IMG/VR virus record: IMGVR_UViG_3300009428_000004
Span: 10,467-74,466 of that record
DNA: 64,000 nucleotides
Source: a virus
Direction: 5' to 3' (one strand)
Shown: positions 1 to 64,000 of the stretch, one piece after another
How the letters are laid out: each line of letters begins with the position of its first letter
Numbering within the stretch: the stretch's first letter is position 1
The notes under the pieces: generated by a model
What the model was told of the DNA's origin: nothing
Database searches by the model: none
Seen by the model: only the letters and a program-made list of their open reading frames with translations
Program-made: the position numbers and the translations under genes

Positions 1-256
1 CGGTGACACTTACTCTAGTATCGTCTATGAATGTGAGTCCCAGTTTGGTTTTTGCTGTAACGATCTCATCGTCCATAGATAAACCAGTTCCCTTCTCCGT
101 AGAAATGCTATCACCATCTCTCGTTATTTGTGCAGGGTTGCCCTTTTGCGAAGTAATACTACCAATCGTTTCCGTAGTATTACCCAACGCAAAGGAACTA
201 GCAAAACATAGTATAAATGTAAATAGTAGATTAATTCTGTATGATGTTAATCGCAT
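1..256 (-). CDS. Secreted FecR-domain-like protein, N-terminal part (runs off window edge; not in ORF track)
   Basis: Manual translation MRLTSYRINLLFTFILCFASSFALGNTTETIGSITSQKGNPAQITRDGDSISTEKGTGLSMDDEIVTAKTKLGLTFIDDTRVSV: signal peptide plus FecR-type pattern; start overlaps the curlin-like gene end. Confidence 0.7.
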   Translation of the reverse strand, partial: MRLTSYRINLLFTFILCFASSFALGNTTETIGSITSQKGNPAQITRDGDSISTEKGTGLSMDDEIVTAKTKLGLTFIDDTRVSVT

Positions 257-923
257 TACTATCACCATCAACTGTCATAGTAACTACAGGAATATCTGTA
301 GTAGATTGTGTGAGATTTATCTCATTGAAGTTACTAGACACATTACCGCCAACTGTTATAGTATTCACTGCATCGGCAGCATCCAATTCTAGATTGACTG
401 TGTTATAATCACCAGTGGTCGCTAGAGTTGTAGTCGTATCAGTAACGCTGACCTCTGTTGTACAGGTTGCTATTGTGCCTGTGGTAGAAGCAGTCGATAC
501 TCCGTCCGTAACTGATCCTACAGATGCAACTCCAGAGTTGTCGTTGGTACCGCAGACTGTTACCAGATTGCTGTCGCCTGTCACCGTTGAAGTGAAGGTC
601 GTTCCGGTTGTGGCAATACCCATCACAGTTTCGTTCGAGTCACCAGTATTCAATATATTGATGGTTGTTGAACTAGATCCTGCACTCGTGGATATATCCG
701 TTTTGTTGGAATTACCTTGTTGACTGATATCTATGTCCTGACTATCGCCATTTAAGGTTGTGGCAGTTGTTGAATTACCCACGGTGTTGCCATTACCGGT
801 TTGAGTGATATCGATTGTACTGCTAGAACCAGCCTGCACAATGTACACGTCACTAGCGTGTGTGGTTGTAGCAAAAGCCGCAAATGCGATCAGTGCTATA
901 GTGTAAAGCTTTAAATTGCTCAT
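231..923 (-). CDS. Curlin-repeat-like secreted protein (CsgA/CsgB-like)
   Basis: Signal peptide MSNLKLYTIALIAFAAFATTTHA; repeats IDITQTGNGN, IDISQQGNSN, INILNTGDSN, VTGDSN, TTGDYN, VDGDSN; T/S/N/G-rich; directly downstream of csgG. Start taken at ATG 923. Confidence 0.7.
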   Translation of the reverse strand: MSNLKLYTIALIAFAAFATTTHASDVYIVQAGSSSTIDITQTGNGNTVGNSTTATTLNGDSQDIDISQQGNSNKTDISTSAGSSSTTINILNTGDSNETVMGIATTGTTFTSTVTGDSNLVTVCGTNDNSGVASVGSVTDGVSTASTTGTIATCTTEVSVTDTTTTLATTGDYNTVNLELDAADAVNTITVGGNVSSNFNEINLTQSTTDIPVVTMTVDGDSNAINIIQN

Positions 924-1021
924 ATGTATTACTCCGTTTTGTTCGATCTCTCCCGACAACGAACATATTTTTTTAGTTTTACTTACTCCTCATATCAAAG
1001 GTGTTATAATTTTATAAAGGT

Positions 1022-1810
1022 CTACTTAACGTATTGCCAGTATTCCTTCCTTTCTCCTTCTTTAATCAACTCAACGACGGCTTGCTCTATAGCAACTCTT
1101 ACGGCATAATTGACGGGTTCATTAATAGAATGACCCATTTCTGCCTCTAGCGAGTTTGTGCCCATATCGAAAAATCTAAAGAATGTCATGCTTGTTCCAG
1201 TGCTTATAATAGTTTTTGTAGTTGAAACACTTAACAACACTTCTCCGCTTTGTACGCTTACCATTCTAATAGTTACAGTCACTATGTCCTGTCTGTATTG
1301 GGTACTGGGACCGACACCTAAGTATCGAGCACCTGCACCACCGGTTAGCACATTGGAATCATATCCAATTATGCCTCCCTCTACTAAGACCCCTGCAAAT
1401 AGCATCGGTCTCAATTCTCTTGTATCCTTCACAGCCGCTCGGCTCTGACGAATTATTTGCCTTTCTTTAGTTAGATTTTCTAACCCTATTCTCTCTACTA
1501 CTTGAAACCAAGTGCCTCCTCCAACTTCTTGAAGCGCCTTGATCAGCCAAACTTCAGAGCCCTGCGTGACAGCGGTACTAATGTTAGCCATTCTTTCACT
1601 AGGCTTTCTCTGTCCTGTCTTATCAGTGAACCCATATACTGCTACAACTGCTTTACCTGTAGAAGGAGCTGGCATAGTAAGAAATTCCGTATTTTCATTC
1701 TTAACTACTTTTGCTGTTTCTGGCTCGGGCTTAAATCCAAAGTCTTCGGTCAGTGTAGCACATCCACTTGTAGTCAGTACTAATGCTAATAGCGCAAGAA
1801 ATTGTTTCAT
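1022..1810 (-). CDS. csgG: Curli secretion pore lipoprotein CsgG
   Basis: Lipobox LTTSGC; motifs VAVYGFTDKTGQRK, STAVTQG, WFQVVERIGLENLTKERQIIR, EGGIIGYDSN, GGAGARYLGVG, YRQDIVTV. Confidence 0.95.
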   Translation of the reverse strand: MKQFLALLALVLTTSGCATLTEDFGFKPEPETAKVVKNENTEFLTMPAPSTGKAVVAVYGFTDKTGQRKPSERMANISTAVTQGSEVWLIKALQEVGGGTWFQVVERIGLENLTKERQIIRQSRAAVKDTRELRPMLFAGVLVEGGIIGYDSNVLTGGAGARYLGVGPSTQYRQDIVTVTIRMVSVQSGEVLLSVSTTKTIISTGTSMTFFRFFDMGTNSLEAEMGHSINEPVNYAVRVAIEQAVVELIKEGERKEYWQYVK

Positions 1811-2283
1811 TAGAACGAAAAATCTCCTACAGGAACGTCAAATTCGGAAACGATATCACCATTGGAATCTGTGACAGTTACGTATATTCTACCGCCCTCT
1901 TGTTTCCATGCAATTATATCTCCAAATGGAGTAGTTGCTTCGTACCATTCTCCTTCTATTGTTTCTCCACCACCTTCACCGAATAGCGAGTCCGCTATAT
2001 TCTTAGAGAGGGTTGCATAAATTCTAGACTCTAAATTGTTCTGGAACTTATACGCATTGGTAGATTTCAAATCACGTTCTGCTTCGTCTTCCCGTGCCTT
2101 TTTCTCGTCCTTAATCTCTTTTCTTCTATTAGCCTCTAACTGCTCTATTGTCAGTATGTGCGAACTGTAACCGTTGCCATTAAAAGCTGGAGATACAAAT
2201 ACATGCGTCAGCTCACTTGCTGTCGAATGAGATGTCATCACCGCTGTTAGTACTATCACGGTTGTTATCAAATATTTTTTCAT
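1810..2283 (-). CDS. csgF: Curli assembly protein CsgF-like
   Basis: Signal peptide then ELTHVFVSPAFNGNG, later FQNNLESRIYATLSKNIADSLFG; TAATG-coupled to csgG. Confidence 0.8.
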   Translation of the reverse strand: MKKYLITTVIVLTAVMTSHSTASELTHVFVSPAFNGNGYSSHILTIEQLEANRRKEIKDEKKAREDEAERDLKSTNAYKFQNNLESRIYATLSKNIADSLFGEGGGETIEGEWYEATTPFGDIIAWKQEGGRIYVTVTDSNGDIVSEFDVPVGDFSF

Positions 2284-2536
2284 AATCGTTTTTATCCTGT
2301 TGTTGTAAGATCATGTCCAGTTTAGTTTTGAGCCTAATCAAGTCATTATCTAACATTCTTACTCTATCGATCAGTGCTATCAGTGTCATATGTGACTCGC
2401 CAATAACCGGATCGACCTCTTCCGTTACCCAGTTCCAGATATAGTATATGAAGTACCCTAGTCCTACTGCGGCTATAATTGGAAAGCCGTATTGCGAGAT
2501 CATCTCAGCAATATTAAGTGTTTCTGCCTCAGGCAT
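2213..2536 (-). CDS. Small membrane protein, YvrJ/BhlA-like (GFPI motif + TM + coiled coil)
   Basis: ISQYGFPIIAAVGLGYFIYYIW then LIDRVRMLDNDLIRL; paralogue of 2913..3191. Confidence 0.6.
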   Translation of the reverse strand: MPEAETLNIAEMISQYGFPIIAAVGLGYFIYYIWNWVTEEVDPVIGESHMTLIALIDRVRMLDNDLIRLKTKLDMILQQQDKNDYEKIFDNNRDSTNSGDDISFDSK

Positions 2537-2723
2537 CTTCTTTATCTGATCCTATTTTCATTAACCATCCATTTTCGTTTACAACGAAAGTATCTCCTGG
2601 CTTATATAAGTGGTTGTTTTTAGCTGTTCCATCTTTTTGAACACCCATGACTTCTCCTTCCCACTCTCCCTCAACTTTAAAATGTGCGCCAACTTGGTTA
2701 ATATTATAATCAAGCCAAAGCAT
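2529..2723 (-). CDS. Small hypothetical protein (KxGDTFVV family, copy 2)
   Basis: Likely start MLWLDYNIN at 2723; LYKPGDTFVVNENGWL. Confidence 0.6.
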   Translation of the reverse strand: MLWLDYNINQVGAHFKVEGEWEGEVMGVQKDGTAKNNHLYKPGDTFVVNENGWLMKIGSDKEDA

Positions 2724-2913
2724 TATCTGTATCCTCAAATGCGTCCATAATATTGCCTCTATGTTCGAAGTAGCCACTAGGACCAACTACAAACGTATCC
2801 CCTATCTTCAATAGACCTTCATCGATCATATGAAACTTATCGTCTGGATTGTCTTTTTTGACAACCCTAAACCCGTTATCGAACTTCATTAAGTCGTAGT
2901 CTTTATAGTACAT
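2710..2913 (-). CDS. Small hypothetical protein (KxGDTFVV family, copy 1)
   Basis: LLKIGDTFVVGPSGYF; TAATG-coupled to the upstream gene. Confidence 0.65.
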   Translation of the reverse strand: MYYKDYDLMKFDNGFRVVKKDNPDDKFHMIDEGLLKIGDTFVVGPSGYFEHRGNIMDAFEDTDNALA

Positions 2914-3191
2914 TAATCTTTCCTCGCATCTTTCTGACCATCGGCTCTCGCCACTCTATCCAGGTCTGGGCTTACATTGTGAGCGTGACAAATCATGAGG
3001 TCTATTCTCATGACTTCATTGTTCATCGTCTTAATTCTATTATCTAAGGCTTGTGCAAAGCCTCTTTGTGTTTTGATGTCCGACAATACTCCGTCGAGGA
3101 TAAACCTTAGCGTAAGAAACACGAAAAATCCACCTGACAGGGCTGCCGCAATTGGAAACCCAACATCTGCTATCAAACTTAGCACGTCCAT
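2913..3191 (-). CDS. Small membrane protein, YvrJ/BhlA-like
   Basis: IADVGFPIAAALSGGFFVFLTL then LDNRIKTMNNEVMRID; RBS AAGGAG. Confidence 0.65.
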   Translation of the reverse strand: MDVLSLIADVGFPIAAALSGGFFVFLTLRFILDGVLSDIKTQRGFAQALDNRIKTMNNEVMRIDLMICHAHNVSPDLDRVARADGQKDARKD

Positions 3192-3213
3192 AAATTCACT
3201 CCTTTACTATAGT

Positions 3214-3221
3214 TATTTATA
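3214..3221 (-). promoter_or_regulatory. T4-type late promoter TATAAATA heading the curli operon
   Basis: Exact tatttata on + strand, about 22 nt upstream of ATG 3191. Confidence 0.85.
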
Positions 3222-3244
3222 AAAAAAGGCTCGTTAGAGCCTTT
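3221..3244 (-). terminator. Rho-independent terminator
   Basis: AAAGGCTC-TAAC-GAGCCTTT followed by a T run that merges into the late promoter. Confidence 0.8.
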
Positions 3245-3271
3245 AAAATTAGTAAATAAGTGTGAAGATAC

Positions 3272-3646
3272 TCAGTCTTCCTCGTCTGGATCCCTATCAC
3301 CACTATATTCTATGAATCCTATTAACATAAGAGTCGCAAATATGTCACCAACTGTGCCCATTAAGATGTATGGAAGACAGTAGTAGAATAGTTCAATGTA
3401 ACCAAGCTCATACACGATGAACATTGCCATCAATAGAATCATGCGTATCTGCCACATCTCAGATAGATTTCCCTCTTCTATCTCTATTCGCATATCTTTC
3501 ATTCCGATAAGAACTTGAGTAGTGATGAAGTAAAATAAGGAAGAGTATCCGCCAAGTATTATCATGATGATATATTCTGCTTCTGGGAGGGGATTGACAA
3601 AAACTCTAGCTAGTATTGCTAGACATAATGTATAGATGAATATCAA
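3272..3646 (-). CDS. Hypothetical multi-pass membrane protein
   Basis: Several hydrophobic segments; overlaps the iscU stop. Confidence 0.6.
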   Translation of the reverse strand: MIFIYTLCLAILARVFVNPLPEAEYIIMIILGGYSSLFYFITTQVLIGMKDMRIEIEEGNLSEMWQIRMILLMAMFIVYELGYIELFYYCLPYILMGTVGDIFATLMLIGFIEYSGDRDPDEED

Positions 3647-4044
3647 ATTGCTTCCTCTTTTTGCTTTTGTATTTTGTCTCGTAAATCTTTGACTGCGGTC
3701 TTAATCGCATCTTCGGCAAGTACGGAACAATGTATCTTGACTGGCGGTAATGCCAACTCTTCAGCAATCTGGGTATTCCTGATAGACTCTGCATCATCTA
3801 ATGTTCTACCTTTAACCCACTCTGTTAGTAGTGAGCTAGAGGCAATGGCTGAACCGCACCCGTAAGTTTTAAACTTAGCGTCTTCGATAATACCATCTTC
3901 TCCAACTTTGATCTGTAACCTCATTACATCTCCGCAAGCAGGGGCACCTACCATACCAGTACCAACTTTAGGATCTGTAATGTCGAAAGAACCCACATTG
4001 CGTGGGTTCTCATAGTGGTCGAGTACTTTGTCGCTGTAAGCCAT
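3643..4044 (-). CDS. iscU: Fe-S cluster scaffold IscU
   Basis: YSDKVLDHYENPRNVG, GAPACGDVMRLQI, KTYGCGSAIASSS, LPPVKIHCSVLAEDAI. Confidence 0.97.
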   Translation of the reverse strand: MAYSDKVLDHYENPRNVGSFDITDPKVGTGMVGAPACGDVMRLQIKVGEDGIIEDAKFKTYGCGSAIASSSLLTEWVKGRTLDDAESIRNTQIAEELALPPVKIHCSVLAEDAIKTAVKDLRDKIQKQKEEAI

Positions 4045-4074
4045 AAGAGGCTCCTGTTAACGCATGTACTGTAT

Positions 4075-5265
4075 TTAGTACTGGCTGCCTTCATAGTCTC
4101 CAGTGTTCTGGATTTCTTCACCAGTAGGCTCTTCAGTGGTTACATCAGCATCGATCTTACTGTAGAGATCAAGGAATGCCGCACGGGTATCAGCATCAAA
4201 ACGATTGACACATAACTCGATGGCTTTCATACGATCACTGAAGATCGAGAAGGTCTGTACAATGTGGCACAACCTACGAGTTGAGATAATCTCATCAATC
4301 CCACCATCTTCGAAAGTCTTACGAATCGCTTGAGCCCACTGAACTAGTTTTTCTGTAAACTCTTTATCGTTTGCACCAAACTTTGACATGTGGTTAGTAA
4401 CGATACGCTTCTCAGTAGCCGCTGTTGGGTAAGGTTGCTCAAGAGTAATAGTGAAACGCTCGAGGAATGCCTCATCGATAATCGTAGCCGCAATGAAGCG
4501 ACCCTGTTCATCACCTTGACCTTTAGTGTTAGCAGTAGCAATCACGTTAAAGCCAGGAGCAGGCGTAATCACTTCACCAGTTTTCTTGATAAGAACTGGC
4601 TTGCCTTCTAGCACACCCTGTAGACACATTAGCTTGTTAGAGCCACGGTCAATCTCATCGATCATCAGTAGGGCACCAGCTTCCATCGCTTTGATGACTG
4701 GACCTTTTGCAAAGACTGTCTCGCCATTCAGCAAGCGGAATCCACCAATCAGATCATCTTCATCAGTTTCGGGTGTAATCTGAACACGAACATATTCACG
4801 TTTGGCGTTAGCACAGGCTTGTTCGATCATCATCGTCTTACCGTTACCAGACAGACCGGCAACATACATTGGGTAAAACATATTAGACTTGACGATCTTA
4901 AGAACGTCAGAGAAATATCCCCACTTCACAAAAGTAGGATCAGCAGAAGGTATGTAGACTTCATCCGAAGAGGTAGACTGGACCCTAGCAACTGCTTTTG
5001 CTATGGGAGTCTGCTCGACTTGAGGTGCGGCAACTGGTGCGGCTAAAGGAGCATTCATCTGGATCACATTGCCAGATCCTACCATCTGATAGACACCACG
5101 TGCGACACGAGGCATTTGCTTCATTAGTGTATAAGCGGCAGAGCCAGAAAAGCCCTGTTCTTCAGCGAACTTGAAAAGCTCGGCTCGCTCAAACGAGTCT
5201 TGGTTAGGATTAGATGCTACAAAGGCATCGATTAGTTCAGCTTGGGTTTTTGAAATATTCATCAT
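4075..5265 (-). CDS. cobS: MoxR/CobS-like AAA+ ATPase (T4-like phage 'CobS')
   Basis: Walker A GLSGNGKT, Walker B LLMIDEID, ANTKGQG, FLERF; start likely MMNISK at 5265. Confidence 0.9.
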   Translation of the reverse strand: MMNISKTQAELIDAFVASNPNQDSFERAELFKFAEEQGFSGSAAYTLMKQMPRVARGVYQMVGSGNVIQMNAPLAAPVAAPQVEQTPIAKAVARVQSTSSDEVYIPSADPTFVKWGYFSDVLKIVKSNMFYPMYVAGLSGNGKTMMIEQACANAKREYVRVQITPETDEDDLIGGFRLLNGETVFAKGPVIKAMEAGALLMIDEIDRGSNKLMCLQGVLEGKPVLIKKTGEVITPAPGFNVIATANTKGQGDEQGRFIAATIIDEAFLERFTITLEQPYPTAATEKRIVTNHMSKFGANDKEFTEKLVQWAQAIRKTFEDGGIDEIISTRRLCHIVQTFSIFSDRMKAIELCVNRFDADTRAAFLDLYSKIDADVTTEEPTGEEIQNTGDYEGSQY

Positions 5266-5309
5266 AATATAGGTACTCTCTTCATTGGTTAATCTCAATC
5301 TATACAAGT

Positions 5310-5348
5310 ATTATAGCAGGTTGAGCCACAATGTCAACCATTATTTTC
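5310..5348 (-). promoter_or_regulatory. Early sigma70 promoter cassette
   Basis: GAAAATAATGG-TTGACA-N16-TATAAT with extended -10 TG. Confidence 0.85.
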
Positions 5349-5353
5349 ACTTT

Positions 5354-5557
5354 TTATTGCTCAAATGGCTTGGTTGCAAACCATCGGACGGCATGGTCAT
5401 CTTGGATATCCATTAGATCGACTTTCAGTTCGGCTAACAATACCTTAGTCTCGTGAGGTATTGCACCTGGTCGAATACTTTCTATAGTAGCGAAGGCATT
5501 CTGAGCGGCAGTAATTGCCTGCATTTTTTCTTGAACATTTTGCATTTTCATCTCCAA
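5354..5557 (-). CDS. Small early hypothetical protein
   Basis: ORF between two promoter cassettes. Confidence 0.6.
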   Translation of the reverse strand: MEMKMQNVQEKMQAITAAQNAFATIESIRPGAIPHETKVLLAELKVDLMDIQDDHAVRWFATKPFEQ

Positions 5558-5581
5558 AGGTTTAACTCAATTTCAGATTAT

Positions 5582-5620
5582 ATTTTAACAGGATTGACAC
5601 TAATGTCAACCCTTATTTTC
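5582..5620 (-). promoter_or_regulatory. Early sigma70 promoter cassette
   Basis: GAAAATAAGGG-TTGACA-N16-TAAAAT. Confidence 0.8.
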
Positions 5621-5625
5621 GTTAT

Positions 5626-7839
5626 TTATGCAACTAATTCCGCAAACTTAGTGGTAATTACTCTGTTACCCTTCTTAGATCCACTGAACTTCTTAAAAGC
5701 TCGGGCGATCTGGGCTGGGGTAGCTTCAGCATCAACTTGAAACTCATCATTCTCACCAGACATACTAGCAGACTTGTCGACCATGATGAAGCGGCGATCA
5801 TATCCGTCAGCATTGTCCATGATCCAAACTCCATTATCTCTCATATCTTTCTGAGCCTTTCGTTGGGCAGTAGTGTCCCAAGGCAATAAGCGATGCTGTT
5901 CATATTTGAAGTCTCTTCGAGTACAGATGAAGAAGTTGGCTGTTTGAACATTTTTACCAGCAACAGCGTTCAACAATGCTGAGGTGTTCGAAGAATCGTA
6001 TCCATAACGTGAAGCAATTTCAACTTGCTTTCCCTTGACGTTCATAACGTATCGTTTAGCCCAACCACGATCTTGGTTCTCAACATCTTTTCCGCTAATG
6101 TGTCGAGCAGGATCACTAGCTCCATCTGTCAGAGTAATCAGGTTCATCTTATGCACTGGATTAGTACGCAGGAAGTCCTGAATGGCAAACTGACTAGCTA
6201 GTATTGCCGCATTCAAAGGCGTACTACCTAAACGCTCTAGAGGTCCCATGCATCGTGGTTGCTGACCGTGAAAGAATGAAGTACGCATTGCGTATTCTAA
6301 CTCACTTTTGGACATCTTATTAGAAAACAGTTCGATGAAAACCAGGTCTTCATAATCAAACTTAGTGTTAACACCACCAGCTTGTCTGATATTTGCCAAT
6401 CTGTTACGTCCATTATTATCAGTAGTGAATGCAAAGACCTCGAAAGGAATATTAACTCGCTTGCAGAACTGAACCAGAGATATCGTTTGACGTATCACTG
6501 AATCGAGTTGCTGGTACATTGAGCCAGAATAATCGACTAGCATCATCATGCCGTGGTTCTTACCGTCTGCTAGTGTAGTCACTTGCTTAAACAGGTTATC
6601 GTCATACTTGTAGGCGTGAAGCTTGTTAACGTCAATCGAACCCTTAGTAGAAGTACGGGCTCTGGCTGAACGATAGGCTGCCTTACGCATCTCAAATTCT
6701 TTAGCCATAAGATTTACAACGCCCTTGTTTTCGGACATGAAAGCGTCATAATCTCTGCTCGAATCATCCATCTCGGTTTGATAATCATGTTCAGTAAGCT
6801 TTTTACGAAATTCTTTACGATTTTCTAGCACTTCTTTATAGCCAACTTTAACTATATCGTAGACTGCACGGTTCATGCCTTGAAGAAACAGCTTATCAGT
6901 TTCTTCAACTAGATCACTCATATTCTCACGTTGAGCTTTCTCAGTTTTGATTTCAGGAAGATTTTCAGGTACATCATCAGGCGAATTACCAGCACCGCTA
7001 CTGACTGAACTCTCAGAATTCTCTTCAGACTTCTCTTCAGACTCCTCGCCGCTAGAAGATTTCTCACCCTCTTGATCAGACTCTTCACTTTCACCAGAAG
7101 CTTCACCAGCTCCGGACTCTTCGCCCTCATCACCATCTTCATCAGAGTCGGATTCTGATTCCGAAGGCTCACCCTCTTCACTCTGCTCTTCAGAACTCTC
7201 ACCGAATAGATCGGCTATGTCTTGGGCAGTCATTTCGGACTCTTCAGACTGGCTTTGACCGTTCGTGGTCTCATCACCGTCTTCTTGCTCCTCTTTCTTG
7301 CCGTCACCTAACCAAGCGACCAATTCTTTACAAACATTGGCAACATCTTCGAAAGTTTCGACAGCCATTGCTTTTTTGAAGTAAGGCATTTCCTCTTCAG
7401 AGAACTCGACTTCGACTAGATCACGACCCTTAGCTTTAAGGTTCAATCGATCCATGAAACCCATTTCGTTAATGTCATTATCTTTGGTACCGAATATGTC
7501 TCGATTCATGAGACCAAGATAACCACGTTTGAAATTAGAAACTAGACCAGGATACTTGTCAAGAACTTTACGCTCGATGCGGATATCTTCGACAACGTTC
7601 ATATAAGAATGTGGAACACCAGGAACGGTGATCTCTTCTTTAGTCTGTGGGGTAAATAATGCGTGACCAATTTCATGACCAATCAGAAGATCGGTCTCAT
7701 CAGCAGACATCTCTTTCCAGAGAGGCAAACCAAGAGTACGATTTTCTACATCAAAAAATGCTGTGGGATAGTTGCCCTGCTCAACACTGATATTCTCGTT
7801 GGCAAGCAATCTGGCTAATACTGACTTTGACTGTAACAT
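5626..7839 (-). CDS. CobT-like/VWA protein with N-terminal HEXXH metallopeptidase-like domain
   Basis: LIGHEIGHALFT; long acidic Ser/Glu linker; MIDAS motif LVDYSGSM, later TPLN and ITLTDG. Confidence 0.85.
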   Translation of the reverse strand: MLQSKSVLARLLANENISVEQGNYPTAFFDVENRTLGLPLWKEMSADETDLLIGHEIGHALFTPQTKEEITVPGVPHSYMNVVEDIRIERKVLDKYPGLVSNFKRGYLGLMNRDIFGTKDNDINEMGFMDRLNLKAKGRDLVEVEFSEEEMPYFKKAMAVETFEDVANVCKELVAWLGDGKKEEQEDGDETTNGQSQSEESEMTAQDIADLFGESSEEQSEEGEPSESESDSDEDGDEGEESGAGEASGESEESDQEGEKSSSGEESEEKSEENSESSVSSGAGNSPDDVPENLPEIKTEKAQRENMSDLVEETDKLFLQGMNRAVYDIVKVGYKEVLENRKEFRKKLTEHDYQTEMDDSSRDYDAFMSENKGVVNLMAKEFEMRKAAYRSARARTSTKGSIDVNKLHAYKYDDNLFKQVTTLADGKNHGMMMLVDYSGSMYQQLDSVIRQTISLVQFCKRVNIPFEVFAFTTDNNGRNRLANIRQAGGVNTKFDYEDLVFIELFSNKMSKSELEYAMRTSFFHGQQPRCMGPLERLGSTPLNAAILASQFAIQDFLRTNPVHKMNLITLTDGASDPARHISGKDVENQDRGWAKRYVMNVKGKQVEIASRYGYDSSNTSALLNAVAGKNVQTANFFICTRRDFKYEQHRLLPWDTTAQRKAQKDMRDNGVWIMDNADGYDRRFIMVDKSASMSGENDEFQVDAEATPAQIARAFKKFSGSKKGNRVITTKFAELVA

Positions 7840-7864
7840 CTCTTTCTCCTCAATCTATGTATCT

Positions 7865-7903
7865 ATTATATCAGGCTGGACAGCAATGTCAACCTTTATT
7901 TTC
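7865..7903 (-). promoter_or_regulatory. Early sigma70 promoter cassette
   Basis: GAAAATAAAGG-TTGACA-N16-TATAAT. Confidence 0.85.
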
Positions 7904-7910
7904 ATTTATT

Positions 7911-8153
7911 TTAAAATAAATTCTTTAATAGACCACCAAAGAGCATGATAAACATCACTGTATTGAGAATGATCAGTGCCCTGTCATTCCATAGTATAGA
8001 CACCCATAACCACATTACGGCACCTGCACTACCAAAAGCCAAGTCTAGTACATGATATTCGACACCGGCATATCTAAAAGATACCGACACCAGAACAGCC
8101 ATCGTTGCGATCCACTTAACGTACCATACTAAAGGCGTTTTCTTTTTACTCAT
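7911..8153 (-). CDS. Small three-TM membrane protein
   Basis: WYVKWIATMAVLV...WLWVSILWNDRALIILN. Confidence 0.65.
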   Translation of the reverse strand: MSKKKTPLVWYVKWIATMAVLVSVSFRYAGVEYHVLDLAFGSAGAVMWLWVSILWNDRALIILNTVMFIMLFGGLLKNLF

Positions 8154-8183
8154 TTATATCACTCTTTTCATCATTAAGAGTAT

Positions 8184-8221
8184 ATTATAACAGGTTGGAC
8201 GGAGATGTCAACCTTTATTTT
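8184..8221 (-). promoter_or_regulatory. Early sigma70 promoter cassette
   Basis: AAAATAAAGG-TTGACA-N16-TATAAT. Confidence 0.85.
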
Positions 8222-8420
8222 ACTGAGGAGCTATTGGAGATAACATTTCATCTTCAAATTCTTCTAATTCTTCCGCAGTTATTTCATGTCCATGATATGT
8301 ATATTCTACCTCAGGTTCATCCTTTAGGACTTCAGCCCATCCAAACCATATGTAAAATAAGGTCGTAGCTAGTAAAAAAGCTATTATCATGTACAGTGTT
8401 TCTTTATTCTTTTCAGTCAT
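8220..8420 (-). CDS. Small membrane-anchored hypothetical protein
   Basis: N-terminal TM, acidic tail. Confidence 0.55.
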   Translation of the reverse strand: MTEKNKETLYMIIAFLLATTLFYIWFGWAEVLKDEPEVEYTYHGHEITAEELEEFEDEMLSPIAPQ

Positions 8421-8976
8421 CGTCTTCTAGACCCTCGTCTAATATATTTCCATGTTCATCGCTTTCTTCTAGCGATACGGTACAATGTATTTCCCAGTAG
8501 CAACCTCGCATATCCCAACCATCTGCTTCGATGCCCTCTTCATACTCTTCATCATAGATGTCGTAGATTTTATCTAGCATCTCATCTTTCTGTTCGACAC
8601 TCAAGACTCCTTCGTCTCCAGCACCGCTAGAGGTGTACTGATTTATCGCCCAGTCACTCCAGCATCCATCGTGTGCCTGAAGAAACTCGTGATCGTAATC
8701 ATCTACATCGATCCAATCTAAATCGGCGGTGGGCAAAAACGGCCATGAGGTGTGATCGGCGCCATAGGATTCTACAGCTTCGTCAAAGGTAATATCACGC
8801 TCCTTGAGCCAGTCATCTAGTTCACCCAGTGTTTCAGGAACTTTTACTACGAAGCTTCCGCCACGATAGCCTTCCTCTTTAACTAAGTGTGTGCTGATAC
8901 CATCGATTTCTTTGGTAAACCTAGTGTACTCGACCATGCTCTTTTTATGATCTGGCGTCATTAGATAATATCTCAT
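8413..8976 (-). CDS. Acidic hypothetical protein
   Basis: 187-aa ORF with RBS, coupled to neighbours. Confidence 0.65.
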   Translation of the reverse strand: MRYYLMTPDHKKSMVEYTRFTKEIDGISTHLVKEEGYRGGSFVVKVPETLGELDDWLKERDITFDEAVESYGADHTSWPFLPTADLDWIDVDDYDHEFLQAHDGCWSDWAINQYTSSGAGDEGVLSVEQKDEMLDKIYDIYDEEYEEGIEADGWDMRGCYWEIHCTVSLEESDEHGNILDEGLEDDD

Positions 8977-8986
8977 ATCTTTTCTC

Positions 8987-9538
8987 CTATGCTACCTGAA
9001 ACCAATCAGGAATTTCACGTTTAGTCCAAGCCATCTTGAACCTCTCTTGTTTTGTGTGATAGAATGCACGATATGATTTTACGACATCTTCCATCATACA
9101 CTGCGGTGCCGCACCCATCGCTAACGGCCATTTAGACATTTCACCCTTTGGTATGTTCGTGGGTTGCTTCTCTAAAGCCTCTAGCAACAACGATTCACTT
9201 TTGTGTACTTTACCATAGCGATACGTGTACTCTTTACAAAGTGCTTTGAAATGCACCCAGTGCCAAGAGTAGTTACCGCTATTCATCATCGTCCACACAG
9301 TGCATGGATGATTGAAGTGTACAGCTTTGTAAAACGTTTGTTCACGCCAGTCTGGGAGCGTGTAGTGCGGCACCATTCTTTTGCCAGACTTTGATGGACG
9401 TTTTGACATTGTACCATCGAGCATTCGATGTGCCGTAGATAGCATTTGGGCGCTCTCGACAATCATCTTTACCACGTGCTTATCGCATTGCATATTAGCG
9501 GCGATTACGGGATCTCGGTGTAGTACAAATACGTTCAT
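8987..9538 (-). CDS. Pyrimidine-dimer DNA glycosylase / endonuclease V-like protein
   Basis: MNVFVLHRDP...CDKHVVKMIVESAQMLSTAH, HFNHPCTVW, EYTYRYGKVHKS; TGATG start at 9538. Confidence 0.75.
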   Translation of the reverse strand: MNVFVLHRDPVIAANMQCDKHVVKMIVESAQMLSTAHRMLDGTMSKRPSKSGKRMVPHYTLPDWREQTFYKAVHFNHPCTVWTMMNSGNYSWHWVHFKALCKEYTYRYGKVHKSESLLLEALEKQPTNIPKGEMSKWPLAMGAAPQCMMEDVVKSYRAFYHTKQERFKMAWTKREIPDWFQVA

Positions 9539-9870
9539 CAGTGGTTTCTTCCTCCATTGAACACACACACGAAGTGTAGTCCCAAATCAGAGTCATTATA
9601 GACCCTATGGTATTCTCCTGAGTCTACTAGTATTATGTCACCAGCATCGACAGGAAATGTTTTGTCATCGATCTGCATACTGCCTCTACCTTTAGTAAAG
9701 TGATACACTTCTTCTTGACCTTCGTGTGAATGACCAGAGGTCATTTGCTTGGCTCTGAGCATAGTACTACTCACAGTCAAGTCTTTTAGGTGGTTGTTGT
9801 CCTTGACAGTGTAAACATCTGTGTCATGAACAACTTCCCCACCCACATCGGCAATACTAACTTTAAGCAT
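9538..9870 (-). CDS. Cupin-domain protein
   Basis: GHSHEGQEEVYHFTKGRGSMQIDDKTFPVDAGDIILVDSGEYHRVYN. Confidence 0.85.
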   Translation of the reverse strand: MLKVSIADVGGEVVHDTDVYTVKDNNHLKDLTVSSTMLRAKQMTSGHSHEGQEEVYHFTKGRGSMQIDDKTFPVDAGDIILVDSGEYHRVYNDSDLGLHFVCVFNGGRNH

Positions 9871-10169
9871 TAGACATCTCACCGATTTCAATTTGATCTT
9901 CTGCAAGACCATCTTCAGCAATCAGAGAGGTTTTAAGCCACTCTACTTGCTCTTTGGTGAACATCTCATACATCGATGTCCAACCAGACTTCTTCGTTAC
10001 TTTCAAATAGAACATATATTATCCTTTTTCATGTTGTACCAGGCTATTATACACGGATTTTAAATACCTGTCAAGTTAATAATTACCGCTAGGATTATTA
10101 ACATTACGATCAGGTACAAGGAAACATTCCAGATTAATTTGAAAGTTCCCCATACCCAACCTAACCACC

Positions 10170-10577
10170 TCATGCCGCAATCCCAACCTTATTAAAACGA
10201 ATGTACTCAGTACGGTCGCCTTCGGGCATCATGACATATGACTCAGTGTAGGTCTCGTGGTTTCTGTTGGCTATGTATAACCCATAACCATTTCTCTGAA
10301 GAATGTAAGGTACTTCCCACTCCTCGCAAACAACACTATCATCCTCTTCAAGATGACAATGTAATAGGTACTCTTCAGACCCCTCATCACTATACTCAAT
10401 CAGACGAGTAACGCTATTCTTCAGAGCGGAATACTCCACGCTAGAAATAACTCCAACGTTCTCAATAACGTAGGTCGAGCCGCCTTTGAACTTCCAGTAC
10501 TGAGGACATTCACCCTCACCGTCCCAATCATGGGCGCCATAGTTCTCACGATACTGCGTTTGAATTACTAGTTTCAT
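10170..10577 (-). CDS. Phage hypothetical protein
   Basis: TQYRENYGAHDWDGEGECPQYWKFKGG. Confidence 0.65.
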   Translation of the reverse strand: MKLVIQTQYRENYGAHDWDGEGECPQYWKFKGGSTYVIENVGVISSVEYSALKNSVTRLIEYSDEGSEEYLLHCHLEEDDSVVCEEWEVPYILQRNGYGLYIANRNHETYTESYVMMPEGDRTEYIRFNKVGIAA

Positions 10578-10743
10578 ACTAAGTCCTCATCATTTAATCC
10601 ACCGAGTGCTTCAATTTTCTCTAGCACTTCGTTCTCATCACCCATATAGGCATTAGCCATTATAGCTTGATACTCTGCCCACAACTCTTTTATCTTATCT
10701 TCCCTACTCATAATATTTCTCCATTTTTTTAACATCAGATTAT

Positions 10744-10771
10744 ATTATAGCAGGTCATCAGGAATTGTCAA
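10744..10771 (-). promoter_or_regulatory. Early sigma70 promoter
   Basis: TTGACA-N16-TATAAT with extended -10. Confidence 0.75.
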
Positions 10772-10952
10772 CCCTTTTCTTCCACAATTTTTCAATTATT
10801 TCCCAGTCATAGGTGATCTCTTTGGTCTTACGATTTCTATCATAAGCCATTTCAATCCCGGTGTATTCCTCAAGGTAAGCTACAGCTTCTTTAGCTGTCG
10901 GGAACTCTTTGATTCCGTTTTTGTTATTCAGATTTGGTTTTGCTACCCACAT
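10758..10952 (-). CDS. Small hypothetical protein
   Basis: ORF track; co-oriented with neighbours. Confidence 0.55.
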   Translation of the reverse strand: MWVAKPNLNNKNGIKEFPTAKEAVAYLEEYTGIEMAYDRNRKTKEITYDWEIIEKLWKKRVDNS

Positions 10953-10961
10953 ATTATATCC

Positions 10962-11162
10962 TTAATGTATATGATCTTCGATGGCTTGATAGAGGACATC
11001 GTAGTATTGTTGATCGTCATTAACGATATCTAGTTCTTGCTCAGTAAGAGCAACTCCATCAGCAGTTTCAGCATACGCAATGAATGCGTCACAGAACTTT
11101 GGATAGTCCTGCATGTCGATTCCCTCGACTTCAATGTTAGTTAGATTATTTAAATTTGTCAT
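10962..11162 (-). CDS. Small hypothetical protein
   Basis: IEVEGIDMQDYPKFCDAFIAYA; directly behind a promoter cassette. Confidence 0.65.
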   Translation of the reverse strand: MTNLNNLTNIEVEGIDMQDYPKFCDAFIAYAETADGVALTEQELDIVNDDQQYYDVLYQAIEDHIH

Positions 11163-11192
11163 ATTGACTCACTTTCTTTAGTTTATACACAT

Positions 11193-11230
11193 ATTATAAC
11201 AGGTTGGACCACAATGTCAACCTTTATTTT
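11193..11230 (-). promoter_or_regulatory. Early sigma70 promoter cassette
   Basis: AAAATAAAGG-TTGACA-N16-TATAAT. Confidence 0.85.
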
Positions 11231-11384
11231 AACTCTTTTCAGAGATATATACCTTGTATGCCTCGATTACTTTGATTGGCATAGCGTATGGGTTACGTTG
11301 AATAAAGATCATCAGTTGATCCCAGGTTAATCCTAGAAACTCACACTCTTTGTTCAAAACAGTCGTTGCACCTTTAATTCTCAT
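11229..11384 (-). CDS. 51-aa early protein (not in ORF track)
   Basis: MRIKGATTVLNKECEFLGLTWDQLMIFIQRNPYAMPIKVIEAYKVYISEKS between two cassettes. Confidence 0.6.
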   Translation of the reverse strand: MRIKGATTVLNKECEFLGLTWDQLMIFIQRNPYAMPIKVIEAYKVYISEKS

Positions 11385-11415
11385 ATCATCACTCTTTTCA
11401 TCAATTTATACATGT

Positions 11416-11454
11416 ATTATAGCAGGTTGGACAGCAATGTCAACCTTTATTTTC
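11416..11454 (-). promoter_or_regulatory. Early sigma70 promoter cassette
   Basis: GAAAATAAAGG-TTGACA-N16-TATAAT. Confidence 0.85.
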
Positions 11455-12121
11455 AAATTCCCTTCAATTTTCTGTATTTTTCTCGTAGAGCTACGAACTT
11501 GTGGAGATGATTCAAAGGCTTCTCGATGAATACCTGAGGCTCATTATCATCGACAGCAATAACTGTGACGATCTGTTTGATTGGAATACCAGTCATCTCA
11601 TAGAAACAAGCGGCATAAACCGACTCTTGAATAAAGTAGCTTTCTACATATTCGATTCTTTTTGGACGTCTGGATGTCTTGTAGTCGATGATCGATAGAA
11701 CACCGTCCCACTCTGCAATACAGTCAACTCGACCAGCTACCGAAAGCTTCTCACTGTAAAGTGGAACTTCTTGCATCCAGACGTTATCTAGATGCTTGTC
11801 TAGAACGGTCTTGATTGTATTGAATGTGAATAGATTTGCGGGCATTGCGCCCTTCTTCCAATTAGCGTCATTGTTGACGTAATCTTCTGCGAGTTGGTGA
11901 ACGGCAGTACCACGAGTGGCAGCCTGATTCATGACTCTATTAGCTTCATCTTCTCCTACACGTTTTCTCCAAGCATCTAATCCAGATTTATCTTGGACAC
12001 TTAGAACTGTAGTTACTGATGGTAGAACTGCACCGGATGGCGTAGTATAAAATCGTCCTTTATCTGAGGTGTCTGCTGACATCTCCTGGACAACTAAATT
12101 GTGATCAACGTGTGTAAACAT
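11453..12121 (-). CDS. PD-(D/E)XK exonuclease (T4-like marine phage type)
   Basis: RFYTTPSGAVLPSVTTVL, RGTAVH, QEVPLYS...AGRVDCIA...IIDYKTS, YFIQESVYA. Confidence 0.85.
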   Translation of the reverse strand: MFTHVDHNLVVQEMSADTSDKGRFYTTPSGAVLPSVTTVLSVQDKSGLDAWRKRVGEDEANRVMNQAATRGTAVHQLAEDYVNNDANWKKGAMPANLFTFNTIKTVLDKHLDNVWMQEVPLYSEKLSVAGRVDCIAEWDGVLSIIDYKTSRRPKRIEYVESYFIQESVYAACFYEMTGIPIKQIVTVIAVDDNEPQVFIEKPLNHLHKFVALREKYRKLKGI

Positions 12122-12179
12122 AATATTCCTCTCAATTGAATATATATTATACTACACTTTTAGGTGGTTGTCAACCTTT

Positions 12180-12482
12180 TTATCCGCCTATTATCACTTT
12201 AGTTGAACCGCTTATGATAGCTCCCATATCAGCGACATCTCCTACTCTGTTTGCAGAAAACCCTCCACAGAATACTTTAGTCGAGCCTGGACCAGTTACA
12301 GCGGCATGAGGAACACAAGATGAGCCAGCGAGAATGGTGTGAGGAGCTATAGCATCGCCCACTACGGCTGCCATTTGACCTTGAATGAATACCTTAACTG
12401 CTTTAGTTGCTACGATAGTCGAAGTAACATCGCATGGATGCCCTGTAAGAATATCATCAGTGTTTCTGGCTGCCATTGGCAT
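12180..12482 (-). CDS. PAAR spike-tip protein (gp5.4-like)
   Basis: MPMAARNTD...GHPC...AAVVGDAIAPH...GSTKVF...ANRVGD...GSTKVIIGG. Confidence 0.9.
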   Translation of the reverse strand: MPMAARNTDDILTGHPCDVTSTIVATKAVKVFIQGQMAAVVGDAIAPHTILAGSSCVPHAAVTGPGSTKVFCGGFSANRVGDVADMGAIISGSTKVIIGG

Positions 12483-12494
12483 ATGCTTATTCCT

Positions 12495-12995
12495 CTATGC
12501 TAGTGCTTGTACGATACTTATAAAGCTTTGAGCTTTAAAGTGATTCGATTGGTTCAATGTGATTGCCGAATCCGATGTAGTGAAAACGTGAGATTCTTCG
12601 ATAGTCACAGGATTTGGAATAGTTAGGGACATCAACGTGAGCAACGCAGGACTAGATGCCGCTAGTGCGGCTGTATGAGTAGTAAAGGTCTGAGTTGTGT
12701 AATCTTCCATAAGGCAAGAATAGGAAACACTAAACGGATCATTCTGTTGAGTGATAGTCACATTATCAGTGCCGGCAGTGAAATTAAAGTTTGCATTGTT
12801 AGGTGTTGAGACAGAAGTTACTGCCGTTCCTCCAGCATCTTCAAAAGACACGTTCACAGAATATCCATCGTTTGCATACACGGGAGGTAATCTAGTGATC
12901 TCTTCGCCAACACCAGTATTGCCAGCAAAGAATGCGTCTCCGCTTTGATCGCTTGCAATATTAGAGTTTGCACCTAAAAGAGCAGTGGTTGCCAT
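12495..12995 (-). CDS. Probable late structural protein
   Basis: Ser/Thr/Ala-rich, beta-prone; in a late-promoter operon with PAAR. Confidence 0.5.
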   Translation of the reverse strand: MATTALLGANSNIASDQSGDAFFAGNTGVGEEITRLPPVYANDGYSVNVSFEDAGGTAVTSVSTPNNANFNFTAGTDNVTITQQNDPFSVSYSCLMEDYTTQTFTTHTAALAASSPALLTLMSLTIPNPVTIEESHVFTTSDSAITLNQSNHFKAQSFISIVQALA

Positions 12996-13126
12996 GCGTT
13001 TACCTTATTAAAGATGATCCAGCGTTGGCTGCCAAGAATACAGCGACTTCTGCATTAAGTAATTGTTTACCAACTCTAGTTCCATCTTCAAGTTCAAAAA
13101 TTCTTATTCTAGGTTGTTCTGCCATC

Positions 13127-13315
13127 TTATCCTCTCAGCAATTTCTTATCTGTTAAGTCTGCGATTTCAGCATCTTCTCCAAAATCCCAGCCCATTTGTC
13201 CGAGGGATTCTGGTCGAATCTCAACGAGAAGGCTTTCGCCCTCCCGTCCTCGAGTTTCATTACCGTCAGCGTTTAGCTCGGTCATGCCTTTTAATTTTTG
13301 TTTGTAATTTTCCAT
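13127..13315 (-). CDS. Small late hypothetical protein
   Basis: First gene after TATAAATA at 13321. Confidence 0.55.
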   Translation of the reverse strand: MENYKQKLKGMTELNADGNETRGREGESLLVEIRPESLGQMGWDFGEDAEIADLTDKKLLRG

Positions 13316-13320
13316 AATAG

Positions 13321-13328
13321 TATTTATA
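13321..13328 (-). promoter_or_regulatory. Late promoter TATAAATA
   Basis: Exact match overlapping the phoH stop codon. Confidence 0.75.
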
Positions 13329-14079
13329 GTCCTTGTCTGTCTCGTTCTAGAATATATGCCTTGACTAATGCACTACGTACAATGTCAGACGCTTGGAATT
13401 CAATGAATTTAAACTCTTTCATACGTTCAATGATTCTCATAAAAACTCGTAAGCCAGACATCTCTTTCTTACGCTCACTAGTCAAATCATCTTGCTTAAC
13501 GTCACCGCAGAAAATGATTCTGCAATTTTCGCCAACACGTGTCATGACTGTGTGGAGTTCCTGATCGCTCATGTTTTGAACCTCATCTACCACAAGGATG
13601 CAATCATCGAATGTGGAACCTCTGAGGAATGAGGTAGATATAAACTCTACTTGATTTCGTTGCTTAAGTATCTCGTAAGCATCACCTCGATTAAACAGCT
13701 TGGATGCGATATCATAGTAAGGAGCTTCATAGACTTTCATCTTATCCTTCTGTGATCCAGGTAAAAAACCAATGTCCCTAGTCGGCACAATCGACCGGAC
13801 GATATACACTTTTTTGTAATATGAGTTTTTTGCCATGACTTCCTTGAGTGAGAAGAGTAATCCTAGAAACGTTTTACCTGTTCCTGCGATGCCGTGAAGC
13901 ATCAGATTATCTCCATTATCCCAAGCATCGAATGCAACAGATTGATTATCTGTCATTGGTCCGATGTCTTTACTGACTGTAAAATTTGATGTGAGGTTAT
14001 TCTCTGTGTCTAATATTCCTTGCTGTCTAAGTACTCGCCGTTGCCTTTTGGTTAACCGCTCTTGTTGTTGTGCAGGCAT
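13324..14079 (-). CDS. phoH: PhoH-like ATPase
   Basis: GIAGTGKT, RSIVPTRDIGFLPG, STSFLRGSTFDD, VDEVQN, GDVKQDD, IVRSALV. Confidence 0.95.
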   Translation of the reverse strand: MPAQQQERLTKRQRRVLRQQGILDTENNLTSNFTVSKDIGPMTDNQSVAFDAWDNGDNLMLHGIAGTGKTFLGLLFSLKEVMAKNSYYKKVYIVRSIVPTRDIGFLPGSQKDKMKVYEAPYYDIASKLFNRGDAYEILKQRNQVEFISTSFLRGSTFDDCILVVDEVQNMSDQELHTVMTRVGENCRIIFCGDVKQDDLTSERKKEMSGLRVFMRIIERMKEFKFIEFQASDIVRSALVKAYILERDRQGL

Positions 14080-14092
14080 GTGAAATCCATCC

Positions 14093-14329
14093 TTATCTAG
14101 TTTGTATTTTAGACCCCGGATTGTTTTTATGAATGTTCTTCATTAGTGAGTTAAAACTATCTGGTGTCTTGATGACTCCCATACGATGTGGATCACCCAA
14201 AGACGGAGCTTTAGTGATGACTTGTTTCATATTGGGATTGGAAGACAGGTAAGATTCACGATCATCCATTTTCATAATCTTATCAACTTGCTCACCAGTT
14301 TCGATGTTCTCGAAAGTGTATATCGGCAT
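14093..14329 (-). CDS. Conserved T4-like small protein (FmdB-like N-terminus)
   Basis: MPIYTFENIETGE...YLSSNP. Confidence 0.6.
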   Translation of the reverse strand: MPIYTFENIETGEQVDKIMKMDDRESYLSSNPNMKQVITKAPSLGDPHRMGVIKTPDSFNSLMKNIHKNNPGSKIQTR

Positions 14330-14353
14330 TATTTATTCTCCAATTTATAAAAG

Positions 14354-14376
14354 AAAGGCGACCCTGAGATCGCCTT
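14354..14376 (-). terminator. Hairpin in leader / possible terminator
   Basis: AAGGCGA-TCTCAGGG-TCGCCTTT. Confidence 0.45.
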
Positions 14377-14396
14377 CATAGTGTACCCATCATGGA

Positions 14397-14404
14397 TATT
14401 TATA
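14397..14404 (-). promoter_or_regulatory. Late promoter TATAAATA
   Basis: Exact match upstream of the 14329 ORF and phoH. Confidence 0.7.
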
Positions 14405-14418
14405 TCTTCATAACGCTG

Positions 14419-15021
14419 TTATGCTACCATTTCGTAAATTTCTTTCCAGTTATTTACCCTAGTAACATCGTCATGACTATAATACGCATTGTGGTCATGA
14501 TTGATCAGTATCGCATTAAGTCCCAATTCGGCACCTAGTTCAGCGTTCTGTGGTTTATCTTCGACCCAAATACATCCTGTATCCATGTAAGGCTTAAGTG
14601 CATCATCTTTATCTGCACCAGTATCTAAGCAAATGATCTTCTCAAATGCTGTCTTACCGAATAGATTTTCGATGTTTTGTTTACGTAATATACCAGCATG
14701 TTGATCGAGACTTAGACTAGTGATACAGTGAAATACGTATCCTAAATCTTCGTGCATCTTTCTCACATACTTGAGTGCATCACGCAGAGGTGGAATGCAA
14801 CAGATAGCCGCACTCTCGTTGAAGTGTTTAATGAGTCCCTTCATCTCAGCTTTAGGTAGCCCATAAACGGCACCCAATTCGTATTCAGTAACTCCAGAAA
14901 TAGCAAAATGTCCATGCTGTTCCATCCAGTTATTGAAGCTATAGAGCCAGTCGACCAGAACACCGTCACAGTCGACCAACATCAATTTCTCATTCTTTTT
15001 TATCATAATATACCTTTTCAT
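14419..15021 (-). CDS. HAD-family 5'-nucleotidase-like protein (T4 gp30.2-like)
   Basis: LVDCDGVLVDW, WVEDKPQNAELG. Confidence 0.8.
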   Translation of the reverse strand: MKRYIMIKKNEKLMLVDCDGVLVDWLYSFNNWMEQHGHFAISGVTEYELGAVYGLPKAEMKGLIKHFNESAAICCIPPLRDALKYVRKMHEDLGYVFHCITSLSLDQHAGILRKQNIENLFGKTAFEKIICLDTGADKDDALKPYMDTGCIWVEDKPQNAELGAELGLNAILINHDHNAYYSHDDVTRVNNWKEIYEMVA

Positions 15022-15064
15022 TTGATGCTGTTATTATAGCATCGTTTCATTATAAAGTCAACCC

Positions 15065-15229
15065 CTAATTAAAGAAAGTGTCCTTGTGCTTATTCTTAGC
15101 ACGTCTAGCTTCTTTGATACTAGCCTTACGCTTGTCGTATCGCTTTGAGTCTTTCTTCTTGAATCTGAGTTCTTCATTCTTCTCAGCCTCATCTTCGATC
15201 CACTCACGAAACTTCTTACCTTTGCCCAT
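15065..15229 (-). CDS. Small basic protein (not in ORF track)
   Basis: MGKGKKFREWIEDEAEKNEELRFKKKDSKRYDKRKASIKEARRAKNKHKDTFFN. Confidence 0.55.
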   Translation of the reverse strand: MGKGKKFREWIEDEAEKNEELRFKKKDSKRYDKRKASIKEARRAKNKHKDTFFN

Positions 15230-15259
15230 CTGTCCATCACTCTTTTTGTTGGTGTAACG

Positions 15260-15781
15260 TTATGCTGGTTGAGTACCAGCTTCGGTCTGCGTTTCCCACG
15301 ATTCAGTCTTGACCTTAGCTGGTCGACCACGCTTCTTTTTTAGAGGTGTGGCAGGAACTGGATCTGAGATAATTCCATCAAACGCTTCGTTAATGGTCTC
15401 TGCCAATAATTCGGCAAAAGGCTCTTTACGTAACATCTGTAGAAGCAACTTAGCGTCTGCCTCATCAACAGTTTCCAGTATTTGAATGAACATGGACTCT
15501 TTCTTAACAGTGTTAAGATTTTCACCTTCTTTCATTTCATTAACAAAGTACGACAACTTACGTGCCTCACGATACAACATGCCGTGCGATTCTAGATGCA
15601 CAGATGGTGTGTATGGTGGTGCGCTAGAAGGGATATTAAAACTCCACTTCTTGTCGTACATTAATATGAGGATATTCCTCAGTTCGATTGAGTTGTTCTC
15701 TCTCAAGTATGCTATCTGTTCAGACGGCTCTTTCAATTCACAACATTTAGCAGTAATTTCTGCTAGTGATTCTGTAGTCAT
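15260..15781 (-). CDS. Conserved T4-like hypothetical protein next to rnh
   Basis: LYREARKLSYF...KKESMFIQILETVDEADAKLL. Confidence 0.7.
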   Translation of the reverse strand: MTTESLAEITAKCCELKEPSEQIAYLRENNSIELRNILILMYDKKWSFNIPSSAPPYTPSVHLESHGMLYREARKLSYFVNEMKEGENLNTVKKESMFIQILETVDEADAKLLLQMLRKEPFAELLAETINEAFDGIISDPVPATPLKKKRGRPAKVKTESWETQTEAGTQPA

Positions 15782-15783
15782 AT

Positions 15784-16635
15784 TTAAAACTCCGATATAC
15801 TTTCCATTAGATTTCTTAATTTATTCTTAATGAAGTAATTGATTAACTGGCTTCGATCTTTTGGATTCTCTGCGTCATACTCACTAAGTATCTGATTCTT
15901 GATTGGGTCTGGGACCTGCGTCAAGTCGATCATTGCCTTATTGCGTAAATAGTTTCTCTTTACTTCGTTATCCATATTATTTATATCAGCCCAATCGAGC
16001 AACCTTTTCTTGGTCACTGGTCTTTGACGGATACCCATAACAAGTGCATTGTCTGCTGACAGAACGTTAGGAACACCATCACCTGCATCGCCCTTAATGA
16101 TATGCTCGTGTAAGAACGTATCTGGGTTAGCATTAGAGATCCAACGCTTGCGTGTAGGATCATATTGTTTAACGTTTGCATATGTGTGCAACTGAACGTA
16201 GTCTTTGTCTCCTGAGAGAATTAGAATAGGCTCACCTGTGTTCAAAGTAGTGCCTTCTTTGTGTACGATAGTACCAATGATGTCATCTGCTTCACACGTT
16301 TCGATCTGTATTACTTTATACGGAAAGTATGTTTTAAGCTCATCACGAATACGATTCAGTGAAGTAAATACAGCGTTCCAATCTATCTCTGAGGACTCAC
16401 GTGCTTTTCTTCGACCCGCTTTATAGTACGGGTATATGTCTCGTCTCCAGTAGTTCTTATCATCACAAGTAATAAGCAACTCACCGAATTCACGATGGAA
16501 CTTCTGTCTATTGAATCTCAGAGTATTAAGAATCATGTGTCTTAACATGTTCTCATCTACTTGAGCATTTTGGTGATTTCCAATCTGCATCATCATATTG
16601 GAAATCATAACTTGGTTCATATCAACCAGTATCAT
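15784..16635 (-). CDS. rnh: T4-type RNase H / 5'-3' exonuclease
   Basis: ILVDMNQ, YWRRDIYPYYKAGR, EADDIIG, ILSGDKDYVQL, IIKGDAGDGVPN. Confidence 0.95.
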   Translation of the reverse strand: MILVDMNQVMISNMMMQIGNHQNAQVDENMLRHMILNTLRFNRQKFHREFGELLITCDDKNYWRRDIYPYYKAGRRKARESSEIDWNAVFTSLNRIRDELKTYFPYKVIQIETCEADDIIGTIVHKEGTTLNTGEPILILSGDKDYVQLHTYANVKQYDPTRKRWISNANPDTFLHEHIIKGDAGDGVPNVLSADNALVMGIRQRPVTKKRLLDWADINNMDNEVKRNYLRNKAMIDLTQVPDPIKNQILSEYDAENPKDRSQLINYFIKNKLRNLMESISEF

Positions 16636-16692
16636 AATATTCTCCTTGTTTGTATTATTGATGTATTATAATAACACAAACTGGCCGGCTTG

Positions 16693-17058
16693 TCAAGTAA
16701 TTTCTTCATCTTCTGCTTTGTACATCTCATCTAGAAACTCTTCTAGAGCCTCACTGTAATCCATTTCTTCATCTTGAAACACCTGTTCAGATATATGCTG
16801 ATAGTGATAATCTTCGCCAACACTCCTAAACATTAGAGCCCTAACCGTCTCGATCAAGGACATAATGTCTAGCACAGATTTAGGTCGATTTGCCACATCG
16901 TATCCCATCTCATGCATAGCAGTTACTACATCACGGGCTACATCAATCGAAAACCTCATTATAACTTTCTTATCATAGTCCTCGAATAGAGCTTCGGACT
17001 CTTTTGTTTCCTCTGCTCTTTTCTTAAGTCTTGCTGTGAAGTCTATGACATTGCTCAT
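16693..17058 (-). CDS. Hypothetical protein
   Basis: ORF track; MSNVIDF start. Confidence 0.65.
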   Translation of the reverse strand: MSNVIDFTARLKKRAEETKESEALFEDYDKKVIMRFSIDVARDVVTAMHEMGYDVANRPKSVLDIMSLIETVRALMFRSVGEDYHYQHISEQVFQDEEMDYSEALEEFLDEMYKAEDEEIT

Positions 17059-18209
17059 TGTAGTACCTTAAGTATGATGGTATCCCTATTAATACGACCG
17101 TCTGTCGTATTCTCTTTGGTCTTTAATGCTTTCAATTCCTTGAGAGACTTGGCTTTACTACCTTTACCCAGAAGGGCTATGTACTCTTCAGGCTTTCTAA
17201 GCATCTTCTTAAACGATCTTTCAGCACAGAATCCAGTTACAGTACTACCTTTCACCTGAAATCCATCTCTTCGATCAGACACCAGATACTTCATGACCCT
17301 AGTCTTAGTATTGAACAAGTACATGGATTCAGCACCCACCATCTTTTCAGGACTGACACTAGCGATCTTGAACTCCGATGAAGAAGGCAAGTATAATACC
17401 TTAGCCACTTGCTTATGTGCGGGAGTAGCTTTTTTAGTGCGAGGCTTACGTGTTGCTTTCTTGCTGACAAGAAATTTCTCACAGTCAGTAATGATATTGC
17501 TAACGAACTTGTAGAATGCCTTCTGCTGTTTAGGAGTAAAGTTGTCATATCCCTCAATAAGGTCTTCTGTCTTATCTTCGACTAGTTCACGCAACTCTTC
17601 CTGAACGCTCTTATAATACTTAATAGTATCGTGGGCAGTCTGTGCGGCAGAGTTCAACTTGATCATCTCATTATAGATCGACCAATCTTTATCTAAAGTA
17701 CCCTGTGTAAATTCGTCAACAAAGCCTTCGATCTCTCCTATGAACTCATTAGTCTTTTCGCCCAATAGTTCGGATGGACTCTTTCGCTTTACAGGCTCAG
17801 AAGCTTCTGGATCAATCACAGTCTTTACAGTCTTACCATAAGCGATAACGTTATTCAAATTAGTCTCTAAGAAACTCTTTGCAGATTTACTCAACACACA
17901 GCCATCTCTTTCCATCTTACATAATGATGCAAGTGTCGAGCTAGTACGCCAGTCATCAGCGGCTTTATAGTCTTTAAGATCCGAAGGACGATTGTCTTTG
18001 ATCCAAGCTATAGTCCAGGCTAAGTAACTCTTCTTATCATAGAAGTACCCGTAATGGCGCATAGTCTCCATAGTTCGAGCTTCATATTTTTCAGCAGGGA
18101 CACTAGACCAATCGGTAGTCTCTCTACCAATATGACCTTCTTCTATCAACTTTACGGATTTGCTTTTTCGAGGTGCTGACCTCATTACTTTTTTTGCTGA
18201 TTTAGCCAT
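17055..18209 (-). CDS. Conserved T4-like hypothetical protein
   Basis: 384-aa ORF behind a TTGACA-N17-TAGGAT promoter; C-terminal SFKKMLRKPEE...GRINRDTIILKV. Confidence 0.75.
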   Translation of the reverse strand: MAKSAKKVMRSAPRKSKSVKLIEEGHIGRETTDWSSVPAEKYEARTMETMRHYGYFYDKKSYLAWTIAWIKDNRPSDLKDYKAADDWRTSSTLASLCKMERDGCVLSKSAKSFLETNLNNVIAYGKTVKTVIDPEASEPVKRKSPSELLGEKTNEFIGEIEGFVDEFTQGTLDKDWSIYNEMIKLNSAAQTAHDTIKYYKSVQEELRELVEDKTEDLIEGYDNFTPKQQKAFYKFVSNIITDCEKFLVSKKATRKPRTKKATPAHKQVAKVLYLPSSSEFKIASVSPEKMVGAESMYLFNTKTRVMKYLVSDRRDGFQVKGSTVTGFCAERSFKKMLRKPEEYIALLGKGSKAKSLKELKALKTKENTTDGRINRDTIILKVLQ

Positions 18210-18249
18210 TAACTAACTCCATTTCGATTTATGTATACATCCTAACACA

Positions 18250-19194
18250 CTATGAGGAGCTTGTCAAGAGGTTTTTTAATAAATCTTCCCATTGTTCTTT
18301 TCTTCGTCTCCAGGAATATATAGCATCTACGGTATGTTTAGCAGTATTAAGATGTTCAATTAACCTCTCTCGCTTTGTCGGATTTGAATACACATTTAGA
18401 GCATTCTCTAATTCGTGTAGAAATTTGACGCCGTGAGTCGGTCTATCTTCTATAATGCCGTACATTGATGTAACGCCCAAGCACATTTCAGGAAAAGAAC
18501 CTGTAGAAGAATGTATGCACATACAGCCTGCAGAAATAGCTTTCAGTAAAGGAGTGTACGACATCTCAGGATAATCAGTAGGGTACACAAATATGTGTGC
18601 TTCCTGCATATAAGATAGTAGTTCCTTTTCGGTAGCATCTCTGAACACACTGACTTTAGGATTATCTCGTATATCATTAGACAGTGATTGAAGCGATGGA
18701 GTCATCTCTTCAGGATTTGTTAGATTTGTTACGACTATCATACGTGTATCTTCATGCATCTTTCTAGTAAGCTTTTTAAAAGCACCATAAGCCAGGTCGA
18801 GTCCTCGATTCATTTCACCCACATACAATATATTAGTAAATTTCTTAGGCTTATTTCTAGAAAGTTTGTTAGGTACAGTGTCTATAGCATTACGTAGAAC
18901 TATTCCAGCACCATAAGGTATATCTAAGAATAGATTATACATTTGCTGTTGCCAGTGAGACGCAAATATGATTGCTTCATATTCTTTCCATCGACCATCT
19001 TCTAGACATTCAAGCGAAGGATGATCAGCAGGCACCGACGGCATGAAGATAGTCCTCACACCGTCAGTTACCTTACTGGGAGATGTGACAAACTCGAACT
19101 CATCGAGTAATGTGTGCTTAACGTCTCGCCTAATAAGGTCTAACGTCAAGTCAACACTGGTCACAATCGCAGAGTTTCGACTATTGGACTCCAT
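18250..19194 (-). CDS. Glycosyltransferase (GT-B fold, GT4-like)
   Basis: IIFASHWQQQMY, VLRNAID, ILYVGEMNRGL, AHIFVYPT, AISAGC; start uncertain (19194 or upstream). Confidence 0.75.
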   Translation of the reverse strand: MESNSRNSAIVTSVDLTLDLIRRDVKHTLLDEFEFVTSPSKVTDGVRTIFMPSVPADHPSLECLEDGRWKEYEAIIFASHWQQQMYNLFLDIPYGAGIVLRNAIDTVPNKLSRNKPKKFTNILYVGEMNRGLDLAYGAFKKLTRKMHEDTRMIVVTNLTNPEEMTPSLQSLSNDIRDNPKVSVFRDATEKELLSYMQEAHIFVYPTDYPEMSYTPLLKAISAGCMCIHSSTGSFPEMCLGVTSMYGIIEDRPTHGVKFLHELENALNVYSNPTKRERLIEHLNTAKHTVDAIYSWRRRKEQWEDLLKNLLTSSS

Positions 19195-19471
19195 TAGGCA
19201 ACAACTGTCCTGCCACATCACGTAAGCTATCCCATCTGAATGATCTCCAGCCAACAGCGTCTACATCCCAAACAGGTAATGCAAACTCGTTAGACTTTTT
19301 CTTGCCCGCAACTGTGCCCTCAATAGGGGGCGAAACCACGATCAGGGATTCACTCAACGTAGCATTCATCTCTCTACGTGCGCCGTTTGCTTTAATGAAC
19401 TCGATCCTTACTGATCCAGCTTTAAGCATATCTTTTATTTCATCTTTAGTCATTATATTCTCCATTTTCAT
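19181..19471 (-). CDS. WYL-like/SH3 beta-barrel small protein
   Basis: IEFIKANGARREMNATL...VWDVDAVGWRSFRWD. Confidence 0.7.
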   Translation of the reverse strand: MKMENIMTKDEIKDMLKAGSVRIEFIKANGARREMNATLSESLIVVSPPIEGTVAGKKKSNEFALPVWDVDAVGWRSFRWDSLRDVAGQLLPNGVQ

Positions 19472-19694
19472 TTATTAAAACTTCATTCACTTTTTGAGCT
19501 AGTTGCTCGTATCCACCGATGTGTTCTTCATTCCACAATATCTGTGGCACGACATTCTCACCGGGAAATCTCTTCTTGAAATCCTCAACATCATCTTCAA
19601 CAAGTCTGTACTCATATTCCATCTCTGCCGTTTGGCATAACTGAATACACTTTAAGCACCAAACACAGTTGGCTGATCCGTATATAACAATCAT
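19446..19694 (-). CDS. Glutaredoxin
   Basis: IYGSANCVWC, VPQILWNEEHIGGY. Confidence 0.9.
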   Translation of the reverse strand: MIVIYGSANCVWCLKCIQLCQTAEMEYEYRLVEDDVEDFKKRFPGENVVPQILWNEEHIGGYEQLAQKVNEVLINENGEYND

Positions 19695-20005
19695 CGTTGT
19701 TCAGGTTTCCATTTATTGATAAATTCAAGCTTTTGCTCGATTGACCACTCTGCGAGGTAATCATTCTCCTCATCGAATAGATCGAGTATGCCATCAGTGT
19801 CATATGTTTGCATATCGATAATATTTTCACCTAGCCACTTTTGAGAGAACTCGGACACGTCTTCACAAGTGACGGCATCTAATGCCCACTTAGGATCGAC
19901 AGGAACAGAGGTGTTCTCAAGTTGTAGTTGGCTTTTAGGTACACAATACTTTTGTCGGAACATACTTACAGTTGTAACTACGATGTACTCTTCTTCTTCA
20001 GACAT
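19691..20005 (-). CDS. Hypothetical protein
   Basis: VTTVSMFRQKYCV...EFSQKWLGENI. Confidence 0.65.
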   Translation of the reverse strand: MSEEEEYIVVTTVSMFRQKYCVPKSQLQLENTSVPVDPKWALDAVTCEDVSEFSQKWLGENIIDMQTYDTDGILDLFDEENDYLAEWSIEQKLEFINKWKPEQR

Positions 20006-20071
20006 ATATTTTCCTTAGTCATCTTGCATTTATTAGTGTATGATACACCATCAAGTCACGTTTGTCAAGTC

Positions 20072-20539
20072 TTAATTGAAAAGTTTTTTCCAAATAGAAG
20101 TATTTTCTTCTTCAGATCGGGCTTCTTCAGCTTCAGTCTTAGCTTCTTCCATGTCACTGTTTGCTTCTTCTATAGCATCTTCGGATTCTTGATAGTATCC
20201 TTCATAAGCCGCAACAATGGCTTGCTGTTGTTGAATGTATGCTCTTAAGTCTGATAGGTTGAGTCCCAAGTTTTGATAGCCTTCATCAGTCACACCAAAA
20301 ATTGCAATTGATCTACCAGATTCTTTTACCTTATTGAACTGCTCTTCTACGTTTTCAGGCGTAATGATAACCCAATCAATCTTTCTCTGAAATAGTTGAT
20401 CCGAGACTGGTAGAACTAGCTTTGGCTTTTCAATGGGCTTTGCCGATACCGTGATCGGCTGGGGCATACTACTGCAACCACTAATTACTGTTATAATTGT
20501 CAAACAACCAAGGACATTCACTATTGAACTTCTTGCCAT
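20072..20539 (-). CDS. Outer-membrane spanin (Rz1-like lipoprotein)
   Basis: Lipobox ISGC, Pro-rich start, C-terminal coiled coil; overlaps the i-spanin gene. Confidence 0.75.
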   Translation of the reverse strand: MARSSIVNVLGCLTIITVISGCSSMPQPITVSAKPIEKPKLVLPVSDQLFQRKIDWVIITPENVEEQFNKVKESGRSIAIFGVTDEGYQNLGLNLSDLRAYIQQQQAIVAAYEGYYQESEDAIEEANSDMEEAKTEAEEARSEEENTSIWKKLFN

Positions 20540-20936
20540 TTTCTGCCTCCTTCTCTTTATCTGTTAATGGTGCACCAGAAAGCAACTCAAAACATCTACC
20601 TGCTTTCAGAGATGCTCCATTGATAACTCTTTCTACTAAACCAGGTTTATTCTCTGCTAGATTACCTAGATCATGTCTACCTAGTTTATCTGATAGAACT
20701 CTGTTTTGTTGTCTGATAGCTGAAAACTCCGAGTTAACTTTAGTCAACTGTTCGTTTGCCTGAGCATATGATTGTTGTAAAGACGTTACAGCGTCTTCAC
20801 TGATTTGAATGGCTGTCTCCAGCTTTGCGTTGTTGGCATTTAAAATGCGTAAACGCTCTTGTGTGTCATTGTAATACCAGTAGAATGCACCGATAGTCAT
20901 GACTGTGATTATTGCAAATATTCCTGCTAATCTCAT
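20481..20936 (-). CDS. Inner-membrane spanin (Rz-like)
   Basis: N-terminal TM, long coiled coil, LAENKPGLVERVIN, C-terminal cysteines. Confidence 0.75.
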   Translation of the reverse strand: MRLAGIFAIITVMTIGAFYWYYNDTQERLRILNANNAKLETAIQISEDAVTSLQQSYAQANEQLTKVNSEFSAIRQQNRVLSDKLGRHDLGNLAENKPGLVERVINGASLKAGRCFELLSGAPLTDKEKEAENGKKFNSECPWLFDNYNSN

Positions 20937-21350
20937 ATTATTCCTCCTATGTTTTAATATCTATAAGGTTTCCAGTTCGACTAGCGGCTTCAACAATTCT
21001 CACTCGCTTCTTACTAGCGGTGTTGACTTTATCTGCAACTATAGGATACACAGCAGGTATAGCAATTTGCTCACTTCTTTGTATTTCCATCTGCCTCATT
21101 AGGACGCTGTTTGTCATCTCTACTCGCATCTACCTTTTCCTTCTTTCCGAATATGGTATCCCAGTTATCTCTACCCTGTTTTGAAAGGGCTTTAGATCGG
21201 ATGCTATCTCCGGTTATATCATTTTTTGTACTCATTCTTCCTCTTCTTCATCATCATATATACACGCTCTTATCGTTATTAAAACTACCACAAACAAAAT
21301 TATTACCCATTCAATAACCGTACCCTCAAACATCTAGATCCTACTCCTAT

Positions 21351-21695
21351 TTAGTTATAGTAGAAGCTTTCTCCGCATCCACATTTTCCGCTAACATTTG
21401 GGTTAACAAACTGATAACCCTCATTGAGTCCTACCTTCTCATAATCTAATCTGGTACCCACTAAATGCACCAAACTTTTAGGATCAATTATAATAACTGC
21501 TCCATCTTTTTCAATCGTGGTGTCTTCCGAATCAGAGTTTTCTAATGCATATTCTAAGTGGTAGGCATATCCTCCACATCCTGAAGTTACTACTGATACA
21601 CGTACAGCACAGCAATCTGGACGATCAGCTAAACTATATTTAATTCTCTCAACTGCCTTTTCACTAATGTCTATCACAGCCCTATTAGACCCCAT
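21351..21695 (-). CDS. iscA: A-type Fe-S carrier IscA/HesB
   Basis: RVSVVTSGCGGYAY, IDPKSL..L.GTRLDY, FVNPN...CGCGESF. Confidence 0.93.
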   Translation of the reverse strand: MGSNRAVIDISEKAVERIKYSLADRPDCCAVRVSVVTSGCGGYAYHLEYALENSDSEDTTIEKDGAVIIIDPKSLVHLVGTRLDYEKVGLNEGYQFVNPNVSGKCGCGESFYYN

Positions 21696-21895
21696 CCATG
21701 ATTTGCTATTGCATTAGTTATAATGGCTACGCAAGTTATCATATGTGTAAGCCACCAAACTGTTCTAATACCTGCTACCGTATTTGCTTGTCTATCAGTT
21801 TCACCAACCTTTTCTCCTAGACTCTTAGCCCAGATTCTCCACCATTTACTCATAACCATCCTATTAGAATGTTTATCATTATTAGATAAACGCAC
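21674..21895 (-). CDS. Small membrane protein
   Basis: WRIWAKSLGEKVGETDRQAN..AGIRT. Confidence 0.6.
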   Translation of the reverse strand: MRLSNNDKHSNRMVMSKWWRIWAKSLGEKVGETDRQANTVAGIRTVWWLTHMITCVAIITNAIANHGWGLIGL

Positions 21896-22023
21896 ATTAG
21901 ATTTGACAATACTATGAACGTACGGATATATGAGATTCTATTCTCGTTAGTCGCATCATATCCATCTTCCTCATCGAAAGATCCTAGAGCGTGTTTCCAT
22001 ACAGTCCATAACTTTTTCACAAT

Positions 22024-22317
22024 TCATTCAATGTCTTTTATTACGGCATTATGAATAGCGAACATTCCGCAGTCCATGCCTCTGTCGTAAGAGTTGCCGC
22101 TCAGTCCCATGACTTCATACAACGTATGTCGATAAGATCCTTGATCTAACATCGAGCCTTGAAATATTTTTCTAGAAACTGCATACATTGCATGTTCCTT
22201 CTCATCATATGAAAGTGCATCCCACCAAGCATCATTGAGCTTTTCGAATTCTTTTCTACGACTATCTCTTTTTGTGGTTTCTGCTAAATCTGCAATTTCT
22301 CTGTCCATTAGTCCCAT
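22024..22317 (-). CDS. Hypothetical protein
   Basis: GSYRHTLYEVMGL..NSYDRGMDCG. Confidence 0.6.
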   Translation of the reverse strand: MGLMDREIADLAETTKRDSRRKEFEKLNDAWWDALSYDEKEHAMYAVSRKIFQGSMLDQGSYRHTLYEVMGLSGNSYDRGMDCGMFAIHNAVIKDIE

Positions 22318-22850
22318 AACCCTTCGTAATATTTACCAAATAATTCAAACCCTTTTGTGATACGTGATTGATACTCTTCACGTCCTTCGCTATCGACCTT
22401 AAACGTGTCGTTCTCTATATCGCCCGAATAAAACTGTTCTTCCCAATTGTTGTTCTTACTCTCAAAGGCAAAGATCATATCATCGAGAATGTTATTCCAT
22501 TCTTCTTCAGTGAGACTTGAGGGATAACCATGAGTAGTAGCCTTTAGCTGTTTAAGCATAGGAACAACAATATGCGCTAAAGTAGTATCCATACTCCAAG
22601 TATCATACTTATGTATATCAACTTTAACACTTTGTTCCTTGTTATCTAGATATAAATTTATCGTATGATCGTATACCCAATCGATCATGCCGTCTAAAGC
22701 TTCGACATAGAAGTCAAAAGATTCAGAACTATCTAAGAACCTATCGCCATACTTTGTCTCCATGTAGTTCTCATGAACACTTGAGCGCCAGCGGGATGCG
22801 TAAGGACCAATTTTTACTTTCATTTTACTATCCAATTCATGTTTAACCAA
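22308..22850 (-). CDS. Hypothetical protein
   Basis: DIHKYDTWSMDTTLAHIVVPMLKQLK...WNNILDDMIFAFE. Confidence 0.7.
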   Translation of the reverse strand: MVKHELDSKMKVKIGPYASRWRSSVHENYMETKYGDRFLDSSESFDFYVEALDGMIDWVYDHTINLYLDNKEQSVKVDIHKYDTWSMDTTLAHIVVPMLKQLKATTHGYPSSLTEEEWNNILDDMIFAFESKNNNWEEQFYSGDIENDTFKVDSEGREEYQSRITKGFELFGKYYEGLWD

Positions 22851-23158
22851 TCGTGATCTTCGTCAAGCAACTCAATTTTGTCACCGTGTATGTCTTTAAG
22901 CTGTGAATATATGCCGGTAATAGACATTCTCATACCATAAGATTTCTCATGGCAGTGATATCTACTGCTACTCTTTCCTCTAAAAACATAGCACTCATCT
23001 ACGTATTCAACACTCACGATTCCACTGTTTATTTTCCAGCTATCACCGTATAAGTATCCACCGCTCCATCCAGCAAGTACTCGATAGTGCGATTTGTCAC
23101 CTTGAGACAGTTTAAGTATTACCCACGAATCTGGGTGAACTACATCAGGCACTGTCAA
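22820..23158 (-). CDS. Conserved T4-like hypothetical protein
   Basis: PDSWVILK...YRVLAGWSGGYLYGDSWKINSGI. Confidence 0.7.
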   Translation of the reverse strand: MTVPDVVHPDSWVILKLSQGDKSHYRVLAGWSGGYLYGDSWKINSGIVSVEYVDECYVFRGKSSSRYHCHEKSYGMRMSITGIYSQLKDIHGDKIELLDEDHDWLNMNWIVK

Positions 23159-23375
23159 CTTCTAACTCTGTTTCTCCAAATACCGATGGTGCAAGTTTTC
23201 GTGCCTCTTCCATGTGGTACTCACCTGGAAAATGCTTAATAGCGTAATACGCTTTAAGTCGTATCTCTTTGGGCACTCTAGGAGTTTTCTTAGGGTCCAT
23301 TAATTCTACTAGAAACTCACGAGTGTTTCTAACAGCATAGAACCTTTCCTTAGGCATGGTCATTAGATGATACAC
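23145..23375 (-). CDS. Small hypothetical protein
   Basis: MTMPKER..A...TREFLVELMDPKKTPRVPKEIR..A....KHFP. Confidence 0.65.
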   Translation of the reverse strand: MYHLMTMPKERFYAVRNTREFLVELMDPKKTPRVPKEIRLKAYYAIKHFPGEYHMEEARKLAPSVFGETELEVDSA

Positions 23376-23626
23376 TTAATGTGTTTAGCATCTATGATTG
23401 CCGCTTTCTGACCATCGATTGTTACAGGCATGGACTCTTTCCAGTTGAGGTACACCTCTACTCCAACCATTAACTCTGGCATAATACTAGCAACTGTTTC
23501 ACTAACACTCAGTACGATACCTGGCTTAACAGCCTTGTCAATATCAGCAGTTAGAATAATACCACCTGCCGTGGTGGTAGATTGTTCTGCTTCAGTGAGC
23601 AAAACGTTGTTATGTAGCATCTTCAT
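23363..23626 (-). CDS. groES: GroES-like co-chaperonin (T4 gp31 analogue)
   Basis: MLHNNVLL...TTTAGGIILT...GIVLSVS. Confidence 0.75.
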   Translation of the reverse strand: MKMLHNNVLLTEAEQSTTTAGGIILTADIDKAVKPGIVLSVSETVASIMPELMVGVEVYLNWKESMPVTIDGQKAAIIDAKHIKCII

Positions 23627-23627
23627 A

Positions 23628-23792
23628 TTAATCCTCAGTTTTTTGTAAAGACCAGGTATTATTACCCATGTCTGTAAATTCTATACTGTCCCCAACCTTC
23701 CAGCCGGCTTCAATAAGAAGATCGTCTGGAAAATCAAGAGCAAGTGCAGTGGGATCATCTGGATCCTGAATAACTTCGACAGTTCTAATCAT
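23628..23792 (-). CDS. Small AbrB/MazE-like protein (not in ORF track)
   Basis: LALDFPDDLLIEAGWKVGDSIEFTD; TGATG-coupled. Confidence 0.55.
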   Translation of the reverse strand: MIRTVEVIQDPDDPTALALDFPDDLLIEAGWKVGDSIEFTDMGNNTWSLQKTED

Positions 23793-24070
23793 CAGACAAT
23801 CAATCCGCTATTAGCTGAATGATATGCCTTAGTCACGACATCATTAGTCTTAGTGACGAACACGATGCCTCCTGTGTAAAACCTAACAGACTTGGGAGAA
23901 TCTTCGCCTGTAACGCAGATACCTGTGCCAAATCCGACACCTTGCTCTCCAGATACTAGCATCTTAGGATCTCCCATTTCGAGCATTGCAGGACTTTCGT
24001 TCACATATTTGCCCACATATTCTCCAGCTACAGTTATCACTGTAATGATATCATTTTTCTTAAAGCTCAT
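23792..24070 (-). CDS. Small Sm-like beta protein
   Basis: DIITVITVAGEYVGKY. Confidence 0.55.
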   Translation of the reverse strand: MSFKKNDIITVITVAGEYVGKYVNESPAMLEMGDPKMLVSGEQGVGFGTGICVTGEDSPKSVRFYTGGIVFVTKTNDVVTKAYHSANSGLIV

Positions 24071-24475
24071 TCTTCATCCTCTTCTTCATTAAGTTGTTCA
24101 AGTCTGACCTTCATCTCAGATATAAGAGCAAGTAGCTCTAAGCCAATGTCTTTATCCTCGCTTGTGTCAATGTTAATATTAAATTCAATTTTCATAATTT
24201 ACCTCGAAGACTGGTTAACCCTGTCCTCTATATTTTTTAAAACTAGCCTTCTTTGATTTATTCATTGAAGACATCTTTACATTTCTACCATTGCCCTGGG
24301 AAGTCTTTTTGCTATTCGACTCTGGGCGCCATCCTCCTAACGTTTTTGCCATATATTTCTCCTATCGGTATGGGCTGTTGAACACGCACAGATTGATACT
24401 GTTTCAACTTTTCCCTCACTTCGGTGACAGTGAGGTTGGCGATTGTTTAACATTGCTGTTAAATAGCCCAAATTT

Positions 24476-24916
24476 TTAATTTACTAAACTCATGTGAAAG
24501 GGAAAGCATTTTGTAAACAAAACGTCTGCTAACCCCATCGCCTCTTTCTCCCATGGCTGGTTCTCATATTTATATCCACCAGCACTGCGCTTTTTCCACT
24601 GGAACTCTCCACTACTATTGTAGGATAATTCTCCACGTATGTACTGTCTCACATGAACCAACTCATGGGCAAGTGTCTGCATCTGCTCAAGGAACGATAA
24701 GTTATCACCGTTCGACTTTCTCGCTATCTGGACTTTAGCAACGTTTTTATCACCGAAACACAAGCCCATACATTCACCATCTAAAACCGTCTCAAACTTT
24801 ATTATAAGCGACTTACTTCTAAGTCTATGCAGTTTGAGACTGACCAGCATGTTAGCGACATACTGATCAACCACTTTTGTATTCTTATGTCTTCCGACAA
24901 GAAAATACTCCATCAT
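24476..24916 (-). CDS. Zn-metallopeptidase-like protein (HEXXH)
   Basis: TLAHELVHVRQY...YENQPWEKEA. Confidence 0.75.
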   Translation of the reverse strand: MMEYFLVGRHKNTKVVDQYVANMLVSLKLHRLRSKSLIIKFETVLDGECMGLCFGDKNVAKVQIARKSNGDNLSFLEQMQTLAHELVHVRQYIRGELSYNSSGEFQWKKRSAGGYKYENQPWEKEAMGLADVLFTKCFPFHMSLVN

Positions 24917-25100
24917 ATACTACCTCAGCCTAAATGACCTTGACGAATCAATTTAGGTATAGCTGAACTAATCAATGCTACACCAACAATACACCAAAAT
25001 AAAGTTTGCATTAAGGGTGGTCCCTGTATGCCAGCTTCGGTTGCAAAGTCATCAGCACCTACTGTGCCAAGTACTATAAAGATTCCTAATATAAATCTAA

Positions 25101-25310
25101 TCATTTAACTCTCACAATATATGCTGGTTTACTGTTATCAAGAATGAGGTCTTCATTAGTGACAGGCTCCACGTAGTCTACCCACACCTCAGCAGGAATT
25201 AGATGCTCTTCTCGATAATCTAAAGCTTCTACTTGGTTGCGGAAGGTCTTAAGAACAGTCATAGCATCATCAGTAAGATTTCTTAGTACATACATAATAT
25301 AGTCTCTCAA
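25101..25310 (-). CDS. Small early protein
   Basis: Behind the promoter at 25329-25356. Confidence 0.55.
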   Translation of the reverse strand: MRDYIMYVLRNLTDDAMTVLKTFRNQVEALDYREEHLIPAEVWVDYVEPVTNEDLILDNSKPAYIVRVK

Positions 25311-25328
25311 TCATTCAAATCAGATACT

Positions 25329-25356
25329 ATTATAGCAGGTTTGGCGCCAATGTCAA
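25329..25356 (-). promoter_or_regulatory. Early sigma70 promoter cassette
   Basis: TTGACA-TTGGCGCCAAACCTGC-TATAAT (N16). Confidence 0.8.
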
Positions 25357-25364
25357 GCTTTTTA

Positions 25365-25832
25365 TCAAGAAAAGTTAAAATTTTCTACAAAGTCAGGGTA
25401 ATCCACAGCCTCTTCGGGCAACATTTCACCATCTTTGACTCTAAACCTAGTTACCTCACCCGTAGATCGGACATACTCTCTACCACCATCAATCATGTTT
25501 CCATCTAGGAACAGACACTCATGATGTGATCTGGAATACCAGTACTTACCATCTCTGTCTTTTACCATTCCAAACTGATATCTATCAGAAGTCTCTATCG
25601 CATCTGCGTCTGTAATCATGATTCGGGCATCATTAGCAAAAGGATTCTTGTATAGTCCAAAGTAGCGATTGCCAAACTCTGGATGTGGACTCTCTCGGTA
25701 AAAGATATCTACTGGCAAATCGCTTGCCAATAGATCAGTTGTACACACGTATTTGATAGACACGCCATCCTTGTTCTCGTAATAAGATATAGCTTTCTTT
25801 CTATCAAACACGGGTGCATGATTAATTTCCAT
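25365..25832 (-). CDS. Hypothetical protein
   Basis: DIFYRESPHPEFGNRYFG...IDGGREYVR. Confidence 0.7.
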   Translation of the reverse strand: MEINHAPVFDRKKAISYYENKDGVSIKYVCTTDLLASDLPVDIFYRESPHPEFGNRYFGLYKNPFANDARIMITDADAIETSDRYQFGMVKDRDGKYWYSRSHHECLFLDGNMIDGGREYVRSTGEVTRFRVKDGEMLPEEAVDYPDFVENFNFS

Positions 25833-26052
25833 TACGTTCTCTCCAATTCTTAAGGCTGTTATAACCTTGCTTGGGCTCTCTCTTCTTTCGAAGTTGTCGT
25901 ATTTGTTTAACGCCTTTTCGGGCTATACGTGCCACATAAGATCGTCTGATCCTATCTGTTCTGGTAGGGCGTTCTAAATAAGGTTCATTGACGATTACGA
26001 TTTCAGCTTCACTCTCTGCCATTTCAGCTAGAGCCTCTTCGACTTCATTCAT
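25822..26052 (-). CDS. Small basic protein
   Basis: RBS GGGGAG; Arg/Lys-rich C-terminus. Confidence 0.55.
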   Translation of the reverse strand: MNEVEEALAEMAESEAEIVIVNEPYLERPTRTDRIRRSYVARIARKGVKQIRQLRKKREPKQGYNSLKNWRERNGN

Positions 26053-26073
26053 AGGAATTCTCCCCTTTCAGTA

Positions 26074-26107
26074 AAAAACCCCCTAAGACGATAAAAGCCT
26101 TAGAGGG
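26074..26107 (-). terminator. Rho-independent terminator
   Basis: CCCTCTAAG-GCTTTTATCGT-CTTAGGGGG-TTTTTT. Confidence 0.75.
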
Positions 26108-26181
26108 TCAGGTATAAGATAATTGCTTGGGTCCACGGTGTGTCGGGTCATATGTCTTACCTTATACCTTTATTTATGATA

Positions 26182-26400
26182 TTAGATACGTGGTTCAGGC
26201 GCATCAAAGAACTCTTTGATGATATCAAGCTGATCTCTATAAGTGGCTATTTGGTCCAACTCCGATTCGATAGCCTCTAAGATATTAGAGTGTTCACCAA
26301 TACCCACAGGATTTGCAAGATACACCTCAATGTTCATTCGATGCTTTTCAATATGCCCTAATGCATGTTGATTCAGTGCTGTTAAAATTTGCTTTCTCAT
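26182..26400 (-). CDS. Conserved T4-like small protein
   Basis: GHIEKHRMNIEVYLANPVGIGEHSNILEAIESEL. Confidence 0.75.
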   Translation of the reverse strand: MRKQILTALNQHALGHIEKHRMNIEVYLANPVGIGEHSNILEAIESELDQIATYRDQLDIIKEFFDAPEPRI

Positions 26401-26420
26401 ATTATACTCCGTTTCTATGT

Positions 26421-26496
26421 TGGTGCGCTTGAAAGGATTCGAACCTTTGACCCTCGGTTTCGTAGACCGATATTCTATCCACTGAACTACAAACGC
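26421..26496 (-). tRNA. tRNA-Arg (anticodon ACG)
   Basis: GCGTTTGTAGTTCAGTGGATAGAATATCGGTCTACGAAACCGAGGGTCAAAGGTTCGAATCCTTTCAAGCGCACCA: cloverleaf with encoded CCA. Confidence 0.97.
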
Positions 26497-26706
26497 CTTA
26501 TTAAAAGGTCTGGGTGCTCTTAACGCTTCCCTGCCTACTAAAGTGATCTGTTATTGATCATGAACTTTAGGGCTCCACGCTTCAGTGCTAACGCATCCCA
26601 GCACACGGACTACTGTCATCGGGTAATTTTTTTACAGTTGCGAAACTGCTTCATCTTCATATGCATTACCATTAGCATACTATTCGGTGGCAAACCGACT
26701 GGTTAG
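26497..26706. ncRNA. Candidate structured non-coding RNA upstream of tRNA-Arg
   Basis: 210 nt without a long ORF; several hairpins and long-range helices; repeated GA(A/T)GCGT motif. Confidence 0.55.
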
Positions 26707-26946
26707 TTATGCGCCATACGCCCAATGGCCGTAGTCGCTGAGATACTTCTCAGCCGCAAAGTTAAACTCGATTTCAAGCTCACTATCGTCAAGCTCTGAT
26801 CCAAAAACCTCATGCATAGTCATAGTGATATCTGCATCAACGAAGTTCCAATTAATAGAATTGTCTGCTTCGTGGTTTTCAGTGGACTCAACAGCACTCC
26901 TAAAAGCTCTGTTAAATTCTTCAAGTTGATATTTAGTCATCATCAT
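26707..26946 (-). CDS. Small acidic early protein
   Basis: INWNFVDAD; behind a TTGACA-N17-GATAAT promoter. Confidence 0.65.
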   Translation of the reverse strand: MMMTKYQLEEFNRAFRSAVESTENHEADNSINWNFVDADITMTMHEVFGSELDDSELEIEFNFAAEKYLSDYGHWAYGA

Positions 26947-27212
26947 ATAGGTCTCACTCTCTTATCAAGTTATGTACACATTATCGCATATTACGAACCG
27001 TTTGTCAAGTACTTTCTTTATAACTTTGGCACATCATCACATTGACAGAGTTTAGCTTCTTGCCTATCAATAAGCAAGTCTAGCTTTCGCTCAATATCAT
27101 CACACTTATCCATGAACTCGGACAAAAGTAATGACATCTCATCATTGTTAACCGCTGATTTAACAGTCGGGCTATTCCTCGATTTGATCATCCCTGATCC
27201 TTTCTTTTGTTA

Positions 27213-27407
27213 CTAGACGCTGATATCACGAGGTATCATGATACATTTGGCATAGAATTTTGCCGTGTCTGATGGACTAGTGTTTCTGAGAACCTCTGTG
27301 TTCATATTCTTAACACGCTCACATGTCTCTAGATCAGGAAACACCATGTTAGGTGCTTGTACTGAGTACATTCCATTTACCATTAAGACAACTAGAAAAA
27401 CATACAT
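27213..27407 (-). CDS. Small hypothetical protein
   Basis: Hydrophobic N-terminus, FPDLETCE...AKC. Confidence 0.5.
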   Translation of the reverse strand: MYVFLVVLMVNGMYSVQAPNMVFPDLETCERVKNMNTEVLRNTSPSDTAKFYAKCIMIPRDISV

Positions 27408-27585
27408 TCTAATTCCTTTCTTTTATAACTCTTTTACATTGTTCAAAACTTCTCATACTGTATCTTACACCATATAAATCGTCTGTATTCTTCACTGAGA
27501 AGGATAACCATAACATTAACAAAACTCGAAGTATCCAAACTCCATTTTCTCGATTCATATTTATCTTTTGTAGTCATACGTAAAT

Positions 27586-27662
27586 TGGCGTCCCCTGCAA
27601 GATTCGAACTTGCGACCTACGGCTTAGAAGGCCGTTGCTCTATCCAACTGAGCTAAGGAGAC
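27586..27662 (-). tRNA. tRNA-Arg (anticodon TCT)
   Basis: GTCTCCTTAGCTCAGTTGGATAGAGCAACGGCCTTCTAAGCCGTAGGTCGCAAGTTCGAATCTTGCAGGGGACGCCA. Confidence 0.97.
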
Positions 27663-27786
27663 TAAAATTCATCCTAGTCTCTTTAACCAGTATTCGCTGA
27701 AGAGGGACGGGTGACACTGTTCATAGTATCTATTACCCGCCCATTTTTTGATTTCTTCTAGAACCATAGATTCTAACATTTCGTCT

Positions 27787-28305
27787 TTATACAAGAGGCG
27801 TTCCTTTCTGCTCTTCCCAAATGTGGGTAGTTCCCATTGCTTCAAGCAATGCAATAGTTTCTGCCTTAAAGACAATCCAAAAGTTAGGATCGTTAGCTTC
27901 AATAGTAGTTGCATTGTGCATCATGTCAAAAGTCTTGATCACCCTAATCAACCAAGGGGCAGCCGCAAGTCTTGCCTGACACAACTCTTTTCTAACAGCC
28001 CTGTTTCCAACGAAGCTAGGAGTCTTAGTCAAGTACCAAACACCTTCAGCAACTTCTTTACTGAAACGCTCAACGATGTTCTCTTCAGTAGCAGGAGTAT
28101 CTTCAACAGTATCGTGAAGAAGAGCGATCTGTATTGCTGTAATAACGATCTCTTCTTCAGTCTCTTGCTCGTCTAGATAAGCCTCAACAAGATCAGCAAC
28201 AGCGATTGGATGCTCAATATAAGCTCCACCGTTGTACTTTCTTGTCTGCCCCTCATGCATCTCAGTGGCAAATTCTAACGCTTCAACAAAGGTATTCTTC
28301 AACAT
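27787..28305 (-). CDS. HD-domain hydrolase, small alarmone hydrolase (SpoT/Mesh1-like)
   Basis: HEGQTRKY..GAYIEHPIAVA...ALLHDTVEDT...IKTFDMMHNA; start at 28305, downstream of its promoter. Confidence 0.8.
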   Translation of the reverse strand: MLKNTFVEALEFATEMHEGQTRKYNGGAYIEHPIAVADLVEAYLDEQETEEEIVITAIQIALLHDTVEDTPATEENIVERFSKEVAEGVWYLTKTPSFVGNRAVRKELCQARLAAAPWLIRVIKTFDMMHNATTIEANDPNFWIVFKAETIALLEAMGTTHIWEEQKGTPLV

Positions 28306-28388
28306 ATTAACTCTCTCAATTAGATGTCTATTATACGACATCCGAGGTGTATTGTCAAGAACTTTTTCGGAATTCTTGACTTTTTTTA

Positions 28389-28727
28389 TCAGAGGTATCT
28401 AGGACCAGTCCACTGGATTGTGTAACCACCGTCTATCACATTTCCACGTGGCTTGTTTCTCGCAGGAGCATTGTAACCAGCGGCTTTCAATATATCACCT
28501 TGCTTGAACAACTTATCAGTAGTGACTTTAACAACAAAGCCCCAAACACTGCCTCTGCTGAGAATCTTGATATACTTCTGTCCTTCAGTGACAGAGAGAC
28601 CTTCATTAAACTCAGCGATCATCTTCTTGTTAACATCAGTCAACTCATAGTCAGCAGAACGACTTGTCCACTTAAGGTAGTCAGTTTTGATTGCTTCGAT
28701 CAGTGTTTCAATTTGCTCATTCATCAT
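28389..28727 (-). CDS. Conserved marine-phage hypothetical protein
   Basis: GQKYIKI...SVWGFV...GDILKAAGYNAPARNKPRGNV. Confidence 0.7.
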   Translation of the reverse strand: MMNEQIETLIEAIKTDYLKWTSRSADYELTDVNKKMIAEFNEGLSVTEGQKYIKILSRGSVWGFVVKVTTDKLFKQGDILKAAGYNAPARNKPRGNVIDGGYTIQWTGPRYL

Positions 28728-28761
28728 AATATACTCTCTCATTTCTTTAGTTTATACAAGT

Positions 28762-28800
28762 ATTATAGCATGGATGGCAGTAATGTCAACCATTATTTTC
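28762..28800 (-). promoter_or_regulatory. Early sigma70 promoter cassette
   Basis: GAAAATAATGG-TTGACA-N16-TATAAT. Confidence 0.85.
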
Positions 28801-28978
28801 ACTTTTTTTCATCTTTTTTACATAGCATATCAGAAGCTTTTGTTTCCCACATGAAGGGAAATAGACCATGCACAATAAGGACTCCAGCGATGGACCACCC
28901 ATGGATAAGGTGTTTAACATAAGACATCTCTATCTCTTTTAGGTGTTTCACTGGTAATCTCCCTTGGTGGCTCTATTG

Positions 28979-29245
28979 CTATTTAGCGTTCTTACTAGAA
29001 CTATATAGGGCAAAGTTGTTGAATATCACAATCGCTGACTCAAGTAGTTCACTGGCACCTTCATCAGTATCAAAGCCCTCTTCTGAAGCAAAGTCAACTG
29101 AAGAAGAGGCATACACAGCATCAGCGAAACCTCCGTTTTCGAAAATAACATTGGCTAGGTCATTGGCGTCTGAACTCGAGGCTACAATGCCTGCTTCATC
29201 CCAAAGTTGGACTTGACTCTCTGAGGCGCTTATATAGTTGATCAT
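28979..29245 (-). CDS. Small acidic early protein
   Basis: SSSVDFASEEGF; behind a promoter cassette. Confidence 0.6.
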   Translation of the reverse strand: MINYISASESQVQLWDEAGIVASSSDANDLANVIFENGGFADAVYASSSVDFASEEGFDTDEGASELLESAIVIFNNFALYSSSKNAK

Positions 29246-29274
29246 AGTATCATCTTTCTCTTTATTACTCTTAT

Positions 29275-29314
29275 ACTATAAACCAACTATTGGTTGATGT
29301 CAACCATTATTTTC
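29275..29314 (-). promoter_or_regulatory. Early sigma70 promoter cassette
   Basis: GAAAATAATGG-TTGACA-N17-TATAGT. Confidence 0.75.
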
Positions 29315-29474
29315 ACTTTTTTCTATTTTATTTCCATAATAATCATGGGTGCCCGCTCTATAGTTCTTCTTTCTCTGATCTAACAACAGAGTACTGATCC
29401 AGAGGGCTTTTACCATGAAGTACATTATAGGTAAAAATAACAATGATAGTAAAAGTTCCATAACTACTCTCCTT

Positions 29475-29684
29475 TTATCGAGGCGTAGACTTATATAGTT
29501 TTTTCAGGAACCACTTATTTTTACTAAAGTACTCTTTAGATGTGTACTGGACTAAGTCACCTTCCCAGGTAAAGACCTCTTCTTTATGATCTTCCCACAC
29601 GTTCATAGCGAATGCTCGAAATGGGCTCACTGTTGCGATCTCAAGAACTTTTTCCAAATCTTCTATAGTTTGTTTATCTAACAT
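29475..29684 (-). CDS. Small hypothetical protein
   Basis: FRAFAMNVWEDHKEEVFTW...YF.KNKWFLK. Confidence 0.6.
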   Translation of the reverse strand: MLDKQTIEDLEKVLEIATVSPFRAFAMNVWEDHKEEVFTWEGDLVQYTSKEYFSKNKWFLKKLYKSTPR

Positions 29685-29754
29685 ATAATGACCTGTGAGT
29701 TATGATTTACTCTCTCATAATACACCATAATACGGTGCCTGTCAAGTCTTTTAT

Positions 29755-29762
29755 TATAAATA
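29755..29762 (+). promoter_or_regulatory. Late promoter TATAAATA (plus strand)
   Basis: Exact match upstream of RBS TAGGAG and the lipase ATG. Confidence 0.8.
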
Positions 29763-29784
29763 AATTGATATAGGAGAAATAAAT

Positions 29785-30552
29785 ATGACCCAAATCACTT
29801 CACAACCAATACTAGTTCGTTCACTGTTATTCGCAAGGCTCTCACAGATAGCATACTTAGATGAACCAGAAGCAAGCAAGGCAGCCAGAGCATTAGGATT
29901 TACCACAACAGAGTTTTATGAAAGAGATGGAGCTCAGGCATACAGATTTCAAAATAAGTCTGATCTAGTTATCGCATGTAGAGGCACACAGCCTACGGAA
30001 TTTGGCGATATCAAAGCTGATCTAAAAGCATTCCCAGTATTAGCTGAAACAATCTCTAGAGTTCACAGCGGATTCAAGACTGAAGTAGACGATCTATGGC
30101 CGATGATTATTGAAGACATTGCAAGAACAGTAAACGCTAAGAAAATGCTATGGTTCTGCGGTCATTCTCTGGGTGCGGCAATGGCTACTATCATGGCGTC
30201 TAGATGTACTCACGATGATACACTAACTAGTCCTTCAATGGTATTTACGTTCGGTTCACCTAAAGTTGGTTGGCCAACATACTGTAAGTCTTTAGACGTT
30301 GTGCATCATAGATGGAAGAATAACAACGACATCGTAACTACTGTTCCTTTACGTGTAATGGGATATAAGCATCACGGTGAAGAGCATTACATCAATGCGT
30401 ATGGCTTAGTTAGGAATCCAACTGGATGGCAAAGAGTTAAAGATAAGTTTCGTGGTATTTGGATGGGATTAAAACAGGGCAAGATAGACTCATTCTCCGA
30501 TCATAGTATCGATGAATACATCAAACACATTGATAACGCTATTCGTGGATAA
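29785..30552 (+). CDS. Lipase class 3 (alpha/beta hydrolase)
   Basis: VIACRGT, VHSGF, nucleophile elbow GHSLGAAMA, FTFGSPKVG, DIVTTVP, FSDHSI. Confidence 0.92.
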   Translation: MTQITSQPILVRSLLFARLSQIAYLDEPEASKAARALGFTTTEFYERDGAQAYRFQNKSDLVIACRGTQPTEFGDIKADLKAFPVLAETISRVHSGFKTEVDDLWPMIIEDIARTVNAKKMLWFCGHSLGAAMATIMASRCTHDDTLTSPSMVFTFGSPKVGWPTYCKSLDVVHHRWKNNNDIVTTVPLRVMGYKHHGEEHYINAYGLVRNPTGWQRVKDKFRGIWMGLKQGKIDSFSDHSIDEYIKHIDNAIRG

Positions 30553-30703
30553 TAGACCTCTTCTAGATAAAGACGGTAACGAATATAAGCTAATACAAGC
30601 AGGACAAGACTGGTCTGACTCAGATACTTGGGGCGGATTAATCTTAGCCCTCGTAATTCTAGCGGTTGCTATATCTGGATTATACTTTAGATGGTGGAAT
30701 TAG
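30512..30703 (+). CDS. Small protein with C-terminal TM
   Basis: Overlaps the lipase end; WGGLILALVILAVAISGLYF. Confidence 0.5.
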   Translation: MNTSNTLITLFVDNRPLLDKDGNEYKLIQAGQDWSDSDTWGGLILALVILAVAISGLYFRWWN

Positions 30704-30996
30704 TCACACTTGTAGAACGTGTATGTACAAGTAAGTTCTTCACCTGATAGAATGTCTTTGCTTGCAATCATGAAGTATCTACTATCCCTTCGTGCTTTGT
30801 GTATGTTTGGAGAATCAGAATGATTGTAGAATGCTCCTAAAGGAGTTCTTTGAATATCTTCTCCCCAATAAAAATGAGACATCCCTATCTCAGTTCCTTC
30901 CTTGATATCTTCGACAGCCCATAGTCCTAGACCATGAATATCGGATCTCTTAATTGTCACACTAGACGGTAACGGCAAGTAAGTAGTATCAGTCAT
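30700..30996 (-). CDS. SET-domain protein
   Basis: IKRSDIHGLGLWAVEDI, FYNHSDSPN, DILSGEELTCTY. Confidence 0.85.
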   Translation of the reverse strand: MTDTTYLPLPSSVTIKRSDIHGLGLWAVEDIKEGTEIGMSHFYWGEDIQRTPLGAFYNHSDSPNIHKARRDSRYFMIASKDILSGEELTCTYTFYKCD

Positions 30997-30999
30997 ATT

Positions 31000-32142
31000 T
31001 TAATCCTCTAAAATATCTGCAATTTTATGCGCTAGTTTTCTAAACCACATATCGTCATGACCACGAGTTGTTTCTGCGGCGGTACCCAATCGAATACCAC
31101 TTGTCTCTACAAAAGAGCGTGGATCATTTGGAACACCGTTCTTGTTTACAGTAATACCATTTTCTTCTAGCAAGTCTGCGGCTTCACGACCACTGTACTT
31201 ACTATCACTTAAATCCATTAGGATAATATGGCTGTCAGTGCCGCCTGTCTGCACAGGCATATCACGCTGTCTAAACACATCACACATAGCCTTAGCGTTG
31301 CGTACAACGTCTTTGCTGTACTGCTTAAACTCTAGTGTATCTGCTTCAATAAAGGACTGTGCTTTGGCCGCAATGATGTGCATCAACGGACCGCCTTGTG
31401 TGCCTGGAAAGATAGCACTATTAATCTTGCGAGTGAGTTCTTCATTGTTCCATAGGATGATACCACCTCTTGGTCCACGTAATGTTTTGTGGGTTGTAGA
31501 TGTTACAACATCTGCGTAAGGCAAAGGATTATCATATACACCACCAGCGATTAGTCCCGAATAGTGAGCCATATCAACTACAAGATATGCGCCTACAGAA
31601 TCAGCAATATCTCTAAAACCTTTCCAGTCGATCTGTCTTGGGTATGCGCTTGCACCAGCAACAATCACTTTAGGTTTATGAAGTTCTGCCAACATTTGAA
31701 CTTGATCCATGTTAATATAACCATTCTCTTCAACGCCATAAGCATAACAGTCATAAATCTTACCGGAAATATTAGGTGCGCTACCGTGTGACAAGTGTCC
31801 ACCACTTGCTAGATCCATGCCTAATAGTTTATCGCCTGGTTTCAGTAGTGCTTGGTAAACTGCTGTGTTTGCATTTGCACCTGAGTGTGGTTGTACGTTA
31901 GCAAAGTTTGCTCCATATAATCTACACAGTGTATCAATAGCAAGTTGTTCAATCTCATCTGCGTGATCACATCCGTTGTAGTAACGCTTTCCAGGATAGC
32001 CTTCAGCATATTTGTTAGTAAAGATACTGCCTGATAAGTCCATCACAGCTTGGCTTGCAAAGTTTTCACTAGCAATAAGCTCAACAGTACTATCCTGGCG
32101 ATGTTTTTCATCATCCAGAATATTTAGTATTCTATAATCCAT
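31000..32142 (-). CDS. glyA: Serine hydroxymethyltransferase
   Basis: ELIASENF, NKYAEGYPGKRYY, NVQPHSG, GGHLSHG, DMAH, TSTTHKTLRGPRGG, FPGTQGGP, SGIRLGT. Confidence 0.97.
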   Translation of the reverse strand: MDYRILNILDDEKHRQDSTVELIASENFASQAVMDLSGSIFTNKYAEGYPGKRYYNGCDHADEIEQLAIDTLCRLYGANFANVQPHSGANANTAVYQALLKPGDKLLGMDLASGGHLSHGSAPNISGKIYDCYAYGVEENGYINMDQVQMLAELHKPKVIVAGASAYPRQIDWKGFRDIADSVGAYLVVDMAHYSGLIAGGVYDNPLPYADVVTSTTHKTLRGPRGGIILWNNEELTRKINSAIFPGTQGGPLMHIIAAKAQSFIEADTLEFKQYSKDVVRNAKAMCDVFRQRDMPVQTGGTDSHIILMDLSDSKYSGREAADLLEENGITVNKNGVPNDPRSFVETSGIRLGTAAETTRGHDDMWFRKLAHKIADILED

Positions 32143-32407
32143 TTAGTGCATCCTTTAATTCAGTAAAACCACCAATATATTTCCAATTTATTTTGCTGTG
32201 ACGGCCGGCCCAGAATTCGTTAGTCTCTTTTGTAAATATTTGTGGTACTGATCTGAATTGCTCTCCAGCAATCTTCATCAGTTCGTCTTGTTCTTCTTCA
32301 GTCACTTCGCTTAGATCGACATATTCAAAATTCAATCCATTCTGTCTCAGTATACTCTTAGCTTGATGGCAGTAGCCACAAGTTTTTGTTCCGTAAATTA
32401 TATGCAT
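32132..32407 (-). CDS. Glutaredoxin
   Basis: CGYC, RSVPQIF, IGGFTEL. Confidence 0.9.
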   Translation of the reverse strand: MHIIYGTKTCGYCHQAKSILRQNGLNFEYVDLSEVTEEEQDELMKIAGEQFRSVPQIFTKETNEFWAGRHSKINWKYIGGFTELKDALNGL

Positions 32408-32411
32408 AATG

Positions 32412-32825
32412 TCATCCTCTAAGCTTTGTTACATGTGTCCTATGTATTTTACAGTTAATAATGCCGTTGTAGTAATCATCTGATAAAAGGACTTCTCTAT
32501 CAAATTGTTCTTTTGCCTCTAGATATGACATAGTACCACGTGTCGGACACAGGTGCAATATCTCTCTATGAAATGCTTTGCTACCATGTTCTTCAACCAG
32601 TAGCTTGACTTCTTCGCTTGATCCATAGTAAGTCATCCAATCAGACTCCTTAATGACCTTGCGCTTTCTAGTCTTACCTTTCAGTGGCGGTAAAGTTCGC
32701 TTGGATTGAAATAGCTTCTTTCCAACATACTTCTTTTTGTTCATGAGGTCTGTGATAACGTACACGAATCCAACATAGTCTCCTATCATATCGCTAGTGA
32801 ATTCTACATCGTCTAGATACCACAC
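32412..32825 (-). CDS. GIY-YIG-like nuclease (short conserved T4-like type)
   Basis: GFVYVITDLMNKKKYVGKK...YYGSS...FHREIL...YYNGII. Confidence 0.75.
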   Translation of the reverse strand: MWYLDDVEFTSDMIGDYVGFVYVITDLMNKKKYVGKKLFQSKRTLPPLKGKTRKRKVIKESDWMTYYGSSEEVKLLVEEHGSKAFHREILHLCPTRGTMSYLEAKEQFDREVLLSDDYYNGIINCKIHRTHVTKLRG

Positions 32826-32993
32826 TTAATTCCAGCCCTCTTCGTTCTGCTCATCCCAATCTTCCATTTCAGATTCTTCATAATCTACTTCTGATCCACA
32901 TATTGGACAGAATACAATTGGGTCTTCCATATTAGTTGTTTCTACGGTACATTCACTATCACAATACTCGCAGACTAAATCTTGTCTCTTCAT
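32826..32993 (-). CDS. Zinc-ribbon small protein (not in ORF track)
   Basis: MKRQDLVCEYCDSEC...FCPICGSEV plus acidic tail. Confidence 0.65.
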   Translation of the reverse strand: MKRQDLVCEYCDSECTVETTNMEDPIVFCPICGSEVDYEESEMEDWDEQNEEGWN

Positions 32994-33418
32994 AGTTTTT
33001 CTACCCTTATATTGCAGGACTTGAGAAAATCTATCCCCTCTGTGTTCCTGTATGATGTTCTATAATACACATTCTTTATGCCAGTGCCGTATACCAACTT
33101 TGCACATTCTACACACGGAGCGTGAGTTATATATATGTCAGCGTCTAAACCACTTTCGCTTGATCTAGCAAGTTTACTTATAGCGTTAGCTTCTGCATGT
33201 ATTACCTCAGATTTAGTTACCGTGGTGGTTGTTCCGAGTTCGTGATGATGAAAAGTATCTTCGCACACGTTGTCCCAGCCAGATGGCGTACCGTTATAAC
33301 CAATAGAGATAATACGATTGTCTTTTACAACAATAGCACCGACTTTCAGTCTAACAGCAGTTGACAGAGACCCGAAGGTCTCTGCCGTTTTCATGTAAGC
33401 GTCTTGCCACTTATTCAT
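32990..33418 (-). CDS. cd: dCMP deaminase
   Basis: VGAIVVKDNRIISIGYNG, HAEANAI, THAPCVECAK. Confidence 0.93.
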   Translation of the reverse strand: MNKWQDAYMKTAETFGSLSTAVRLKVGAIVVKDNRIISIGYNGTPSGWDNVCEDTFHHHELGTTTTVTKSEVIHAEANAISKLARSSESGLDADIYITHAPCVECAKLVYGTGIKNVYYRTSYRNTEGIDFLKSCNIRVEKL

Positions 33419-33436
33419 AATATAGCCCTGTGTTAT

Positions 33437-34441
33437 TTAAGCTGGACAACCGTTTCCATCGACTCCACAAACTTCGCCTTCAGATGCGTTTGCATCCCAA
33501 CCCCAATCACCTTCCATACCATTAACAGAGTATTCAGTAACTCGCTTCTCAAAGAAGTTGTCGTGTGATGCTCCGTTCAGTACCCAGTCTAACCATGGCA
33601 TTGGATTCTCTTTTACTCCAAACTTAGGCTTCATGCCCAACTGAAGTAATCGACGGTCAGCGATATGTCTAATGTATTGCTTGACCTCTTTCTCAGTGAT
33701 ACCTTCTTGATCTTTGCCATCGAAAGCCAGTTTGATGAACTTGTCTTCTAGCGTAACAGCGTTAGTAGCCATCTCATACACCTTAGACTTCAACTCATCG
33801 TTGACAATACGTGGATGCTCTTCTACAAATTCACGGAACAATTTAGCGTTACCTTGAACGTGCATAGTCTCATCACGGATAGACCATTCAACAATTGTTC
33901 CCATGCCTTTCATTTTGCCAAAACGCTGAAAGTTCAGTAGCATTACAAAGGATGCGAATAGTGACATCCCTTCGTTAAACACTGACTGAGCCACTACGAG
34001 AGCGAGACCTGTATGGGAGTTAATGTTACCTTCTTTCATAAAGTCTAACTTGTCTGCCATCTCAGAGTATTCAAGGAAAGTGTGAAACTCTTCGTCTGGT
34101 AAACCCAGTGTATCATTCAGTAAAGCATATGCACGTTGATGCACACCTTCACGATTAGCAAATGACGCAAGCATGTTGCGGATTTCATTGTTCTTAAATT
34201 TTGGAATCATCAGTTCGTGATAGTTCTCACCAACTTGTACATCTGACTGCGTGAACAATCGAAGAATTTGGGTCACAAAGTCCTTCTCATCTTCAGTTAG
34301 TTTTGTTTTCCAGTCTTGAACGTCTTCGCTCAATTCTGCTTCGTCTTCGACCCAGTGGATCTCTTCGTGCTTTTTAGTTAACTCTACTGCCCATGGGTAA
34401 TGAAATGGGCGATAGCTTTTTGATAAATCTAATAGTGACAT
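33437..34441 (-). CDS. nrdB: Ribonucleotide reductase class Ia beta subunit
   Basis: FTQSDV, REGVHQRAY, EGMSLFASF, WSIRDETMH, NFFEKRVTEY. Confidence 0.96.
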   Translation of the reverse strand: MSLLDLSKSYRPFHYPWAVELTKKHEEIHWVEDEAELSEDVQDWKTKLTEDEKDFVTQILRLFTQSDVQVGENYHELMIPKFKNNEIRNMLASFANREGVHQRAYALLNDTLGLPDEEFHTFLEYSEMADKLDFMKEGNINSHTGLALVVAQSVFNEGMSLFASFVMLLNFQRFGKMKGMGTIVEWSIRDETMHVQGNAKLFREFVEEHPRIVNDELKSKVYEMATNAVTLEDKFIKLAFDGKDQEGITEKEVKQYIRHIADRRLLQLGMKPKFGVKENPMPWLDWVLNGASHDNFFEKRVTEYSVNGMEGDWGWDANASEGEVCGVDGNGCPA

Positions 34442-34477
34442 GTATTCTCTTTCCTTTAATGTTTGTTTGTTATATGT

Positions 34478-36466
34478 TTAGCCTTCGCAAGCTCTACACT
34501 CTTCGCCTTCTTCTATGGCGAGTGGTTTGTTTAAAAAGTCCATCAACTCGTTATAGCCGCCTACATATTCACCTGCGATATATACTTGCGGCACACTTTT
34601 GACATCTTTACGTCCAGTTACTTCTGCGGCTGTTTTGCCGATCTCTTTAAGGTCAATCTTATCGAATGGAATACCTCGTAACTTTAACTCTTCCATAGCC
34701 ATGGAACAAAACGGACAATCTTTTTTGGAGTATACGATGCTACGCATATCTCCAGCTAGTGCAACTCTTTCGACTTTCTCACTAACGTTCTCTGCACGTT
34801 GCTTTGCCTCTGTACGCAGATAATACAGCCCTTTGAGTCCTTCTTTCCATGCACGTAGATGTACTTGACTTACGTATGATTTAGGTGCTCCTGCAGGGAA
34901 GAATAGATTAACTGATTGTCCTTGACAGATATACTTCTGTCTGTCTGCGGCATGTTGTACCACCCAGTTCTGATCTAATTCATCAGCAGTTTTAAATATA
35001 GCCTTTTCGCCTTCTGTTAAGAATGGCAGGTGTTGGACTGAACCCTTTTTAGTAATAATAGAAGTCCAATTAGTGTCATTGTTTTCTCCTTTAAATGTTA
35101 ACAATGCTGATAGATACTTGTTCTTTACCAAGAAAGAGCCAGCACGTGTTCTATGAGTGTATGCATTAGCTTTCAAAGGCTCGATGGAGGGAGACGTGGC
35201 TAGGATCACACCAGATGATGCGTTAGGCGCAATTGCAAGCAAGTGTGAGTTACGTCTGCCCGAACCAATCCCATCTGGGTACTCACCACGCTCTACAGCT
35301 AGTCTCTCAGTCTCGGCCACAGCTTGCCTCTTAATCTGACTGAAAACGACATCATTGATCTCTTTAGCCTTCTCAGACTCCCAAGCAACACCGTGCTTTT
35401 GCAGTAAACTATGGAATCCCATAGCTCCAAGTCCTAGAGAGCGTTCACGACCAGCACTAAACTTGGCACGTGAAATAGTATCAGGAGCATTCTCAATGAA
35501 GTACTCGATAACGTTATCTAACATACAGATAAGATCAGCAACAATACTCGTATCTTTCCACTCATCATAGTATTCTAGATTCAAGGATGATAAGCAACAC
35601 ACAGCGGTGCGATCTTCGCTAGTTGGTAAATGAATTTCATTACAGAGATTAGATCCATTGATCTTGAGACCCAAATCTTTCAGAGGTTGAGGCAGATCAC
35701 GATTAGCAGTGTCGATGAAATTCATGTAAGGCTCACCAGTTCTAAAGCGTGTCTCTATAATACGCTCCCACAGTTTACGAGCATCTACACTATCTTTAAC
35801 ACTTCCATCTTTTGGATCACGGAGGTCAAAAGATTTCCCTTCTGCCGCGGCATTCATAAACTCATCAGTAATGTTTACAGCGTTGTGCAAGTTCAGAGCT
35901 TTACGTTGTACGTCACCTGTAGGTATACGCATGTTAAGAAATTCGATGATGTCTGGGTGAGAGATGTCCATGTATGCCGCATAAGAGCCCTTACGAGTTT
36001 TACCTTGACGATATGCAATCATGTCAGCATCTACTGTGTGGAGAAAAGGCATAGGACCAGGTGCTACATCAGATACAGTACGCACATCAGACCAGTGACC
36101 ACCAACTCCACCACCGTAAACAGATAGCCAACGTAACTCAGAAGTGTGACCAATAAGACCCTCAAGAGTGTCTGGAACATATGTCAAGAAACATGAGATG
36201 GGCATTCCTTTACCTTGTTTAGCACCATTAGGAGCATTAGACAATACTGGTGATGCGAACATGAACCACTTGTTAGAGACATAGTTATACAATCGTTGTG
36301 CCATGTCTTCATTCATATCTTCTCGGTATTTCGACCATGCAGTTGATGCACGTTTGAAAGCCTCTTGTGGCGATTTCTCATACTCTGTTAAGTAAAAGTC
36401 TTTTAGCATTCCTACAGCGTAGGACTCTAGTAGACTATCTTTTGTTTTATCTATCTTTATTGTCAT
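34478..36466 (-). CDS. nrdA: Ribonucleotide reductase alpha subunit with fused C-terminal glutaredoxin domain
   Basis: PISCF, GGGVG, SNLCNEI, APNASSG, ICQGQS, LYYLR; then YSKKDCPFC...SVPQVYI...VGGY and terminal CRACEG. Confidence 0.95.
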   Translation of the reverse strand: MTIKIDKTKDSLLESYAVGMLKDFYLTEYEKSPQEAFKRASTAWSKYREDMNEDMAQRLYNYVSNKWFMFASPVLSNAPNGAKQGKGMPISCFLTYVPDTLEGLIGHTSELRWLSVYGGGVGGHWSDVRTVSDVAPGPMPFLHTVDADMIAYRQGKTRKGSYAAYMDISHPDIIEFLNMRIPTGDVQRKALNLHNAVNITDEFMNAAAEGKSFDLRDPKDGSVKDSVDARKLWERIIETRFRTGEPYMNFIDTANRDLPQPLKDLGLKINGSNLCNEIHLPTSEDRTAVCCLSSLNLEYYDEWKDTSIVADLICMLDNVIEYFIENAPDTISRAKFSAGRERSLGLGAMGFHSLLQKHGVAWESEKAKEINDVVFSQIKRQAVAETERLAVERGEYPDGIGSGRRNSHLLAIAPNASSGVILATSPSIEPLKANAYTHRTRAGSFLVKNKYLSALLTFKGENNDTNWTSIITKKGSVQHLPFLTEGEKAIFKTADELDQNWVVQHAADRQKYICQGQSVNLFFPAGAPKSYVSQVHLRAWKEGLKGLYYLRTEAKQRAENVSEKVERVALAGDMRSIVYSKKDCPFCSMAMEELKLRGIPFDKIDLKEIGKTAAEVTGRKDVKSVPQVYIAGEYVGGYNELMDFLNKPLAIEEGEECRACEG

Positions 36467-36487
36467 CTCATTTCCATTTATTTGTTA

Positions 36488-37375
36488 TTAGACTGCCATC
36501 ATTGCTTTGATAGCACTCATTGGTTTATATCCCTCTAACTGGAAGTCAGAGACGTCCAAATCTAGTACTTCATCTAGTGAAGTAAACTTTGGCATACGTA
36601 GTGAAGGTAGGTTTTGCGGAATGCGCTTTAGTTGTTCGCTCACTGCTTCATAGTGTGTATTGTATATATGTACATCGCCAACCGTATGGACGAAATCACC
36701 GACTTGTAGACCAGTTATTTTCGCTATAATGTGTGTCAATAAAGCATAGCTTGCGATGTTAAAGGGTACACCTAAAAACATATCTGCGCTTCTCTGATAC
36801 ATTTGACAACTCAGTTTTCCATTGTTGACGTAGAACTGCGACATAGTGTGACAAGGAGGTAAAGCCATCTGGTCGATCTGATTAGGATTCCATGCACTTA
36901 GAATTAATCTACGACTGTCCGGATTTGTTTTTATCTCATTGATGAGCCACGTGATCTGGTCTGTCCCTTGAAGATGCGGCGCACTATTGTACATTGAGCC
37001 GTTGAAATTTCTCCATTGAAAGCCGTAAACTGGACCAAGCCCTTTGTGCATGTAGTCATTGTGATAGCCTAAAGCTACACCTTGATTATCAGCATTAGCT
37101 GTCCATATAGTACTACGGTCATATAACTCTTTCCTATCTTCTCCGAACGTAATCTCTGCTAGTCTACGCTCATCGGTACTGCCTTCTAAGAACCACAGTA
37201 GTTCACCTACTACAGACTTCCAAGCCAACTTCTTAGTTGTAACAGCTGGAAACCCTCGTCTCAGGTCATACCTCATCTGATAACCAAAAATACTTTTAGT
37301 ACCAGTTCCCGTTCGGTCCATACGCTCATCACCGTTGTCCATAATGTCTTGCATAGCTTCTAAGTATTGCTTCAC
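36488..37375 (-). CDS. thyA: Thymidylate synthase
   Basis: RTGTGT, ELLWFLEG, LGPVYGFQWR, ALPPCH, YQRSADMFLGVPFNIASY, HIYNTH. Confidence 0.97.
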   Translation of the reverse strand: MKQYLEAMQDIMDNGDERMDRTGTGTKSIFGYQMRYDLRRGFPAVTTKKLAWKSVVGELLWFLEGSTDERRLAEITFGEDRKELYDRSTIWTANADNQGVALGYHNDYMHKGLGPVYGFQWRNFNGSMYNSAPHLQGTDQITWLINEIKTNPDSRRLILSAWNPNQIDQMALPPCHTMSQFYVNNGKLSCQMYQRSADMFLGVPFNIASYALLTHIIAKITGLQVGDFVHTVGDVHIYNTHYEAVSEQLKRIPQNLPSLRMPKFTSLDEVLDLDVSDFQLEGYKPMSAIKAMMAV

Positions 37376-37866
37376 TATATTGACCTTCTATACTTTTCGA
37401 TTCGTAAATTTTTATCGACATCATACTCTTTATGAAACAATTCATAGTCGCACATATCGCTGAGATGTGTATCACAGTCGTAAACTCCGTTAATACGGCT
37501 TATCCATAACTCTTCGCACACATGCATTAGTGCCTTAAATGTAGTCGAACCACCTATTACCCAAACGTCTTGTTGAAATAGCGTCATCGTATGAGTCAGA
37601 CTATCAACTTCTTGAAAGATCATATTAGGTCCAGACAACATTTTAGGTCCAGTACTAAGGTCTTTAGTTGTTAATACTATGTTGTAGCGATCAGGAAGAG
37701 GAGCTGGCATAAGTGGATCATTCCAAGTTCTCCTTCCCATCACTACTACACAATTTTTGGTACTTCTCTTAAACCATTTTAAATCTTCACTGTTGTGCGG
37801 CCATGGTAGAGTGCCATTTTTTCCAATGCCATTCTCACGATCACACGCAAATATACCTCTAATCAA
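37375..37866 (-). CDS. folA: Dihydrofolate reductase
   Basis: IGKNGTLPW, DLKWFK, VVMGRRTW, LPDRYNIVL, VIGG. Confidence 0.93.
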   Translation of the reverse strand: MIRGIFACDRENGIGKNGTLPWPHNSEDLKWFKRSTKNCVVVMGRRTWNDPLMPAPLPDRYNIVLTTKDLSTGPKMLSGPNMIFQEVDSLTHTMTLFQQDVWVIGGSTTFKALMHVCEELWISRINGVYDCDTHLSDMCDYELFHKEYDVDKNLRIEKYRRSI

Positions 37867-37887
37867 CTCACTTCTCCATGTTAAGTT

Positions 37888-38313
37888 TTATATCTTGTAG
37901 AACTTACCTATAAGCATCTTGATGGCTACAGTACTTGGAATGAACATCCATTTTGAAAACACATAGCCCTTTGATTCCATCTTTTCTTTAGTGACGAATT
38001 TCTTCTGAATATTATCAGCGAATTCTCCATCGTATCGTAATACAGCGTGTCCACGATCTGGAGTTTCTACGTAACAATAACAGATTTTAGCTTTGCGTGA
38101 AATGAGGTTCCACCAAAACTTCACATAACTATGATCAGATATGTGCCATAAAAGAGTTAAAGCGAAGTCTTCGCAGTCACCCTCTAGTTTACCCTTAGCA
38201 GTCTCTTCTCGCATGATGTACCATGCATCTCTTTTACTGTACTGCTCACTATCATACCTGTATTTAAACTTCTTGCCAAGTGATTTGGCTAGGTCTTCTT
38301 TACTCATAAACAT
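37888..38313 (-). CDS. Transglutaminase-like cysteine protease (BTLCP/LapG-like)
   Basis: GDCEDFAL, GHAVL, ADN: C-H-D triad. Confidence 0.7.
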   Translation of the reverse strand: MFMSKEDLAKSLGKKFKYRYDSEQYSKRDAWYIMREETAKGKLEGDCEDFALTLLWHISDHSYVKFWWNLISRKAKICYCYVETPDRGHAVLRYDGEFADNIQKKFVTKEKMESKGYVFSKWMFIPSTVAIKMLIGKFYKI

Positions 38314-38373
38314 CTCTCCAATATTTAGTTATAATAACATAGTATTGAGAGGGTGTCAATACGCAATGCTATC

Positions 38374-39435
38374 TTAAGTTACTTTTTTCCATTCAGCCAC
38401 CTCTAATTTTCCAGAGAGTCCCTGATAGGTGTTCATATCTATAATCATCTCTATATCTATAGGATTGGTACCATTAAGAACCATATCATTGATATCTTTG
38501 ACTATCTCCTTCTTAGGGAAGATGCAGACTTTGAAGCCTTTGTCTAGACATCTTTCCATACGCTGGACTATCTCTTTATTTCTTGGTTCGTTATCAAACA
38601 CGAAAACAGCATTCTCTGTGTTCTCTAAACCTCTAGCATTACCATCAGCACCTGCCATAGCGACAGCGTTACTCAAGAAGAGACTGTCGATAGGACCTTC
38701 TGTAACATAGTACTTCTTGTTAAAGTCAACCTTGTCTAGATTAAACATCTTAGGCATAGTATCGTCTAGCATTATAGTTATATATCTTAGTTCGTCATCA
38801 CCAAAAGCTCTAGCATTAAATCCGAACAAATTGCCGCCCTTGTCTATGAATGGCATGATCAGTCTAGGACGATCTCTCTCTATTGTAGGGAGCTTCCCAG
38901 GTACGATAGAGTTTACCCACTCATTAAACTTTGGCGCATAGTATAATTTATATTGTACCGATGCCGGGATCAGTCGTTTTTGCAAATAAATCTTAGCTTT
39001 ATGATCATAATTTAGCTGAGAAATCTTTTTAATTTTTAGTAGAGGTGAGCCTTTCTTACGAAAGTTTGGTGCTTTCATTCTTAGCTTGTCTAACGGCTTT
39101 ATTGGTTCTTGATGTCTATTCTGAAAGATTTCACGTCTCTGACCTTTCTCTAAAGCAGAGTCGATCACATATTCATTGAATAGATTGTTGTCGATGAATC
39201 TAAGAAAACTACGCATATTGTGTGATGCGTTACAATTATGGCAATAGATGATTGCGGTGTTTTCTTTCTCAAGAATCCATCCACGTGCCTTAGTTTTGTT
39301 CTTTTGAGAGTCACCACAGATAGGACATCTGAAGTTAGCCCTGTAAGGATTATGTGCCTTGACAGTAAATCTCTCTAATCTTACAGAGAGGATACCAGCA
39401 TATTTTAGATCAGTAATATTCAATATAAACTCCAC
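38374..39435 (-). CDS. 61: DNA primase (gp61)
   Basis: NFRCPICGDS...YCHNC, RLIMPF, VTEGPIDSLF, FVFDNEPRN, KDINDM. Confidence 0.96.
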   Translation of the reverse strand: MEFILNITDLKYAGILSVRLERFTVKAHNPYRANFRCPICGDSQKNKTKARGWILEKENTAIIYCHNCNASHNMRSFLRFIDNNLFNEYVIDSALEKGQRREIFQNRHQEPIKPLDKLRMKAPNFRKKGSPLLKIKKISQLNYDHKAKIYLQKRLIPASVQYKLYYAPKFNEWVNSIVPGKLPTIERDRPRLIMPFIDKGGNLFGFNARAFGDDELRYITIMLDDTMPKMFNLDKVDFNKKYYVTEGPIDSLFLSNAVAMAGADGNARGLENTENAVFVFDNEPRNKEIVQRMERCLDKGFKVCIFPKKEIVKDINDMVLNGTNPIDIEMIIDMNTYQGLSGKLEVAEWKKVT

Positions 39436-39493
39436 GTATACAATTCAACCAATAAGTCTATTATACACTATTGGTACGTGGTGTCAAGACATA

Positions 39494-39949
39494 TTATCGA
39501 AGGATATGTAAGAATCCTTCTAATTCAGCTAATAGGAATCCTACAACAGTAGCACCGCCTAGCATGACCCATTTCCATCGCTCTAGTTGAGTAATACGGT
39601 CATTCATTTTTGTGATGTATTGCTCACTTCTTTCATCGTGTTCTTTGAGGAATGTCATGAGGCTTTCATGATTCTTTTCGGCTTGAAGCCTGTGTTCAGC
39701 TTCTTTCTCAGATATACGCTTATGTAACAATTCGTTTGCCGTCTCCCTAAGTCTATTGGACTCTATATTATCCGTAGAAGCTTTATCAAGTTGTGTATCG
39801 TGTACAGCGAGTATTCGGGATATGCCATTACTAGCATCCGCTATCTTATCTATAGCCATGTCTAATCTGCCTAATAAACCCTGTATATTAGACACATCAT
39901 TTTTGAGTATTTCAACATCCGTACGGACGCTATTCAAATCTGTTTCCAC
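39494..39949 (-). CDS. Coiled-coil protein with C-terminal TM
   Basis: RITQLERWKWVMLGGATVVGFLL. Confidence 0.6.
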   Translation of the reverse strand: METDLNSVRTDVEILKNDVSNIQGLLGRLDMAIDKIADASNGISRILAVHDTQLDKASTDNIESNRLRETANELLHKRISEKEAEHRLQAEKNHESLMTFLKEHDERSEQYITKMNDRITQLERWKWVMLGGATVVGFLLAELEGFLHILR

Positions 39950-39957
39950 TGATTTAC

Positions 39958-40521
39958 CTATTTTGTTTGATTAGGAGTGCTATCGATCTCTATCGTAGCA
40001 TCTCTAAAGCGTTTCAGCGGTTGTTTCTTCTTCTTCTTTTGCTGTGACTTACTAACGCCTGGCTCACCATCTGATCCTACACCAATACCTGCAATGTTAC
40101 CGCTACCTGCACTATTAGCAGGAGCGTCTTCGTCAAAGGCACTTTCGAAGATTTTATCGATATCAATAGTAGATTCAACTAGATTCATATATTGCTCTAG
40201 TTTTTCTGTAAGTTGCTCTTCCGTGAGCGTGTTGCAGTCCGATTCAATTTGATTGTTTTCTTTAATCAAATATAGGGCAGCGGCATAAGATCCAATTCGA
40301 CTCTTACCGCCAGGTACTTTCTCTAACAAACGCTTGAGCTTTGCGATCATAATATCAAAAATTTGAAATGAATCTTTTTGCTCACGTGTTGTAAAGTTTT
40401 TTCTTTTTATAAGTTGTTTGCCAGTTTCGTCAATGATTCCTAATTTGAATGCCGACCATTCATTGAAGGGTGTTGCCAACCTTCGTATAAACTGGTAGAC
40501 TAAAAATAGATCAACAATCAT
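39958..40521 (-). CDS. Probable prohead core protein (gp68-like)
   Basis: YQFIRRLATPFNEWSAFKLGIIDETG...LKRLLEKVPGG. Confidence 0.65.
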   Translation of the reverse strand: MIVDLFLVYQFIRRLATPFNEWSAFKLGIIDETGKQLIKRKNFTTREQKDSFQIFDIMIAKLKRLLEKVPGGKSRIGSYAAALYLIKENNQIESDCNTLTEEQLTEKLEQYMNLVESTIDIDKIFESAFDEDAPANSAGSGNIAGIGVGSDGEPGVSKSQQKKKKKQPLKRFRDATIEIDSTPNQTK

Positions 40522-40892
40522 AGCTCTCTCAACTCTTTAATAATTCTTGCGTCCAGAGGTATTTCTGAACTTATAATTTTCTCTTCGCTATACTCTACTA
40601 GTTCAGGCATAAAAGCTAAAAATACCACAAAAGGTTTTAAATACTTGTGATAGTCTCTAAGCTTAAAGAACAGCATAGTCGTAGCGGCTGAACCAAAACA
40701 GTTATACAAAACTGTCAAATGATTAAGAATCAATCTGACCTTTAAATCATCATCATCTTCATATCTCTTAAACAATCTCTTTAAATGCTGAAAGCGTTTA
40801 AGATCGTCATAAAATTCATCTGCCGATGCTGCCATTCTAATATCATAGTACTTTGCGGCATACAGCAAAAAGCTGTCTTCGTCTAGCTTCAT
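40518..40892 (-). CDS. Conserved T4-like late protein
   Basis: FLLYAAKYYD...EFYDDLKRF..LKRLF.RY...RLILNHL. Confidence 0.75.
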   Translation of the reverse strand: MKLDEDSFLLYAAKYYDIRMAASADEFYDDLKRFQHLKRLFKRYEDDDDLKVRLILNHLTVLYNCFGSAATTMLFFKLRDYHKYLKPFVVFLAFMPELVEYSEEKIISSEIPLDARIIKELREL

Positions 40893-40948
40893 AGTTTATT
40901 CACCTTTAGTTAAATTATACTGAAGAGCGATGTTCTGCTCTTCAGTAT

Positions 40949-40956
40949 TATTTATA
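40949..40956 (-). promoter_or_regulatory. Late promoter followed by a 12-bp leader hairpin
   Basis: TATAAATA then ATACTGAAGAGC-AGAACATC-GCTCTTCAGTAT. Confidence 0.75.
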
Positions 40957-40974
40957 ACTTCATTTATAATCAGT

Positions 40975-42126
40975 TTAAGACTGAGTAGCCACTACTTCGC
41001 TTGAAGTCAAGTCTTTCGCCGCTGTAGCACTTACAACACAACGATACTTCTTACCAGCTAAGTTATTAGTGGTTCCAGTAATAGTCATTGTTGCAGTTGT
41101 TACGTTGGTGTAGATACCAGATGCAGAGATGTTAGATCCATCTTCTTGCCACTGATATGCTAGACCTGTATTTCCAGGTAGTGCTGTAGCAACTACAGCT
41201 AGAACGATGTTAGCATCGCCAGCTAAGTTAACTGTTGCTGAAGCTTGCGTAGGCTGAGTAGTGATTGCTACTTCTCTATCGAACAACAAGACATCATCAG
41301 TTCCGTCAACACCAACATCACCAGCAGTTCCTGCGGCAACTTTCATTGGTACGATATTTTCAATAACGTTTCGTGTTACACTGTCTGCGGCTGTAAAAGT
41401 TTGAGTTCCTACGCCTACAACTGTAAGTGCTTTAAGACCAGTTGCTCCACCAGCAATTGCTTGAGCGGCTGTAGTGTATAACTTAATCATGCCAGCGCCT
41501 ACGTTATGTACGTAAACTACAGCACCGTCTGTTAGACCCGTTACGATTGTTTGACCGCCTCTAGAGTAAGTTACTGCGCTACCGTTAATCAATACAGGTT
41601 GATTATCAACTCTGACGATATTGTTAGCCAGATCGACTCCCACAGCAGTAGCATTAAAAGACAATACTGTTGCTGGTACTGCTTTAGTAGAGTACTCGTT
41701 CCAACCTGGAGTTTTAAATCCTTTAACACGGTTAGTCGATAAGCTTGCTTCAGTAGTATCGATGAAGTATGTGTCATCAGGTACTCTAACAAAGTTATGA
41801 CCTGCACCAACTCCAACACCAGTAAGTCCTTTAAGACCTGTTGATGCGTGACCAGTGATAGCCTGTGCTTTAGTGCCATATAGCTTGATAGTGTCTGCGT
41901 CAACTCGATTAACAAATACGGTAGTCGCATCGGTCAAACCAGTGATAACAGTACCACCTGCATCATTGTACTGTACACCGTCGCCGGTGACATAGCTATG
42001 ACCTGGTAGTTTAATTGTATTTGATGCTAGAACGACCACTGCGGCGTTGGTTGCGTCAAATGTTGTTGTTTTTGTATTAACTTTTGGCGTTGCTGCCAAA
42101 GTGTCTACTGTTCCCCATAATGCCAT
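40975..42126 (-). CDS. Virion structural protein with two internal repeats and a C-terminal Ig-like domain (Hoc-like decoration)
   Basis: Two ~90-aa repeats (TGLTD...IKLY.T.AQAI.G...GLK.LT.VGVG); Ig-like AITTQP...LAYQWQ...YRCVV. Confidence 0.65.
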   Translation of the reverse strand: MALWGTVDTLAATPKVNTKTTTFDATNAAVVVLASNTIKLPGHSYVTGDGVQYNDAGGTVITGLTDATTVFVNRVDADTIKLYGTKAQAITGHASTGLKGLTGVGVGAGHNFVRVPDDTYFIDTTEASLSTNRVKGFKTPGWNEYSTKAVPATVLSFNATAVGVDLANNIVRVDNQPVLINGSAVTYSRGGQTIVTGLTDGAVVYVHNVGAGMIKLYTTAAQAIAGGATGLKALTVVGVGTQTFTAADSVTRNVIENIVPMKVAAGTAGDVGVDGTDDVLLFDREVAITTQPTQASATVNLAGDANIVLAVVATALPGNTGLAYQWQEDGSNISASGIYTNVTTATMTITGTTNNLAGKKYRCVVSATAAKDLTSSEVVATQS

Positions 42127-42300
42127 TTCATTTCTCCTTGTTTAAATGGTTCGTTTCTTCATTTTGAATTTCTTCTGACTGATGCCCAGTAGCGTGGTAT
42201 ACGCTATCTATAAACATCTGTGCTTCATACATTGTTGCGTGGTTTGGCCAATTCTCGACTACATCCGCACAAAATCTTTTTATCCACTCTTTCATACTAT

Positions 42301-43479
42301 TTATTGAACGTAGCAGTTCAACTCGTACTTCGAACCCATGTTATATACTTGGATTTGTAAGAACTTTCTTGTTGGCTTGCCGCCCTTCTCTAGTTTGATA
42401 GAATATCTGTTTGTCTTATCTTTACTAGGTTTTTTAGGACCAGTAGCGACTTTATTAGACCAATCGTCCTCATCAACGTCATATCCCTGCTTCTTAGCAA
42501 CTGCAATAGCTTCTTGCACTGCGGCAGAAAATGTGTTATGAAGTACTTTATAGGCTGAAGCTTCTACAGTATACGTTAAATCTTTGCCCTCGTCAAGCTC
42601 TAATTCAACTTCTTCCTTAACAATCTTGAAGTGAGTAGCTGGTACAGCCTTTAAAGCAGGATCTTTCCAATGCTTCATAGCTTTGTTGATTGCTTCGAAT
42701 GCACTACGTGCCTTGACAGTTACGTTCTGACCCTTCTTTAGCTTATTAACAGGCTTAACTACACTAATTGTCCAGTTACCCATAGCTTCTACAAGATCAA
42801 AAGCTTCGTCTAGTAATACTTCTTCCTTGAGTTGAGCTTTAAGTTTATCAAGCTTCTTCTGCATAGCAAGCTTCTTCATCTTAACTGAAGAGGTATTACC
42901 GAAGAACGTCTTCATGTGCTTCTCAGTTTGATCTATCTGCTTTTGAATCTTAACTTTATCTACAGAGGCATTCATTGATCCATAGGATTCGTCAAGGTCT
43001 TCGTTTACTCTTTTGAGTACCGCTTTCACTTGAGGATGATTAGACAGACCCTTTTTGATCTTGTCAATAGCTTGAGTTGCGCCAGTCATATCGCCACCTT
43101 TGTAGCGTTTGTCTGTAGCAACACCAATTGCCATTTTTATTTCTTTAGGTGAAAAGCCTTCGTCCATCTGAGTTTCCTCTTTGAAAGTTTTGAGTGTCGT
43201 AATCATATCTTTGTATGATTTGCCCATAGCATCTTGCATCTTCATTTTAGAATCTGGCTTACGTACCTTAGCAAACTTGTCTAAAGCGATCTTCATGATA
43301 TTCATAGGCACCTTCTGAGACTTACCGTCACCAAATTTGATAGCTAGATTACCACGAACATCCATAGACTTTCTCAACTGCATGACGATATTCATCTTAG
43401 CAGAGGCTTTATCTTTGTCTGTTGCAACTAGATCGAAATCAGCTGGATCAAATTTAGCTTCGTCTATTACATCAGTCAC
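42301..43479 (-). CDS. Modular late/internal head protein
   Basis: Lys-rich modules separated by xxE clusters (IDE, MDE, LDE, LVE). Confidence 0.55.
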   Translation of the reverse strand: MTDVIDEAKFDPADFDLVATDKDKASAKMNIVMQLRKSMDVRGNLAIKFGDGKSQKVPMNIMKIALDKFAKVRKPDSKMKMQDAMGKSYKDMITTLKTFKEETQMDEGFSPKEIKMAIGVATDKRYKGGDMTGATQAIDKIKKGLSNHPQVKAVLKRVNEDLDESYGSMNASVDKVKIQKQIDQTEKHMKTFFGNTSSVKMKKLAMQKKLDKLKAQLKEEVLLDEAFDLVEAMGNWTISVVKPVNKLKKGQNVTVKARSAFEAINKAMKHWKDPALKAVPATHFKIVKEEVELELDEGKDLTYTVEASAYKVLHNTFSAAVQEAIAVAKKQGYDVDEDDWSNKVATGPKKPSKDKTNRYSIKLEKGGKPTRKFLQIQVYNMGSKYELNCYVQ

Positions 43480-43481
43480 GT

Positions 43482-44339
43482 CTAGTCCTCCAAAGCTTTA
43501 GCGATTGCTTTTCTGCGTCTATGTAGATACTTGTCTGACTCATCTTCATCGCCATCGTTGTCGAGGTCTTTATCTTTACGATCTGTAAACTTCTTCTTGA
43601 CAGCTTTCTGATCTACATCATCCAAACCTTCTTTAACTTCTTCATGACTGGCGCACTTGCCTTCGTACACTTCGCTTATCGACTTTTGAACGTCTGCGAT
43701 TGTTTTACACTTTGCATCACATCCAAGACTTCTCTTTGCGTATGCAATAATCTTTGCATCTGGACCAGACATCTCTACGTCATCACCGCCAAAGCTTGAA
43801 GAGCCAAGCTTCTTCATCTTGATACCAGCTGGTGCTTTACCAGTGAAAGATTTTACAGTGATAGTACCTTCTGACAATTCCTCGTCTTCGTCTTCGTCTT
43901 CGACTTTTTTGCCATCTTTCTTAGCATTTTTCTTATCGATTGCTTTCTGAAGAGCAGGTGGTAAAGTACCCTCTTCTACTTCAGCACTGTCGGGTTCACA
44001 GTCTTCTTTTACTGCTTTGTCTTCACTATAGCTCGCTTTTAATGCAGTAGGCTTATCTGAAACGTCTTTGTCTAACTTGCGCTTCGCTTTTGTTTTAATT
44101 TCACCGATTTCAGGAGTAACATCTCCTGCTTTAGGCACTGCTACGTCTCCATCAGCTTGGTCTGCTTTGCGCTTACCAGCAGATTCGGATAGTTCTGCGT
44201 CTGCTTCTACAGCAGGTGCAAGGTCTACAGCAGGTTCTTCTACAACAGGCGATTTAAAACCTTGCTGAGAAAGGGCAGCATCGAATGCATCTGCCATGCC
44301 TGCGGGTAATGGGTTAATATCTTTGGCTTTCTTAAACAT
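43482..44339 (-). CDS. Acidic prohead core/scaffold-like protein
   Basis: Highly charged; C-terminal KDKDLDNDGDEDESDKYLHRRRKAI. Confidence 0.55.
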   Translation of the reverse strand: MFKKAKDINPLPAGMADAFDAALSQQGFKSPVVEEPAVDLAPAVEADAELSESAGKRKADQADGDVAVPKAGDVTPEIGEIKTKAKRKLDKDVSDKPTALKASYSEDKAVKEDCEPDSAEVEEGTLPPALQKAIDKKNAKKDGKKVEDEDEDEELSEGTITVKSFTGKAPAGIKMKKLGSSSFGGDDVEMSGPDAKIIAYAKRSLGCDAKCKTIADVQKSISEVYEGKCASHEEVKEGLDDVDQKAVKKKFTDRKDKDLDNDGDEDESDKYLHRRRKAIAKALED

Positions 44340-44388
44340 TATAATGTTCTCCTAATTTTTGAATTTATATTAATACTATTTATCTTTA

Positions 44389-44718
44389 TCAGTTATCTAC
44401 TTTTGAACCGGCACGCCACTGATAGCAACTCCAGTACTTCGCTTTCCACTTGGGTCCTGGACTATCACATCCGTGTCTGGCTCTGAAACTTTTTCTTCTT
44501 GCCGGATCGTCTCTTTTGATCTCTGAATTAGGATCGCCAAAGGTTACCTTAACTACATTATCTTTATCGTTCTTAACGTAGACTCCGAACTTGCCCTTTG
44601 AACCAGTAGGTAATCGAAAAGGATCATTAAGTGTTACCTTACGTCCTTGATACTCACTTTCTTCTGTGACTAGCTCTTCGCAGTTACAAACGTCTAGGAA
44701 TTTTTGAAAAGACTTCAT
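44389..44718 (-). CDS. Small basic internal-protein candidate
   Basis: MKSFQKFL...EE N-terminus; KVTFGDP...RRKSFRARHGC...YWSCYQW. Confidence 0.65.
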   Translation of the reverse strand: MKSFQKFLDVCNCEELVTEESEYQGRKVTLNDPFRLPTGSKGKFGVYVKNDKDNVVKVTFGDPNSEIKRDDPARRKSFRARHGCDSPGPKWKAKYWSCYQWRAGSKVDN

Positions 44719-44948
44719 TCATCTTCTCCACTATTCATCATATATCGATGAGCAGTATTCAAATAATCTGCGGCTTTCGTGATCTTACTTTGAACCCATT
44801 CAGGCAAGTTCTCTTCATCTTCAAACATTCCAATCATATGCTCTGCATCTGAAAGTATGCCTTTAAGCTGAGTCTTAGCCATCTTGCCCTCGTTGTCGTA
44901 TTCTTTAGAGTTTTTATCTTCCGATACGAATGTCGCAAAAGTTTTCAT
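44715..44948 (-). CDS. Small internal-protein candidate
   Basis: MKTFATFVSE; EGKMAKTQL...LPEWVQSKITKAADYL. Confidence 0.65.
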   Translation of the reverse strand: MKTFATFVSEDKNSKEYDNEGKMAKTQLKGILSDAEHMIGMFEDEENLPEWVQSKITKAADYLNTAHRYMMNSGEDE

Positions 44949-44952
44949 CTTT

Positions 44953-45843
44953 TTATCCTAAAAGTTTTTGAAGTGTAGCAGGACCAGCGACACCATCTGG
45001 AGTCAGTCCACTTTTTGTTTGATACTCTTTGATAGCTCTTTTGGTACCTGGACCAAATATTCCATCTGCTGTCAAGCCTAGTTTTGCTTGAACTGCTTTG
45101 ACTGTATCGTTATTATCACCTATTGATATTGTCACATATTCAACAGATCCCGTTTTCTTAGATGATTTCTTAAGTACAGGCTTCTTACCAGTTAGTAATT
45201 CCATTGCACTCTCATAGCGACTAGTGCGATCAGCAAGACCGATATCACCACCGTTAATCTTTTTAGTCATCTTAACTATATCGCATTGGTCTGCGATAGC
45301 GTTTAACTTAGATGTTTTCCAAAACCAGCAAGCCGACTCGATAGCGCCCTTTTCAGTGGCTACGTATGCGGCTGCCTTCTCAGCAGTCATCTTAACTGTT
45401 TTACCAAACTTGGTATAATTCTCACGACCAGTAAGTTGCTTTAGTCCACGACCTCTGAACAACCAACCGTCACCAGATTTTGTGTTGCCCATTTTATACT
45501 TACGGAACTCGTCCATGTATACGTAGTTAGCGATCTTCTCTGGGTTACGTGCGTACTCTTTTGCATTACGCTTAGTTCCACCAGTACCAAAATACCGACC
45601 AAACACTCGCTTGAGTGCATCTTCGCTATAGTTTAAATTCTCTTCTAACGATCTAAAATTATTAGACTCATGGGCACACTGTGCTATGAATCCTGCTATT
45701 CTTTCAGGCGTGTTAATTTCATACTTGGGAAATATTTCCACAATAGCATCATACCACATGTCTACCTTATCATTACCAGGTATCATCTGGGCTAGCATTT
45801 CTTTCGTGAGTGCGCTATCACTCTTGTTCTTTTTCCAAAACAT
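44953..45843 (-). CDS. Endolysin: GH19 lysozyme/chitinase-like domain plus peptidoglycan-binding domain
   Basis: FIAQCAHES, LEENLNYS, FRGRGLKQLTGRENY, TKKINGG; C-terminal ADGIFGPGT..AIKEYQ..SGLTPDGVAGPAT. Confidence 0.92.
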   Translation of the reverse strand: MFWKKNKSDSALTKEMLAQMIPGNDKVDMWYDAIVEIFPKYEINTPERIAGFIAQCAHESNNFRSLEENLNYSEDALKRVFGRYFGTGGTKRNAKEYARNPEKIANYVYMDEFRKYKMGNTKSGDGWLFRGRGLKQLTGRENYTKFGKTVKMTAEKAAAYVATEKGAIESACWFWKTSKLNAIADQCDIVKMTKKINGGDIGLADRTSRYESAMELLTGKKPVLKKSSKKTGSVEYVTISIGDNNDTVKAVQAKLGLTADGIFGPGTKRAIKEYQTKSGLTPDGVAGPATLQKLLG

Positions 45844-46274
45844 TATTCGTTTATCCCTTTTGTAAAAGTTTTACTGAAGCTGTAGACGTGCTTCAACAGT
45901 TCCTTCACCTTAACATTTGACTGCATAACATCTATACTGCCACCAACATTCTTAGCCGCTAACCATCTATGGTGTCCATCAATTATATAGTTGTCTGAAC
46001 TAACAATGAGAGGCTTAGCCTTACCCAAAGTTTTAATGTTAGATATCTTATCGACAATTTTGTCTACATTGAAATCACTTTGCGTGGCTTTTAATTTTGT
46101 AGCCTTAACGCTCTTCTTCTGAACTCGCACGCCATTCTTCTTAAGATGCACTATCAACTCATCATAGTCCTTAGACCTGACTTGCGGCATCTTATCTCTC
46201 TTTATTCCGAGAGTGTCTTTAGCATCAGGTCTTTCGACCTTCAACTCAGCGATATATGTTCTAAACTTCTTCAT
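45843..46274 (-). CDS. ParB/Srx-like domain protein
   Basis: LKATQSDF, PLIVSSDNYIIDGHHRWLAA; N-terminus MKKFRTYIAE. Confidence 0.75.
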   Translation of the reverse strand: MKKFRTYIAELKVERPDAKDTLGIKRDKMPQVRSKDYDELIVHLKKNGVRVQKKSVKATKLKATQSDFNVDKIVDKISNIKTLGKAKPLIVSSDNYIIDGHHRWLAAKNVGGSIDVMQSNVKVKELLKHVYSFSKTFTKGINE

Positions 46275-49200
46275 ACTTTAATTACTTTATCTGATGTGCC
46301 AAAGTTTTTCTTACGCATGATAGTCTTGTTAACTACTTCATACTCGTCTTTATCTTTATTATAGTTGATTACGATAGGCAGATTCAAGTCAGCTTGCATG
46401 TCTTTTAATACAGCTTCACTATCTGGATTCTGTCTGATCTCTACTGCTTTTCTCTTAGCAATTTTCTTAAACACTTTTTGCAACTCTGCCACAGTGATTG
46501 CCGGCTTGTTACGTGAATCGTTCATACGATCTGCAAAGTGTCTAGTGAATTCGATATCGATTTTGAATTTAGCAAGTAGTCGATCACCAAACTTCTCTAG
46601 GTCTTGCAACTGCTTCTGCGTAACGTCTTCACTGAACATCTCATCAAATGATTCGTTAATACTTTGTCCAGGAGTATCTTTCTTGTAACGCTTAGTAACT
46701 TTATCAGTACCTTTGTCTCCAGCTCCACCCTCTTCGGTTACCATCTTCGCTAATAGCTTAGAGTCAACGTTTTTGTAGCTTCTAGCGATCTGTGCGGCGT
46801 AGTAACCTACGTCATGTCGCATACTGCCTTTTGGTCCAGTAGTCTCTTTTTTCTTTCTAGAGATTAAATCTTTTAGTGTTTTAAGTGCGTGTTGGTATTG
46901 TGTTTTATATAGCTTTAGACCTAACTTATCTTTGATCATCTCGGTTGGACTTTTCTCCATAAATAGATTTTCAAAGGATTCATCTACACTTTCTTTCGGT
47001 ACACAATTAGGAACTAGCTTGCCGTTTTTCTTCTTCATGCCTTTTTGCTCATGAGAGTCCCAACAAGGGTCGTCTTCTTTAATTGATTTGCCTTCGCTGT
47101 CGTATCCTGGCTTGCCAGCTTTCTCTTTCTTAGAGATAGCAATTGCGGCTCTTTGTGCAGGAGATACTGCGCCTTCTTCTAGATCAACTTCTTCTTTACG
47201 TACTTTAGCGGCAAGGTCTGCGTCAGCTTTACCCCATGTACCAGATGATTTAGTAATGAAAGAGTTAACACGTGCAAAGCCCCATTGTTGAGGAGTAGTA
47301 CCAGGTCTGTGACCAGTTCTCCATGCGGCAATACCTCTGTCATAAACTTTCTTTAGAACACTCAATGGCATTCCAGACTTCTCTGCTTTCTTTTTTAAAC
47401 CTTCATTACCCTTCTCTTCGTCTAGTAATACTTGATTAAAGATGTCATTAGAGGTCTCTTCGATGAAAGATATCAGATCAGCATCACAATCGAACTCTTC
47501 ATTTCTGGTCTCGGGTCTGTTTATTGAACGAACTTTCTTACGTAATTCACGTGTCAGTAAACCGTCCATCTCACGCTCATGCTCTCGACTCAGATTATTT
47601 CGTTCATCTTTGTGGTGCTTCTTTAGAGTCTTTTCTGCATCAGTATTGATAGCTATCTCTTCTAATTCTTGAGCTTCTGGAGTCTTTTTCTTGAATGCAC
47701 GAAATCTAGCGTCTAATTTTATTTTACCGTCTTTCTTAAACATCTGATGAAATCTTTGCACTTTAGGAGATTCGAACTCTTCATCGAACTGTTGATTTAC
47801 TACAAACTCTTCAAAAGTCTCGTTTACTTTACCGTATGTCTCGCACGGAGTTTTACCACATCCACAGTTTTTTTGCTCTTCAACAGGCTTCTCATGAGTG
47901 TATCCCATTTTCTTCATACGAAGATGATCTTCTTCTTTATCAGCTTTGTAACTTTTTCCAGTCTTTGGGTCATACATCATATGAGGCTCGAACGCTTCAC
48001 CATACATTTGATCATATTTTTTAGTGTGCTTCGATGTCTTAGTTTTAGCCTGTGCATCGCCAGGAGCTGGCTCATATGCGGCAGGATTATCGTCATTCAT
48101 TTCAGCGCCCTTCTTGAAATGTGCGTCACGTTTTACTTTAGTTGACTTAGCAAGACCTTTGTGATACACTGCAGGCTGTGTGCCTTTACGATCAGCAATA
48201 TCTTTATCTTGACCAACACTTGGAGCTTCAAATAGTCTTTCGAATTGCTCGTTAAACTCCTCATTCTTGCTCTTGCTGTTTAATCTAGCTAGGTCTGCTT
48301 TACGCACACTAGGAAGGATCTTCTTAGCAATCTTATCGATAGCTGCCTTCTTCTTAGAAACTCTCTTGTCAATCATCATCTTTTCTGAGGGAGAAAGTGA
48401 TGCATACTTTTCGCCTTTCTTACCAGCGATCTTCTTACGAATAATCTTGATAGCGGCCTTTCTCGCACGAGACTTCAGCATAGTCATAGTTGCGGCTTTT
48501 TTAGACAGACGCTTACGTGCGGCGGCAATCTTGTTTTTATACTTACGCATTACAATGCCACGATTACGGCGTTGCTGTACTGTTAGAACTGCTTCGTCTA
48601 GTTCCATCTCTTCAGCGATCTTTAATCCACCACGAACCAAATCGTAGATGTCTTCTGCATCTCTCTGTAATTTCTTAGGTAGTCCAGTTGTGAACTTCTT
48701 CATGTCGCCTTGAGATGCCAATAATCTCATTTTAGATGCAGACATGCCCGAAACGTCATCGGCATCTGGATCACGATCACCAGCAGATACAACTTCAATG
48801 TTATCAAACTTGTAGTCTTTACCGTTATATTTATTGAGTAGTTCGTCAAATTGCTTGATTCTGTCTGAACCTACAACCAAGATGACTTTAGAGTACTTTG
48901 ACTGTAGCTCTTGCATGATTTGGATAATAGTCTTGGATTTAGACTTCTCGATCACATTGTTGCCGAATGCTTTCTTGGCAAGCATGATCTTATCGTCATA
49001 CGCCAAAGGATTCTTTTTAGCATCCTGTGTATGAGATATGTAAACTTTTGGGACTGCGGAAGCTTTACGTGCAACAGCTTTAATCTTGTTGACTAGCTTC
49101 TCATGTCCAACAGTGATGGGATTCATTCTGCCCCATCCAAGAACTACAGTCTTATCGACCGCTTCGTCTAGAGTGGGATTGATATCAATAGTGTTCTTTA

Positions 49201-49291
49201 CTAAAACTTCGTTTTCTTTATCTAACTTAGCTTTAGCCTTTTTCTTGACAACCTTCTTCTCAACAGGTTTAGTGTCTTCTATATCGTCCAT
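46271..49291 (-). CDS. Large modular protein: N-terminal cytidylyltransferase-like (HIGH) domain plus multiple internal-protein modules
   Basis: GWGRMNPITVGHEKL, VVGSDR, SAGDRDPD, MSASKMR; later VYDRGIAAW...QWGFARVNSF, CW...KNGKLVPNCVP, FTRHFADRMND. Confidence 0.8.
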   Translation of the reverse strand: MDDIEDTKPVEKKVVKKKAKAKLDKENEVLVKNTIDINPTLDEAVDKTVVLGWGRMNPITVGHEKLVNKIKAVARKASAVPKVYISHTQDAKKNPLAYDDKIMLAKKAFGNNVIEKSKSKTIIQIMQELQSKYSKVILVVGSDRIKQFDELLNKYNGKDYKFDNIEVVSAGDRDPDADDVSGMSASKMRLLASQGDMKKFTTGLPKKLQRDAEDIYDLVRGGLKIAEEMELDEAVLTVQQRRNRGIVMRKYKNKIAAARKRLSKKAATMTMLKSRARKAAIKIIRKKIAGKKGEKYASLSPSEKMMIDKRVSKKKAAIDKIAKKILPSVRKADLARLNSKSKNEEFNEQFERLFEAPSVGQDKDIADRKGTQPAVYHKGLAKSTKVKRDAHFKKGAEMNDDNPAAYEPAPGDAQAKTKTSKHTKKYDQMYGEAFEPHMMYDPKTGKSYKADKEEDHLRMKKMGYTHEKPVEEQKNCGCGKTPCETYGKVNETFEEFVVNQQFDEEFESPKVQRFHQMFKKDGKIKLDARFRAFKKKTPEAQELEEIAINTDAEKTLKKHHKDERNNLSREHEREMDGLLTRELRKKVRSINRPETRNEEFDCDADLISFIEETSNDIFNQVLLDEEKGNEGLKKKAEKSGMPLSVLKKVYDRGIAAWRTGHRPGTTPQQWGFARVNSFITKSSGTWGKADADLAAKVRKEEVDLEEGAVSPAQRAAIAISKKEKAGKPGYDSEGKSIKEDDPCWDSHEQKGMKKKNGKLVPNCVPKESVDESFENLFMEKSPTEMIKDKLGLKLYKTQYQHALKTLKDLISRKKKETTGPKGSMRHDVGYYAAQIARSYKNVDSKLLAKMVTEEGGAGDKGTDKVTKRYKKDTPGQSINESFDEMFSEDVTQKQLQDLEKFGDRLLAKFKIDIEFTRHFADRMNDSRNKPAITVAELQKVFKKIAKRKAVEIRQNPDSEAVLKDMQADLNLPIVINYNKDKDEYEVVNKTIMRKKNFGTSDKVIKV

Positions 49292-49376
49292 TTTTATCCT
49301 CTTATCGTAGGTTTACCGTAGTCTAACTACAAATGATATTGTAATAGTCCACTAACAAGTGCTAGTGAACTATCTT

Positions 49377-49384
49377 TATTTATA
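49377..49384 (-). promoter_or_regulatory. Late promoter with structured ~85-nt leader
   Basis: TATAAATA then hairpin ATAGTTCACTA/TAGTGGACTAT. Confidence 0.75.
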
Positions 49385-49395
49385 ATATATGGTTG

Positions 49396-49899
49396 CTATG
49401 AATCTGTAGTTGTCGGTGACATATGCTGATTATAAACATCTCTCAACGTTCTAGCATCTTCTTCTGCGGCATCAGCGTGAGCCTTAGCTTCTTCTAATGC
49501 GATATTGGCTGCCAATAGTCTAGCCTCAGCCATTCTAACATCTTCTTCCATACGTTGCAACATACGTGCCATATCTTTGGCTTCTTGAATCTTTGCCGCT
49601 TCAACGACAGGATCAACCATAGGCTGTATCTCAGCAAAAACTTCAGATAGAAGTGGATCGTCCTGAGGCTCTGGTATATCAATCAACTCTTCTGAGAATT
49701 CTGGGTGTAATGGATGCTCTGACACCTCAAACTCATAAGCGACATCTTCAGCTTCCATGTCTTCTTCAATCTTCTTGAGAGTGATAAATTCTTGAAGTTG
49801 GGCAATTAGATGAGACTTAACAAGTCTTCTATCCAATTCAATACCAATCGTTCTTCCATATGATTCTAGATCAGACTTGCTCATTGATTCGAATTCCAT
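49396..49899 (-). CDS. Acidic coiled-coil protein
   Basis: KSDLESYGRTIGIELDRR N-terminal motif; C-terminal coiled coil. Confidence 0.6.
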   Translation of the reverse strand: MEFESMSKSDLESYGRTIGIELDRRLVKSHLIAQLQEFITLKKIEEDMEAEDVAYEFEVSEHPLHPEFSEELIDIPEPQDDPLLSEVFAEIQPMVDPVVEAAKIQEAKDMARMLQRMEEDVRMAEARLLAANIALEEAKAHADAAEEDARTLRDVYNQHMSPTTTDS

Positions 49900-49902
49900 A
49901 TT

Positions 49903-50085
49903 CTACTTCTCCGACTTCATGAATGTCCAGATACCGTATGCTAATCCAGCCCAGGCTGCGATCTTCACGATACCACCAAATAGAATGATTGCTATGCAAC
50001 CAGCTACAATAACACCAGCGTCTAAGCTAGTTCTTTCTAAAAATCTTTCTTTTAACCAATTCATAATTATCTCCTTTAAATGCAA
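49903..50085 (-). CDS. Small two-TM membrane protein
   Basis: RFLERTSLDAGVIVAG...GLAYGIWTFMKSE; late promoter at 50127-50134. Confidence 0.6.
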   Translation of the reverse strand: MHLKEIIMNWLKERFLERTSLDAGVIVAGCIAIILFGGIVKIAAWAGLAYGIWTFMKSEK

Positions 50086-50164
50086 AAGCAGGCATTAAGC
50101 CCGCTTTATTAGTTGACTCGTACTATTATTTATAATAGCACGAATATGATGTCAAGTGAATTTA

Positions 50165-50329
50165 TTAGTCCTGCATCATAACTCGCTTGGCTTCTTCATG
50201 CATTCCCATCTGACTGAGTTGGGCTGCGGCTCTCGCACGACCAACACGCTCCGTAGACTTGATCCACGCTCTACCAAAAAATCGTAGAGACGCACAGACT
50301 GAACAATAAGTGGCTGTTAAAGTACTCAT
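50165..50329 (-). CDS. 54-aa protein (not in ORF track)
   Basis: MSTLTATYCSVCASLRFFGRAWIKSTERVGRARAAAQLSQMGMHEEAKRVMMQD; ATGA overlap with the DUF1127 gene. Confidence 0.6.
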   Translation of the reverse strand: MSTLTATYCSVCASLRFFGRAWIKSTERVGRARAAAQLSQMGMHEEAKRVMMQD

Positions 50330-50583
50330 ATGTCCAATATTCCTTCTGGCATTTTATCGTATAAAGGAACTTTTTTACCATTCATGCGTTCTATGATATC
50401 ATCATAATGCTTATTAGCTATGTAATGTATATCACCTCTGCAAAGTCCAATGTCATTCAAGTCTTTATCTGAAAGTCTTGACAATTCTTTTACAGTATCT
50501 CTGGCTGCCCAGTGTGCGTTAAATCTAACTCTAATGCCTTTAGCAACTCTAATGAATTTTTCAATCACAACATTTCTCCTCAT
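50326..50583 (-). CDS. DUF1127 (YjiS-like) small protein
   Basis: RDTVKELSRLSDKDLNDIGLCRGDI. Confidence 0.85.
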   Translation of the reverse strand: MRRNVVIEKFIRVAKGIRVRFNAHWAARDTVKELSRLSDKDLNDIGLCRGDIHYIANKHYDDIIERMNGKKVPLYDKMPEGILDI

Positions 50584-50680
50584 ATTTGTGCTGTAGCCCT
50601 TTGACTACACTATTATTTATGAGAGAAATGTGTATTTTAGCTTTGCAAGTATAGTATACTCGCCATGCACGTGGTGAATT

Positions 50681-51913
50681 CTACTTCTGCCAGCCTTTGA
50701 TGTACTCTGAATTGAAGTTGGCGTTACTGAACTGCAATCTATCTACCAGCTTTACTGCGTTCTTGCCCATACGATCAATAGCAACGAAGCCTTCTTGCTC
50801 AGTCACTTTGTATCCGTCTGCCGTTTTCAAGAATGTGCCAACGTTCTTAGCTCTATCAAGTTTACGTATGATAGTCAACTTAGCCTCAACAATCAAATTG
50901 TATAGCTCGAATAGCGCAACGATTTGGCTCTTATCAGTATTGGAAAAGTATGATAGTATCTCTGTACGTTTAGCGGTCTTCTTTTCTTTACCCTTTTCAG
51001 ACTTAAGCTTATCAATCTCTTTCTGGTAGTATGCATAGATGAAGTCCATAAGCTCACTGACAAATGATGCAGGATCTTTGATCTTTTCACCAGCTCGTAC
51101 TTTCACATTAACAAACGTCTTAACTCTAGTGAGAAGTTCTTCGTTCTCTGTGATTCCGTCGAAGGTAGACTTTTTAATAGTGTTGAATTTCTTGCCAGCT
51201 TGAGATAGAAGTTTTGTTACTGCATCAGTTTCTTTCTGTGTCATAGTGGCATCACCACTCATGTCTTTGTAGATAGCGTCTACCGACCAGACGCCTGTCG
51301 ATTTTTTGAGATTGCTTGCGATCTCTTTTCCAAAACTTGCTGACATTGATTCAAAAGATTTACCTCTGTATTCAGTGTGCCAAACCACACCGATCTCGGA
51401 TCTGAGGATTTGTGAAGCAAGCTTGCTTTTCGCTGGTATCGCATAAACAATGGTATTAGGATGGAAAGTAATATACGATTCTCCATCAACACTAACCTTT
51501 TTGATATCCTTTTTCGCATATAAGAAATCACCCTGTATCACCCCCTTAATATTCAATGCTGGCAAGTTCTTTAACGCCAACTTCATTTTTATATTCAAAT
51601 CACCCTTTGCGATATCATCATCGATATCTTTATTAGTCTTGTATACTTTAGGATTCTTATTAAAGATACCCTTCTTAGCAACAAAGAACTTGCCATCAGT
51701 CGGATCAATACCAGCAAATACTGCTGGTGCTCCATCCCACTTTACAGTCACATTGACCTTAGCTTTAGATTTACCAGCCAACATATCTCGCAATGCTCTT
51801 AGGTAGTTGATAGACTCCCTAGCACCATCGACACCTGCGTTCAGCAGATTATCTTCGAGGTGTTCCATATGAGTATTCTTGTCTTCAGTCAAAAATGACG
51901 ATAAGCGTATCAT
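50681..51913 (-). CDS. Conserved T4-like protein with ligase/covalent nucleotidyltransferase-like motifs (DUF6267-like)
   Basis: NTHMEHLED, VTVKWDGAPA, IQGDFLY, EGFVAID, AVKLVDR; N-terminus MIRLSSFLTE. Confidence 0.7.
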   Translation of the reverse strand: MIRLSSFLTEDKNTHMEHLEDNLLNAGVDGARESINYLRALRDMLAGKSKAKVNVTVKWDGAPAVFAGIDPTDGKFFVAKKGIFNKNPKVYKTNKDIDDDIAKGDLNIKMKLALKNLPALNIKGVIQGDFLYAKKDIKKVSVDGESYITFHPNTIVYAIPAKSKLASQILRSEIGVVWHTEYRGKSFESMSASFGKEIASNLKKSTGVWSVDAIYKDMSGDATMTQKETDAVTKLLSQAGKKFNTIKKSTFDGITENEELLTRVKTFVNVKVRAGEKIKDPASFVSELMDFIYAYYQKEIDKLKSEKGKEKKTAKRTEILSYFSNTDKSQIVALFELYNLIVEAKLTIIRKLDRAKNVGTFLKTADGYKVTEQEGFVAIDRMGKNAVKLVDRLQFSNANFNSEYIKGWQK

Positions 51914-51914
51914 G

Positions 51915-52718
51915 TTATACTCCAAATAACTTTTTTATGTCTTCGGGATTATCAAGGCTATACTTAGATTTGATATTTGTTTTTAATCTACCTTGACATC
52001 TATATCCAGCACCGACAACACGATAATCTTCGCCTTCAACTTTTCTCGCTTTACTTCCAGATGGTCCAAGTCTGAACTCGATATTCACAGAGCCTTTATA
52101 CTCAGGCACATCTAGCTTCAATGGATTACTGCCTAGATAAAACAGTCCTGCTTTACCAATCTGAATGTAGTACACATTCTTTCTATTGTATGCTTTTGCG
52201 ATAGTTCTTGCTGAATCAAAAGACTGAATGGTATTCATCTTCGCAAGATATCCAGCTTTCTGTGCCGCTGACCATGCTTCTTTTGTTACTGATCCAAATG
52301 GAATAGTATACGGAATCTTTTTATGTAATGCTAGTGGCTCTTGCTTACGAACGAAGTTGACCCAATCCTTTAGTGCCTTGTCTTGCTTCTTAGCCGCTTC
52401 TATAAAGAAGGGAATAGCGTCTTCGTCTACCGCATCGGGCTTGACTAGCGTGTGTGTCTTGTTTAACGTATCAATGCGAATAGAAGTACCACCCATTTGA
52501 GCGTTCTTATCCAGCTTGATTTCGATATTGAATTCTTTACCGTTATATAATGCTTCAATATCACCTGCGCCTTGGTTACTGTATCCTGCGCCTGGCTTAC
52601 TTCCAACATTTAGTCCTTCAATGCCCGCAGACTTCATCGCATCGAAAACTTTCTTCTCGTATGCTAGTCCCTTAGCGCCAACGCTTTCGGTAATAAAACT
52701 TTTAAATCTGACAGTCAT
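51915..52718 (-). CDS. PD-(D/E)XK nuclease-like protein
   Basis: GLAYEKKV...GDIEA...NIEIK; N-terminus MTVRFKSFITE. Confidence 0.6.
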   Translation of the reverse strand: MTVRFKSFITESVGAKGLAYEKKVFDAMKSAGIEGLNVGSKPGAGYSNQGAGDIEALYNGKEFNIEIKLDKNAQMGGTSIRIDTLNKTHTLVKPDAVDEDAIPFFIEAAKKQDKALKDWVNFVRKQEPLALHKKIPYTIPFGSVTKEAWSAAQKAGYLAKMNTIQSFDSARTIAKAYNRKNVYYIQIGKAGLFYLGSNPLKLDVPEYKGSVNIEFRLGPSGSKARKVEGEDYRVVGAGYRCQGRLKTNIKSKYSLDNPEDIKKLFGV

Positions 52719-53779
52719 TTTTTAACCTTAAATTTTGTATCGTTTGGATATTCACCAGCTTTAGAATTTCTCAACTCAATCACATAATCCTCAACGTCAT
52801 TGCTACACAATATAGTGATCTGCTTGGACGTTTTTGTAGGATACCTTATGCTATTAACTCGTATATTTTTAGATAGCTTATCCAACTTCGTTTTTCCTAA
52901 CCAGAAGACTTTCCATCCACTAGTTAATCGTCTCACATAGAAGTAGTTCATACCCCAGGCTCTGTTGAAAATCTTTTCGATTTCTCTTGCGTTAACTCTA
53001 GAGACTGAAAGCTTTGGTCTACCTATACTAGCAGTATTTATATTACCTCGTTCATCGAACCCCGATTGGACTTTATTCAAGTCTACGCCAAAAGTGTTTA
53101 AGAATGTAGCACCTTCAGAATCTGGCTGAAGATTTCCTTCTTTATCAAAGAGTGATGCGGCACCAGAGTACGAACTAAACGTATTGCCTTTAATATCTTT
53201 AAGTGAGATGTACCAAGTATTTCTTTGAGAATCAGTGAGAATGATGTCTCCAATAATAGCACCCAAATCTGCAATGGGAACGCCTTCTTTCTTAGTAGCA
53301 CCACGTCTCTGCGTAGCACTCACTATCTCTGAACTAGCAAATGGAGCGTGTGATTCGTTCATCATGGTAACTACTTTAGCTATCTCAGAGTTGCCTCTGG
53401 TCTTAAAGTAATCGTCTAGATTTGTCACTGTGCGTGTTTCAAACCTTTCGCCAGCATTCGCACCACGAGCAATGATTATATCAAACATTTGCCTATCAAA
53501 GATGAAAGAGTAACTAGGAAACTTAGAACTGTTTGGAGATATTTCATTGTACTTGATCTGCGTAATCTTAGGGTCTTGTCTTAGCTTATTACTCAGATGT
53601 GCGATACACGCTTTACTTGTATCTAGTTCTTTGTTTATGAGATTTAACCTGTACTCTCGATAGCGTTTATCATTAGAACCTGGTTTGCCTTTTGGAAACC
53701 GAGCGTTAAGCTCATAGTTCTTATTTTTTACCATAGAGTTCAGATTCTCTCCAAGTTTTTGATATACTTCTGCGCTCAT
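52715..53779 (-). CDS. Restriction-endonuclease-like hypothetical protein
   Basis: GERFE...GDIILTD...YISLK. Confidence 0.5.
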   Translation of the reverse strand: MSAEVYQKLGENLNSMVKNKNYELNARFPKGKPGSNDKRYREYRLNLINKELDTSKACIAHLSNKLRQDPKITQIKYNEISPNSSKFPSYSFIFDRQMFDIIIARGANAGERFETRTVTNLDDYFKTRGNSEIAKVVTMMNESHAPFASSEIVSATQRRGATKKEGVPIADLGAIIGDIILTDSQRNTWYISLKDIKGNTFSSYSGAASLFDKEGNLQPDSEGATFLNTFGVDLNKVQSGFDERGNINTASIGRPKLSVSRVNAREIEKIFNRAWGMNYFYVRRLTSGWKVFWLGKTKLDKLSKNIRVNSIRYPTKTSKQITILCSNDVEDYVIELRNSKAGEYPNDTKFKVKK

Positions 53780-53805
53780 GGGTCAGTAGAATCCTTATGT
53801 TTCTA

Positions 53806-54012
53806 CTATTTATCGATCAGGTTATTTTGGTTAGTCTCGACATGCTCTTCGACTATAGCTTGAATCAAAGACAATCGTCCTTCGGAGATATGCTCTTCTA
53901 GTCGATAAATCTTGATTAACTCTTCCAATCTATCTGCTATAGACTTCCAGGGTTCTTTGGTTACCCATTGTTCCATTGACCTTAATTTACTAACCATTTG
54001 ATCATCGGTCAT
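53806..54012 (-). CDS. Small hypothetical protein
   Basis: ORF track. Confidence 0.5.
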   Translation of the reverse strand: MTDDQMVSKLRSMEQWVTKEPWKSIADRLEELIKIYRLEEHISEGRLSLIQAIVEEHVETNQNNLIDK

Positions 54013-54182
54013 ACTGTAGCCTCTTTATGATCTTGAACACCATCCCATCTGAAGAAAGCCACTCGTTCACTGCACCAGTACCATCCCATATACTTTTGAT
54101 CTTCTTGTTTCAGATCGCTTTCGTGATACTTCCTTCCTTGTCTGTCTATTGTCACATCTACTTCATTACTCATATTATTTCC

Positions 54183-54602
54183 TCATTTAGCCATTCTTGC
54201 TATTTCTATTGCTTGCTGTTGGTTGGTGATAGGTACTGCATTTGACTTGTGCATGGTGGCAATTCCGACGATGTAGTTTCCTGTGTACACTGGATTCTCT
54301 CGTTTTCTTCCCGATTGCGGGATTCCATGAACTGGGCTCTTCTGCGTGTTTGACGGATAATGCGGTTGCGGAACTGTTGGCGTCGGTTCATAAGGTACAA
54401 ATTTCCTTTTAGTAGGCTTTAGTTTACCAGATATATATGCAACATATCTATCCAGTGTGTCAAACTGACATGAGTGTAAATGCTTACGCCTCATCTCTTT
54501 ATTATATCTTCTCCACTCGATCTCTACTTTAGACATATCAAGTTTCTTGATCTTGCGTTTGCTCGTAGGAACGTACACGCCTTTTATCATGTGCATACTC
54601 AT
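54183..54602 (-). CDS. Conserved early hypothetical protein
   Basis: YTGNYIVGIATMHKSNAVPI; TTGACA-N17-CATAAT promoter at about 54631-54659. Confidence 0.75.
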   Translation of the reverse strand: MSMHMIKGVYVPTSKRKIKKLDMSKVEIEWRRYNKEMRRKHLHSCQFDTLDRYVAYISGKLKPTKRKFVPYEPTPTVPQPHYPSNTQKSPVHGIPQSGRKRENPVYTGNYIVGIATMHKSNAVPITNQQQAIEIARMAK

Positions 54603-54715
54603 ATGTATACTCCTCTATAAACTATGTTACCATTATGCACTATTTTATGCAGTTTGTCAAGAAATATTTTTATTTTTATTTTTTTATGGAAACGCTTGAC
54701 TCAGGTTTTCTTTTG

Positions 54716-54723
54716 TATAAATA
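54716..54723 (+). promoter_or_regulatory. Late promoter TATAAATA (plus strand)
   Basis: Exact match after a T-rich tract, with no gene downstream. Confidence 0.8.
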
Positions 54724-54727
54724 ACAG

Positions 54728-54888
54728 CATGGGTGCGTGTTAATGTGTAATACACAAGAGGCAAGTGTGATCGGTAATAATCAACTCACAGAAGGAATAG
54801 CATACGTTACATCTTTGATGTCCGTGGGGTTCGGGTATGCCACGCAAACTATCTAAAAAAAGGCAATCTTAACGACTGCCTTTTTTTT
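54728..54888 (+). ncRNA. Candidate late-expressed structured ncRNA
   Basis: Closing helix UGCGUG/CACGCA around hairpins UGUGU/ACACA, GUG-UGAU/AUCA-CAC and GCAUAC/GUAUGC; own promoter and terminator; no ORF. Confidence 0.7.
54855..54888. terminator. Bidirectional Rho-independent terminator
   Basis: AAAAAAAGGCA-ATCTTAACGAC-TGCCTTTTTTTT. Confidence 0.85.
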
Positions 54889-54891
54889 GGT

Positions 54892-55065
54892 TTAGATACC
54901 TTCAACTTCATCTAATCTACGCACCTCAAACTCTTCGATCAAACTACTTTCTTCGTTCAATCTCCTGGCTAGAACAGTAGCTTTACTTAATGTACCAGTA
55001 TAGTAGACTGTCATATCCTTTCTTTCTAACACCACATATTCATAACACGGCACTAGTGTCAGCAT
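54892..55065 (-). CDS. 57-aa protein (not in ORF track)
   Basis: MLTLVPCYEYVVLERKDMTVYYTGTLSKATVLARRLNEE... Confidence 0.5.
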   Translation of the reverse strand: MLTLVPCYEYVVLERKDMTVYYTGTLSKATVLARRLNEESSLIEEFEVRRLDEVEGI

Positions 55066-55066
55066 T

Positions 55067-55315
55067 TTACTTTTCCTCGAGCCTCGAAAGCCTCTCTTCT
55101 AATTCATCTATTCTCTTAGCGATATTAGGATACTTAGTTTTCCAAGCAATACCTTCTTTATCCAAAATATCGATACCATATCTCTCAGTTGCCCAATCAG
55201 CAATAGAATCAAACTGATTGTAGCACCAAACTCCTGCTCGGGTATCTTTAAACCAAGCAGTTGATGCCGCACCTAATAGTGCTCCTGCTATATTACTTAC
55301 TATCCATAACCACAT
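55067..55315 (-). CDS. Small conserved protein
   Basis: WFKDTRAGVWCY...AWKTKYPNIAKRIDELE. Confidence 0.65.
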   Translation of the reverse strand: MWLWIVSNIAGALLGAASTAWFKDTRAGVWCYNQFDSIADWATERYGIDILDKEGIAWKTKYPNIAKRIDELEERLSRLEEK

Positions 55316-55326
55316 ATGATGTCTCC

Positions 55327-56763
55327 TTACTTTAGTTCACCAAAGTCTGGCTTACTTTTTGTTTTGTTTTGACGGTATGATAAGATATTATCTTTGTTCT
55401 CGCCCTTCTCTGCTTTCATTCTATCACCGAAAGAACCCTTATCTGCAACAGGTGTACTAGAATCATTAACTAGATCCTGTGCGCTATCTTCCGCATCAAA
55501 TAACTTCATCTTAGACCTATCAACACCGATGACAAATCTCTTAAGGTAATTGGTATCACCCCATCGATTTTTCAACTGCTTGACCATCAACTGTCCAAGA
55601 CCCTCAAGTTCTTCTGTAGATATCAAGCCAAACATAAAGTCAGCAGTAGCAGGTAGACCAAAAGACTCAGAAGTATCTTCGAGGTTTAAGTCTGAACTAC
55701 TGTAACCAGTACGAGTTGTTTGAGTAGCACTCAGAATGGGAACGTTGAATTCGACTGCAAGACCACGAAGTTCTTCAGCAATCGCTTTGATCAACGTGTA
55801 AGAGTTGACATTAGCACCAGCTTTCATCCTAGAACTTGTACATATATTTAGATAATCGATGTACACAATATCAGGAACAAAGTTCTTCTTTAGCTTTAAC
55901 TCATTTAACAAGTGTCTAAAATGTGCAGAACCAGCACTGGCAGTAGGATACTCTTTAACGATCAACTTACCAGTAGTCTTTGCTTTGACTCTACCGATAC
56001 GCTTCATGAATACATCCTTAGGCATATCTTGTAGACTATCCATAGTAGCATTCATTAAGTTAGCATCGATACGTTCAGATATTTTCTCTTCAGCCATTTC
56101 CATAGTGATATACAAAACATTCTTACCATCCATAAGATTGGCTGCCGCACAATGCGTCATAAACAATGTCTTACCAACACCAGTACCTGCTAGACAGATA
56201 CTCAAAGACTTTCTAGATAAACCACCTTTAGTGATCTTATTAAGTAGATCGAGATCAAAGGGTACCTTATCTTCTTTACTATGATAAAACTCATATCGAC
56301 TTTCAGTGTCTTCTAGGAAGTCATGACCAATAGCTTGATCGAATGACACACCTAAAGCTTTAGATAGGAGATCAGGAATAGACCCCTTATCTAGTTCTTT
56401 GTGATTACCATCTAGCACTAGAATAGACTCACGCACTGCATTAAAGACTGCTTTATCTTGGCAGAACTTCTCTGTCTTATCTACAATCCAGTCAAGATCA
56501 GTTTTATGATCATACTCTAAACCGTCAATCAAACTTACGATTTGTTGATACTGATCATCGCTGATATTGTCTTTCTCTTCGATAGCGATACGTAAGGCTT
56601 CTCTAGTAGGAATACCGTTGTAATCTTCGATATACTTCAGAATAGACCTGTACACCATTTTGTCACTGAAGTCGCCAAAGTATTCTTCAGTTAGAAAGGG
56701 TATGACTCTCCGCATGTAATCTTCATTGTGTAATAATCCCGCAAGTACGGTATTCTCAATCAT
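55327..56763 (-). CDS. 41: Replicative DNA helicase (gp41)
   Basis: LAGTGVGKT, YITMEMAEE, KEYPT, IDYLNIC, AEELRGLAVE, ATQTTR, SESFGLPATAD, KQLKNR. Confidence 0.97.
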   Translation of the reverse strand: MIENTVLAGLLHNEDYMRRVIPFLTEEYFGDFSDKMVYRSILKYIEDYNGIPTREALRIAIEEKDNISDDQYQQIVSLIDGLEYDHKTDLDWIVDKTEKFCQDKAVFNAVRESILVLDGNHKELDKGSIPDLLSKALGVSFDQAIGHDFLEDTESRYEFYHSKEDKVPFDLDLLNKITKGGLSRKSLSICLAGTGVGKTLFMTHCAAANLMDGKNVLYITMEMAEEKISERIDANLMNATMDSLQDMPKDVFMKRIGRVKAKTTGKLIVKEYPTASAGSAHFRHLLNELKLKKNFVPDIVYIDYLNICTSSRMKAGANVNSYTLIKAIAEELRGLAVEFNVPILSATQTTRTGYSSSDLNLEDTSESFGLPATADFMFGLISTEELEGLGQLMVKQLKNRWGDTNYLKRFVIGVDRSKMKLFDAEDSAQDLVNDSSTPVADKGSFGDRMKAEKGENKDNILSYRQNKTKSKPDFGELK

Positions 56764-56765
56764 TG

Positions 56766-57866
56766 TTATACTGTCTCCTCAGTATTGACGACAGGAGCTT
56801 CTTCAATGTGTTCTGGGATCTGACTATCGTCATCACTCATAAGACCATTAGAAGCCATTTTATAACGAGACTCGATAAAGTTAGCTAGGTCTGTTTTTTG
56901 AAACATCATTAGCCAGAAATCTTTATTGTCTACAATTTCTTTGGCTCTCATCATCTTATCACAGAGAACTTCACCAGTTGCAGGATTCAGTGCTTCGTAC
57001 CAACCAACTTTAGGCTTGACTACATAACCACCCTTCTCAGCAACTTCAAGTAGACCAGACCACTTCATGATACCACCTTCAAAGGTAACCATGATTGGAA
57101 TCTTAGACTTCTCACGGACGTGTCTTGACTTCTCGATGTTAATGACGAAGTTATATCCACGAATCTCAGTACCGTCTTTATCTTGTTGACGACCAATAAT
57201 CCAAATAGCATCAGCAGAGTAATACGCACCAGTACCACCAGATACGACATCTTTAGGATATAAACCAATCTCTTTATAAGTGTGGTTCACACAGATCATT
57301 GGAATATCTTTCAGATTCAAGTGAGGTGTTACAATACGAAACAGAGATTTCATCTGCTTTGCACGTGACATGTCAGCTACAGACTTGCCATCCATTGCAT
57401 CGTCTACTTCTTTCTTAGACGCTAAGTTACCAATAGAATCGATAACAATACAAACGTTGTCTTTCTTATCGAGGTCATTCAACTGCTTAGTGATATCAAA
57501 CTTCAATTGTTCAACATCAGTAATCGGTGTGTGAATAACTCGATTCATATCAATACCGAAAGACTTGAAGTATTCTGGTGGTGTACCAAACTCACTATCA
57601 TAAAATAGAATGACACCGTCTTTATGCTTCTTCTGGTGTGCGGCTGCCATAAGCAACGCAAACGCAGATTTGAAGTGTTTAGATGGACCCGCTAACATCA
57701 GCAGTCCAGGTGAAATACCACCGTCAACTCTGCCAGACAGAGCAACGTTTACCATTGGCACGGATGTTGGTGACATATCTTTCTTACCGAACACTTTCGA
57801 GTCCATAATAGGAGCAGTCTGCTTAATAGTAGTGTTCCTAGCTAATTTTTCCATCAATGATGACAT
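56766..57866 (-). CDS. uvsX: RecA-like recombinase UvsX
   Basis: AGPSKHFKS, FYDSEFG, IDSIGNLAS, DMSRAK, NHTY, SGGTG..YSAD. Confidence 0.97.
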   Translation of the reverse strand: MSSLMEKLARNTTIKQTAPIMDSKVFGKKDMSPTSVPMVNVALSGRVDGGISPGLLMLAGPSKHFKSAFALLMAAAHQKKHKDGVILFYDSEFGTPPEYFKSFGIDMNRVIHTPITDVEQLKFDITKQLNDLDKKDNVCIVIDSIGNLASKKEVDDAMDGKSVADMSRAKQMKSLFRIVTPHLNLKDIPMICVNHTYKEIGLYPKDVVSGGTGAYYSADAIWIIGRQQDKDGTEIRGYNFVINIEKSRHVREKSKIPIMVTFEGGIMKWSGLLEVAEKGGYVVKPKVGWYEALNPATGEVLCDKMMRAKEIVDNKDFWLMMFQKTDLANFIESRYKMASNGLMSDDDSQIPEHIEEAPVVNTEETV

Positions 57867-57915
57867 TTATAATTCTCCATAGTTTAAATTCTGTTGTACT
57901 GCGACTATTATAACA

Positions 57916-58179
57916 TCATGCATCGTAAATGTCAAACAATTTCTTCTCAAATTGTTCGATCTTTGCTGTGCGGTTTGGCCAAAGAATGTACTCTTTCTCT
58001 GGGTTTGCCTTAAGGTTATTAAGCAGTGGTGTTATTGAGTTGTAAAGCCTGTCAAGCTTGTCTTGTAGGTCTGTTGCTGTACCACTCTCTTGAGCAACTT
58101 TTGCCTGCGCTTGTTGCACGACCTCCAGTTCTGTTTCATCAACGGCAGTAAAGCCGAAGTCAAATATATCTTCTGTCAT
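57916..58179 (-). CDS. Small conserved protein
   Basis: FDFGFTAVDE...PLLNNLKANPEKEYILWPNR. Confidence 0.75.
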   Translation of the reverse strand: MTEDIFDFGFTAVDETELEVVQQAQAKVAQESGTATDLQDKLDRLYNSITPLLNNLKANPEKEYILWPNRTAKIEQFEKKLFDIYDA

Positions 58180-60683
58180 GAGAAAAATCCTTCTAATGTG
58201 TTTATGTATTCAAGTTCCCAGTTTATGGCGTCAGATACCATCTTCAATGGGTCTTTGAATGTTTTGTTGAATTGCATATCGTAATCAATATGACTATCTA
58301 AGTCAAACTCTTTTGGCAAGAACTGTGGGAAAGATATGATGTTCTCCATTAAAGGATTAGGCATCTTCATGTAACAAAACTTAACCTTACTACCATTCTT
58401 AATCTCTTCCATAGACAGCTTCTTTTCTTTCATAAGCTTATTGAAAAGTAAAGCACCTCTGACGTGGATAGGAGTACCTTTCTTGTATATCGTATGCTTA
58501 TCATTCCATTTATTGATGTCGCTGACACCACGAGGAAACGATACGTCCTCTGCTGGCAAAGATTTGAACTCTTCATAGAAGTCAGCCACGAATGACTGTA
58601 GTTCTACTTCTGTAGAATTTAGCATGATGCTGTAAGCCTTTTTAAACTTATCACGCACAACTTGAGGAGTTGATGATTTCACAGCCTCGATACCCATAAC
58701 TTTAAGCTTAGGCTCTGCGTACTGTACACCCTCATTATTATGAACGTTAAGTATATAGCGTTTCTTTGCCATCCAGATACCCTTATCTGCGATAGCTTCA
58801 CGTGCCATAACCATTCTATTTTCATAAGCATTCATTTGAGTAAACATATCATTGTACGACTTCTGTAGAAGAGGCACAAGCTTTTGCTCACATGCTTGAT
58901 CGATGAACTTTACGGGATCTGTTGGTTTGACTGCATCAACAAGAGGTCCCATGTTCACGTATAAAGAGTCAGTATCCATAGCGATAACATAGTCTTCATC
59001 ATCAGATTTGAGAATAGTATTCAATGCCTTGTTCATGGCTTTCTCAGCCCACTTGATAGACAACTGACCAGACAGCGTAATGCCCTCTGCAATTCTCATA
59101 TCGAAGTATCTGAAGTATTGATTGCCTAATGCACCATAAAGCGAGTTAAGCAAAATCTTAACAGCCTGCTGAGTATTCTCAAGTCTATTTATTTCTCTCA
59201 ACATCTCTGGAGACTTCTTCTTCTCGTATTCTGACTTGAGGGAAAGCATCTCGTTTTTGATGCCACGTCTCTCATCGTACAGACCAATAATGATCGTAGG
59301 TAATACACCACGAACGTCTTTACGATACATAGAACCGTTGACAGCAACAGATAGATCACGCTCACGTACATCTTCACGTATTGGGTTATTGAGATAATGC
59401 TCAACACCACTTGCAGTAAAGTCATCACCACCTGAAACTAAAGTCTCGGGTGACATGTTGTACTGAACAATCAGATTGGGATATAGTGAGTTAAGGTCAA
59501 ATGATGTTACCCATTCAGTCATGCCTACCTTAGGCTCTTTAACATAACCACCAGGATACGATTCTTTATGTTTGCGTACCGAAGGTGGAACAGCGATCTT
59601 TCTCTCACTGAGATATCGATAGATGATTGAATCCCATATGCCAGTTGTACCGAATGCATCGTTATAGTTTACACCGCCCTTGTATGCAACGATCAACGCC
59701 AAGTCCATAAGACCAGTCTGTATGTCAATCTGATCTACTACCTGAACATCACGAATATTATAGTCGATGAACTTCTGGTGATTAGCTTTGTACAAACCGT
59801 GTAAAGAACCGTACTCAGAATAAGACAGCTTCTTGGTACCTAGAACAACAGCGGCAATATTATCTAGAGCATAAGATGCTTGATTGCCATATGTAAAACC
59901 AAATTTCTGAAACAGGTCAAAGTAATCTACTTGCTGAACACCATATATCTCATAAGCATCCATGTCTTTACCCTTGATGCCGATCTGTCGATATTTCGTA
60001 ATACCGAAAGGCGAGAACTGCTTAACGATCTTATCGCCAAGAATACGAGTAGTTCTGTTTATCATGTAGGGGATATCGAATAGTCGAATATTCCAACCAG
60101 TGATAATATCTGGACAATTGGCATGCCAGAAAGTTAAGAACTTAAGCATGAGGTCGGACTCATCAGTACATAGGCGATATTGAACCATGTAGCCATCTAG
60201 ATCAAGCTCACAGTCTTCTAGTCTCCATTCACCTAAACCCCAAACGTGATACACTTTAGAAGTACTGCTCTTGTATGCGATAGAAATAATTGGATGCTTT
60301 GCTTCACCAGGCTCGGGGAAACCATCATCAGATGCGACCTCAATATCTATATTACCGACATTGATACGCTTTAGATCGTAGGGTACTATGCCAGGATACT
60401 TATCAGCGATGAACTGAGCTACATAATTGTTGTTGCCATATATCTTAAAATTGTCAACGCCCTCGTATCTCTTATTGAACTCTGTGGCTTCTGACATAGA
60501 ATCAAGTTGAATAGGCTCAACTGAAGCACCATCAAAGCCCTTCCATTCACCAGGTCCCTTAGTAGAAGGAACGTACATCGTTGGCTTGAATGGGAATTTC
60601 TTCATGATGGGTTTGCCATCATCATTGTAGCCACGGAACAATATGTTATTGCCGTAGCGATTAACGCAAGTATAAAAACTCAA
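58176..60683 (-). CDS. 43: DNA polymerase B (gp43)
   Basis: DIEVASDDGFP, ITGWN, YNIRDV, SFDLNSLYP, KILLNSLYG, AMDTDS, KKRYIL; TTG start. Confidence 0.98.
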   Translation of the reverse strand: MSFYTCVNRYGNNILFRGYNDDGKPIMKKFPFKPTMYVPSTKGPGEWKGFDGASVEPIQLDSMSEATEFNKRYEGVDNFKIYGNNNYVAQFIADKYPGIVPYDLKRINVGNIDIEVASDDGFPEPGEAKHPIISIAYKSSTSKVYHVWGLGEWRLEDCELDLDGYMVQYRLCTDESDLMLKFLTFWHANCPDIITGWNIRLFDIPYMINRTTRILGDKIVKQFSPFGITKYRQIGIKGKDMDAYEIYGVQQVDYFDLFQKFGFTYGNQASYALDNIAAVVLGTKKLSYSEYGSLHGLYKANHQKFIDYNIRDVQVVDQIDIQTGLMDLALIVAYKGGVNYNDAFGTTGIWDSIIYRYLSERKIAVPPSVRKHKESYPGGYVKEPKVGMTEWVTSFDLNSLYPNLIVQYNMSPETLVSGGDDFTASGVEHYLNNPIREDVRERDLSVAVNGSMYRKDVRGVLPTIIIGLYDERRGIKNEMLSLKSEYEKKKSPEMLREINRLENTQQAVKILLNSLYGALGNQYFRYFDMRIAEGITLSGQLSIKWAEKAMNKALNTILKSDDEDYVIAMDTDSLYVNMGPLVDAVKPTDPVKFIDQACEQKLVPLLQKSYNDMFTQMNAYENRMVMAREAIADKGIWMAKKRYILNVHNNEGVQYAEPKLKVMGIEAVKSSTPQVVRDKFKKAYSIMLNSTEVELQSFVADFYEEFKSLPAEDVSFPRGVSDINKWNDKHTIYKKGTPIHVRGALLFNKLMKEKKLSMEEIKNGSKVKFCYMKMPNPLMENIISFPQFLPKEFDLDSHIDYDMQFNKTFKDPLKMVSDAINWELEYINTLEGFFS

Positions 60684-60749
60684 GATAGAACCTCATTTTG
60701 TATGGTATAGTTTACATTGTACATTATAAGAAACAAAAAGTCAAGTAAA

Positions 60750-61901
60750 TTAGTCAGCACGTTCACCGTATCCGTAGTCTATAACTACAGGAAATCTAGG
60801 CACACCATCCGGAGTTAGACCGAAATATCGTAACGTTGCCCAACTAGGAGTATCGCCTGATTCCCAAAGCTCTTTAAGCTTGTCTTGCTTACCTCGAACT
60901 CCAGCTCCACAGTTGTCTCCATTAGGCATAATCAAAACAAACTTCTTGACATGTCCTGCCCAGTTGCCTTGACCTTCTAACATAGACGCAACTCTGAACT
61001 CTTCAGTTATAAACTCTTTACGCTTCAGTAGACCATTCGATCTTTTGTTTTCATAAGGAGTATTGTTACGCACCATTTGTCCTTCGTATCCATCCGTCGT
61101 GTAATTAGCGTATAATTCGTCTAACTCTTCTTGATCGACAGCTAAGGACGTTGGAACTTTCTTTAGATATAGGCAGTTGCTGTTGATAAGATGCTCGATA
61201 ACAGCAGATCGTATTGAGAACGAATCATTAGGCGACATACTATCTTGTAGATCATAGACGTGGTATTGCACCAAATTCTTAGCCTCTTCTATATCTTCAT
61301 CAGTAGACTTCATCTTTCTCACTAATGAGGTGATCTTATTAAAGTCATCTTTTAACTCGTGATTATATAGTTCGCCGTCTAAAGTCATAGTTGGATTAGC
61401 ATCTAAGATTGGCTTAACTGCTGACCAAATATGAGGACAACTCGTGATGGCTTTACCGGCACGTGTCCACAATCCACTAGAATTCGCAACACATCTAATG
61501 CCGTCCAATTTAGGCTGACTAAATCCAGATGTTACTTGAACCCTTTGCTTAGTGTAATCACCAGCAAGCATGGGCTTAAATTTCTCATAAGTGTCTACGA
61601 AGTTAATGTCTGTAAAGTACTCTTTCTCTGCCTTCTTGTCCCAATTTGCTTGAGCTTCTGATTCGGCTTGAGTACGTGATGTCGTGCCATTGATTTTACC
61701 GACATTTTTAGGTTTGCTGATTTTCCATCCAGAGGTAACTAACTTACCTTCTTGCAATCCAGCTATCGATCTAGTTCCAAACAGGTCTTCAGTATTTGTA
61801 GGAAAACCATGTTCAACTAGACCGACTTCTATAGTCAGTACTCGTATCTTACCTTTACTATCACGTTTGTAGAGGGTGGGTAGGCTTTGTACAGTTTGCA
61901 T
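60750..61901 (-). CDS. 30: ATP-dependent DNA ligase
   Basis: KPMLA, QPKLDGIRC, LDGELY, YHVYD, EGQMVR, YENKRS..LLKRK. Confidence 0.93.
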   Translation of the reverse strand: MQTVQSLPTLYKRDSKGKIRVLTIEVGLVEHGFPTNTEDLFGTRSIAGLQEGKLVTSGWKISKPKNVGKINGTTSRTQAESEAQANWDKKAEKEYFTDINFVDTYEKFKPMLAGDYTKQRVQVTSGFSQPKLDGIRCVANSSGLWTRAGKAITSCPHIWSAVKPILDANPTMTLDGELYNHELKDDFNKITSLVRKMKSTDEDIEEAKNLVQYHVYDLQDSMSPNDSFSIRSAVIEHLINSNCLYLKKVPTSLAVDQEELDELYANYTTDGYEGQMVRNNTPYENKRSNGLLKRKEFITEEFRVASMLEGQGNWAGHVKKFVLIMPNGDNCGAGVRGKQDKLKELWESGDTPSWATLRYFGLTPDGVPRFPVVIDYGYGERAD

Positions 61902-61971
61902 AATATAGTCTCTCTCAATTAATCATTTGATGTATACATTATAGCACGGTTTAGTGCCATTGTCAAGTACT

Positions 61972-62006
61972 AAAAACGAAAACGGTGAGCCGTTAAGTTC
62001 ACCGTT
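61972..62006 (-). terminator. Rho-independent terminator
   Basis: AACGGTGA-ACTTAACGGC-TCACCGTT then TTCGTTTTT. Confidence 0.7.
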
Positions 62007-62027
62007 GGAGTTATTTACCTTATATCC

Positions 62028-62150
62028 TTATGCTAGTTGTGTTAGACAACTAGCTATTACAAAAGTGGATAATGCTAACAACAGTACTTGAGATACAGTG
62101 TCGCAGAATGCACCGTCGCAACTCTTAATGAAAGAGATTGCAGTTTTCAT
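62028..62150 (-). CDS. 40-aa membrane peptide (not in ORF track)
   Basis: RBS TAGGAG; MKTAISFIKSCDGAFCDTVSQVLLLALSTFVIASCLTQLA. Confidence 0.6.
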   Translation of the reverse strand: MKTAISFIKSCDGAFCDTVSQVLLLALSTFVIASCLTQLA

Positions 62151-62233
62151 AAGCTTTATTTGCTCCTATACAAATATTTGATTAAAGGGTGAGACAATAA
62201 ACTTTTGATCTACGTCCCACCCAAATGTCCCTA

Positions 62234-62695
62234 CTATTCTTGTAGTAGTTCTTTCTCTCCCGTATTAAGCTTCTGCCCAATCTTAATTTTCTTAGGCTTC
62301 TGCTCCTCTGGGATGACGTTTTCTAACAAGATACGAAGCATACCATTCTCAAGTCCTGCATCTTTCACAATTACCGTTTCAGCAAGTGTGAATGTTCTCG
62401 TGAAAGCACGAGCGGCAATGCCTTTGTGAATGTACTCTTTATCTTCAGAGTCCTCAACCTTACCTTCGACTGTTAGGACACCTTCTTTGACTTGAATGTC
62501 AAGAGATTCCTCAGTGAATCCAGCAACTGCCATTTCAACGATATACGTTGTATCACTTTCTCTCGTGATATTATATGGCGGATAGTTACTGGCACCTCTA
62601 TCGTTGGGCGTTTGATGCATCGCTTGGATGCGTTCAAAGATTCTATCGAATCCTACGGTTGTAAATGGATCGTACTGTGTTTGCATATAAGTCAT
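62234..62695 (-). CDS. hsp20: Small heat-shock protein Hsp20
   Basis: VGFDRIF, YPPYNI, MAVAGF, HKGIAARAFTRTF, LENGML. Confidence 0.96.
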   Translation of the reverse strand: MTYMQTQYDPFTTVGFDRIFERIQAMHQTPNDRGASNYPPYNITRESDTTYIVEMAVAGFTEESLDIQVKEGVLTVEGKVEDSEDKEYIHKGIAARAFTRTFTLAETVIVKDAGLENGMLRILLENVIPEEQKPKKIKIGQKLNTGEKELLQE

Positions 62696-62760
62696 ATTGA
62701 CCTCCTGTTAAGCAAGGGTTATTGTTATGAGTCCCCGAAGGCAACTCACATGTATTTATA
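62696..62760 (-). promoter_or_regulatory. Late promoter plus ROSE-like RNA thermometer leader
   Basis: TATAAATA, UUCG-capped hairpin, then CCCUUGCU-UAAC-AGGAGG with the UUGCU anti-SD motif. Confidence 0.7.
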
Positions 62761-62790
62761 CATGTTATATGGTAATGTTCCGAAAAAACT

Positions 62791-62979
62791 TCATGATATT
62801 TTGTAATACGTCATATTACTATCTGTAATAGTTGTGCCATCAAATGAGACATTGTAACTGAAACTGTACGATAAGTCTTTCACGTTAACATCAAGTTCTA
62901 GATGTTCAGGTGTTTTAAAATCCAACTCTAACTGCTCAGGATCTAAATCATAAAACTTAAAAGATGTCTGATACATCAC
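62791..62979 (-). CDS. Small hypothetical protein
   Basis: Repeated QLELDF / HLELDV. Confidence 0.45.
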   Translation of the reverse strand: MMYQTSFKFYDLDPEQLELDFKTPEHLELDVNVKDLSYSFSYNVSFDGTTITDSNMTYYKIS

Positions 62980-63551
62980 TGAACTCCTGTAGAGCCAAGA
63001 CCACCTGTTCGATCAGTCTTTTCTTTAGGCTCAATAGTAGTTTCAATAAACCACACTCTATTGTTTTTAACGATCTCTGCCTGAGCAATACGATCACCGT
63101 CACGTATCATAAATGGTTGATCAGAAATGTTCTGTAGCATCACATAGGTCTGTTGAACGTAGTCAGCATCGACAACACCTTCACAGTTTGCTACTGTAAT
63201 ACCAGATTTCCAAGCTAAGCCTGAACGTGGATGAATGCGTAGGGATTGATCTTCAGTGAGATCAAAGACTAGCCCCGTAGGAACTAATACTCTTTCTCCT
63301 GAGTATAGTACGCAACCTTTACCATTATTAGGATCAATGACAGACTTGCGCTTCTCATTGGATTGTCCATAAACTGTTAAGGTATCTGTAGGACGAATAG
63401 ACGCTTTTAGATCAAAACAAGCTGACCATTCTGTGCCGTATATAGGCATATGGGCTTCTGGAAAAAGTTTGAATATCTTCAACTCGCTGTCTTCTATCAT
63501 GTTGATAGCGGCAAGCATATCATTATCTCTAATCATAGTATAATCCTTCAT
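62976..63551 (-). CDS. dut: dUTPase (trimeric type)
   Basis: SACFDL, LVPTGL, RIHPRSGLA, GVVDADY, GDRIAQ, RTGGLGSTG. Confidence 0.95.
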   Translation of the reverse strand: MKDYTMIRDNDMLAAINMIEDSELKIFKLFPEAHMPIYGTEWSACFDLKASIRPTDTLTVYGQSNEKRKSVIDPNNGKGCVLYSGERVLVPTGLVFDLTEDQSLRIHPRSGLAWKSGITVANCEGVVDADYVQQTYVMLQNISDQPFMIRDGDRIAQAEIVKNNRVWFIETTIEPKEKTDRTGGLGSTGVQ

Positions 63552-63568
63552 TAAAATGTAAAATCAGT

Positions 63569-63964
63569 TTAGCGTTTTTTGCCTATGCTGTACTTAGCAA
63601 TAAGTTCCCACTCGCCCTTTTCCTTGTGAGGAAGAATTTTGATTTGTGATAGTGGAGCTGTTGGCTCTGCAATCATCTCAGCATTCAAAGGCTTAATCAA
63701 TGACCATTCTTCAAGCAACTTGACAATAGTATTTCTACGTGCCTTGTCCTCTTCTGAGAAGTCGTTAATCTTTCCGTCTAACATGAAAAGTTCTTTGAAG
63801 TGTACAATGTAGTACTTGCCCTGCTTGTGCAGGATATGGCAAGACTGATACAACTTCTGCTCTTTCTTTGAGGCAATACCTATACGAGTAAGTGTTTCTT
63901 TTACTTTAAGAAAGCTTTCCTCGTTGGGCAGAGTTACCTCTACTAGTTTCTCTAAAATGTTCAT
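63569..63964 (-). CDS. regA: Translational repressor RegA
   Basis: FLKVKETLTRIGIA...LYQSCHILHKQGKYYIVHFKELF. Confidence 0.97.
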   Translation of the reverse strand: MNILEKLVEVTLPNEESFLKVKETLTRIGIASKKEQKLYQSCHILHKQGKYYIVHFKELFMLDGKINDFSEEDKARRNTIVKLLEEWSLIKPLNAEMIAEPTAPLSQIKILPHKEKGEWELIAKYSIGKKR

Positions 63965-64000
63965 TTCTTCACACCACCTATTTCTTGTTGTTCTTTCATG
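63961..64000 (-). CDS. 62: C-terminal end of clamp loader small subunit (gp62), partial
   Basis: ...MKEQQEIGGVKK* with ATGA overlap onto regA; matches T4 order 44-62-regA. Confidence 0.6.
   Translation of the reverse strand, partial: MKEQQEIGGVKK

Follow-up and report, generated by a model that had tools for sequence, protein, structure and literature searches.

Why would a marine-type T4-like phage put what looks like the T4 head-loading address tag on unrelated enzymes? The question is raised by five minus-strand genes between positions 44389 and 52718 of the window, the 64,000-nucleotide stretch of IMG/VR virus record IMGVR_UViG_3300009428_000004 that was analysed, which open with a T4-like capsid-targeting leader, M-x-x-[F/L]-x-x-[F/Y]-[I/L/V]-x-E. 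The N-termini singled out in an earlier note are all present in their places:

44389..44718, minus strand: 109-aa protein (phrog_7595, E 2e-12), leader MKSFQKFLDV
44715..44948, minus strand: 77-aa acidic protein, leader MKTFATFVSE
45843..46274 (leader 46245-46274), minus strand: 143-aa protein, weakly assigned as ParB/Srx-like (PHROG ParB-like families, E 3.5e-8 to 5e-4), leader MKKFRTYIAE
50681..51913 (leader 51884-51913), minus strand: 410-aa DUF6267 protein (Pfam DUF6267, E 2e-112), leader MIRLSSFLTE
51915..52718 (leader 52686-52718), minus strand: 267-aa protein, PD-(D/E)XK nuclease fold predicted from fold and motif, leader MTVRFKSFITE

A prohead-protease-type [ILV]-x-E site closes the leader in four of the five; in the 109-aa protein, which keeps positions 4, 7 and 8, Val replaces the cleavage Glu at position 10. 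Homologues of this protein start with MKKFKQYIDE in the related phage C48C1 and with MKTFQKFLDE in the close relative L099. Those of the 77-aa protein in L096, L099 and L115 retain the leader, and 11 leader-bearing homologues of the 143-aa protein were found in related contigs. Position 4 of the DUF6267 leader is Leu, not an aromatic residue. The ATG start of the 410-aa gene is preceded by a GGAG ribosome-binding site 6 nt upstream, and the longer alternative from a TTG at 51925 is unlikely. A sixth leader gene, located outside the window, encodes a P-loop kinase (contig positions 2998-3702, (M)LTFENYLKE).

The leader is far commoner than chance would give, and chance is excluded. Counting the pattern [FLIYWM]xx[FY][ILVM]xE where it begins within the first nine residues of an ORF, we found it in 5 of the 155 ORFs of the 91-kb contig against 0.73 expected (Poisson P ~9e-4) and, in C48C1, in 6 of 202 ORFs against 0.67 expected (P ~7e-5), all six confined to the same 11-kb module. 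Across 78 related module loci of viral contigs the leader is carried by 127 of 1331 ORFs belonging to 23 unrelated families, compared with 11 of 970 ORFs in a region around gp23. Among 50 non-redundant DUF6267 leaders, entropy is 0.4-1.3 bits at positions 4, 7, 8 and 10 (L/F, Y/F, L/I, E) and 2.3-2.9 bits at positions 2, 3, 5, 6 and 9. Leaders of the 267-aa family show a comparable trend; there, Glu 10 is fixed by the way sequences were selected and position 8 is more variable (2.0 bits) yet hydrophobic. The conserved positions 4, 7, 8 and 10 are those mapped in T4 for targeting and cleavage. The leader is a portable extension joined to conserved cores and is specific to this module: it is predicted to be disordered, the conserved core of the 267-aa protein begins directly after the leader Glu, and some homologues lack it. 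It is present in 54 of the 104 DUF6267 representatives, being absent from the cyanophage type and missing in S-PM2 and S-SZBM1, and is conserved in the 267-aa family, though absent from some members.

In T4, IPII and IPIII begin with MKTYQEFIAE, IPI with MKTFKEFTST, and gp23 is cut in the context FGSFLTE/AEIGG (T4 record); residues 4 and 7 of the leader (CTS) target, residues 8 and 10 direct processing, and gp21 cuts after L/I-x-E (PMC9026906). IPI, IPII, IPIII and Alt are capsid-targeted cargo that gp21 cleaves and that accompanies the DNA on ejection (Mullaney & Black 1996, as covered by the reviews PMC9026906 and PMC3012670). The proteins described here resemble the IPs in their 10-residue leader, where positions 4 and 7 are hydrophobic or aromatic and positions 8-10 read [ILV]-x-E, in that otherwise unrelated cargo has the leader alone in common, in apparently late expression, and in the location of their genes outside the head cluster, adjoining a lysozyme gene. 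Judged from sequence, the leaders are probably T4-type capsid-targeting propeptides. Since the leader is shared by unrelated enzymes, these proteins are likely to be packed in the capsid and would then be delivered with the DNA.

For docking, cleavage, presence in the virion, ejection and biochemical role, we infer the following course. The genes would be transcribed late, and the 10-11-residue leader would dock each protein onto the scaffolding core of the assembling prohead through the hydrophobic or aromatic residue at position 4 and the aromatic residue at position 7. A gp21-type prohead protease would cut after the Glu of [ILV]-x-E (positions 8-10), freeing the mature enzyme inside the head, and a 1006-aa protein encoded in the same cluster would be a polyprotein cut likewise at leader-like junction motifs. 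At the next infection the cargo, namely an RNA-ligase-like nucleotidyltransferase, a PD-(D/E)XK nuclease, a ParB/Srx-like protein, an HxGH nucleotidyltransferase and small proteins, as well as a PNK/zeta-like kinase encoded elsewhere on the contig, would exit the head with the DNA and act before any phage gene is expressed, most plausibly on nucleic acids or nucleotides, e.g. in RNA repair or in an attack on host DNA. Injection and an anti-defence role are things that we only infer. Unlike the small basic IPs of T4, the cargo consists mostly of enzymes of 140-410 aa (ligase-like, nuclease-fold, ParB-like, kinase), with the addition of the 1006-aa multidomain protein and its internal leader-like junctions. 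The phage lineage also differs from T4, being a distant marine/Kyanoviridae-type T4-like one for which packaging, cleavage and ejection are predicted from sequence.

Nucleotidyltransferases of the cyanophages S-SCSM1, S-CREM2 and S-SZBM1 were detected in virions by mass spectrometry (PMC9146016, PMC10665884, PMC9602691), and all three carry the leader (MKSFLQFLKE, MKNFSSFLTE and MRFRQFIIE, respectively), on which these papers do not remark, leaving virion presence unexplained. Together with that of S-CBWM1, these virion cytidylyltransferase/NMNAT-like proteins are homologous to the HxGH nucleotidyltransferase of the window and are encoded in the same syntenic module, which lies downstream of gp41; the leader is common to the three sequences compared and the present module. 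Unlike them, the window's version is the N-terminal module of the 1006-aa protein and has no N-terminal leader. Five syntenic genes of S-SCSM1 (ORFs 89-93) carry the label 'virion protein'. The S-SZBM1 DUF6267, which has no leader, goes unmentioned in the main text of its paper, where the virion-protein table stands (PMC9146016), and S-SZBM1_139 is virion-detected and has no clear leader. The authors of one cyanophage proteome caution that CsCl-purified virions may carry abundant non-structural proteins as contaminants (PMC10665884).

The genomic surroundings of the leader genes include the following features:

53807..53814, minus strand: GATAAATA, late-promoter-like motif, 28 nt upstream of the 354-aa gene
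52715..53779, minus strand: 354-aa protein without leader, first gene of the upstream operon (phrog_8438, E 4e-8)
49377..49384, minus strand: TATAAATA, late-promoter motif, intergenic, 86 nt upstream of the 1006-aa gene
46271..49291, minus strand: 1006-aa multidomain protein (Pfam CTP_transf_like and DUF5824; PHROG 'cytidyltransferase', E 3e-97)
44953..45843, minus strand: 296-aa GH19-type endolysin (phrog_181 endolysin, E 1e-72; PG_binding_1, E 2e-13)
40975..42126, minus strand: 383-aa head-protein homologue, last in the late operon (phrog_613 'head protein', E 5.5e-13)

The late-promoter region of the earlier note is borne out by the frequency of TATAAATA, with 12 copies in the window where 4.85 are expected, 10 of these on the coding strand, and by motifs upstream of operons. 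Another intergenic TATAAATA lies 42 nt upstream of a 60-aa gene, copies of NATAAATA precede the 354-aa, 85-aa and 285-aa genes by 28-38 nt, and ATAAATA is found 20 times on the coding strand versus 4 on the other. The motif at 49377..49384 heads a translationally coupled operon (start/stop codon overlaps at 46271-46274, 45843 and 44715-44718) that reaches the head-protein gene at 40975, and the GATAAATA copy is the putative start of an operon of the 354-aa, 267-aa and DUF6267 genes. By promoter motifs only, the leader genes look late. The endolysin, with a peptidoglycan-binding domain and without a leader, is flanked by leader-bearing genes. The 383-aa protein is similar to S-PM2d145 and S-SZBM1_136, each annotated as 'virion structural protein', the latter found by LC-MS (PMC9146016). 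The 91-kb contig contains neither a prohead protease nor a scaffold gene, nor the N-terminus of gp23. Relatives have a gp21 homologue and a gp23 with L-x-E at the propeptide site (GFLTE/T in C48C1), and the ORF that occupies their gp68 position, flanked by portal and protease, starts with MRTLQDIIQE or MKTIKTLMQE.

The earlier note's calls of a ligase-motif protein and a PD-(D/E)XK nuclease-like protein agree with invariant motifs and predicted folds. DUF6267 appears to be a divergent, RNA-ligase-like nucleotidyltransferase of the ligase type with a helical insertion: K58-x-D60-G61, D129, E374-G375 and K388 are invariant in 86 sequences, and the AF2 model (pLDDT 93.7; residues 1-10 below 50) matches RNA ligases in VIA comparisons (5cot, Z 8.6; 1xdn, Z 8.2; T4 Rnl2, Z 7.6; Trl1, Z 7.5; T4 Rnl1, Z 6.6). 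The closest structural counterparts of DUF6267 are ATP-dependent RNA ligases of the Rnl2/Rnl5 and Trl1 types (T4 Rnl2, T. brucei REL1, Naegleria NgrRnl); like them, it has an invariant KxDG, the nucleotidyltransferase fold and candidates for motifs III, IV and V. Unlike them, it has a ~130-residue helical domain inserted between motifs IIIa and IV and no recognisable C-terminal or N-terminal substrate-binding domain; Z is just 7-8.6, with no match at the sequence level, and the ligase-like role is predicted from fold. The 267-aa protein, modelled by AF2 with pLDDT 87.6 (residues 1-13 below 50), has E21, D53, E66 and K68 invariant in 65 homologues, and its predicted fold is closest to HhaI endonuclease (Foldseek E 2e-3, prob 0.97; VIA Z 8.0 over 180 aligned residues), followed by Hjc resolvases (Z 7.2-5.8). 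A natural fusion of a cytidylyltransferase with this domain retains DFKTFYTE/S at the joint.

Two further attributions held in part. The ParB/Srx-like assignment of the 143-aa protein is weak: it has a DGHHR motif and ParB-like profile matches, but these are sub-threshold (TIGR00180, E 2.3e-5, below the family cut-off). The neighbouring nucleotidyltransferase is present, but as a module of the 1006-aa protein, which lacks an N-terminal leader and has the motifs at domain junctions. Its modules include the HxGH nucleotidyltransferase (residues ~45-230), a very basic segment, DUF5824 and others, and leader-like motifs lie at the junctions (residues ~344-355, 491-500, 606-613, 771-781 and 882-890). 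Four of the five are conserved in 27 homologues, where they flank module indels; the motif at 491-500 was found in just one other homologue. Pieces of the protein correspond to separate leader-bearing ORFs in C48C1 and Melnitz. The 143-aa and 109-aa domains also form the C-termini of the DLP_6 and Melnitz cytidylyltransferases, respectively. The sequence pattern suggests that the 1006-aa protein is probably a polyprotein.

Entry into the prohead need not imply delivery. The proteins might be core or scaffold-type components or in-head enzymes, e.g. for DNA-end handling or processing during packaging, later degraded, expelled or retained, as with the T4 core proteins gp22, gp67 and gp68, which enter the prohead and are cut by gp21, their fragments mostly leaving the head (PMC9026906); the relatives' gp68-position ORF beside the protease bears the same leader type. 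We regard this as unlikely, given that the cargo is predicted to consist of folded enzymes with intact catalytic motifs and a single N-terminal removal site, versus many internal sites in scaffold proteins, and that in T4 both Alt and the IPs, which have their CTS leaders at the N-terminus, are co-ejected with the DNA. It is likewise doubtful that the N-terminus common to these proteins serves for docking or regulation at a non-capsid target (a cytoplasmic multi-enzyme complex, chaperone or clamp binding, an N-terminal stability signal). The genes do sit among replication and nucleotide-metabolism genes downstream of gp41 and encode nucleic-acid and nucleotide enzymes, but T4 ipII and ipIII are likewise located away from the head-gene cluster, the conserved positions are those of T4 targeting and gp21 cleavage, invariant Glu included, the same motif occurs at the gp23 propeptide cut site of T4 and C48C1, and purified virions of three phages contained leader-bearing homologues. 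That the similarity reflects chance, start-region composition or DNA-level recombination linkers is highly improbable, for although the motif is short, made of common residues and favoured by the K, F, I and E codons of an AT-rich genome, the observed and expected counts in two genomes, the 23 unrelated families, the position-specific conservation with free intervening positions and the leader codons, which differ from gene to gene and thus indicate conservation at the protein level, all argue against it.

The proposed cargo has parallels in other systems. As in the polyvalent proteins known from phages and from conjugative elements (Iyer et al. 2017, PMC5512222) and in the Dar proteins that P1 packages, disparate enzymatic domains, ParB-like included, are predicted to be co-delivered with DNA and, as in polyvalent proteins, are shuffled between fused and stand-alone forms. 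Unlike in polyvalent proteins, none of the hub domains (zincin-like metallopeptidase, ArdC-N, MuF) was seen, and delivery would depend on a prohead protease and a leader of the T4 type, each stand-alone piece having its own leader. The ejection proteins of phiKZ-like and SPN3US-like giant phages (PMC5694885, PMC9026906) are similar in being numerous, head-internal and cut after Glu at short motifs by gp21-related proteases, and their propeptides carry a targeting function, as proposed for the leader here. The phage group and motif context differ, and cleavage is proven by mass spectrometry in giant phages, whereas the present phage is known here from sequence alone.

The leaderless 354-aa protein upstream, which showed no significant similarity to the 267-aa protein when the two were compared, is possibly restriction-endonuclease-like, a lead offered by its language-model neighbours, among which are clusters where 10-11% of the members belong to the MspI, HaeIII and HinP1I families.

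Five genes in the window encode proteins that start with a T4-like capsid-targeting sequence (CTS), M-x-x-[F/L]-x-x-[F/Y]-[I/L/V]-x-E, here called the leader. The genes and their neighbours are as follows:

40975-42126, minus strand: head-protein homologue (phrog_613)
44389-44718, minus strand: 109-aa protein with leader
44715-44948, minus strand: 77-aa protein with leader
44953-45843, minus strand: GH19 endolysin, without leader, located between leader-bearing genes
45843-46274, minus strand: 143-aa ParB/Srx-like protein with leader
46271-49291, minus strand: 1006-aa multidomain protein
50681-51913, minus strand: 410-aa DUF6267 protein with leader
51915-52718, minus strand: 267-aa PD-(D/E)XK protein with leader
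52715-53779, minus strand: 354-aa protein

All five N-termini reported in the earlier note were found when the sequence was read, and for the DUF6267 gene the ATG at 51913, preceded by GGAG at a distance of 6 nt, is the credible start. Positions 4 and 7 are F4/F7 in two leaders, F4/Y7 and L4/F7 in one each, and F5/F8, with a one-residue offset, in the fifth. The 77-aa and ParB-like proteins combine F4 with F7 or Y7, V8 or I8, and E10; in the 267-aa protein this set is displaced by one residue, and the DUF6267 leader has L4, F7, L8 and E10. In four of the five proteins the leader ends in a prohead-protease site of the [L/I]-x-E type (VSE, IAE, LTE, ITE). In the T4 record, IPII and IPIII begin with MKTYQEFIAE, IPI with MKTFKEFTST, gp24 with MAKINELLRE and gp22 with MLKEQLIAE, and the cleavage context of gp23 is FGSFLTE/AEIGG. 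According to a review (PMC9026906), the first ten residues of IPIII are enough for packaging, residues 4 and 7 of the T4 CTS serve targeting and residues 8 and 10 processing, gp21 cleaves after L/I-x-E, and a change at position 10 can stop processing yet leave targeting. In the 109-aa protein, positions 4, 7 and 8 are retained, but position 10 is Val, so that LDV stands in place of the [L/I]-x-E site; its homologues in C48C1 and a related viral contig (L099) have Glu at this position (IDE or LDE). Given that position-10 changes in T4 can block processing alone, the 109-aa protein may be loaded but left untrimmed at its leader site.

Of the 155 ORFs of the 91-kb contig, five have the relaxed motif beginning in their first nine residues, against 0.73 expected from the internal frequency of the motif (P about 9e-4). 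The fifth of these matches is a Zeta/AAA_33/PNK-like P-loop kinase encoded outside the window (234 aa, contig positions 2998-3702, minus strand), which starts with (M)LTFENYLKE, a leader of the same type, and matches Zeta_toxin (E 2e-9), AAA_33 and a PHROG polynucleotide kinase (E 6e-6); in HTVC008M and C48C1 the kinase homologue lies inside the module. In the complete genome of C48C1 the leader is found in six of 202 ORFs (0.67 expected; P about 7e-5), all at 57.3-68.4 kb, that is, in the same module. One of the six, the cytidylyltransferase, is counted when its ORF is read from an upstream GTG. The annotated start of this gene, CDS0089 (record 63448-64857; 13448-14857 in our C48C1 section, L008), falls within the conserved core, and extension to the upstream GTG yields the leader (M)IKNFSQYLLEE, so that the deposited start is probably wrong. 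The leader is present on 127 of the 1331 ORFs in 78 IMG/VR loci that surround DUF6267 homologues, and once it is removed these ORFs fall into 23 families without detectable mutual similarity, including DUF6267, the 267-aa nuclease-fold family, ParB-like proteins, stand-alone cytidylyltransferases, a HAD-type DxDxT protein and many small proteins. The corresponding figure for 80 loci around gp23 is 11 of 970, several being small ORFs beside head genes. The observed versus expected counts exclude chance similarity as the explanation of the leader.

In 50 non-redundant DUF6267 leaders, positions 4, 7, 8 and 10 are nearly fixed in residue class (entropy 0.4-1.3 bits), and positions 2, 3, 5, 6 and 9 vary freely (2.3-2.9 bits). 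A similar trend holds for the 267-aa family, with a more variable yet still hydrophobic position 8 (2.0 bits) and a Glu 10 that is fixed by the way the sequences were selected. The leader directly precedes the conserved core (..E/DKNTHxEHLED in DUF6267, ..E/(T,S)VGxxGLxYE in the 267-aa family) and is missing in some members of each family; the cyanophage DUF6267 proteins start with the core itself. In the AlphaFold models, overall pLDDT is 93.7 (DUF6267) and 87.6 (267 aa), and below 50 for the leader itself in both. Conservation at the nucleotide level, as for a recombination linker or an RNA signal, is ruled out because the leader codons differ from gene to gene.

The contig belongs to a T4-like myophage (gp43, uvsX, gp41, nrdAB, td, frd, gp55, gp46/47, uvsW/Y), with nearly all genes on the minus strand. 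The leader genes are located downstream of gp41, in the order hypothetical protein, DUF6267, small ORFs, 'cytidylyltransferase', more small ORFs, head protein. This synteny is shared with Stenotrophomonas phage DLP_6, phage C48C1, Methylophilales phage Melnitz and Pelagibacter phage HTVC008M, as well as with T4-like cyanophages such as S-PM2 and S-SZBM1. Megablast against 50,697 phage records gave no DNA-level match for the region; close protein relatives number in the thousands in metagenomes. In the T4 record (65416-66997), ipII and ipIII directly adjoin the lysozyme gene e, and in the window the leader genes flank the non-homologous GH19 lysozyme, a likeness that is one of analogy and not homology.

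Neither a gp21-type protease nor a head module is present in the 91-kb contig, and gp23 is represented by its C-terminal end alone, at the contig end. Relatives with a gp23 73-84% identical to this fragment do encode a gp21 homologue, and L-x-E occupies the propeptide site of their gp23 (SLME/A, LLSE/T, SLLE/A, TLTE/T). Their ORF between portal and protease starts with MRTLQDIIQE, MKTIKTLMQE or MAKTLKQMLE. In C48C1 gp23 the site reads GFLTE/T, with the tetrapeptide common to the ends of the window DUF6267 leader and the T4 gp23 propeptide.

In the most likely mechanism, by analogy with T4, the leader proteins would be loaded into the prohead core, the leader would be trimmed after Glu, and the cargo would be released with the DNA. 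Virion proteomes of T4-like cyanophages repeatedly list an unexplained 'cytidylyltransferase' or NMNAT-like protein (PMC9146016, PMC10665884, PMC9602691). Upon reading the genes, we found that the virion-detected nucleotidyltransferases of S-SCSM1 (ORF91, MKSFLQFLKE), S-CREM2 (ORF154, MKNFSSFLTE) and S-SZBM1 (S-SZBM1_140, MRFRQFIIE) all start with the leader. The adjacent DUF6267 gene of S-SZBM1 has no leader, and its product is not mentioned in the main text of the paper, including the table of detected proteins. For S-SCSM1, the annotation marks ORFs 89-93, a run of five genes in the syntenic module, as virion proteins. These proteomes are the strongest outside support for packaging, albeit indirect, since the proteome authors caution that abundant proteins may contaminate (PMC10665884). 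We consider it rather probable that the leader proteins are packaged in the head. Their ejection into the host may also occur, with lower confidence than packaging. One rival reading is packaging without delivery to the host. Another is that the leader serves as a docking peptide for another purpose.

The possible cargo includes several putative enzymes. In DUF6267, a family of 2,676 clusters at 50% identity, the earlier note had recognized ligase motifs, and both motif alignment and the model bear this out. Motif I, KxDG, is present, with K58, D60 and G61 invariant in 86 sequences of 35-54% identity, as are the residues of candidate motifs III, IV and V: D129 (QGD), E374-G375 (EGF) and K388 (KLVDR). 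The model has a nucleotidyltransferase-like fold interrupted by a large helical insertion. In VIA-align, nearly all matches other than helical bundles were RNA, tRNA or DNA ligases (Z 8.6, 8.2, 7.6, 7.5, 7.0, 6.8 and 6.6; 159-210 aligned residues), the best neighbours being the RNA ligases NgrRnl, REL1, T4 Rnl2, Trl1 and T4 Rnl1 (Z 8.6-6.6), followed by DNA ligases. Foldseek against the PDB returned no match at E<=0.001, and sequence and profile searches against PDB sequences produced only low-complexity noise; the relationship with ligases emerged from VIA-align and the motif series only. DUF6267 probably belongs to the covalent nucleotidyltransferase superfamily and is predicted to work like its members.

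The proposed PD-(D/E)XK nuclease-like nature of the 267-aa protein is upheld by both motif and fold. The catalytic set D53, E66 and K68, together with an upstream E21, is invariant in 65 sequences, and the restriction-endonuclease-like model is closest to HhaI endonuclease (Foldseek E 2e-3, prob 0.97; VIA Z 8.0, rmsd 5.7, 180 aligned residues) and Hjc resolvases (Z 7.2-5.8; phmmer match to Hjc 7bgs at E 0.028), with I-Ssp6803I, BpuSI and NhoI also among the matches. The 267-aa and 354-aa proteins match each other at BLASTP E 0.023, which does not support their being paralogues. The ParB/Srx-like assignment of the 143-aa protein is tentative: weak matches to PHROG ParB-like families (E 3.5e-8 to 5e-4) and DGHHR, a candidate Arg-containing motif, speak for it, but TIGR00180 reaches 24.3 bits where its cut-off is 58.45, and there is no Pfam ParBc match at E<=0.01.

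Over the whole contig, CGCG occurs twice in 91 kb against 76 expected (O/E 0.03) and GGCC 16 times against 117 (O/E 0.14). CGCG is also lacking in close relatives (DUF6267 identity >=72%) but not in more distant ones, and avoidance of GGCC and CCGG is lineage-dependent. Self-protection from a packaged restriction-type nuclease is not supported as the cause of this scarcity, because avoidance does not track the 267-aa and 354-aa nuclease-like genes: the close relatives L098 and L099 have no match to either gene in the locus and avoid CGCG equally, and the related contig L101 has both genes and normal GGCC. Pressure from host restriction-modification is therefore the simpler reading.

Module domains that are fused in one phage are separate in another. 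At its C-terminus the cytidylyltransferase has the ParB-like domain in DLP_6 and the 109-aa domain in Melnitz, and S-PM2 has DUF6267 fused to the nucleotidyltransferase. C48C1 and Melnitz encode segments of the 1006-aa protein as individual ORFs with leaders of their own. Joints between fused domains still show the leader motif, as in a metagenomic fusion of a cytidylyltransferase with the 267-aa domain, which has DFKTFYTE/S at the junction. At module boundaries of the 1006-aa protein, which is made up of an HxGH nucleotidyltransferase, DUF5824 and other modules, there are five leader-like motifs (NEEFNEQFERLFE, ETFEEFVVN, LISFIEE, ESFENLFME and ESFDEMFSE). Four of them are conserved in 27 homologues, where they border the sites of module insertion or loss; ETFEEFVVN lies in a module that most of the 27 are without and is retained in the closest homologue alone. 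Judging from these junction motifs, the protein would fit a polyprotein cut by the prohead protease. Its HxGH domain is NMNAT/cytidylyltransferase-like, with NCBIfam NMNAT models matching far below their cut-offs, and the nucleotidyltransferase domain (residues 40-235) has no match among PDB sequences. The multidomain 1006-aa protein, and the fusion in other phages of ParB, the 109-aa domain and DUF6267 to the nucleotidyltransferase, bear a possible resemblance to polyvalent proteins (Iyer et al. 2017), in which several disparate effector domains share one polypeptide, typically with MPTase, ArdC-N or MuF hubs, near virion genes; none of these hub domains was detected here.

We hypothesize that the cargo acts in RNA repair or in an attack on host DNA, as suggested by the set of ligase-like protein, kinase, nucleotidyltransferase and nuclease, and by the HAD phosphatase-like leader family of relatives. 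The latter is a protein of ~205 aa with a HAD-type DxDxT motif (..LTIFDIDDTLFH..), encoded in four related viral contigs (L138:9390-10004, L139:3996-4616, L157:5478-6092 and L173:2688-3308). Together with the kinase and the ligase-like protein it would make up a complete heal-and-seal enzyme set. A broader reading, which we put forward tentatively and regard as rather unlikely in its entirety, is that marine T4-like phages carry a modular, sequence-predictable 'payload locus': any enzyme with the ten-residue leader, or lying between leader-like junctions of a polyprotein, would be taken into the head by the prohead core, processed by the protease and then injected, acting before the first phage transcript. 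The payload here would be a pre-formed kit of RNA-ligase-like enzyme, PNK/zeta-like kinase and HxGH nucleotidyltransferase (plus the HAD phosphatase in relatives) that heals and seals RNA cut by host anticodon nucleases, and, as a second part, a restriction-type nuclease and a ParB-like protein directed against host DNA.

The CTS and its processing by gp21 are well established in T4, and CTS-like leaders have long been recognized on variable proteins of T-even phages. In the literature library searched, we found no description of the leader on enzymes of marine/Kyanoviridae-type phages or on virion-detected cytidylyltransferases, nor of the junction motifs or DUF6267. Should the leader have the same function as in T4, genome sequence would directly reveal which proteins are injected by a very abundant marine phage group, which includes relatives of cyanophages, pelagiphage HTVC008M and methylophage Melnitz. 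This would explain the recurring 'cytidylyltransferases' of cyanophage virions, give DUF6267 its first context, and point to enzymes active during the first seconds of infection, the stage at which counter-defence is most important. In the engineering of these phages, the leader could be used as a packaging tag.

As to the timing of expression, late-promoter motifs do occur upstream of the leader-gene operons, in agreement with the late-promoter region described in the earlier note, and gp55 is encoded on the contig. TATAAATA is over-represented (12 copies against 4.85 expected), with 10 copies on the coding strand. The 1006-aa gene, which heads a run of genes with overlapping stops and starts extending down to the head-protein homologue, has an intergenic copy 86 nt upstream, and copies of NATAAATA are located 28-42 nt upstream of the 354-aa, 85-aa, 60-aa and 285-aa genes. 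At the sequence level, these motifs suggest that the leader operons may be expressed late. A gene for a DUF1127 protein (E 2e-12; 50326-50583, minus strand) between two leader-bearing operons has its own CATAAATA 31 nt upstream. Between the head-protein gene and the gene that follows, a coding-strand TATAAATA is immediately followed by a perfect palindrome with a 13-bp stem (40917-40956), which could be a late-operon terminator or a 5'-UTR structure. Upstream of a 139-aa gene, a near-consensus sigma-70-type promoter (54632-54660, minus strand; TTGACA, 17 nt spacer, CATAAT; 11 of 12 matches) marks an early region bordering the late module.

Follow-up and report, generated by a model that had tools for sequence, protein, structure and literature searches.

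DUF6267 of marine T4-like phages, a probable and very divergent branch of the ligase superfamily with a capsid-targeting-like N-terminus

Capping enzymes and DNA ligases have an OB domain after motif V, which is missing from the nick-sealing RNA ligases NgrRnl (Rnl5), T4 Rnl2 and REL1, the closest matches by predicted fold to the protein described here. The N-terminal capsid-targeting peptide of phage T4 has been dissected separately: residues 4 and 7 control targeting, and residues 8 and 10 control processing (PMC9026906). In the cyanomyovirus S-CREM2, the partner enzyme of DUF6267 (ORF154, N-terminus MKNFSSFLTE) was detected in purified virions, and the DUF6267 protein of this phage, which carries no such tag, was undetected (PMC10665884). 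We analysed a window of 64,000 nucleotides, the whole stretch of viral DNA under study, that encodes a tagged DUF6267 protein, and propose that this family is probably a new, deeply diverged group within the ligase superfamily that is delivered with the virion.

The DUF6267 gene and its conserved motifs

The DUF6267 gene (P0001; 50681..51913, minus strand) encodes a 410-aa protein, predicted to be a ligase-superfamily nucleotidyltransferase, which matches Pfam family PF19782 with an E-value of 2e-112. It starts at the ATG at 51913, with GGAG 6 nt ahead, and the TAA of orf267 ends one base earlier; a TTG at 51925 is a less likely start because it falls within orf267. Few unexplained genes are commoner in marine T4-like phages than DUF6267: the family comprises 2676 clusters at 50% identity and is present in 463 isolate phage records, chiefly cyanomyoviruses. 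A literature search on 'DUF6267' and on 'cytitidyltransferase' found no paper.

A preliminary description of this locus had reported a ligase-type motif series, and the strings TVKWDG (residues 56–61), QGDF (127–130), EGFV (374–377) and VKLVDR (387–392) do occur in the claimed order. The ligase with which they had been compared is encoded at 60750..61901 (minus strand) and bears KLDG (131), DGEL (175) and EGQM (273), as described. It is a canonical ATP-dependent DNA ligase (Pfam DNA_ligase_A_M and DNA_ligase_OB_2; phrog_114) that lies outside the DUF6267 system, and DUF6267 is therefore not the sole ligase of this phage. A lone KxDG says little, as it is found 4 times in the 15,622 residues that make up the long minus-strand ORFs of the whole window; what beats chance is its conservation in DUF6267. 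Among 97 diverse representatives, with 35–54% identity to the query, Lys58, Asp60, Gly61, Lys81, Asp129, Asn153, Tyr157, His179, Glu374, Gly375 and Lys388 are invariant, and they remain so after the addition of 30 short cyanophage forms. Asn269 is also invariant among the 97 representatives, and Arg392 is conserved in at least 90% of them. The protein has, in addition, an N-terminal H-x-E-H motif.

No ligase family was matched when DUF6267 was searched against Pfam and NCBIfam; PF09414 (RNA_ligase, Rnl2-like) and PF09511 (Rnl1) gave nothing at E-values up to 0.1, and PF01068, PF14743 and the capping-enzyme families were equally unmatched in the Pfam search. Searches of the PDB sequences with phmmer and with an alignment profile returned chance matches only, to Tdp1 and eS8, and a search of the ESM Atlas limited to named clusters returned no named family. 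With hhalign, the probability was below 1% against T4 Rnl2 alone, 0.13% against a 34-sequence Rnl2 alignment and below 1% against 74 aligned members of the family to which the window's DNA ligase belongs. Local, non-significant hhalign alignments place EGFV and KLVDR of DUF6267 against EGQM and LLKRK of the window's true ligase, and the motif IV/V region against EGYV of T4 Rnl2. The PF09414 profile found nothing in the whole contig.

Predicted fold and candidate active site

AlphaFold models of the long form and, independently, of a short form of DUF6267 have pLDDT values of 93.6 and 93.4, respectively. Among 48,161 chains, the top structural matches of the long-form model are RNA ligases, led by NgrRnl (5cot) with 181 aligned residues and a Z-score of 8.4 (8.0 for the short form), a value around 8 being middling by the fold-search tool's own grading. 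Trypanosoma REL1 (1xdn; 7.9, short form 6.7), T4 Rnl2 (1s68; 7.5, short form 6.8) and Trl1 (7.4) follow. For the short-form model, ranks 1–22 of the 48,161 chains are held only by RNA or DNA ligases (Z 8.0–5.0), with RNA ligases first and DNA ligases at ranks 10–25. In BFVD, phage RNA ligases come right after the DUF6267 family itself (Atu_ph07, E 5e-3). The proposal of a ligase-type nucleotidyltransferase fold with a conserved motif I lysine is supported by the AlphaFold models and the fold search, but finds no significant counterpart in Foldseek against the PDB, where no match fell below an E-value of 0.09 and ligases were interspersed with carbonic anhydrases.

The invariant residues include candidates for the ligase motifs. 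Motif I (Lys58-Trp-Asp60-Gly61; 51731..51742, minus strand), with the predicted nucleotidyl-accepting lysine, follows strand 54–58. Candidates for motifs Ia, III, IIIa, IV and V (Lys81, Asp129, Tyr157, Glu374-Gly375 and Lys388) come in the order of ligases and are borne on strands of the model. Candidate motif III, Gln127-Gly128-Asp129 (51527..51535, minus strand), lies on strand 125–133, with Gln127 and Gly128 conserved in at least 90% of sequences. Candidate motifs IV and V (Glu374-Gly375-Phe-Val and Lys388-Leu-Val-Asp-Arg392; 50738..50794, minus strand) lie on strands 375–379 and 386–390. Between candidate motifs IIIa and IV, residues 226–353 (50855..51238, minus strand) form a module of six helices in the model, which contains the invariant Asn269, gives weak YqeY/GatB-like matches (Z 6.3–6.9) and is reduced in the cyanophage forms of 298 aa.

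The chain stops 20 residues past Lys388 of candidate motif V, and its modelled tail is a single helix (392–400), which leaves DUF6267 with no OB domain. The capping-type identity that the preliminary description had offered as an option is less likely on these models, because the fold matches include no capping enzyme and DUF6267 lacks an OB domain following motif V. Taken on its own, membership of the ligase superfamily by fold is highly probable from the models, and an active lysine nucleotidyltransferase is likely; for ligation of polynucleotides we would give even odds.

Capsid-targeting-like N-termini, partner enzymes and gene neighbourhood

Codons 1–10 (51884..51913, minus strand) encode MIRLSSFLTE, a T4-type capsid-targeting-like peptide with a terminal L-x-E site of the prohead-protease type. 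The likeness noticed earlier is confirmed: the peptide is identical to MKTYQEFIAE of T4 IPII/IPIII at positions 1, 7 and 10 and has a conservative Leu for Ile at position 8. It bears Phe7, Leu8 and Glu10, whereas position 4 is Leu, compared with Tyr or Phe in T4 and most relatives; residues 1–10 are disordered in the AlphaFold model. The tag pattern occurs in 30 of 51 DUF6267 N-termini versus 8 of the 146 ORFs of the contig, and 4 of these 8 background matches sit in the DUF6267 gene cluster itself. Among the partners, 16 of 34 transferases and 5 of 9 kinases carry it at the N-terminus. The DUF6267 protein of Stenotrophomonas phage DLP_6, for example, begins MMKFTQFLAE. At the level of the family, this peptide makes packaging and injection probable. 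The earlier suggestion of an injected enzyme is supported by a T4-type targeting peptide in the family and by a tagged partner in the virions of one phage; the tagged protein detected there is the partner, and no virion proteome so far shows a DUF6267 protein. We hold packaging of DUF6267 itself in the virion to be somewhat better than an even bet.

The 297-aa virion protein ORF160 of S-CREM2 was also checked and is not a DUF6267 protein. The idea that the tag is strictly complementary between partners was tested and rejected: of 29 pairs, 9 have it on both proteins, 11 on DUF6267 but not the transferase, 5 on the transferase but not DUF6267, and 4 on neither protein. In the 91-kb contig (about 53% complete), no match to the prohead protease family PF03420 turned up; this search is uninformative because the controls gave nothing either.

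The recurrent partner of DUF6267 is represented here by orf1006 (46271..49291, minus strand), a 1006-aa protein with a HIGH-motif (TxGH ... SASKMR) nucleotidyltransferase domain at about residues 47–230, a DUF5824 domain (634–692) and a C-terminal domain (890–1006). It is annotated as CTP_transf_like and DUF5824 in Pfam and as phrog_3041 'cytidyltransferase' and phrog_455; its nearest named relatives are NadD (E 1e-4), archaeal NMNAT (7e-4) and, in the PDB, NadR (E 0.37), all far below cut-off. In a genome scan with a 12-sequence alignment, 27 of 45 loci have a HIGH transferase downstream of DUF6267 and in the same orientation, and 8 have a P-loop kinase within the cluster. Domains of orf1006 are fused to DUF6267 in P0132, P0244, P0255, P0159 and P0173, and fusions of DUF6267 with the HIGH nucleotidyltransferase are known in both orders. 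The kinase, which is closest to adenylate kinases, is encoded in this phage 57 kb off (P0273), with a targeting-like peptide of its own, and is 62% identical to the kinase fused to DUF6267 in P0125. The latter may represent two adjacent genes read through, as its junction retains an internal M-G-K-T-F-T-D-F-I-T-E.

The DUF6267 gene is the last of an overlapping run that begins with orf354 (52715..53779, minus strand; phrog_8438, unknown function) and continues with orf267 (51915..52718, minus strand), whose start overlaps orf354 and whose N-terminus, MTVRFKSFITE, is capsid-targeting-like. orf267 may encode a PD-(D/E)xK nuclease: it has no Pfam match, and the sole lead is the R-HinP1I restriction-enzyme family, assigned to 14% of the members of the Atlas cluster that is the closest with a name (score 0.92). 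By BLAST, neither orf267 nor orf354 resembles the genes that precede DUF6267 in MED4-213, S-RIM8 and DLP_6. On the other side lie orf143 (45843..46274, minus strand), with the capsid-targeting-like N-terminus MKKFRTYIAE a weak ParB/Srx-like domain and homology to the C-terminal end of the 'cytidyltransferase' protein of DLP_6, and orf77 (44715..44948, minus strand; N-terminus MKTFATFVSE, also capsid-targeting-like), a small internal-protein candidate with homologues in the same cluster of 3 other loci.

T4-late-promoter-like octamers, TATAAATA, are found within orf354, 317 nt ahead of orf267 (53035..53042, minus strand), and in the gap ahead of orf1006 (49377..49384, minus strand); the window holds 12 such matches, 11 of them on the coding strand, against 4.85 expected. 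The region's best sigma-70-type match, TTGACA-17-CATAAT (54632..54660, minus strand), follows a terminator-like hairpin near 54855–54900. The strength of this match and the lack of an intervening terminator suggest, from sequence, that it could also drive the operon early. We counted this early-type promoter against the virion-delivery explanation.

Possible roles and comparison with known systems

The explanation that we prefer, with a probability of roughly 60%, is that DUF6267 is a very divergent covalent (lysyl-NMP) nucleotidyltransferase of RNA-ligase-like build that is delivered in the virion together with its partners. Lys58 of the invariant KxDG would accept AMP from ATP, the putative donor; the AMP would then move to the 5'-phosphate end of a polynucleotide, RNA being likelier than DNA, and attack by a 3'-OH would seal the break. 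DUF6267 would be loaded into the prohead, cut after Glu10 and injected alongside the DNA. It would act with the NMNAT-like HIGH-motif transferase, here the N-terminal domain of orf1006, and in some lineages an adenylate-kinase/PNK-like P-loop kinase would join them, the three forming a set of enzymes, delivered by the virion, that would either heal and seal ends or modify them. The roles put forward earlier, tRNA repair and the sealing of incoming DNA, are hypothetical. We know of no end-healing role for a HIGH-type nucleotidyltransferase, which counts against an end-repair reading. The fuller proposal, that DUF6267 founds an RNA-ligase-like family with a helical module inside its catalytic domain, preloaded into the head with the transferase and sometimes the kinase as an injected end-repair or modification kit that would work ahead of phage gene expression, for instance against host ribotoxins or nucleases, is tentative.

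The strongest alternative, which we consider unlikely, is a covalent nucleotidyltransferase that does not seal strands, the kinase, the NMNAT-like protein and the KxDG protein together handling an adenine dinucleotide cofactor. In one version, NAD+ made or recycled by the partner would be the AMP donor for DUF6267; in the other, of capping type, DUF6267 would adenylylate or cap 5' ends without joining them. The combination of a kinase and a HIGH transferase is the layout of NadR, the nearest named relatives of orf1006 are NadD, archaeal NMNAT and NadR, and the kinase is nearest to adenylate kinases; to our knowledge, no known repair system has a ligase-like domain so tightly fused to a HIGH transferase, which also favours handling of a cofactor. 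However, the NMNAT assignment of the partner is sub-threshold, DUF6267 has no domain Ia-like NMN-binding module, ATP-dependent RNA ligases outrank any capping enzyme or NAD+-ligase adenylation domain in the fold search, and all characterised members of the superfamily, as far as we know, act on polynucleotide 5' ends.

Less probable still is a DNA nick-sealing ligase for phage replication, repair or packaging that stands in for T4 gp30 in marine T4-like phages. PF01068 is missing from the three complete cyanomyovirus genomes searched (S-CREM2, S-RIM8 and MED4-213), all of which have DUF6267, and DNA ligases do appear among the fold matches. This role is not vacant here, however, because the window, like DLP_6, encodes a canonical ATP DNA ligase beside DUF6267. 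Moreover, DUF6267 has no OB or DNA-binding domain, the top fold ranks are RNA ligases, and a capsid-targeting tag poorly suits a replication enzyme. Finally, a catalytically dead internal head protein that has kept an ancient ligase-like fold and now condenses DNA or plays a structural part would agree with the capsid-targeting-like peptide and with the small tagged orf77 and orf143 in the cluster, but is very improbable given the lasting fusion to an enzyme domain, the invariance across 2676 clusters of the K, D, G, D, E, G and K expected at a nucleotide pocket and the poor conservation of T4 internal proteins (PMC9026906).

If DUF6267 is an active ligase-type enzyme, it would constitute a new architectural branch of a well-studied superfamily and would give a function to the DUF6267-'cytidyltransferase' gene pair, which has been blindly annotated for two decades. 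Should the protein be delivered with the virion, it would be an uncommon example of an injected enzyme that repairs or modifies nucleic acids, and would bear on how abundant phages of the ocean get through the opening minutes of an infection. New ligases double as useful reagents.

Set against known systems, the divergent nucleotidyltransferase proposed here most resembles NgrRnl (Rnl5, 5cot), T4 Rnl2 (1s68, 2hvq) and REL1 (1xdn), the best matches of both models over 170–185 aligned residues. It shares with them the KxDG lysine and, as candidate counterparts of the later motifs, an acidic strand residue and an EG and a Lys on adjacent strands, in the same order, as well as the lack of an OB domain after motif V. 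Unlike these enzymes, to which it has no detectable sequence or profile similarity, DUF6267 carries its helical module inside the nucleotidyltransferase domain; it has neither the N-terminal domain of Rnl5 nor the C-terminal domain of Rnl2, its candidate motif V has one invariant lysine followed by Asp-Arg where nick-sealing RNA ligases have KxK, and it adds the H-x-E-H motif and the capsid-targeting-like peptide.

T4 Rnl1 and the ligase domain of Trl1 (9do4, 6n0t, 9r3w) give the longest alignments, of about 200 residues, at Z 6.4–7.4, and likewise join a nucleotidyltransferase domain to a module made wholly of helices, which is C-terminal in Rnl1 and Trl1 but inserted in DUF6267; PF09511 is unmatched. 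Trl1 also has a P-loop polynucleotide kinase fused to it, comparable to the fusion in P0125 and to the neighbours of DUF6267 in 8 loci. In contrast to Rnl1 and Trl1, the recurrent partner of DUF6267 is a HIGH-type nucleotidyltransferase, and the surroundings of DUF6267 showed no end-healing domain of the 2H or phosphatase type. By fold, the canonical ATP DNA ligases (that of the window, T4 gp30 and the Chlorella virus enzyme) fall within the same superfamily (Z 5–6.3) and have the KxDG of motif I in common with DUF6267, which differs in having no OB domain and in being unmatched by PF01068 and PF14743.

With T4 IPI–IPIII and Alt, the DUF6267 family shares a ten-residue M-x-x-[FY]-x-x-F-[IL]-x-E peptide, of which the window's copy has Leu at position 4, and a place in a cluster of similarly tagged genes. 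Unlike the T4 internal proteins, the cargo would here be a conserved, predicted 400-aa enzyme, known from the genes of thousands of marine T4-like phages.

Predicted fold of the DUF6267 protein

The DUF6267 gene (window 50681-51913, minus strand) is an ORF of 410 codons, whose product matches DUF6267 over its entire length (Pfam, E 2e-112) and falls in phrog_455, of unknown function in PHROGs. A GGAG stands six bases 5' of the ATG and the stop codon of the preceding gene one base before it, so that the N-terminus, MIRLSSFLTE, is well defined. The four strings read as ligase motifs in the preliminary description (TVKWDG, QGDF, EGFV and VKLVDR) are present in the order claimed, and the three given for comparison from the window's true ligase (KLDG, DGEL and EGQM) were found too; the observation stands, while its interpretation as an injected, ligase-type enzyme is supported in part only. 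KxDG occurs four times among the long ORFs of the window and is, by itself, weak evidence; at the sequence level, the main argument for a putative ligase-type enzyme is conservation. An alignment of 97 representatives that share 35-54% identity with the query has 17 invariant columns, among them K58, D60, G61, K81, D129, N153, Y157, H179, E374, G375 and K388, and this set is unchanged after addition of 30 short (298-aa) cyanophage forms. No ligase similarity was found by phmmer or profile search against the PDB, or in Pfam and NCBIfam. Alignments by hhalign with the families of T4 Rnl2 and of the window ligase were non-significant, the chance-level local alignments pairing EGFV with EGYV or EGQM and KLVDR with LLKRK.

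The predicted model of the long form (pLDDT 93.6) was compared with 48,161 chains. The top matches are RNA ligases: NgrRnl is the best (5cot, Z 8.4, r.m.s. deviation 3.6, 181 residues aligned), and REL1 (Z 7.9), T4 Rnl2 (7.5), fungal Trl1 (7.4) and an archaeal RNA ligase (7.0) are further ones. Below them come DNA ligases, interspersed with helical-bundle noise matching an insert. To strip this noise, S-RIM8 gp183, a naturally occurring short form identical to L041, was folded (pLDDT 93.4); its matches 1-22 are all superfamily ligases, RNA ligases leading, with Z from 8.0 to 5.0. The structure prediction proposed earlier gave RNA ligases at the top of the fold search. Foldseek was non-significant; together with the moderate Z scores, this makes DUF6267 a very remote superfamily member. 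On the unanimous match list and the invariant lysine motif, we give a ligase-superfamily fold a probability of about 0.85, and it is the predicted structure that decides the ligase-type question where sequence methods fail.

In the model, K58 lies just after a strand, D129 on strand 125-133, and E374-G375 and K388 on two adjacent strands, which places them as candidate ligase motifs I, III, IV and V. The OB domain is absent, the chain stopping 20 residues past K388, and the predicted architecture is RNA-ligase-like. Candidate motifs IIIa and IV are separated by an inserted six-helix module (residues 226-353; window 50855-51238, minus strand), of which the 298-aa forms have a shorter version. 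No other ligase family is known to us to have such a layout, and DUF6267 is, as modeled, a new architectural variant within the superfamily. Residues about 245-324 of the insert gave three YqeY matches (1ng6, 8xjg and 8xje; Z 6.3-6.9, ~76 aligned). YqeY proteins are related to the C-terminal domain of GatB, which binds tRNA; since matches between helical bundles come easily, tRNA binding is only a lead.

Phage, family and partner enzymes

The window comes from an IMG/VR viral contig of 91 kb (~53% complete) that belongs to a T4-like phage of ~40% G+C, whose genes are almost all on the minus strand. Among the products of the window are a family B DNA polymerase, UvsX, a gp41-type helicase, ribonucleotide reductase, thymidylate synthase and a canonical ATP-dependent DNA ligase. 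A serine hydroxymethyltransferase gene (E 2e-149) and the ThyA-type thymidylate synthase gene (window 31000-32142 and 36488-37375, minus strand) accompany ribonucleotide reductase, which suggests a phage-run folate/dTMP supply. Immediately downstream of the DUF6267 gene, an 85-aa ORF (50326-50583, minus strand) matches DUF1127 (Pfam, E 2e-12), a small bacterial domain uncommon in phages.

The DUF6267 family forms >8000 clusters at 90% identity among the candidates scored, and 2676 at 50%. The 463 isolate phage records with a member are chiefly of Synechococcus and Prochlorococcus myoviruses, the nearest isolate being Stenotrophomonas phage DLP_6 (53% identity). The prokaryote genome assemblies containing it are nearly all metagenome bins, these being mis-binned phage contigs, and a literature search gave no mention of DUF6267 in any paper. 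The sole isolate (non-MAG) assembly is that of Nonlabens xiamenensis strain 1Q3 (L263, NZ_RMVE01000006.1), where DUF6267 is followed by a HIGH-motif transferase with a capsid-targeting-like tag (MRFLDFIKEA); its 188-kb contig may represent a phage or prophage of T4-like type present in the culture.

The phrog_455 profile itself links DUF6267 to a 'cytidyltransferase', the HIGH-motif nucleotidyltransferase (GRMNPITVGH, SASKMR) with which orf1006 starts (46271-49291, minus strand; also DUF5824). Several representatives, and S-PM2, have this domain fused to DUF6267, on one side or the other. It is encoded by the next gene in 25/25 short-form cyanophage loci; of 45 further loci, many without downstream flank, 27 have it downstream in the same orientation. 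The named proteins nearest to it are NaMN/NMN adenylyltransferases, far under trusted cut-offs, and 'NMNAT-like' is only a lead. The product of orf143 (45843-46274, minus strand; compare L001:11290-11889) has a weak ParB/Srx-like domain, with sub-threshold Pfam matches (ParB_N, ParBc_2, DUF1015) and matches to ParB-like families in PHROGs (E 1e-6 to 1e-8). Homology links it to the C-terminal part of the 'cytidyltransferase' protein of DLP_6, which has a DGHHR motif; the ParB-like domain therefore also travels with the module.

A P-loop kinase of 234 aa, of the Zeta_toxin/AAA_33 families, is encoded on the contig outside the window (G000:C1:2998-3702, minus strand; locus L122:1297-1998). Adenylate kinases are its nearest solved relatives, and it weakly matches a PHROG family of polynucleotide kinases. 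It shares 62% identity with the kinase domain joined to DUF6267 in a protein of another phage (P0125), and in 8 of 45 loci a homologous kinase lies within the DUF6267-transferase cluster. The kinase was not found in the four isolate genomes tested and is thus a lineage-specific accessory.

Capsid-targeting-like N-termini

The T4 internal proteins IPII and IPIII start with MKTYQEFIAE and IPI with MKTFKEF; the first ten residues are enough for packaging, positions 4 and 7 controlling targeting and 8 and 10 cleavage (PMC9026906). DUF6267 N-termini include MKSFKQFLTE, MKTFNAFLAE and MKTFAEFLTE. A relaxed tag pattern is present in 30/51 DUF6267, 16/34 transferase and 5/9 kinase N-termini, against a background of 8/146 ORFs of the contig; four of these eight lie on the minus strand within window 44715-52718, namely orf77 (MKTFATFVSE), orf143 (MKKFRTYIAE), the DUF6267 gene and orf267 (MTVRFKSFITE). 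Judged by its N-termini, this 8-kb stretch resembles a gene cluster for internal head proteins. In its middle lies an endolysin-like gene (44953-45843; Glyco_hydro_19-like and PG_binding_1). The P-loop kinase also has a tag-like start (MLTFENYLKE). At least one partner is tagged in 25 of 29 DUF6267-transferase pairs, strict complementarity between the two not being seen in these 29. The model shows the first ten residues of the target as disordered, as expected of a propeptide.

Indirect experimental support comes from S-CREM2, where mass spectrometry of purified virions detected the 'cytidylyltransferase' ORF154; DUF6267 is missing from the virion protein table, and the authors warn of possible contamination (PMC10665884). 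ORF154 starts with MKNFSSFLTE, identical to the target at 7/10 positions, and the DUF6267 of S-CREM2 is a short form without tag. Two genes downstream of ORF154, ORF156 (L273:6013-6726), a Pol-beta-type nucleotidyltransferase (NTP_transf_2, E 3e-4), was likewise detected in the virion proteome.

The operon transcription signals are mixed, a weak point for packaging: the octamer TATAAATA lies 317 nt upstream of orf267, with another ahead of orf1006, and a strong sigma-70-type promoter (54632-54660), followed by no terminator before the operon, could also drive it early. The genes orf267 (GDIEA ... IEIKLD) and orf354 (GDIIL ... ISLKD), at 51915-53779 (minus strand), contain D ... (E/S)-x-K strings resembling PD-(D/E)xK nucleases; in the nearest named Atlas cluster of orf267 (score 0.92), 14% of members are of a restriction enzyme family. 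A search of the 91-kb fragment found no prohead protease gene and is uninformative. The earlier proposal of an injected protein thus gains from the tag enrichment and from ORF154 in virions, but loses from the Leu at position 4 of the target's own tag; the target is probably capsid-delivered.

Possible function

The best-supported reading is that DUF6267 is a predicted lysine-nucleotidylating enzyme for polynucleotide ends, delivered with the DNA. Its function may otherwise be NAD-linked or end-adenylylating, as its constant partner is a HIGH-type transferase, which to our knowledge has no place in known healing-and-sealing pathways. A simple replacement of gp30 fails for this phage, where, as in DLP_6, a canonical ligase domain and DUF6267 occur together; the canonical domain is absent from three cyanomyovirus genomes tested, all with DUF6267. 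A ligase role for the predicted nucleotidylating enzyme is favored by its kinase link, which resembles Pnkp/Rnl and Trl1, where 5'-OH phosphorylation precedes sealing.

Follow-up and report, generated by a model that had tools for sequence, protein, structure and literature searches.

The plus strand of the window, the 64,000-nt stretch of a 91-kb IMG/VR virus contig that was analysed here, carries at 54716-54888 a self-contained unit made up of an exact TATAAATA box, an RNA of about 125 nt that folds into a four-way junction, and an intrinsic terminator. We consider it nearly certain that this is a genuine plus-strand gene for a structured non-coding RNA with a late-type box, and that it founds a family not described before. 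Homologues were found in about 250 IMG/VR viral contigs, with about 150 distinct sequences that fall into a long and a short form. The original prediction had proposed a multi-helix non-coding RNA on the plus strand, and it was upheld by helices that covary, by the asymmetry between G-U and A-C pairings and by reading frames that are not conserved. It had also given the RNA its own promoter and terminator; the TATAAATA box and the terminator proved to be conserved across about 150 distinct homologues. By its own terms it would have been refuted if homologues kept neither the helices nor the promoter. This was checked, and both are kept. All the elements it had listed were present on inspection of the window. 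Newness is claimed for the sequence and fold of the family and is not extended to mechanism.

Homologues of the RNA and searches against known families

Homologues were collected by four routes. The first started from loci that encode a protein related to the adjacent 139-aa one; the element was present in 15 of these loci, at 74-96% identity. In the second, three IMG/VR pattern scans were filtered with covariance model (CM) R1, which brought the set to 66 distinct sequences. For the third, 80 loci were picked solely because they contained a gp41 relative, independently of any motif. The RNA was present in 15 of the 61 gp41-sampled loci with at least 900 nt downstream of gp41, and nine of the RNA-bearing loci had a shorter, more divergent form. 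The fourth route, a scan for this short form, added 108 contigs with 77 distinct sequences, all confirmed by model R3. The RNA of the window itself scored 145 bits with R1 and 129 bits with R2. The length of the fold ranges from about 100 to 135 nt across the family, the minimal form being about 100 nt. Each genome has one copy; a second, weak CM match in locus L186 was rejected as not real (9 bits).

The carriers are uncultured marine and aquatic T4-like myoviruses of pelagimyophage- and cyanomyophage-like type. About 10 studies, with at least 15 marine metagenome runs between them, contain nearly identical DNA, and the phage is therefore common. No match was obtained when the element and three of its divergent variants were compared by blastn with 50,697 GenBank phages. 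A CM search of nine cultured or single-cell relatives (DLP_6, Melnitz-3, HTVC008M, C48C1, AG-345-E15, S-SM2, ACG-2014f, Bellamy and SynMITS9220M01) returned only chance-level matches. The 230-nt gap after gp41 in HTVC008M is unlike the RNA and by eye resembles an unannotated ORF. A pattern scan of 185,579 prokaryote genomes, one per species, gave 37 matches, about as many as our own estimate for chance; none of them fitted the CM, and no bacterial copy was found.

None of the 4227 models of Rfam 15, which include riboswitches, ribozymes, 6S, tmRNA, RNase P, SRP, pRNA and phage motifs, was met by the element. The best match within 1.6 kb was Thr_leader with 27.5 bits (gathering score 55), and it covered the terminator only. 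When the bare cores of three divergent members were searched at E values up to 10, no Rfam match exceeded 12 bits. ARAGORN reported no tRNA or tmRNA at the element. The claim that the RNA was not a tRNA and belonged to no recognised family was thus in agreement with both searches. The only ARAGORN finds in the window were two tRNA-Arg genes elsewhere on the minus strand (26421-26496 and 27586-27662, anticodons ACG and TCT). No description of the RNA family was found in the literature; a survey of pelagimyophage genomes (PMC7029224) reports no non-coding RNAs and states expressly that late promoters were not found.

Genomic position of the cassette

Nearly all genes of the window are on the minus strand, as had been described, and the single protein gene on the plus strand encodes a class-3 lipase/esterase of 255 aa (29755-30552). 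The RNA locus lies in a T4-type replication block with DNA ligase, a family-B DNA polymerase (gp43), UvsX and gp41. The gp41 gene (55327-56763) encodes a DnaB-like helicase of 478 aa, whose nearest cultured relatives, in Stenotrophomonas phage DLP_6, OM43 phage Melnitz, Pelagibacter phage HTVC008M and cyanomyoviruses, are just 57-60% identical. Two small ORFs are located downstream of gp41. The cassette was correctly placed downstream of gp41 by the original prediction, and it fills the gap between the end of a convergent 57-aa minus-strand ORF (54892) and the start of the 139-aa ORF (54602). A cis-antisense RNA was rejected, as the element is intergenic between these two nearest minus-strand ORFs.

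The 139-aa gene (54183-54602) matches phrog_27048, of unknown function. It is headed by a near-consensus promoter of the sigma-70 type on the minus strand (TTGACA-17-CATAAT with an A/T-rich upstream tract, 54628-54662), which stands back to back with the promoter of the RNA. A 354-aa gene further downstream of gp41 (52715-53779, minus strand) matched an unknown PHROG, though only weakly; it was considered as gp61 primase and rejected, having no Pfam match. It is followed by a 267-aa ORF without a Pfam match, a DUF6267 protein, a 167-aa ORF and a 1006-aa cytidylyltransferase fusion.

The RNA was located just 3' of gp41 in all 48 long-form loci examined and in all 93 short-form loci that contain gp41, with zero to four variable small ORFs in between. 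The cassette is convergent with gp41 in the group of the window and co-oriented with it in 89 of the 93 short-form loci. Its own box and terminator are kept in both arrangements, which indicates that it is not an untranslated region of a neighbouring gene. In the co-oriented loci the next gene carries its own late-type box directly after the RNA terminator, so the terminator appears to be a real stop.

These observations bear on a possible role in cis at the 3' boundary of the gp41 operon, where the element is constantly found. It might be a put-like modifier of the polymerase for read-through of terminators (into gp41 antisense or into downstream late genes) or else a 3'-end stabiliser or insulator of the operon. 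The terminator of the window is usable in both directions, and early read-through from gp41 would include the RNA in co-oriented members, both of which would suit such a role. An element of the gp41 3' UTR is nevertheless contradicted by the occurrence of the RNA in both orientations to gp41 with its own promoter in each, and the late box of the next co-oriented gene argues that transcription does stop at the terminator. The minus strand as the functional RNA is excluded by the pairing asymmetry described below. Even with its two versions taken jointly, we regard a cis-acting function as very unlikely.

The survey of the neighbourhood revealed no candidate partner protein that co-varies in presence with the RNA. 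No neighbouring small ORF was exclusive to RNA-bearing loci (cluster 5, for example, occurred in 13 loci with and nine loci without the RNA), and Pfam and PHROGs identified only NifU- and IscA-like proteins among these ORFs. A type III toxin-antitoxin antitoxin RNA was rejected: the RNA occurs as a single copy without tandem repeats, and none of the adjacent protein genes is conserved.

Several accessory genes were observed in this region. NifU-like (IscU) and IscA-like genes for Fe-S assembly are situated between gp41 and the cassette in loci L005, L015, L064, L105, L017 and L120. The gene directly after the RNA terminator in 24 short-form loci (34 by another count) encodes a protein of about 220 aa resembling HAD phosphatases and polynucleotide kinases, with a weak match to PHROG 415 (for example L411, 8552-9217); a TATAAATA box precedes it in L411 and L417, the two loci checked. 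Such a neighbour might point to functions in RNA-end repair in the vicinity of the RNA. The spot downstream of gp41 seems to be a preferred site for small RNA and accessory genes.

Promoter box and terminator

In the window the exact TATAAATA box lies at 54716-54723. Of 75 distinct long-form relatives, 71 share it, with its end 3-11 nt (mode 5) upstream of the RNA. The relatives without the exact box either reach the contig end or carry the variants CTAAATA or AATAAATA. All 75 testable members of the short form have a box at the matching distance, which is TATAAATA in 52 and NATAAATA or CTAAATA in 23. The window contains 12 copies of TATAAATA where 4.85 were expected, ten of them on the coding (minus) strand. 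The sole plus-strand copy other than that of the RNA is 22 nt upstream of the lipase gene, the single protein gene of that strand.

T4 uses TATAAATA as its late promoter, which depends on gp55, and initiates transcription about six bases downstream of the box. By this rule the transcript is predicted to start at A54729. Late transcription in these phages is an inference that rests on the T4 meaning of the box. Within the limits of a sequence comparison, the conserved box is direct comparative evidence for putative T4-like late promoters in these uncultured phages. A -35-like hexamer, TTGACT, is located 14 nt upstream of the box (54696-54701). Hexamers of the form TTGAC[AT] occur 14-15 nt upstream of the box in 14 of the 71 long-form members and in none of the short form; judged by its sequence, TTGACT could permit some use by host sigma-70, and with it earlier transcription, in this phage, and it is no feature of the family.

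The intrinsic terminator, GGCAAUC...GACUGCC followed by U8 (54881-54888), occupies 54858-54888, and the predicted hairpin with a U8 tail was confirmed there. A terminator, defined as a hairpin of -8 kcal/mol or lower with a T-run within 70 nt, was present in 74 of 75 relatives with unrelated stem sequences. The suggestion that the terminator also serves the converging minus-strand gene was supported in the window, where an A7 run on its opposite side makes it usable both ways.

Transcript data were sparse and uninformative. One marine metatranscriptome contig of 295 nt from a relative includes part of the RNA together with 90 nt ahead of the promoter; its depth resembles that of the neighbouring genes, and carry-over of DNA is not excluded. 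The metatranscriptome runs contained small shares only.

Secondary structure of the RNA

The structured core (54729-54852) is a four-way junction of P0/P1, P2, P3 and P4 that is supported by the CM and by covariation. P1 is formed by UGCGUG (54734-54739) and CACGCA (54841-54846); it was 96-98% paired, and all six of its pairs covary in the diverse and short-form alignments. Below it, a possible pairing P0 of AUGG (54729-54732) with CUAU (54849-54852) would join the extreme 5' end to the bases right before the terminator. P0 is weaker, with 75-81% paired. The P2 hairpin UGUGU-AAU-ACACA (54744-54756) was 97-99% paired and covaries at five of five pairs, while its loop varies in length and sequence. 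P3 (54766-54790) has the base UGUGA (54766-54770)/UCACA (54786-54790), 80-92% paired, with compensatory changes at most pairs in the diverse and short-form sets and a distal part that is variable in length and sequence. The helix P3 had been correctly recognised, but the register proposed for it, GUG/CAC plus UGAU/AUCA, was not; covariation favours UGUGA/UCACA.

P4, GCAUAC (54800-54805) with GUAUGC (54835-54840), directly abuts the 3' strand of P1 with no linker and encloses two hairpins. P4a, ACAUC-UUU-GAUGU (54809-54821), is optional within the family and is missing in 72 of 74 short-form members. P4b, CCG-UGGGGUU-CGG (54822-54834), consists of 3 bp (54822-54824 with 54832-54834) and a seven-base loop. 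In the original prediction this helix had been drawn as UCCG/CGGG; CCG/CGG was retained, and the leading U was given up since it is already taken by P4a. P4, P4a and P4b were 99-100% paired, with three to five pair types per position.

On its own, the plus-strand core did not fold significantly better than shuffled sequences (z = +0.2), and the window alone therefore could not decide the matter; the comparative data do. Four alignments were evaluated against shuffled controls. A2, with 48 distinct sequences, was 96.2% paired and had compensatory changes at 22 of 33 pairs and a covariation score of 0.427 (0.175 shuffled). A3, with 66 distinct sequences, was 95.2% paired, compensatory at 28/33 and scored 0.492 (0.194 shuffled). 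The corresponding values were 93.9%, 32/33 and 0.580 (0.214 shuffled) for the 52 distinct sequences of A4, and 93.5%, 26/33 and 0.531 (0.166 shuffled) for the 74 of A5. Not one of 500 shuffles matched the observed score in any alignment. When the 3' partners were slid by one to three columns, the score fell to 0.03-0.11, against 0.43-0.58 in the true register. Alignments A2-A5 were fitted to the model, which somewhat favours the structure; the initial MAFFT alignment already contained whole-helix swaps, from GCAUAC/GUAUGC to ACUGGG/CCCAGU and to ACUGGU/ACCAGU. No consecutive covarying pairs were found beyond the nested structure that would add pseudoknot helices.

The minus strand folded better than the plus strand as a single sequence (z = -2.9), a result that is misleading by itself. 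It was overruled by the composition of the paired columns, in which G-U and U-G occupy 84 cells and A-C and C-A only 5. The plus strand is hence the RNA.

Coding potential

The original prediction had stated that the region held no usable ORF. This was not correct for the window, as a GTG ORF of 39 codons (54737-54856) does span the element, though it is not conserved. A small late protein gene was accordingly considered, either this ORF or a leaderless one beginning with the AUG at 54729, and an open frame likewise spans the element in several relatives. The longest plus-strand ORFs nevertheless differ between members in frame, start codon and peptide, and the protein reading was rejected for this reason. 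One- and two-base length differences lie inside the element, the peptides are unrelated across subgroups, the spanning ORF had no match in PHROGs, and substitutions are paired across helices and not placed at third codon positions. The chance that the element encodes a protein is in our opinion negligible. A start-stop mini-ORF, GUG-UGA, was dropped because it is not conserved.

Fixed single-stranded elements

Three elements are constant in all forms of the RNA, including those found only through gp41: GGCA in J2/3, GGAAUAG in J3/4 and UGGGGUU in the loop of P4b. The purine-rich linkers AAGAGGCAAG and GAAGGAAUA of the original prediction are present as it described them. J2/3 (54757-54765) is a 9-nt purine-rich linker, AGAGGCAAG, with a constant GGCA core. 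GGCA was unchanged in every inspected member, and AAGAGGCAAG is constant in the long form, where A-AGAGGCAAG was invariant in 66 of 66 members; this invariance was partly forced by the search pattern, the flanking A being unforced. In the gp41-based and short-form sets, which were collected without the J2/3 motif, the consensus was G-N-GGCA-N-G. J3/4 (54791-54799) is likewise a purine-rich linker of 9 nt, GAAGGAAUA, with an invariant GGAA and the consensus GGAAUAG. The loop UGGGGUU and its closing pairs were constant in every member. Although the search patterns partly force the invariance of some motifs, the pattern-free gp41-based sample supports GGCA, GGAAUAG and UGGGGUU.

The long-form 5' motif GGGUGCG is nothing other than P1, and other paired sequences replace it in the short form. 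A 3' extension, (A/U)GGGUGCUAA, was observed between P1 and the terminator in L059, L174, L196, L187 and L274; it repeats the 5' motif GGGUGC. A Shine-Dalgarno mimic or anti-SD sponge was dropped because GAGGCA is replaced by GCGGCA or GUGGCA in distant members. Only one GGA-type site is conserved in the RNA, whereas such sites are numerous in CsrA sponge RNAs.

Invariant unpaired stretches of 7-10 nt are also what a seed-type small RNA would need, and UGGGGUU, AAGAGGCAAG and AGGAAUAG might pair with pyrimidine-rich sites in host or phage RNA, such as AACCCCA. The stand-alone gene with its promoter and U-rich terminator is like sRNA genes in this respect, and the strong U-tailed terminator together with A-R-N-like purine repeats would suit an Hfq-type chaperone. 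Apart from one exact 10-mer on the non-coding strand, however, the 91-kb phage genome gave only chance-level matches. That search covered the phage genome only, the host being unknown. For this class it would also be unusual to have a four-way junction in which the strands are invariant and linkers have zero length, and we think it unlikely that the RNA acts by seed pairing.

Possible functions of the RNA

An autonomous gene for a small structured non-coding RNA, acting in trans on an unknown partner late in infection, is on balance the best overall explanation and a reasonably probable one; that it is transcribed, and late, is inferred. More narrowly, we favour late-phase binding of the folded RNA to another macromolecule, most likely a protein; this preference is tentative and is held at less than even odds, without any partner identified. 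This reading is drawn from the closed unit that works in either orientation, the paired termini and the fixed elements on a variable scaffold. Paired termini are typical of stable RNAs.

In the proposed mechanism, a gp55-type phage RNA polymerase would transcribe the cassette late, from about A54729 to the U8 tract. The product would be an RNA of about 160 nt with its 5' and 3' ends paired together. Its rigid scaffold would present GGCA, GGAAUAG and UGGGGUU or fold them into one tertiary core, and the elements so presented would bind the partner in trans during the late phase. The partner would most likely be a phage or host protein, the RNA serving as a decoy, a sequestering RNA or a scaffold in a ribonucleoprotein.

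A limit on the trans-acting reading is that small-molecule aptamers and ribozymes just as typically have invariant nucleotides in their junctions. The RNA might thus work without protein as an aptamer or ribozyme, its core being formed by the invariant junction nucleotides with the UGGGGUU loop docking onto it. Conservation is indeed concentrated in the junction strands and one loop, with peripheral helices that are variable or dispensable, and the abutting of P4 and P1 without a linker along with very clean covariation is a pattern typical of riboswitch aptamers and ribozymes. An expression platform, on the other hand, is absent: the spacer between P1 and the terminator varies from 0 to 30 nt and is not conserved. 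The longest helix between the 5' arm of the terminator and the 3' part of the RNA averaged 5.1 nt, against 5.3 nt for shuffled arms; this lack of excess complementarity disfavours a riboswitch-type switch. The core alone had no similarity to Rfam riboswitches or ribozymes at E values up to 10, and a single copy with its own promoter is unlike the contexts of self-cleaving ribozymes. We therefore rate a protein-independent aptamer or ribozyme as distinctly unlikely.

It is also conceivable, with low probability, that GGCA, GGAAUAG and UGGGGUU form the catalytic or the ligand- or RNA-binding core of a new class of self-sufficient late RNA in marine T4-like phages. If so, base pairing of the loop with the anticodon loop or the CCA end of a tRNA would be possible (5'-UGGGG-3' being complementary to 5'-UCCCA-3'), as would multimerisation through G-quartets, and the RNA could be packaged together with late internal proteins whose genes lie nearby.

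Whatever its activity, structural selection on the RNA family is strong, and its carriers are abundant marine phages. Its minimal form of about 100 nt is suited to biochemistry and structure determination. Identification of the partner or activity would reveal a new RNA-based step late in the infection cycle of a phage group that dominates ecologically. We know of no dedicated late non-coding RNA in T4-type phages, although these are the large phages studied best.

Comparison with known RNAs

The GOLLD, ROOL, manA and wcaG motifs are orphan structured non-coding RNAs that were discovered by comparative genomics in phages and metagenomes (PMC2864571). Like these, the RNA described here was found through covariation in environmental sequence, is borne by phages and has no assigned function, and manA and wcaG likewise occur in marine T4-like phages. 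It is much smaller than GOLLD or ROOL. Whereas manA and wcaG are 5' leaders of genes, the new RNA is a closed unit of promoter, RNA and terminator with a late-type box.

The pRNA of phi29 is similarly a phage-encoded structured RNA of about 120 nt with its own promoter that works folded with proteins. It is the model behind the packaging role that the original prediction listed beside a protein decoy, an anti-defence RNA and an sRNA. It is, however, confined to phi29-like podoviruses, multimerises via complementary loops and is represented in Rfam, in which the new RNA had no match; no self-complementary loops were found in the new RNA. To our knowledge, packaging motors of the T4 type require no RNA. 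Terminator riboswitches share with the new RNA a multi-helix junction, invariant junction nucleotides and an adjacent intrinsic terminator, but the new RNA lacks antiterminator pairing, the convergent loci lack a controlled gene, and in co-oriented loci the following gene carries a late-type box of its own.

RNAs C and D of T4 (species 1 and 2) are likewise small stable RNAs of T4-type phages with unknown function. Their transcription and processing go together with those of the tRNA cluster, and they are not known to be late. Cultured cyanophages place a tRNA gene in the gp41-downstream region, but the new RNA has neither cloverleaf proportions nor a T-loop. In cyanophages S-SM2, Bellamy and SynMITS9220M01 (loci L372, L374 and L375), which are without the RNA, mazG and a tRNA-Ala gene are located in this region.
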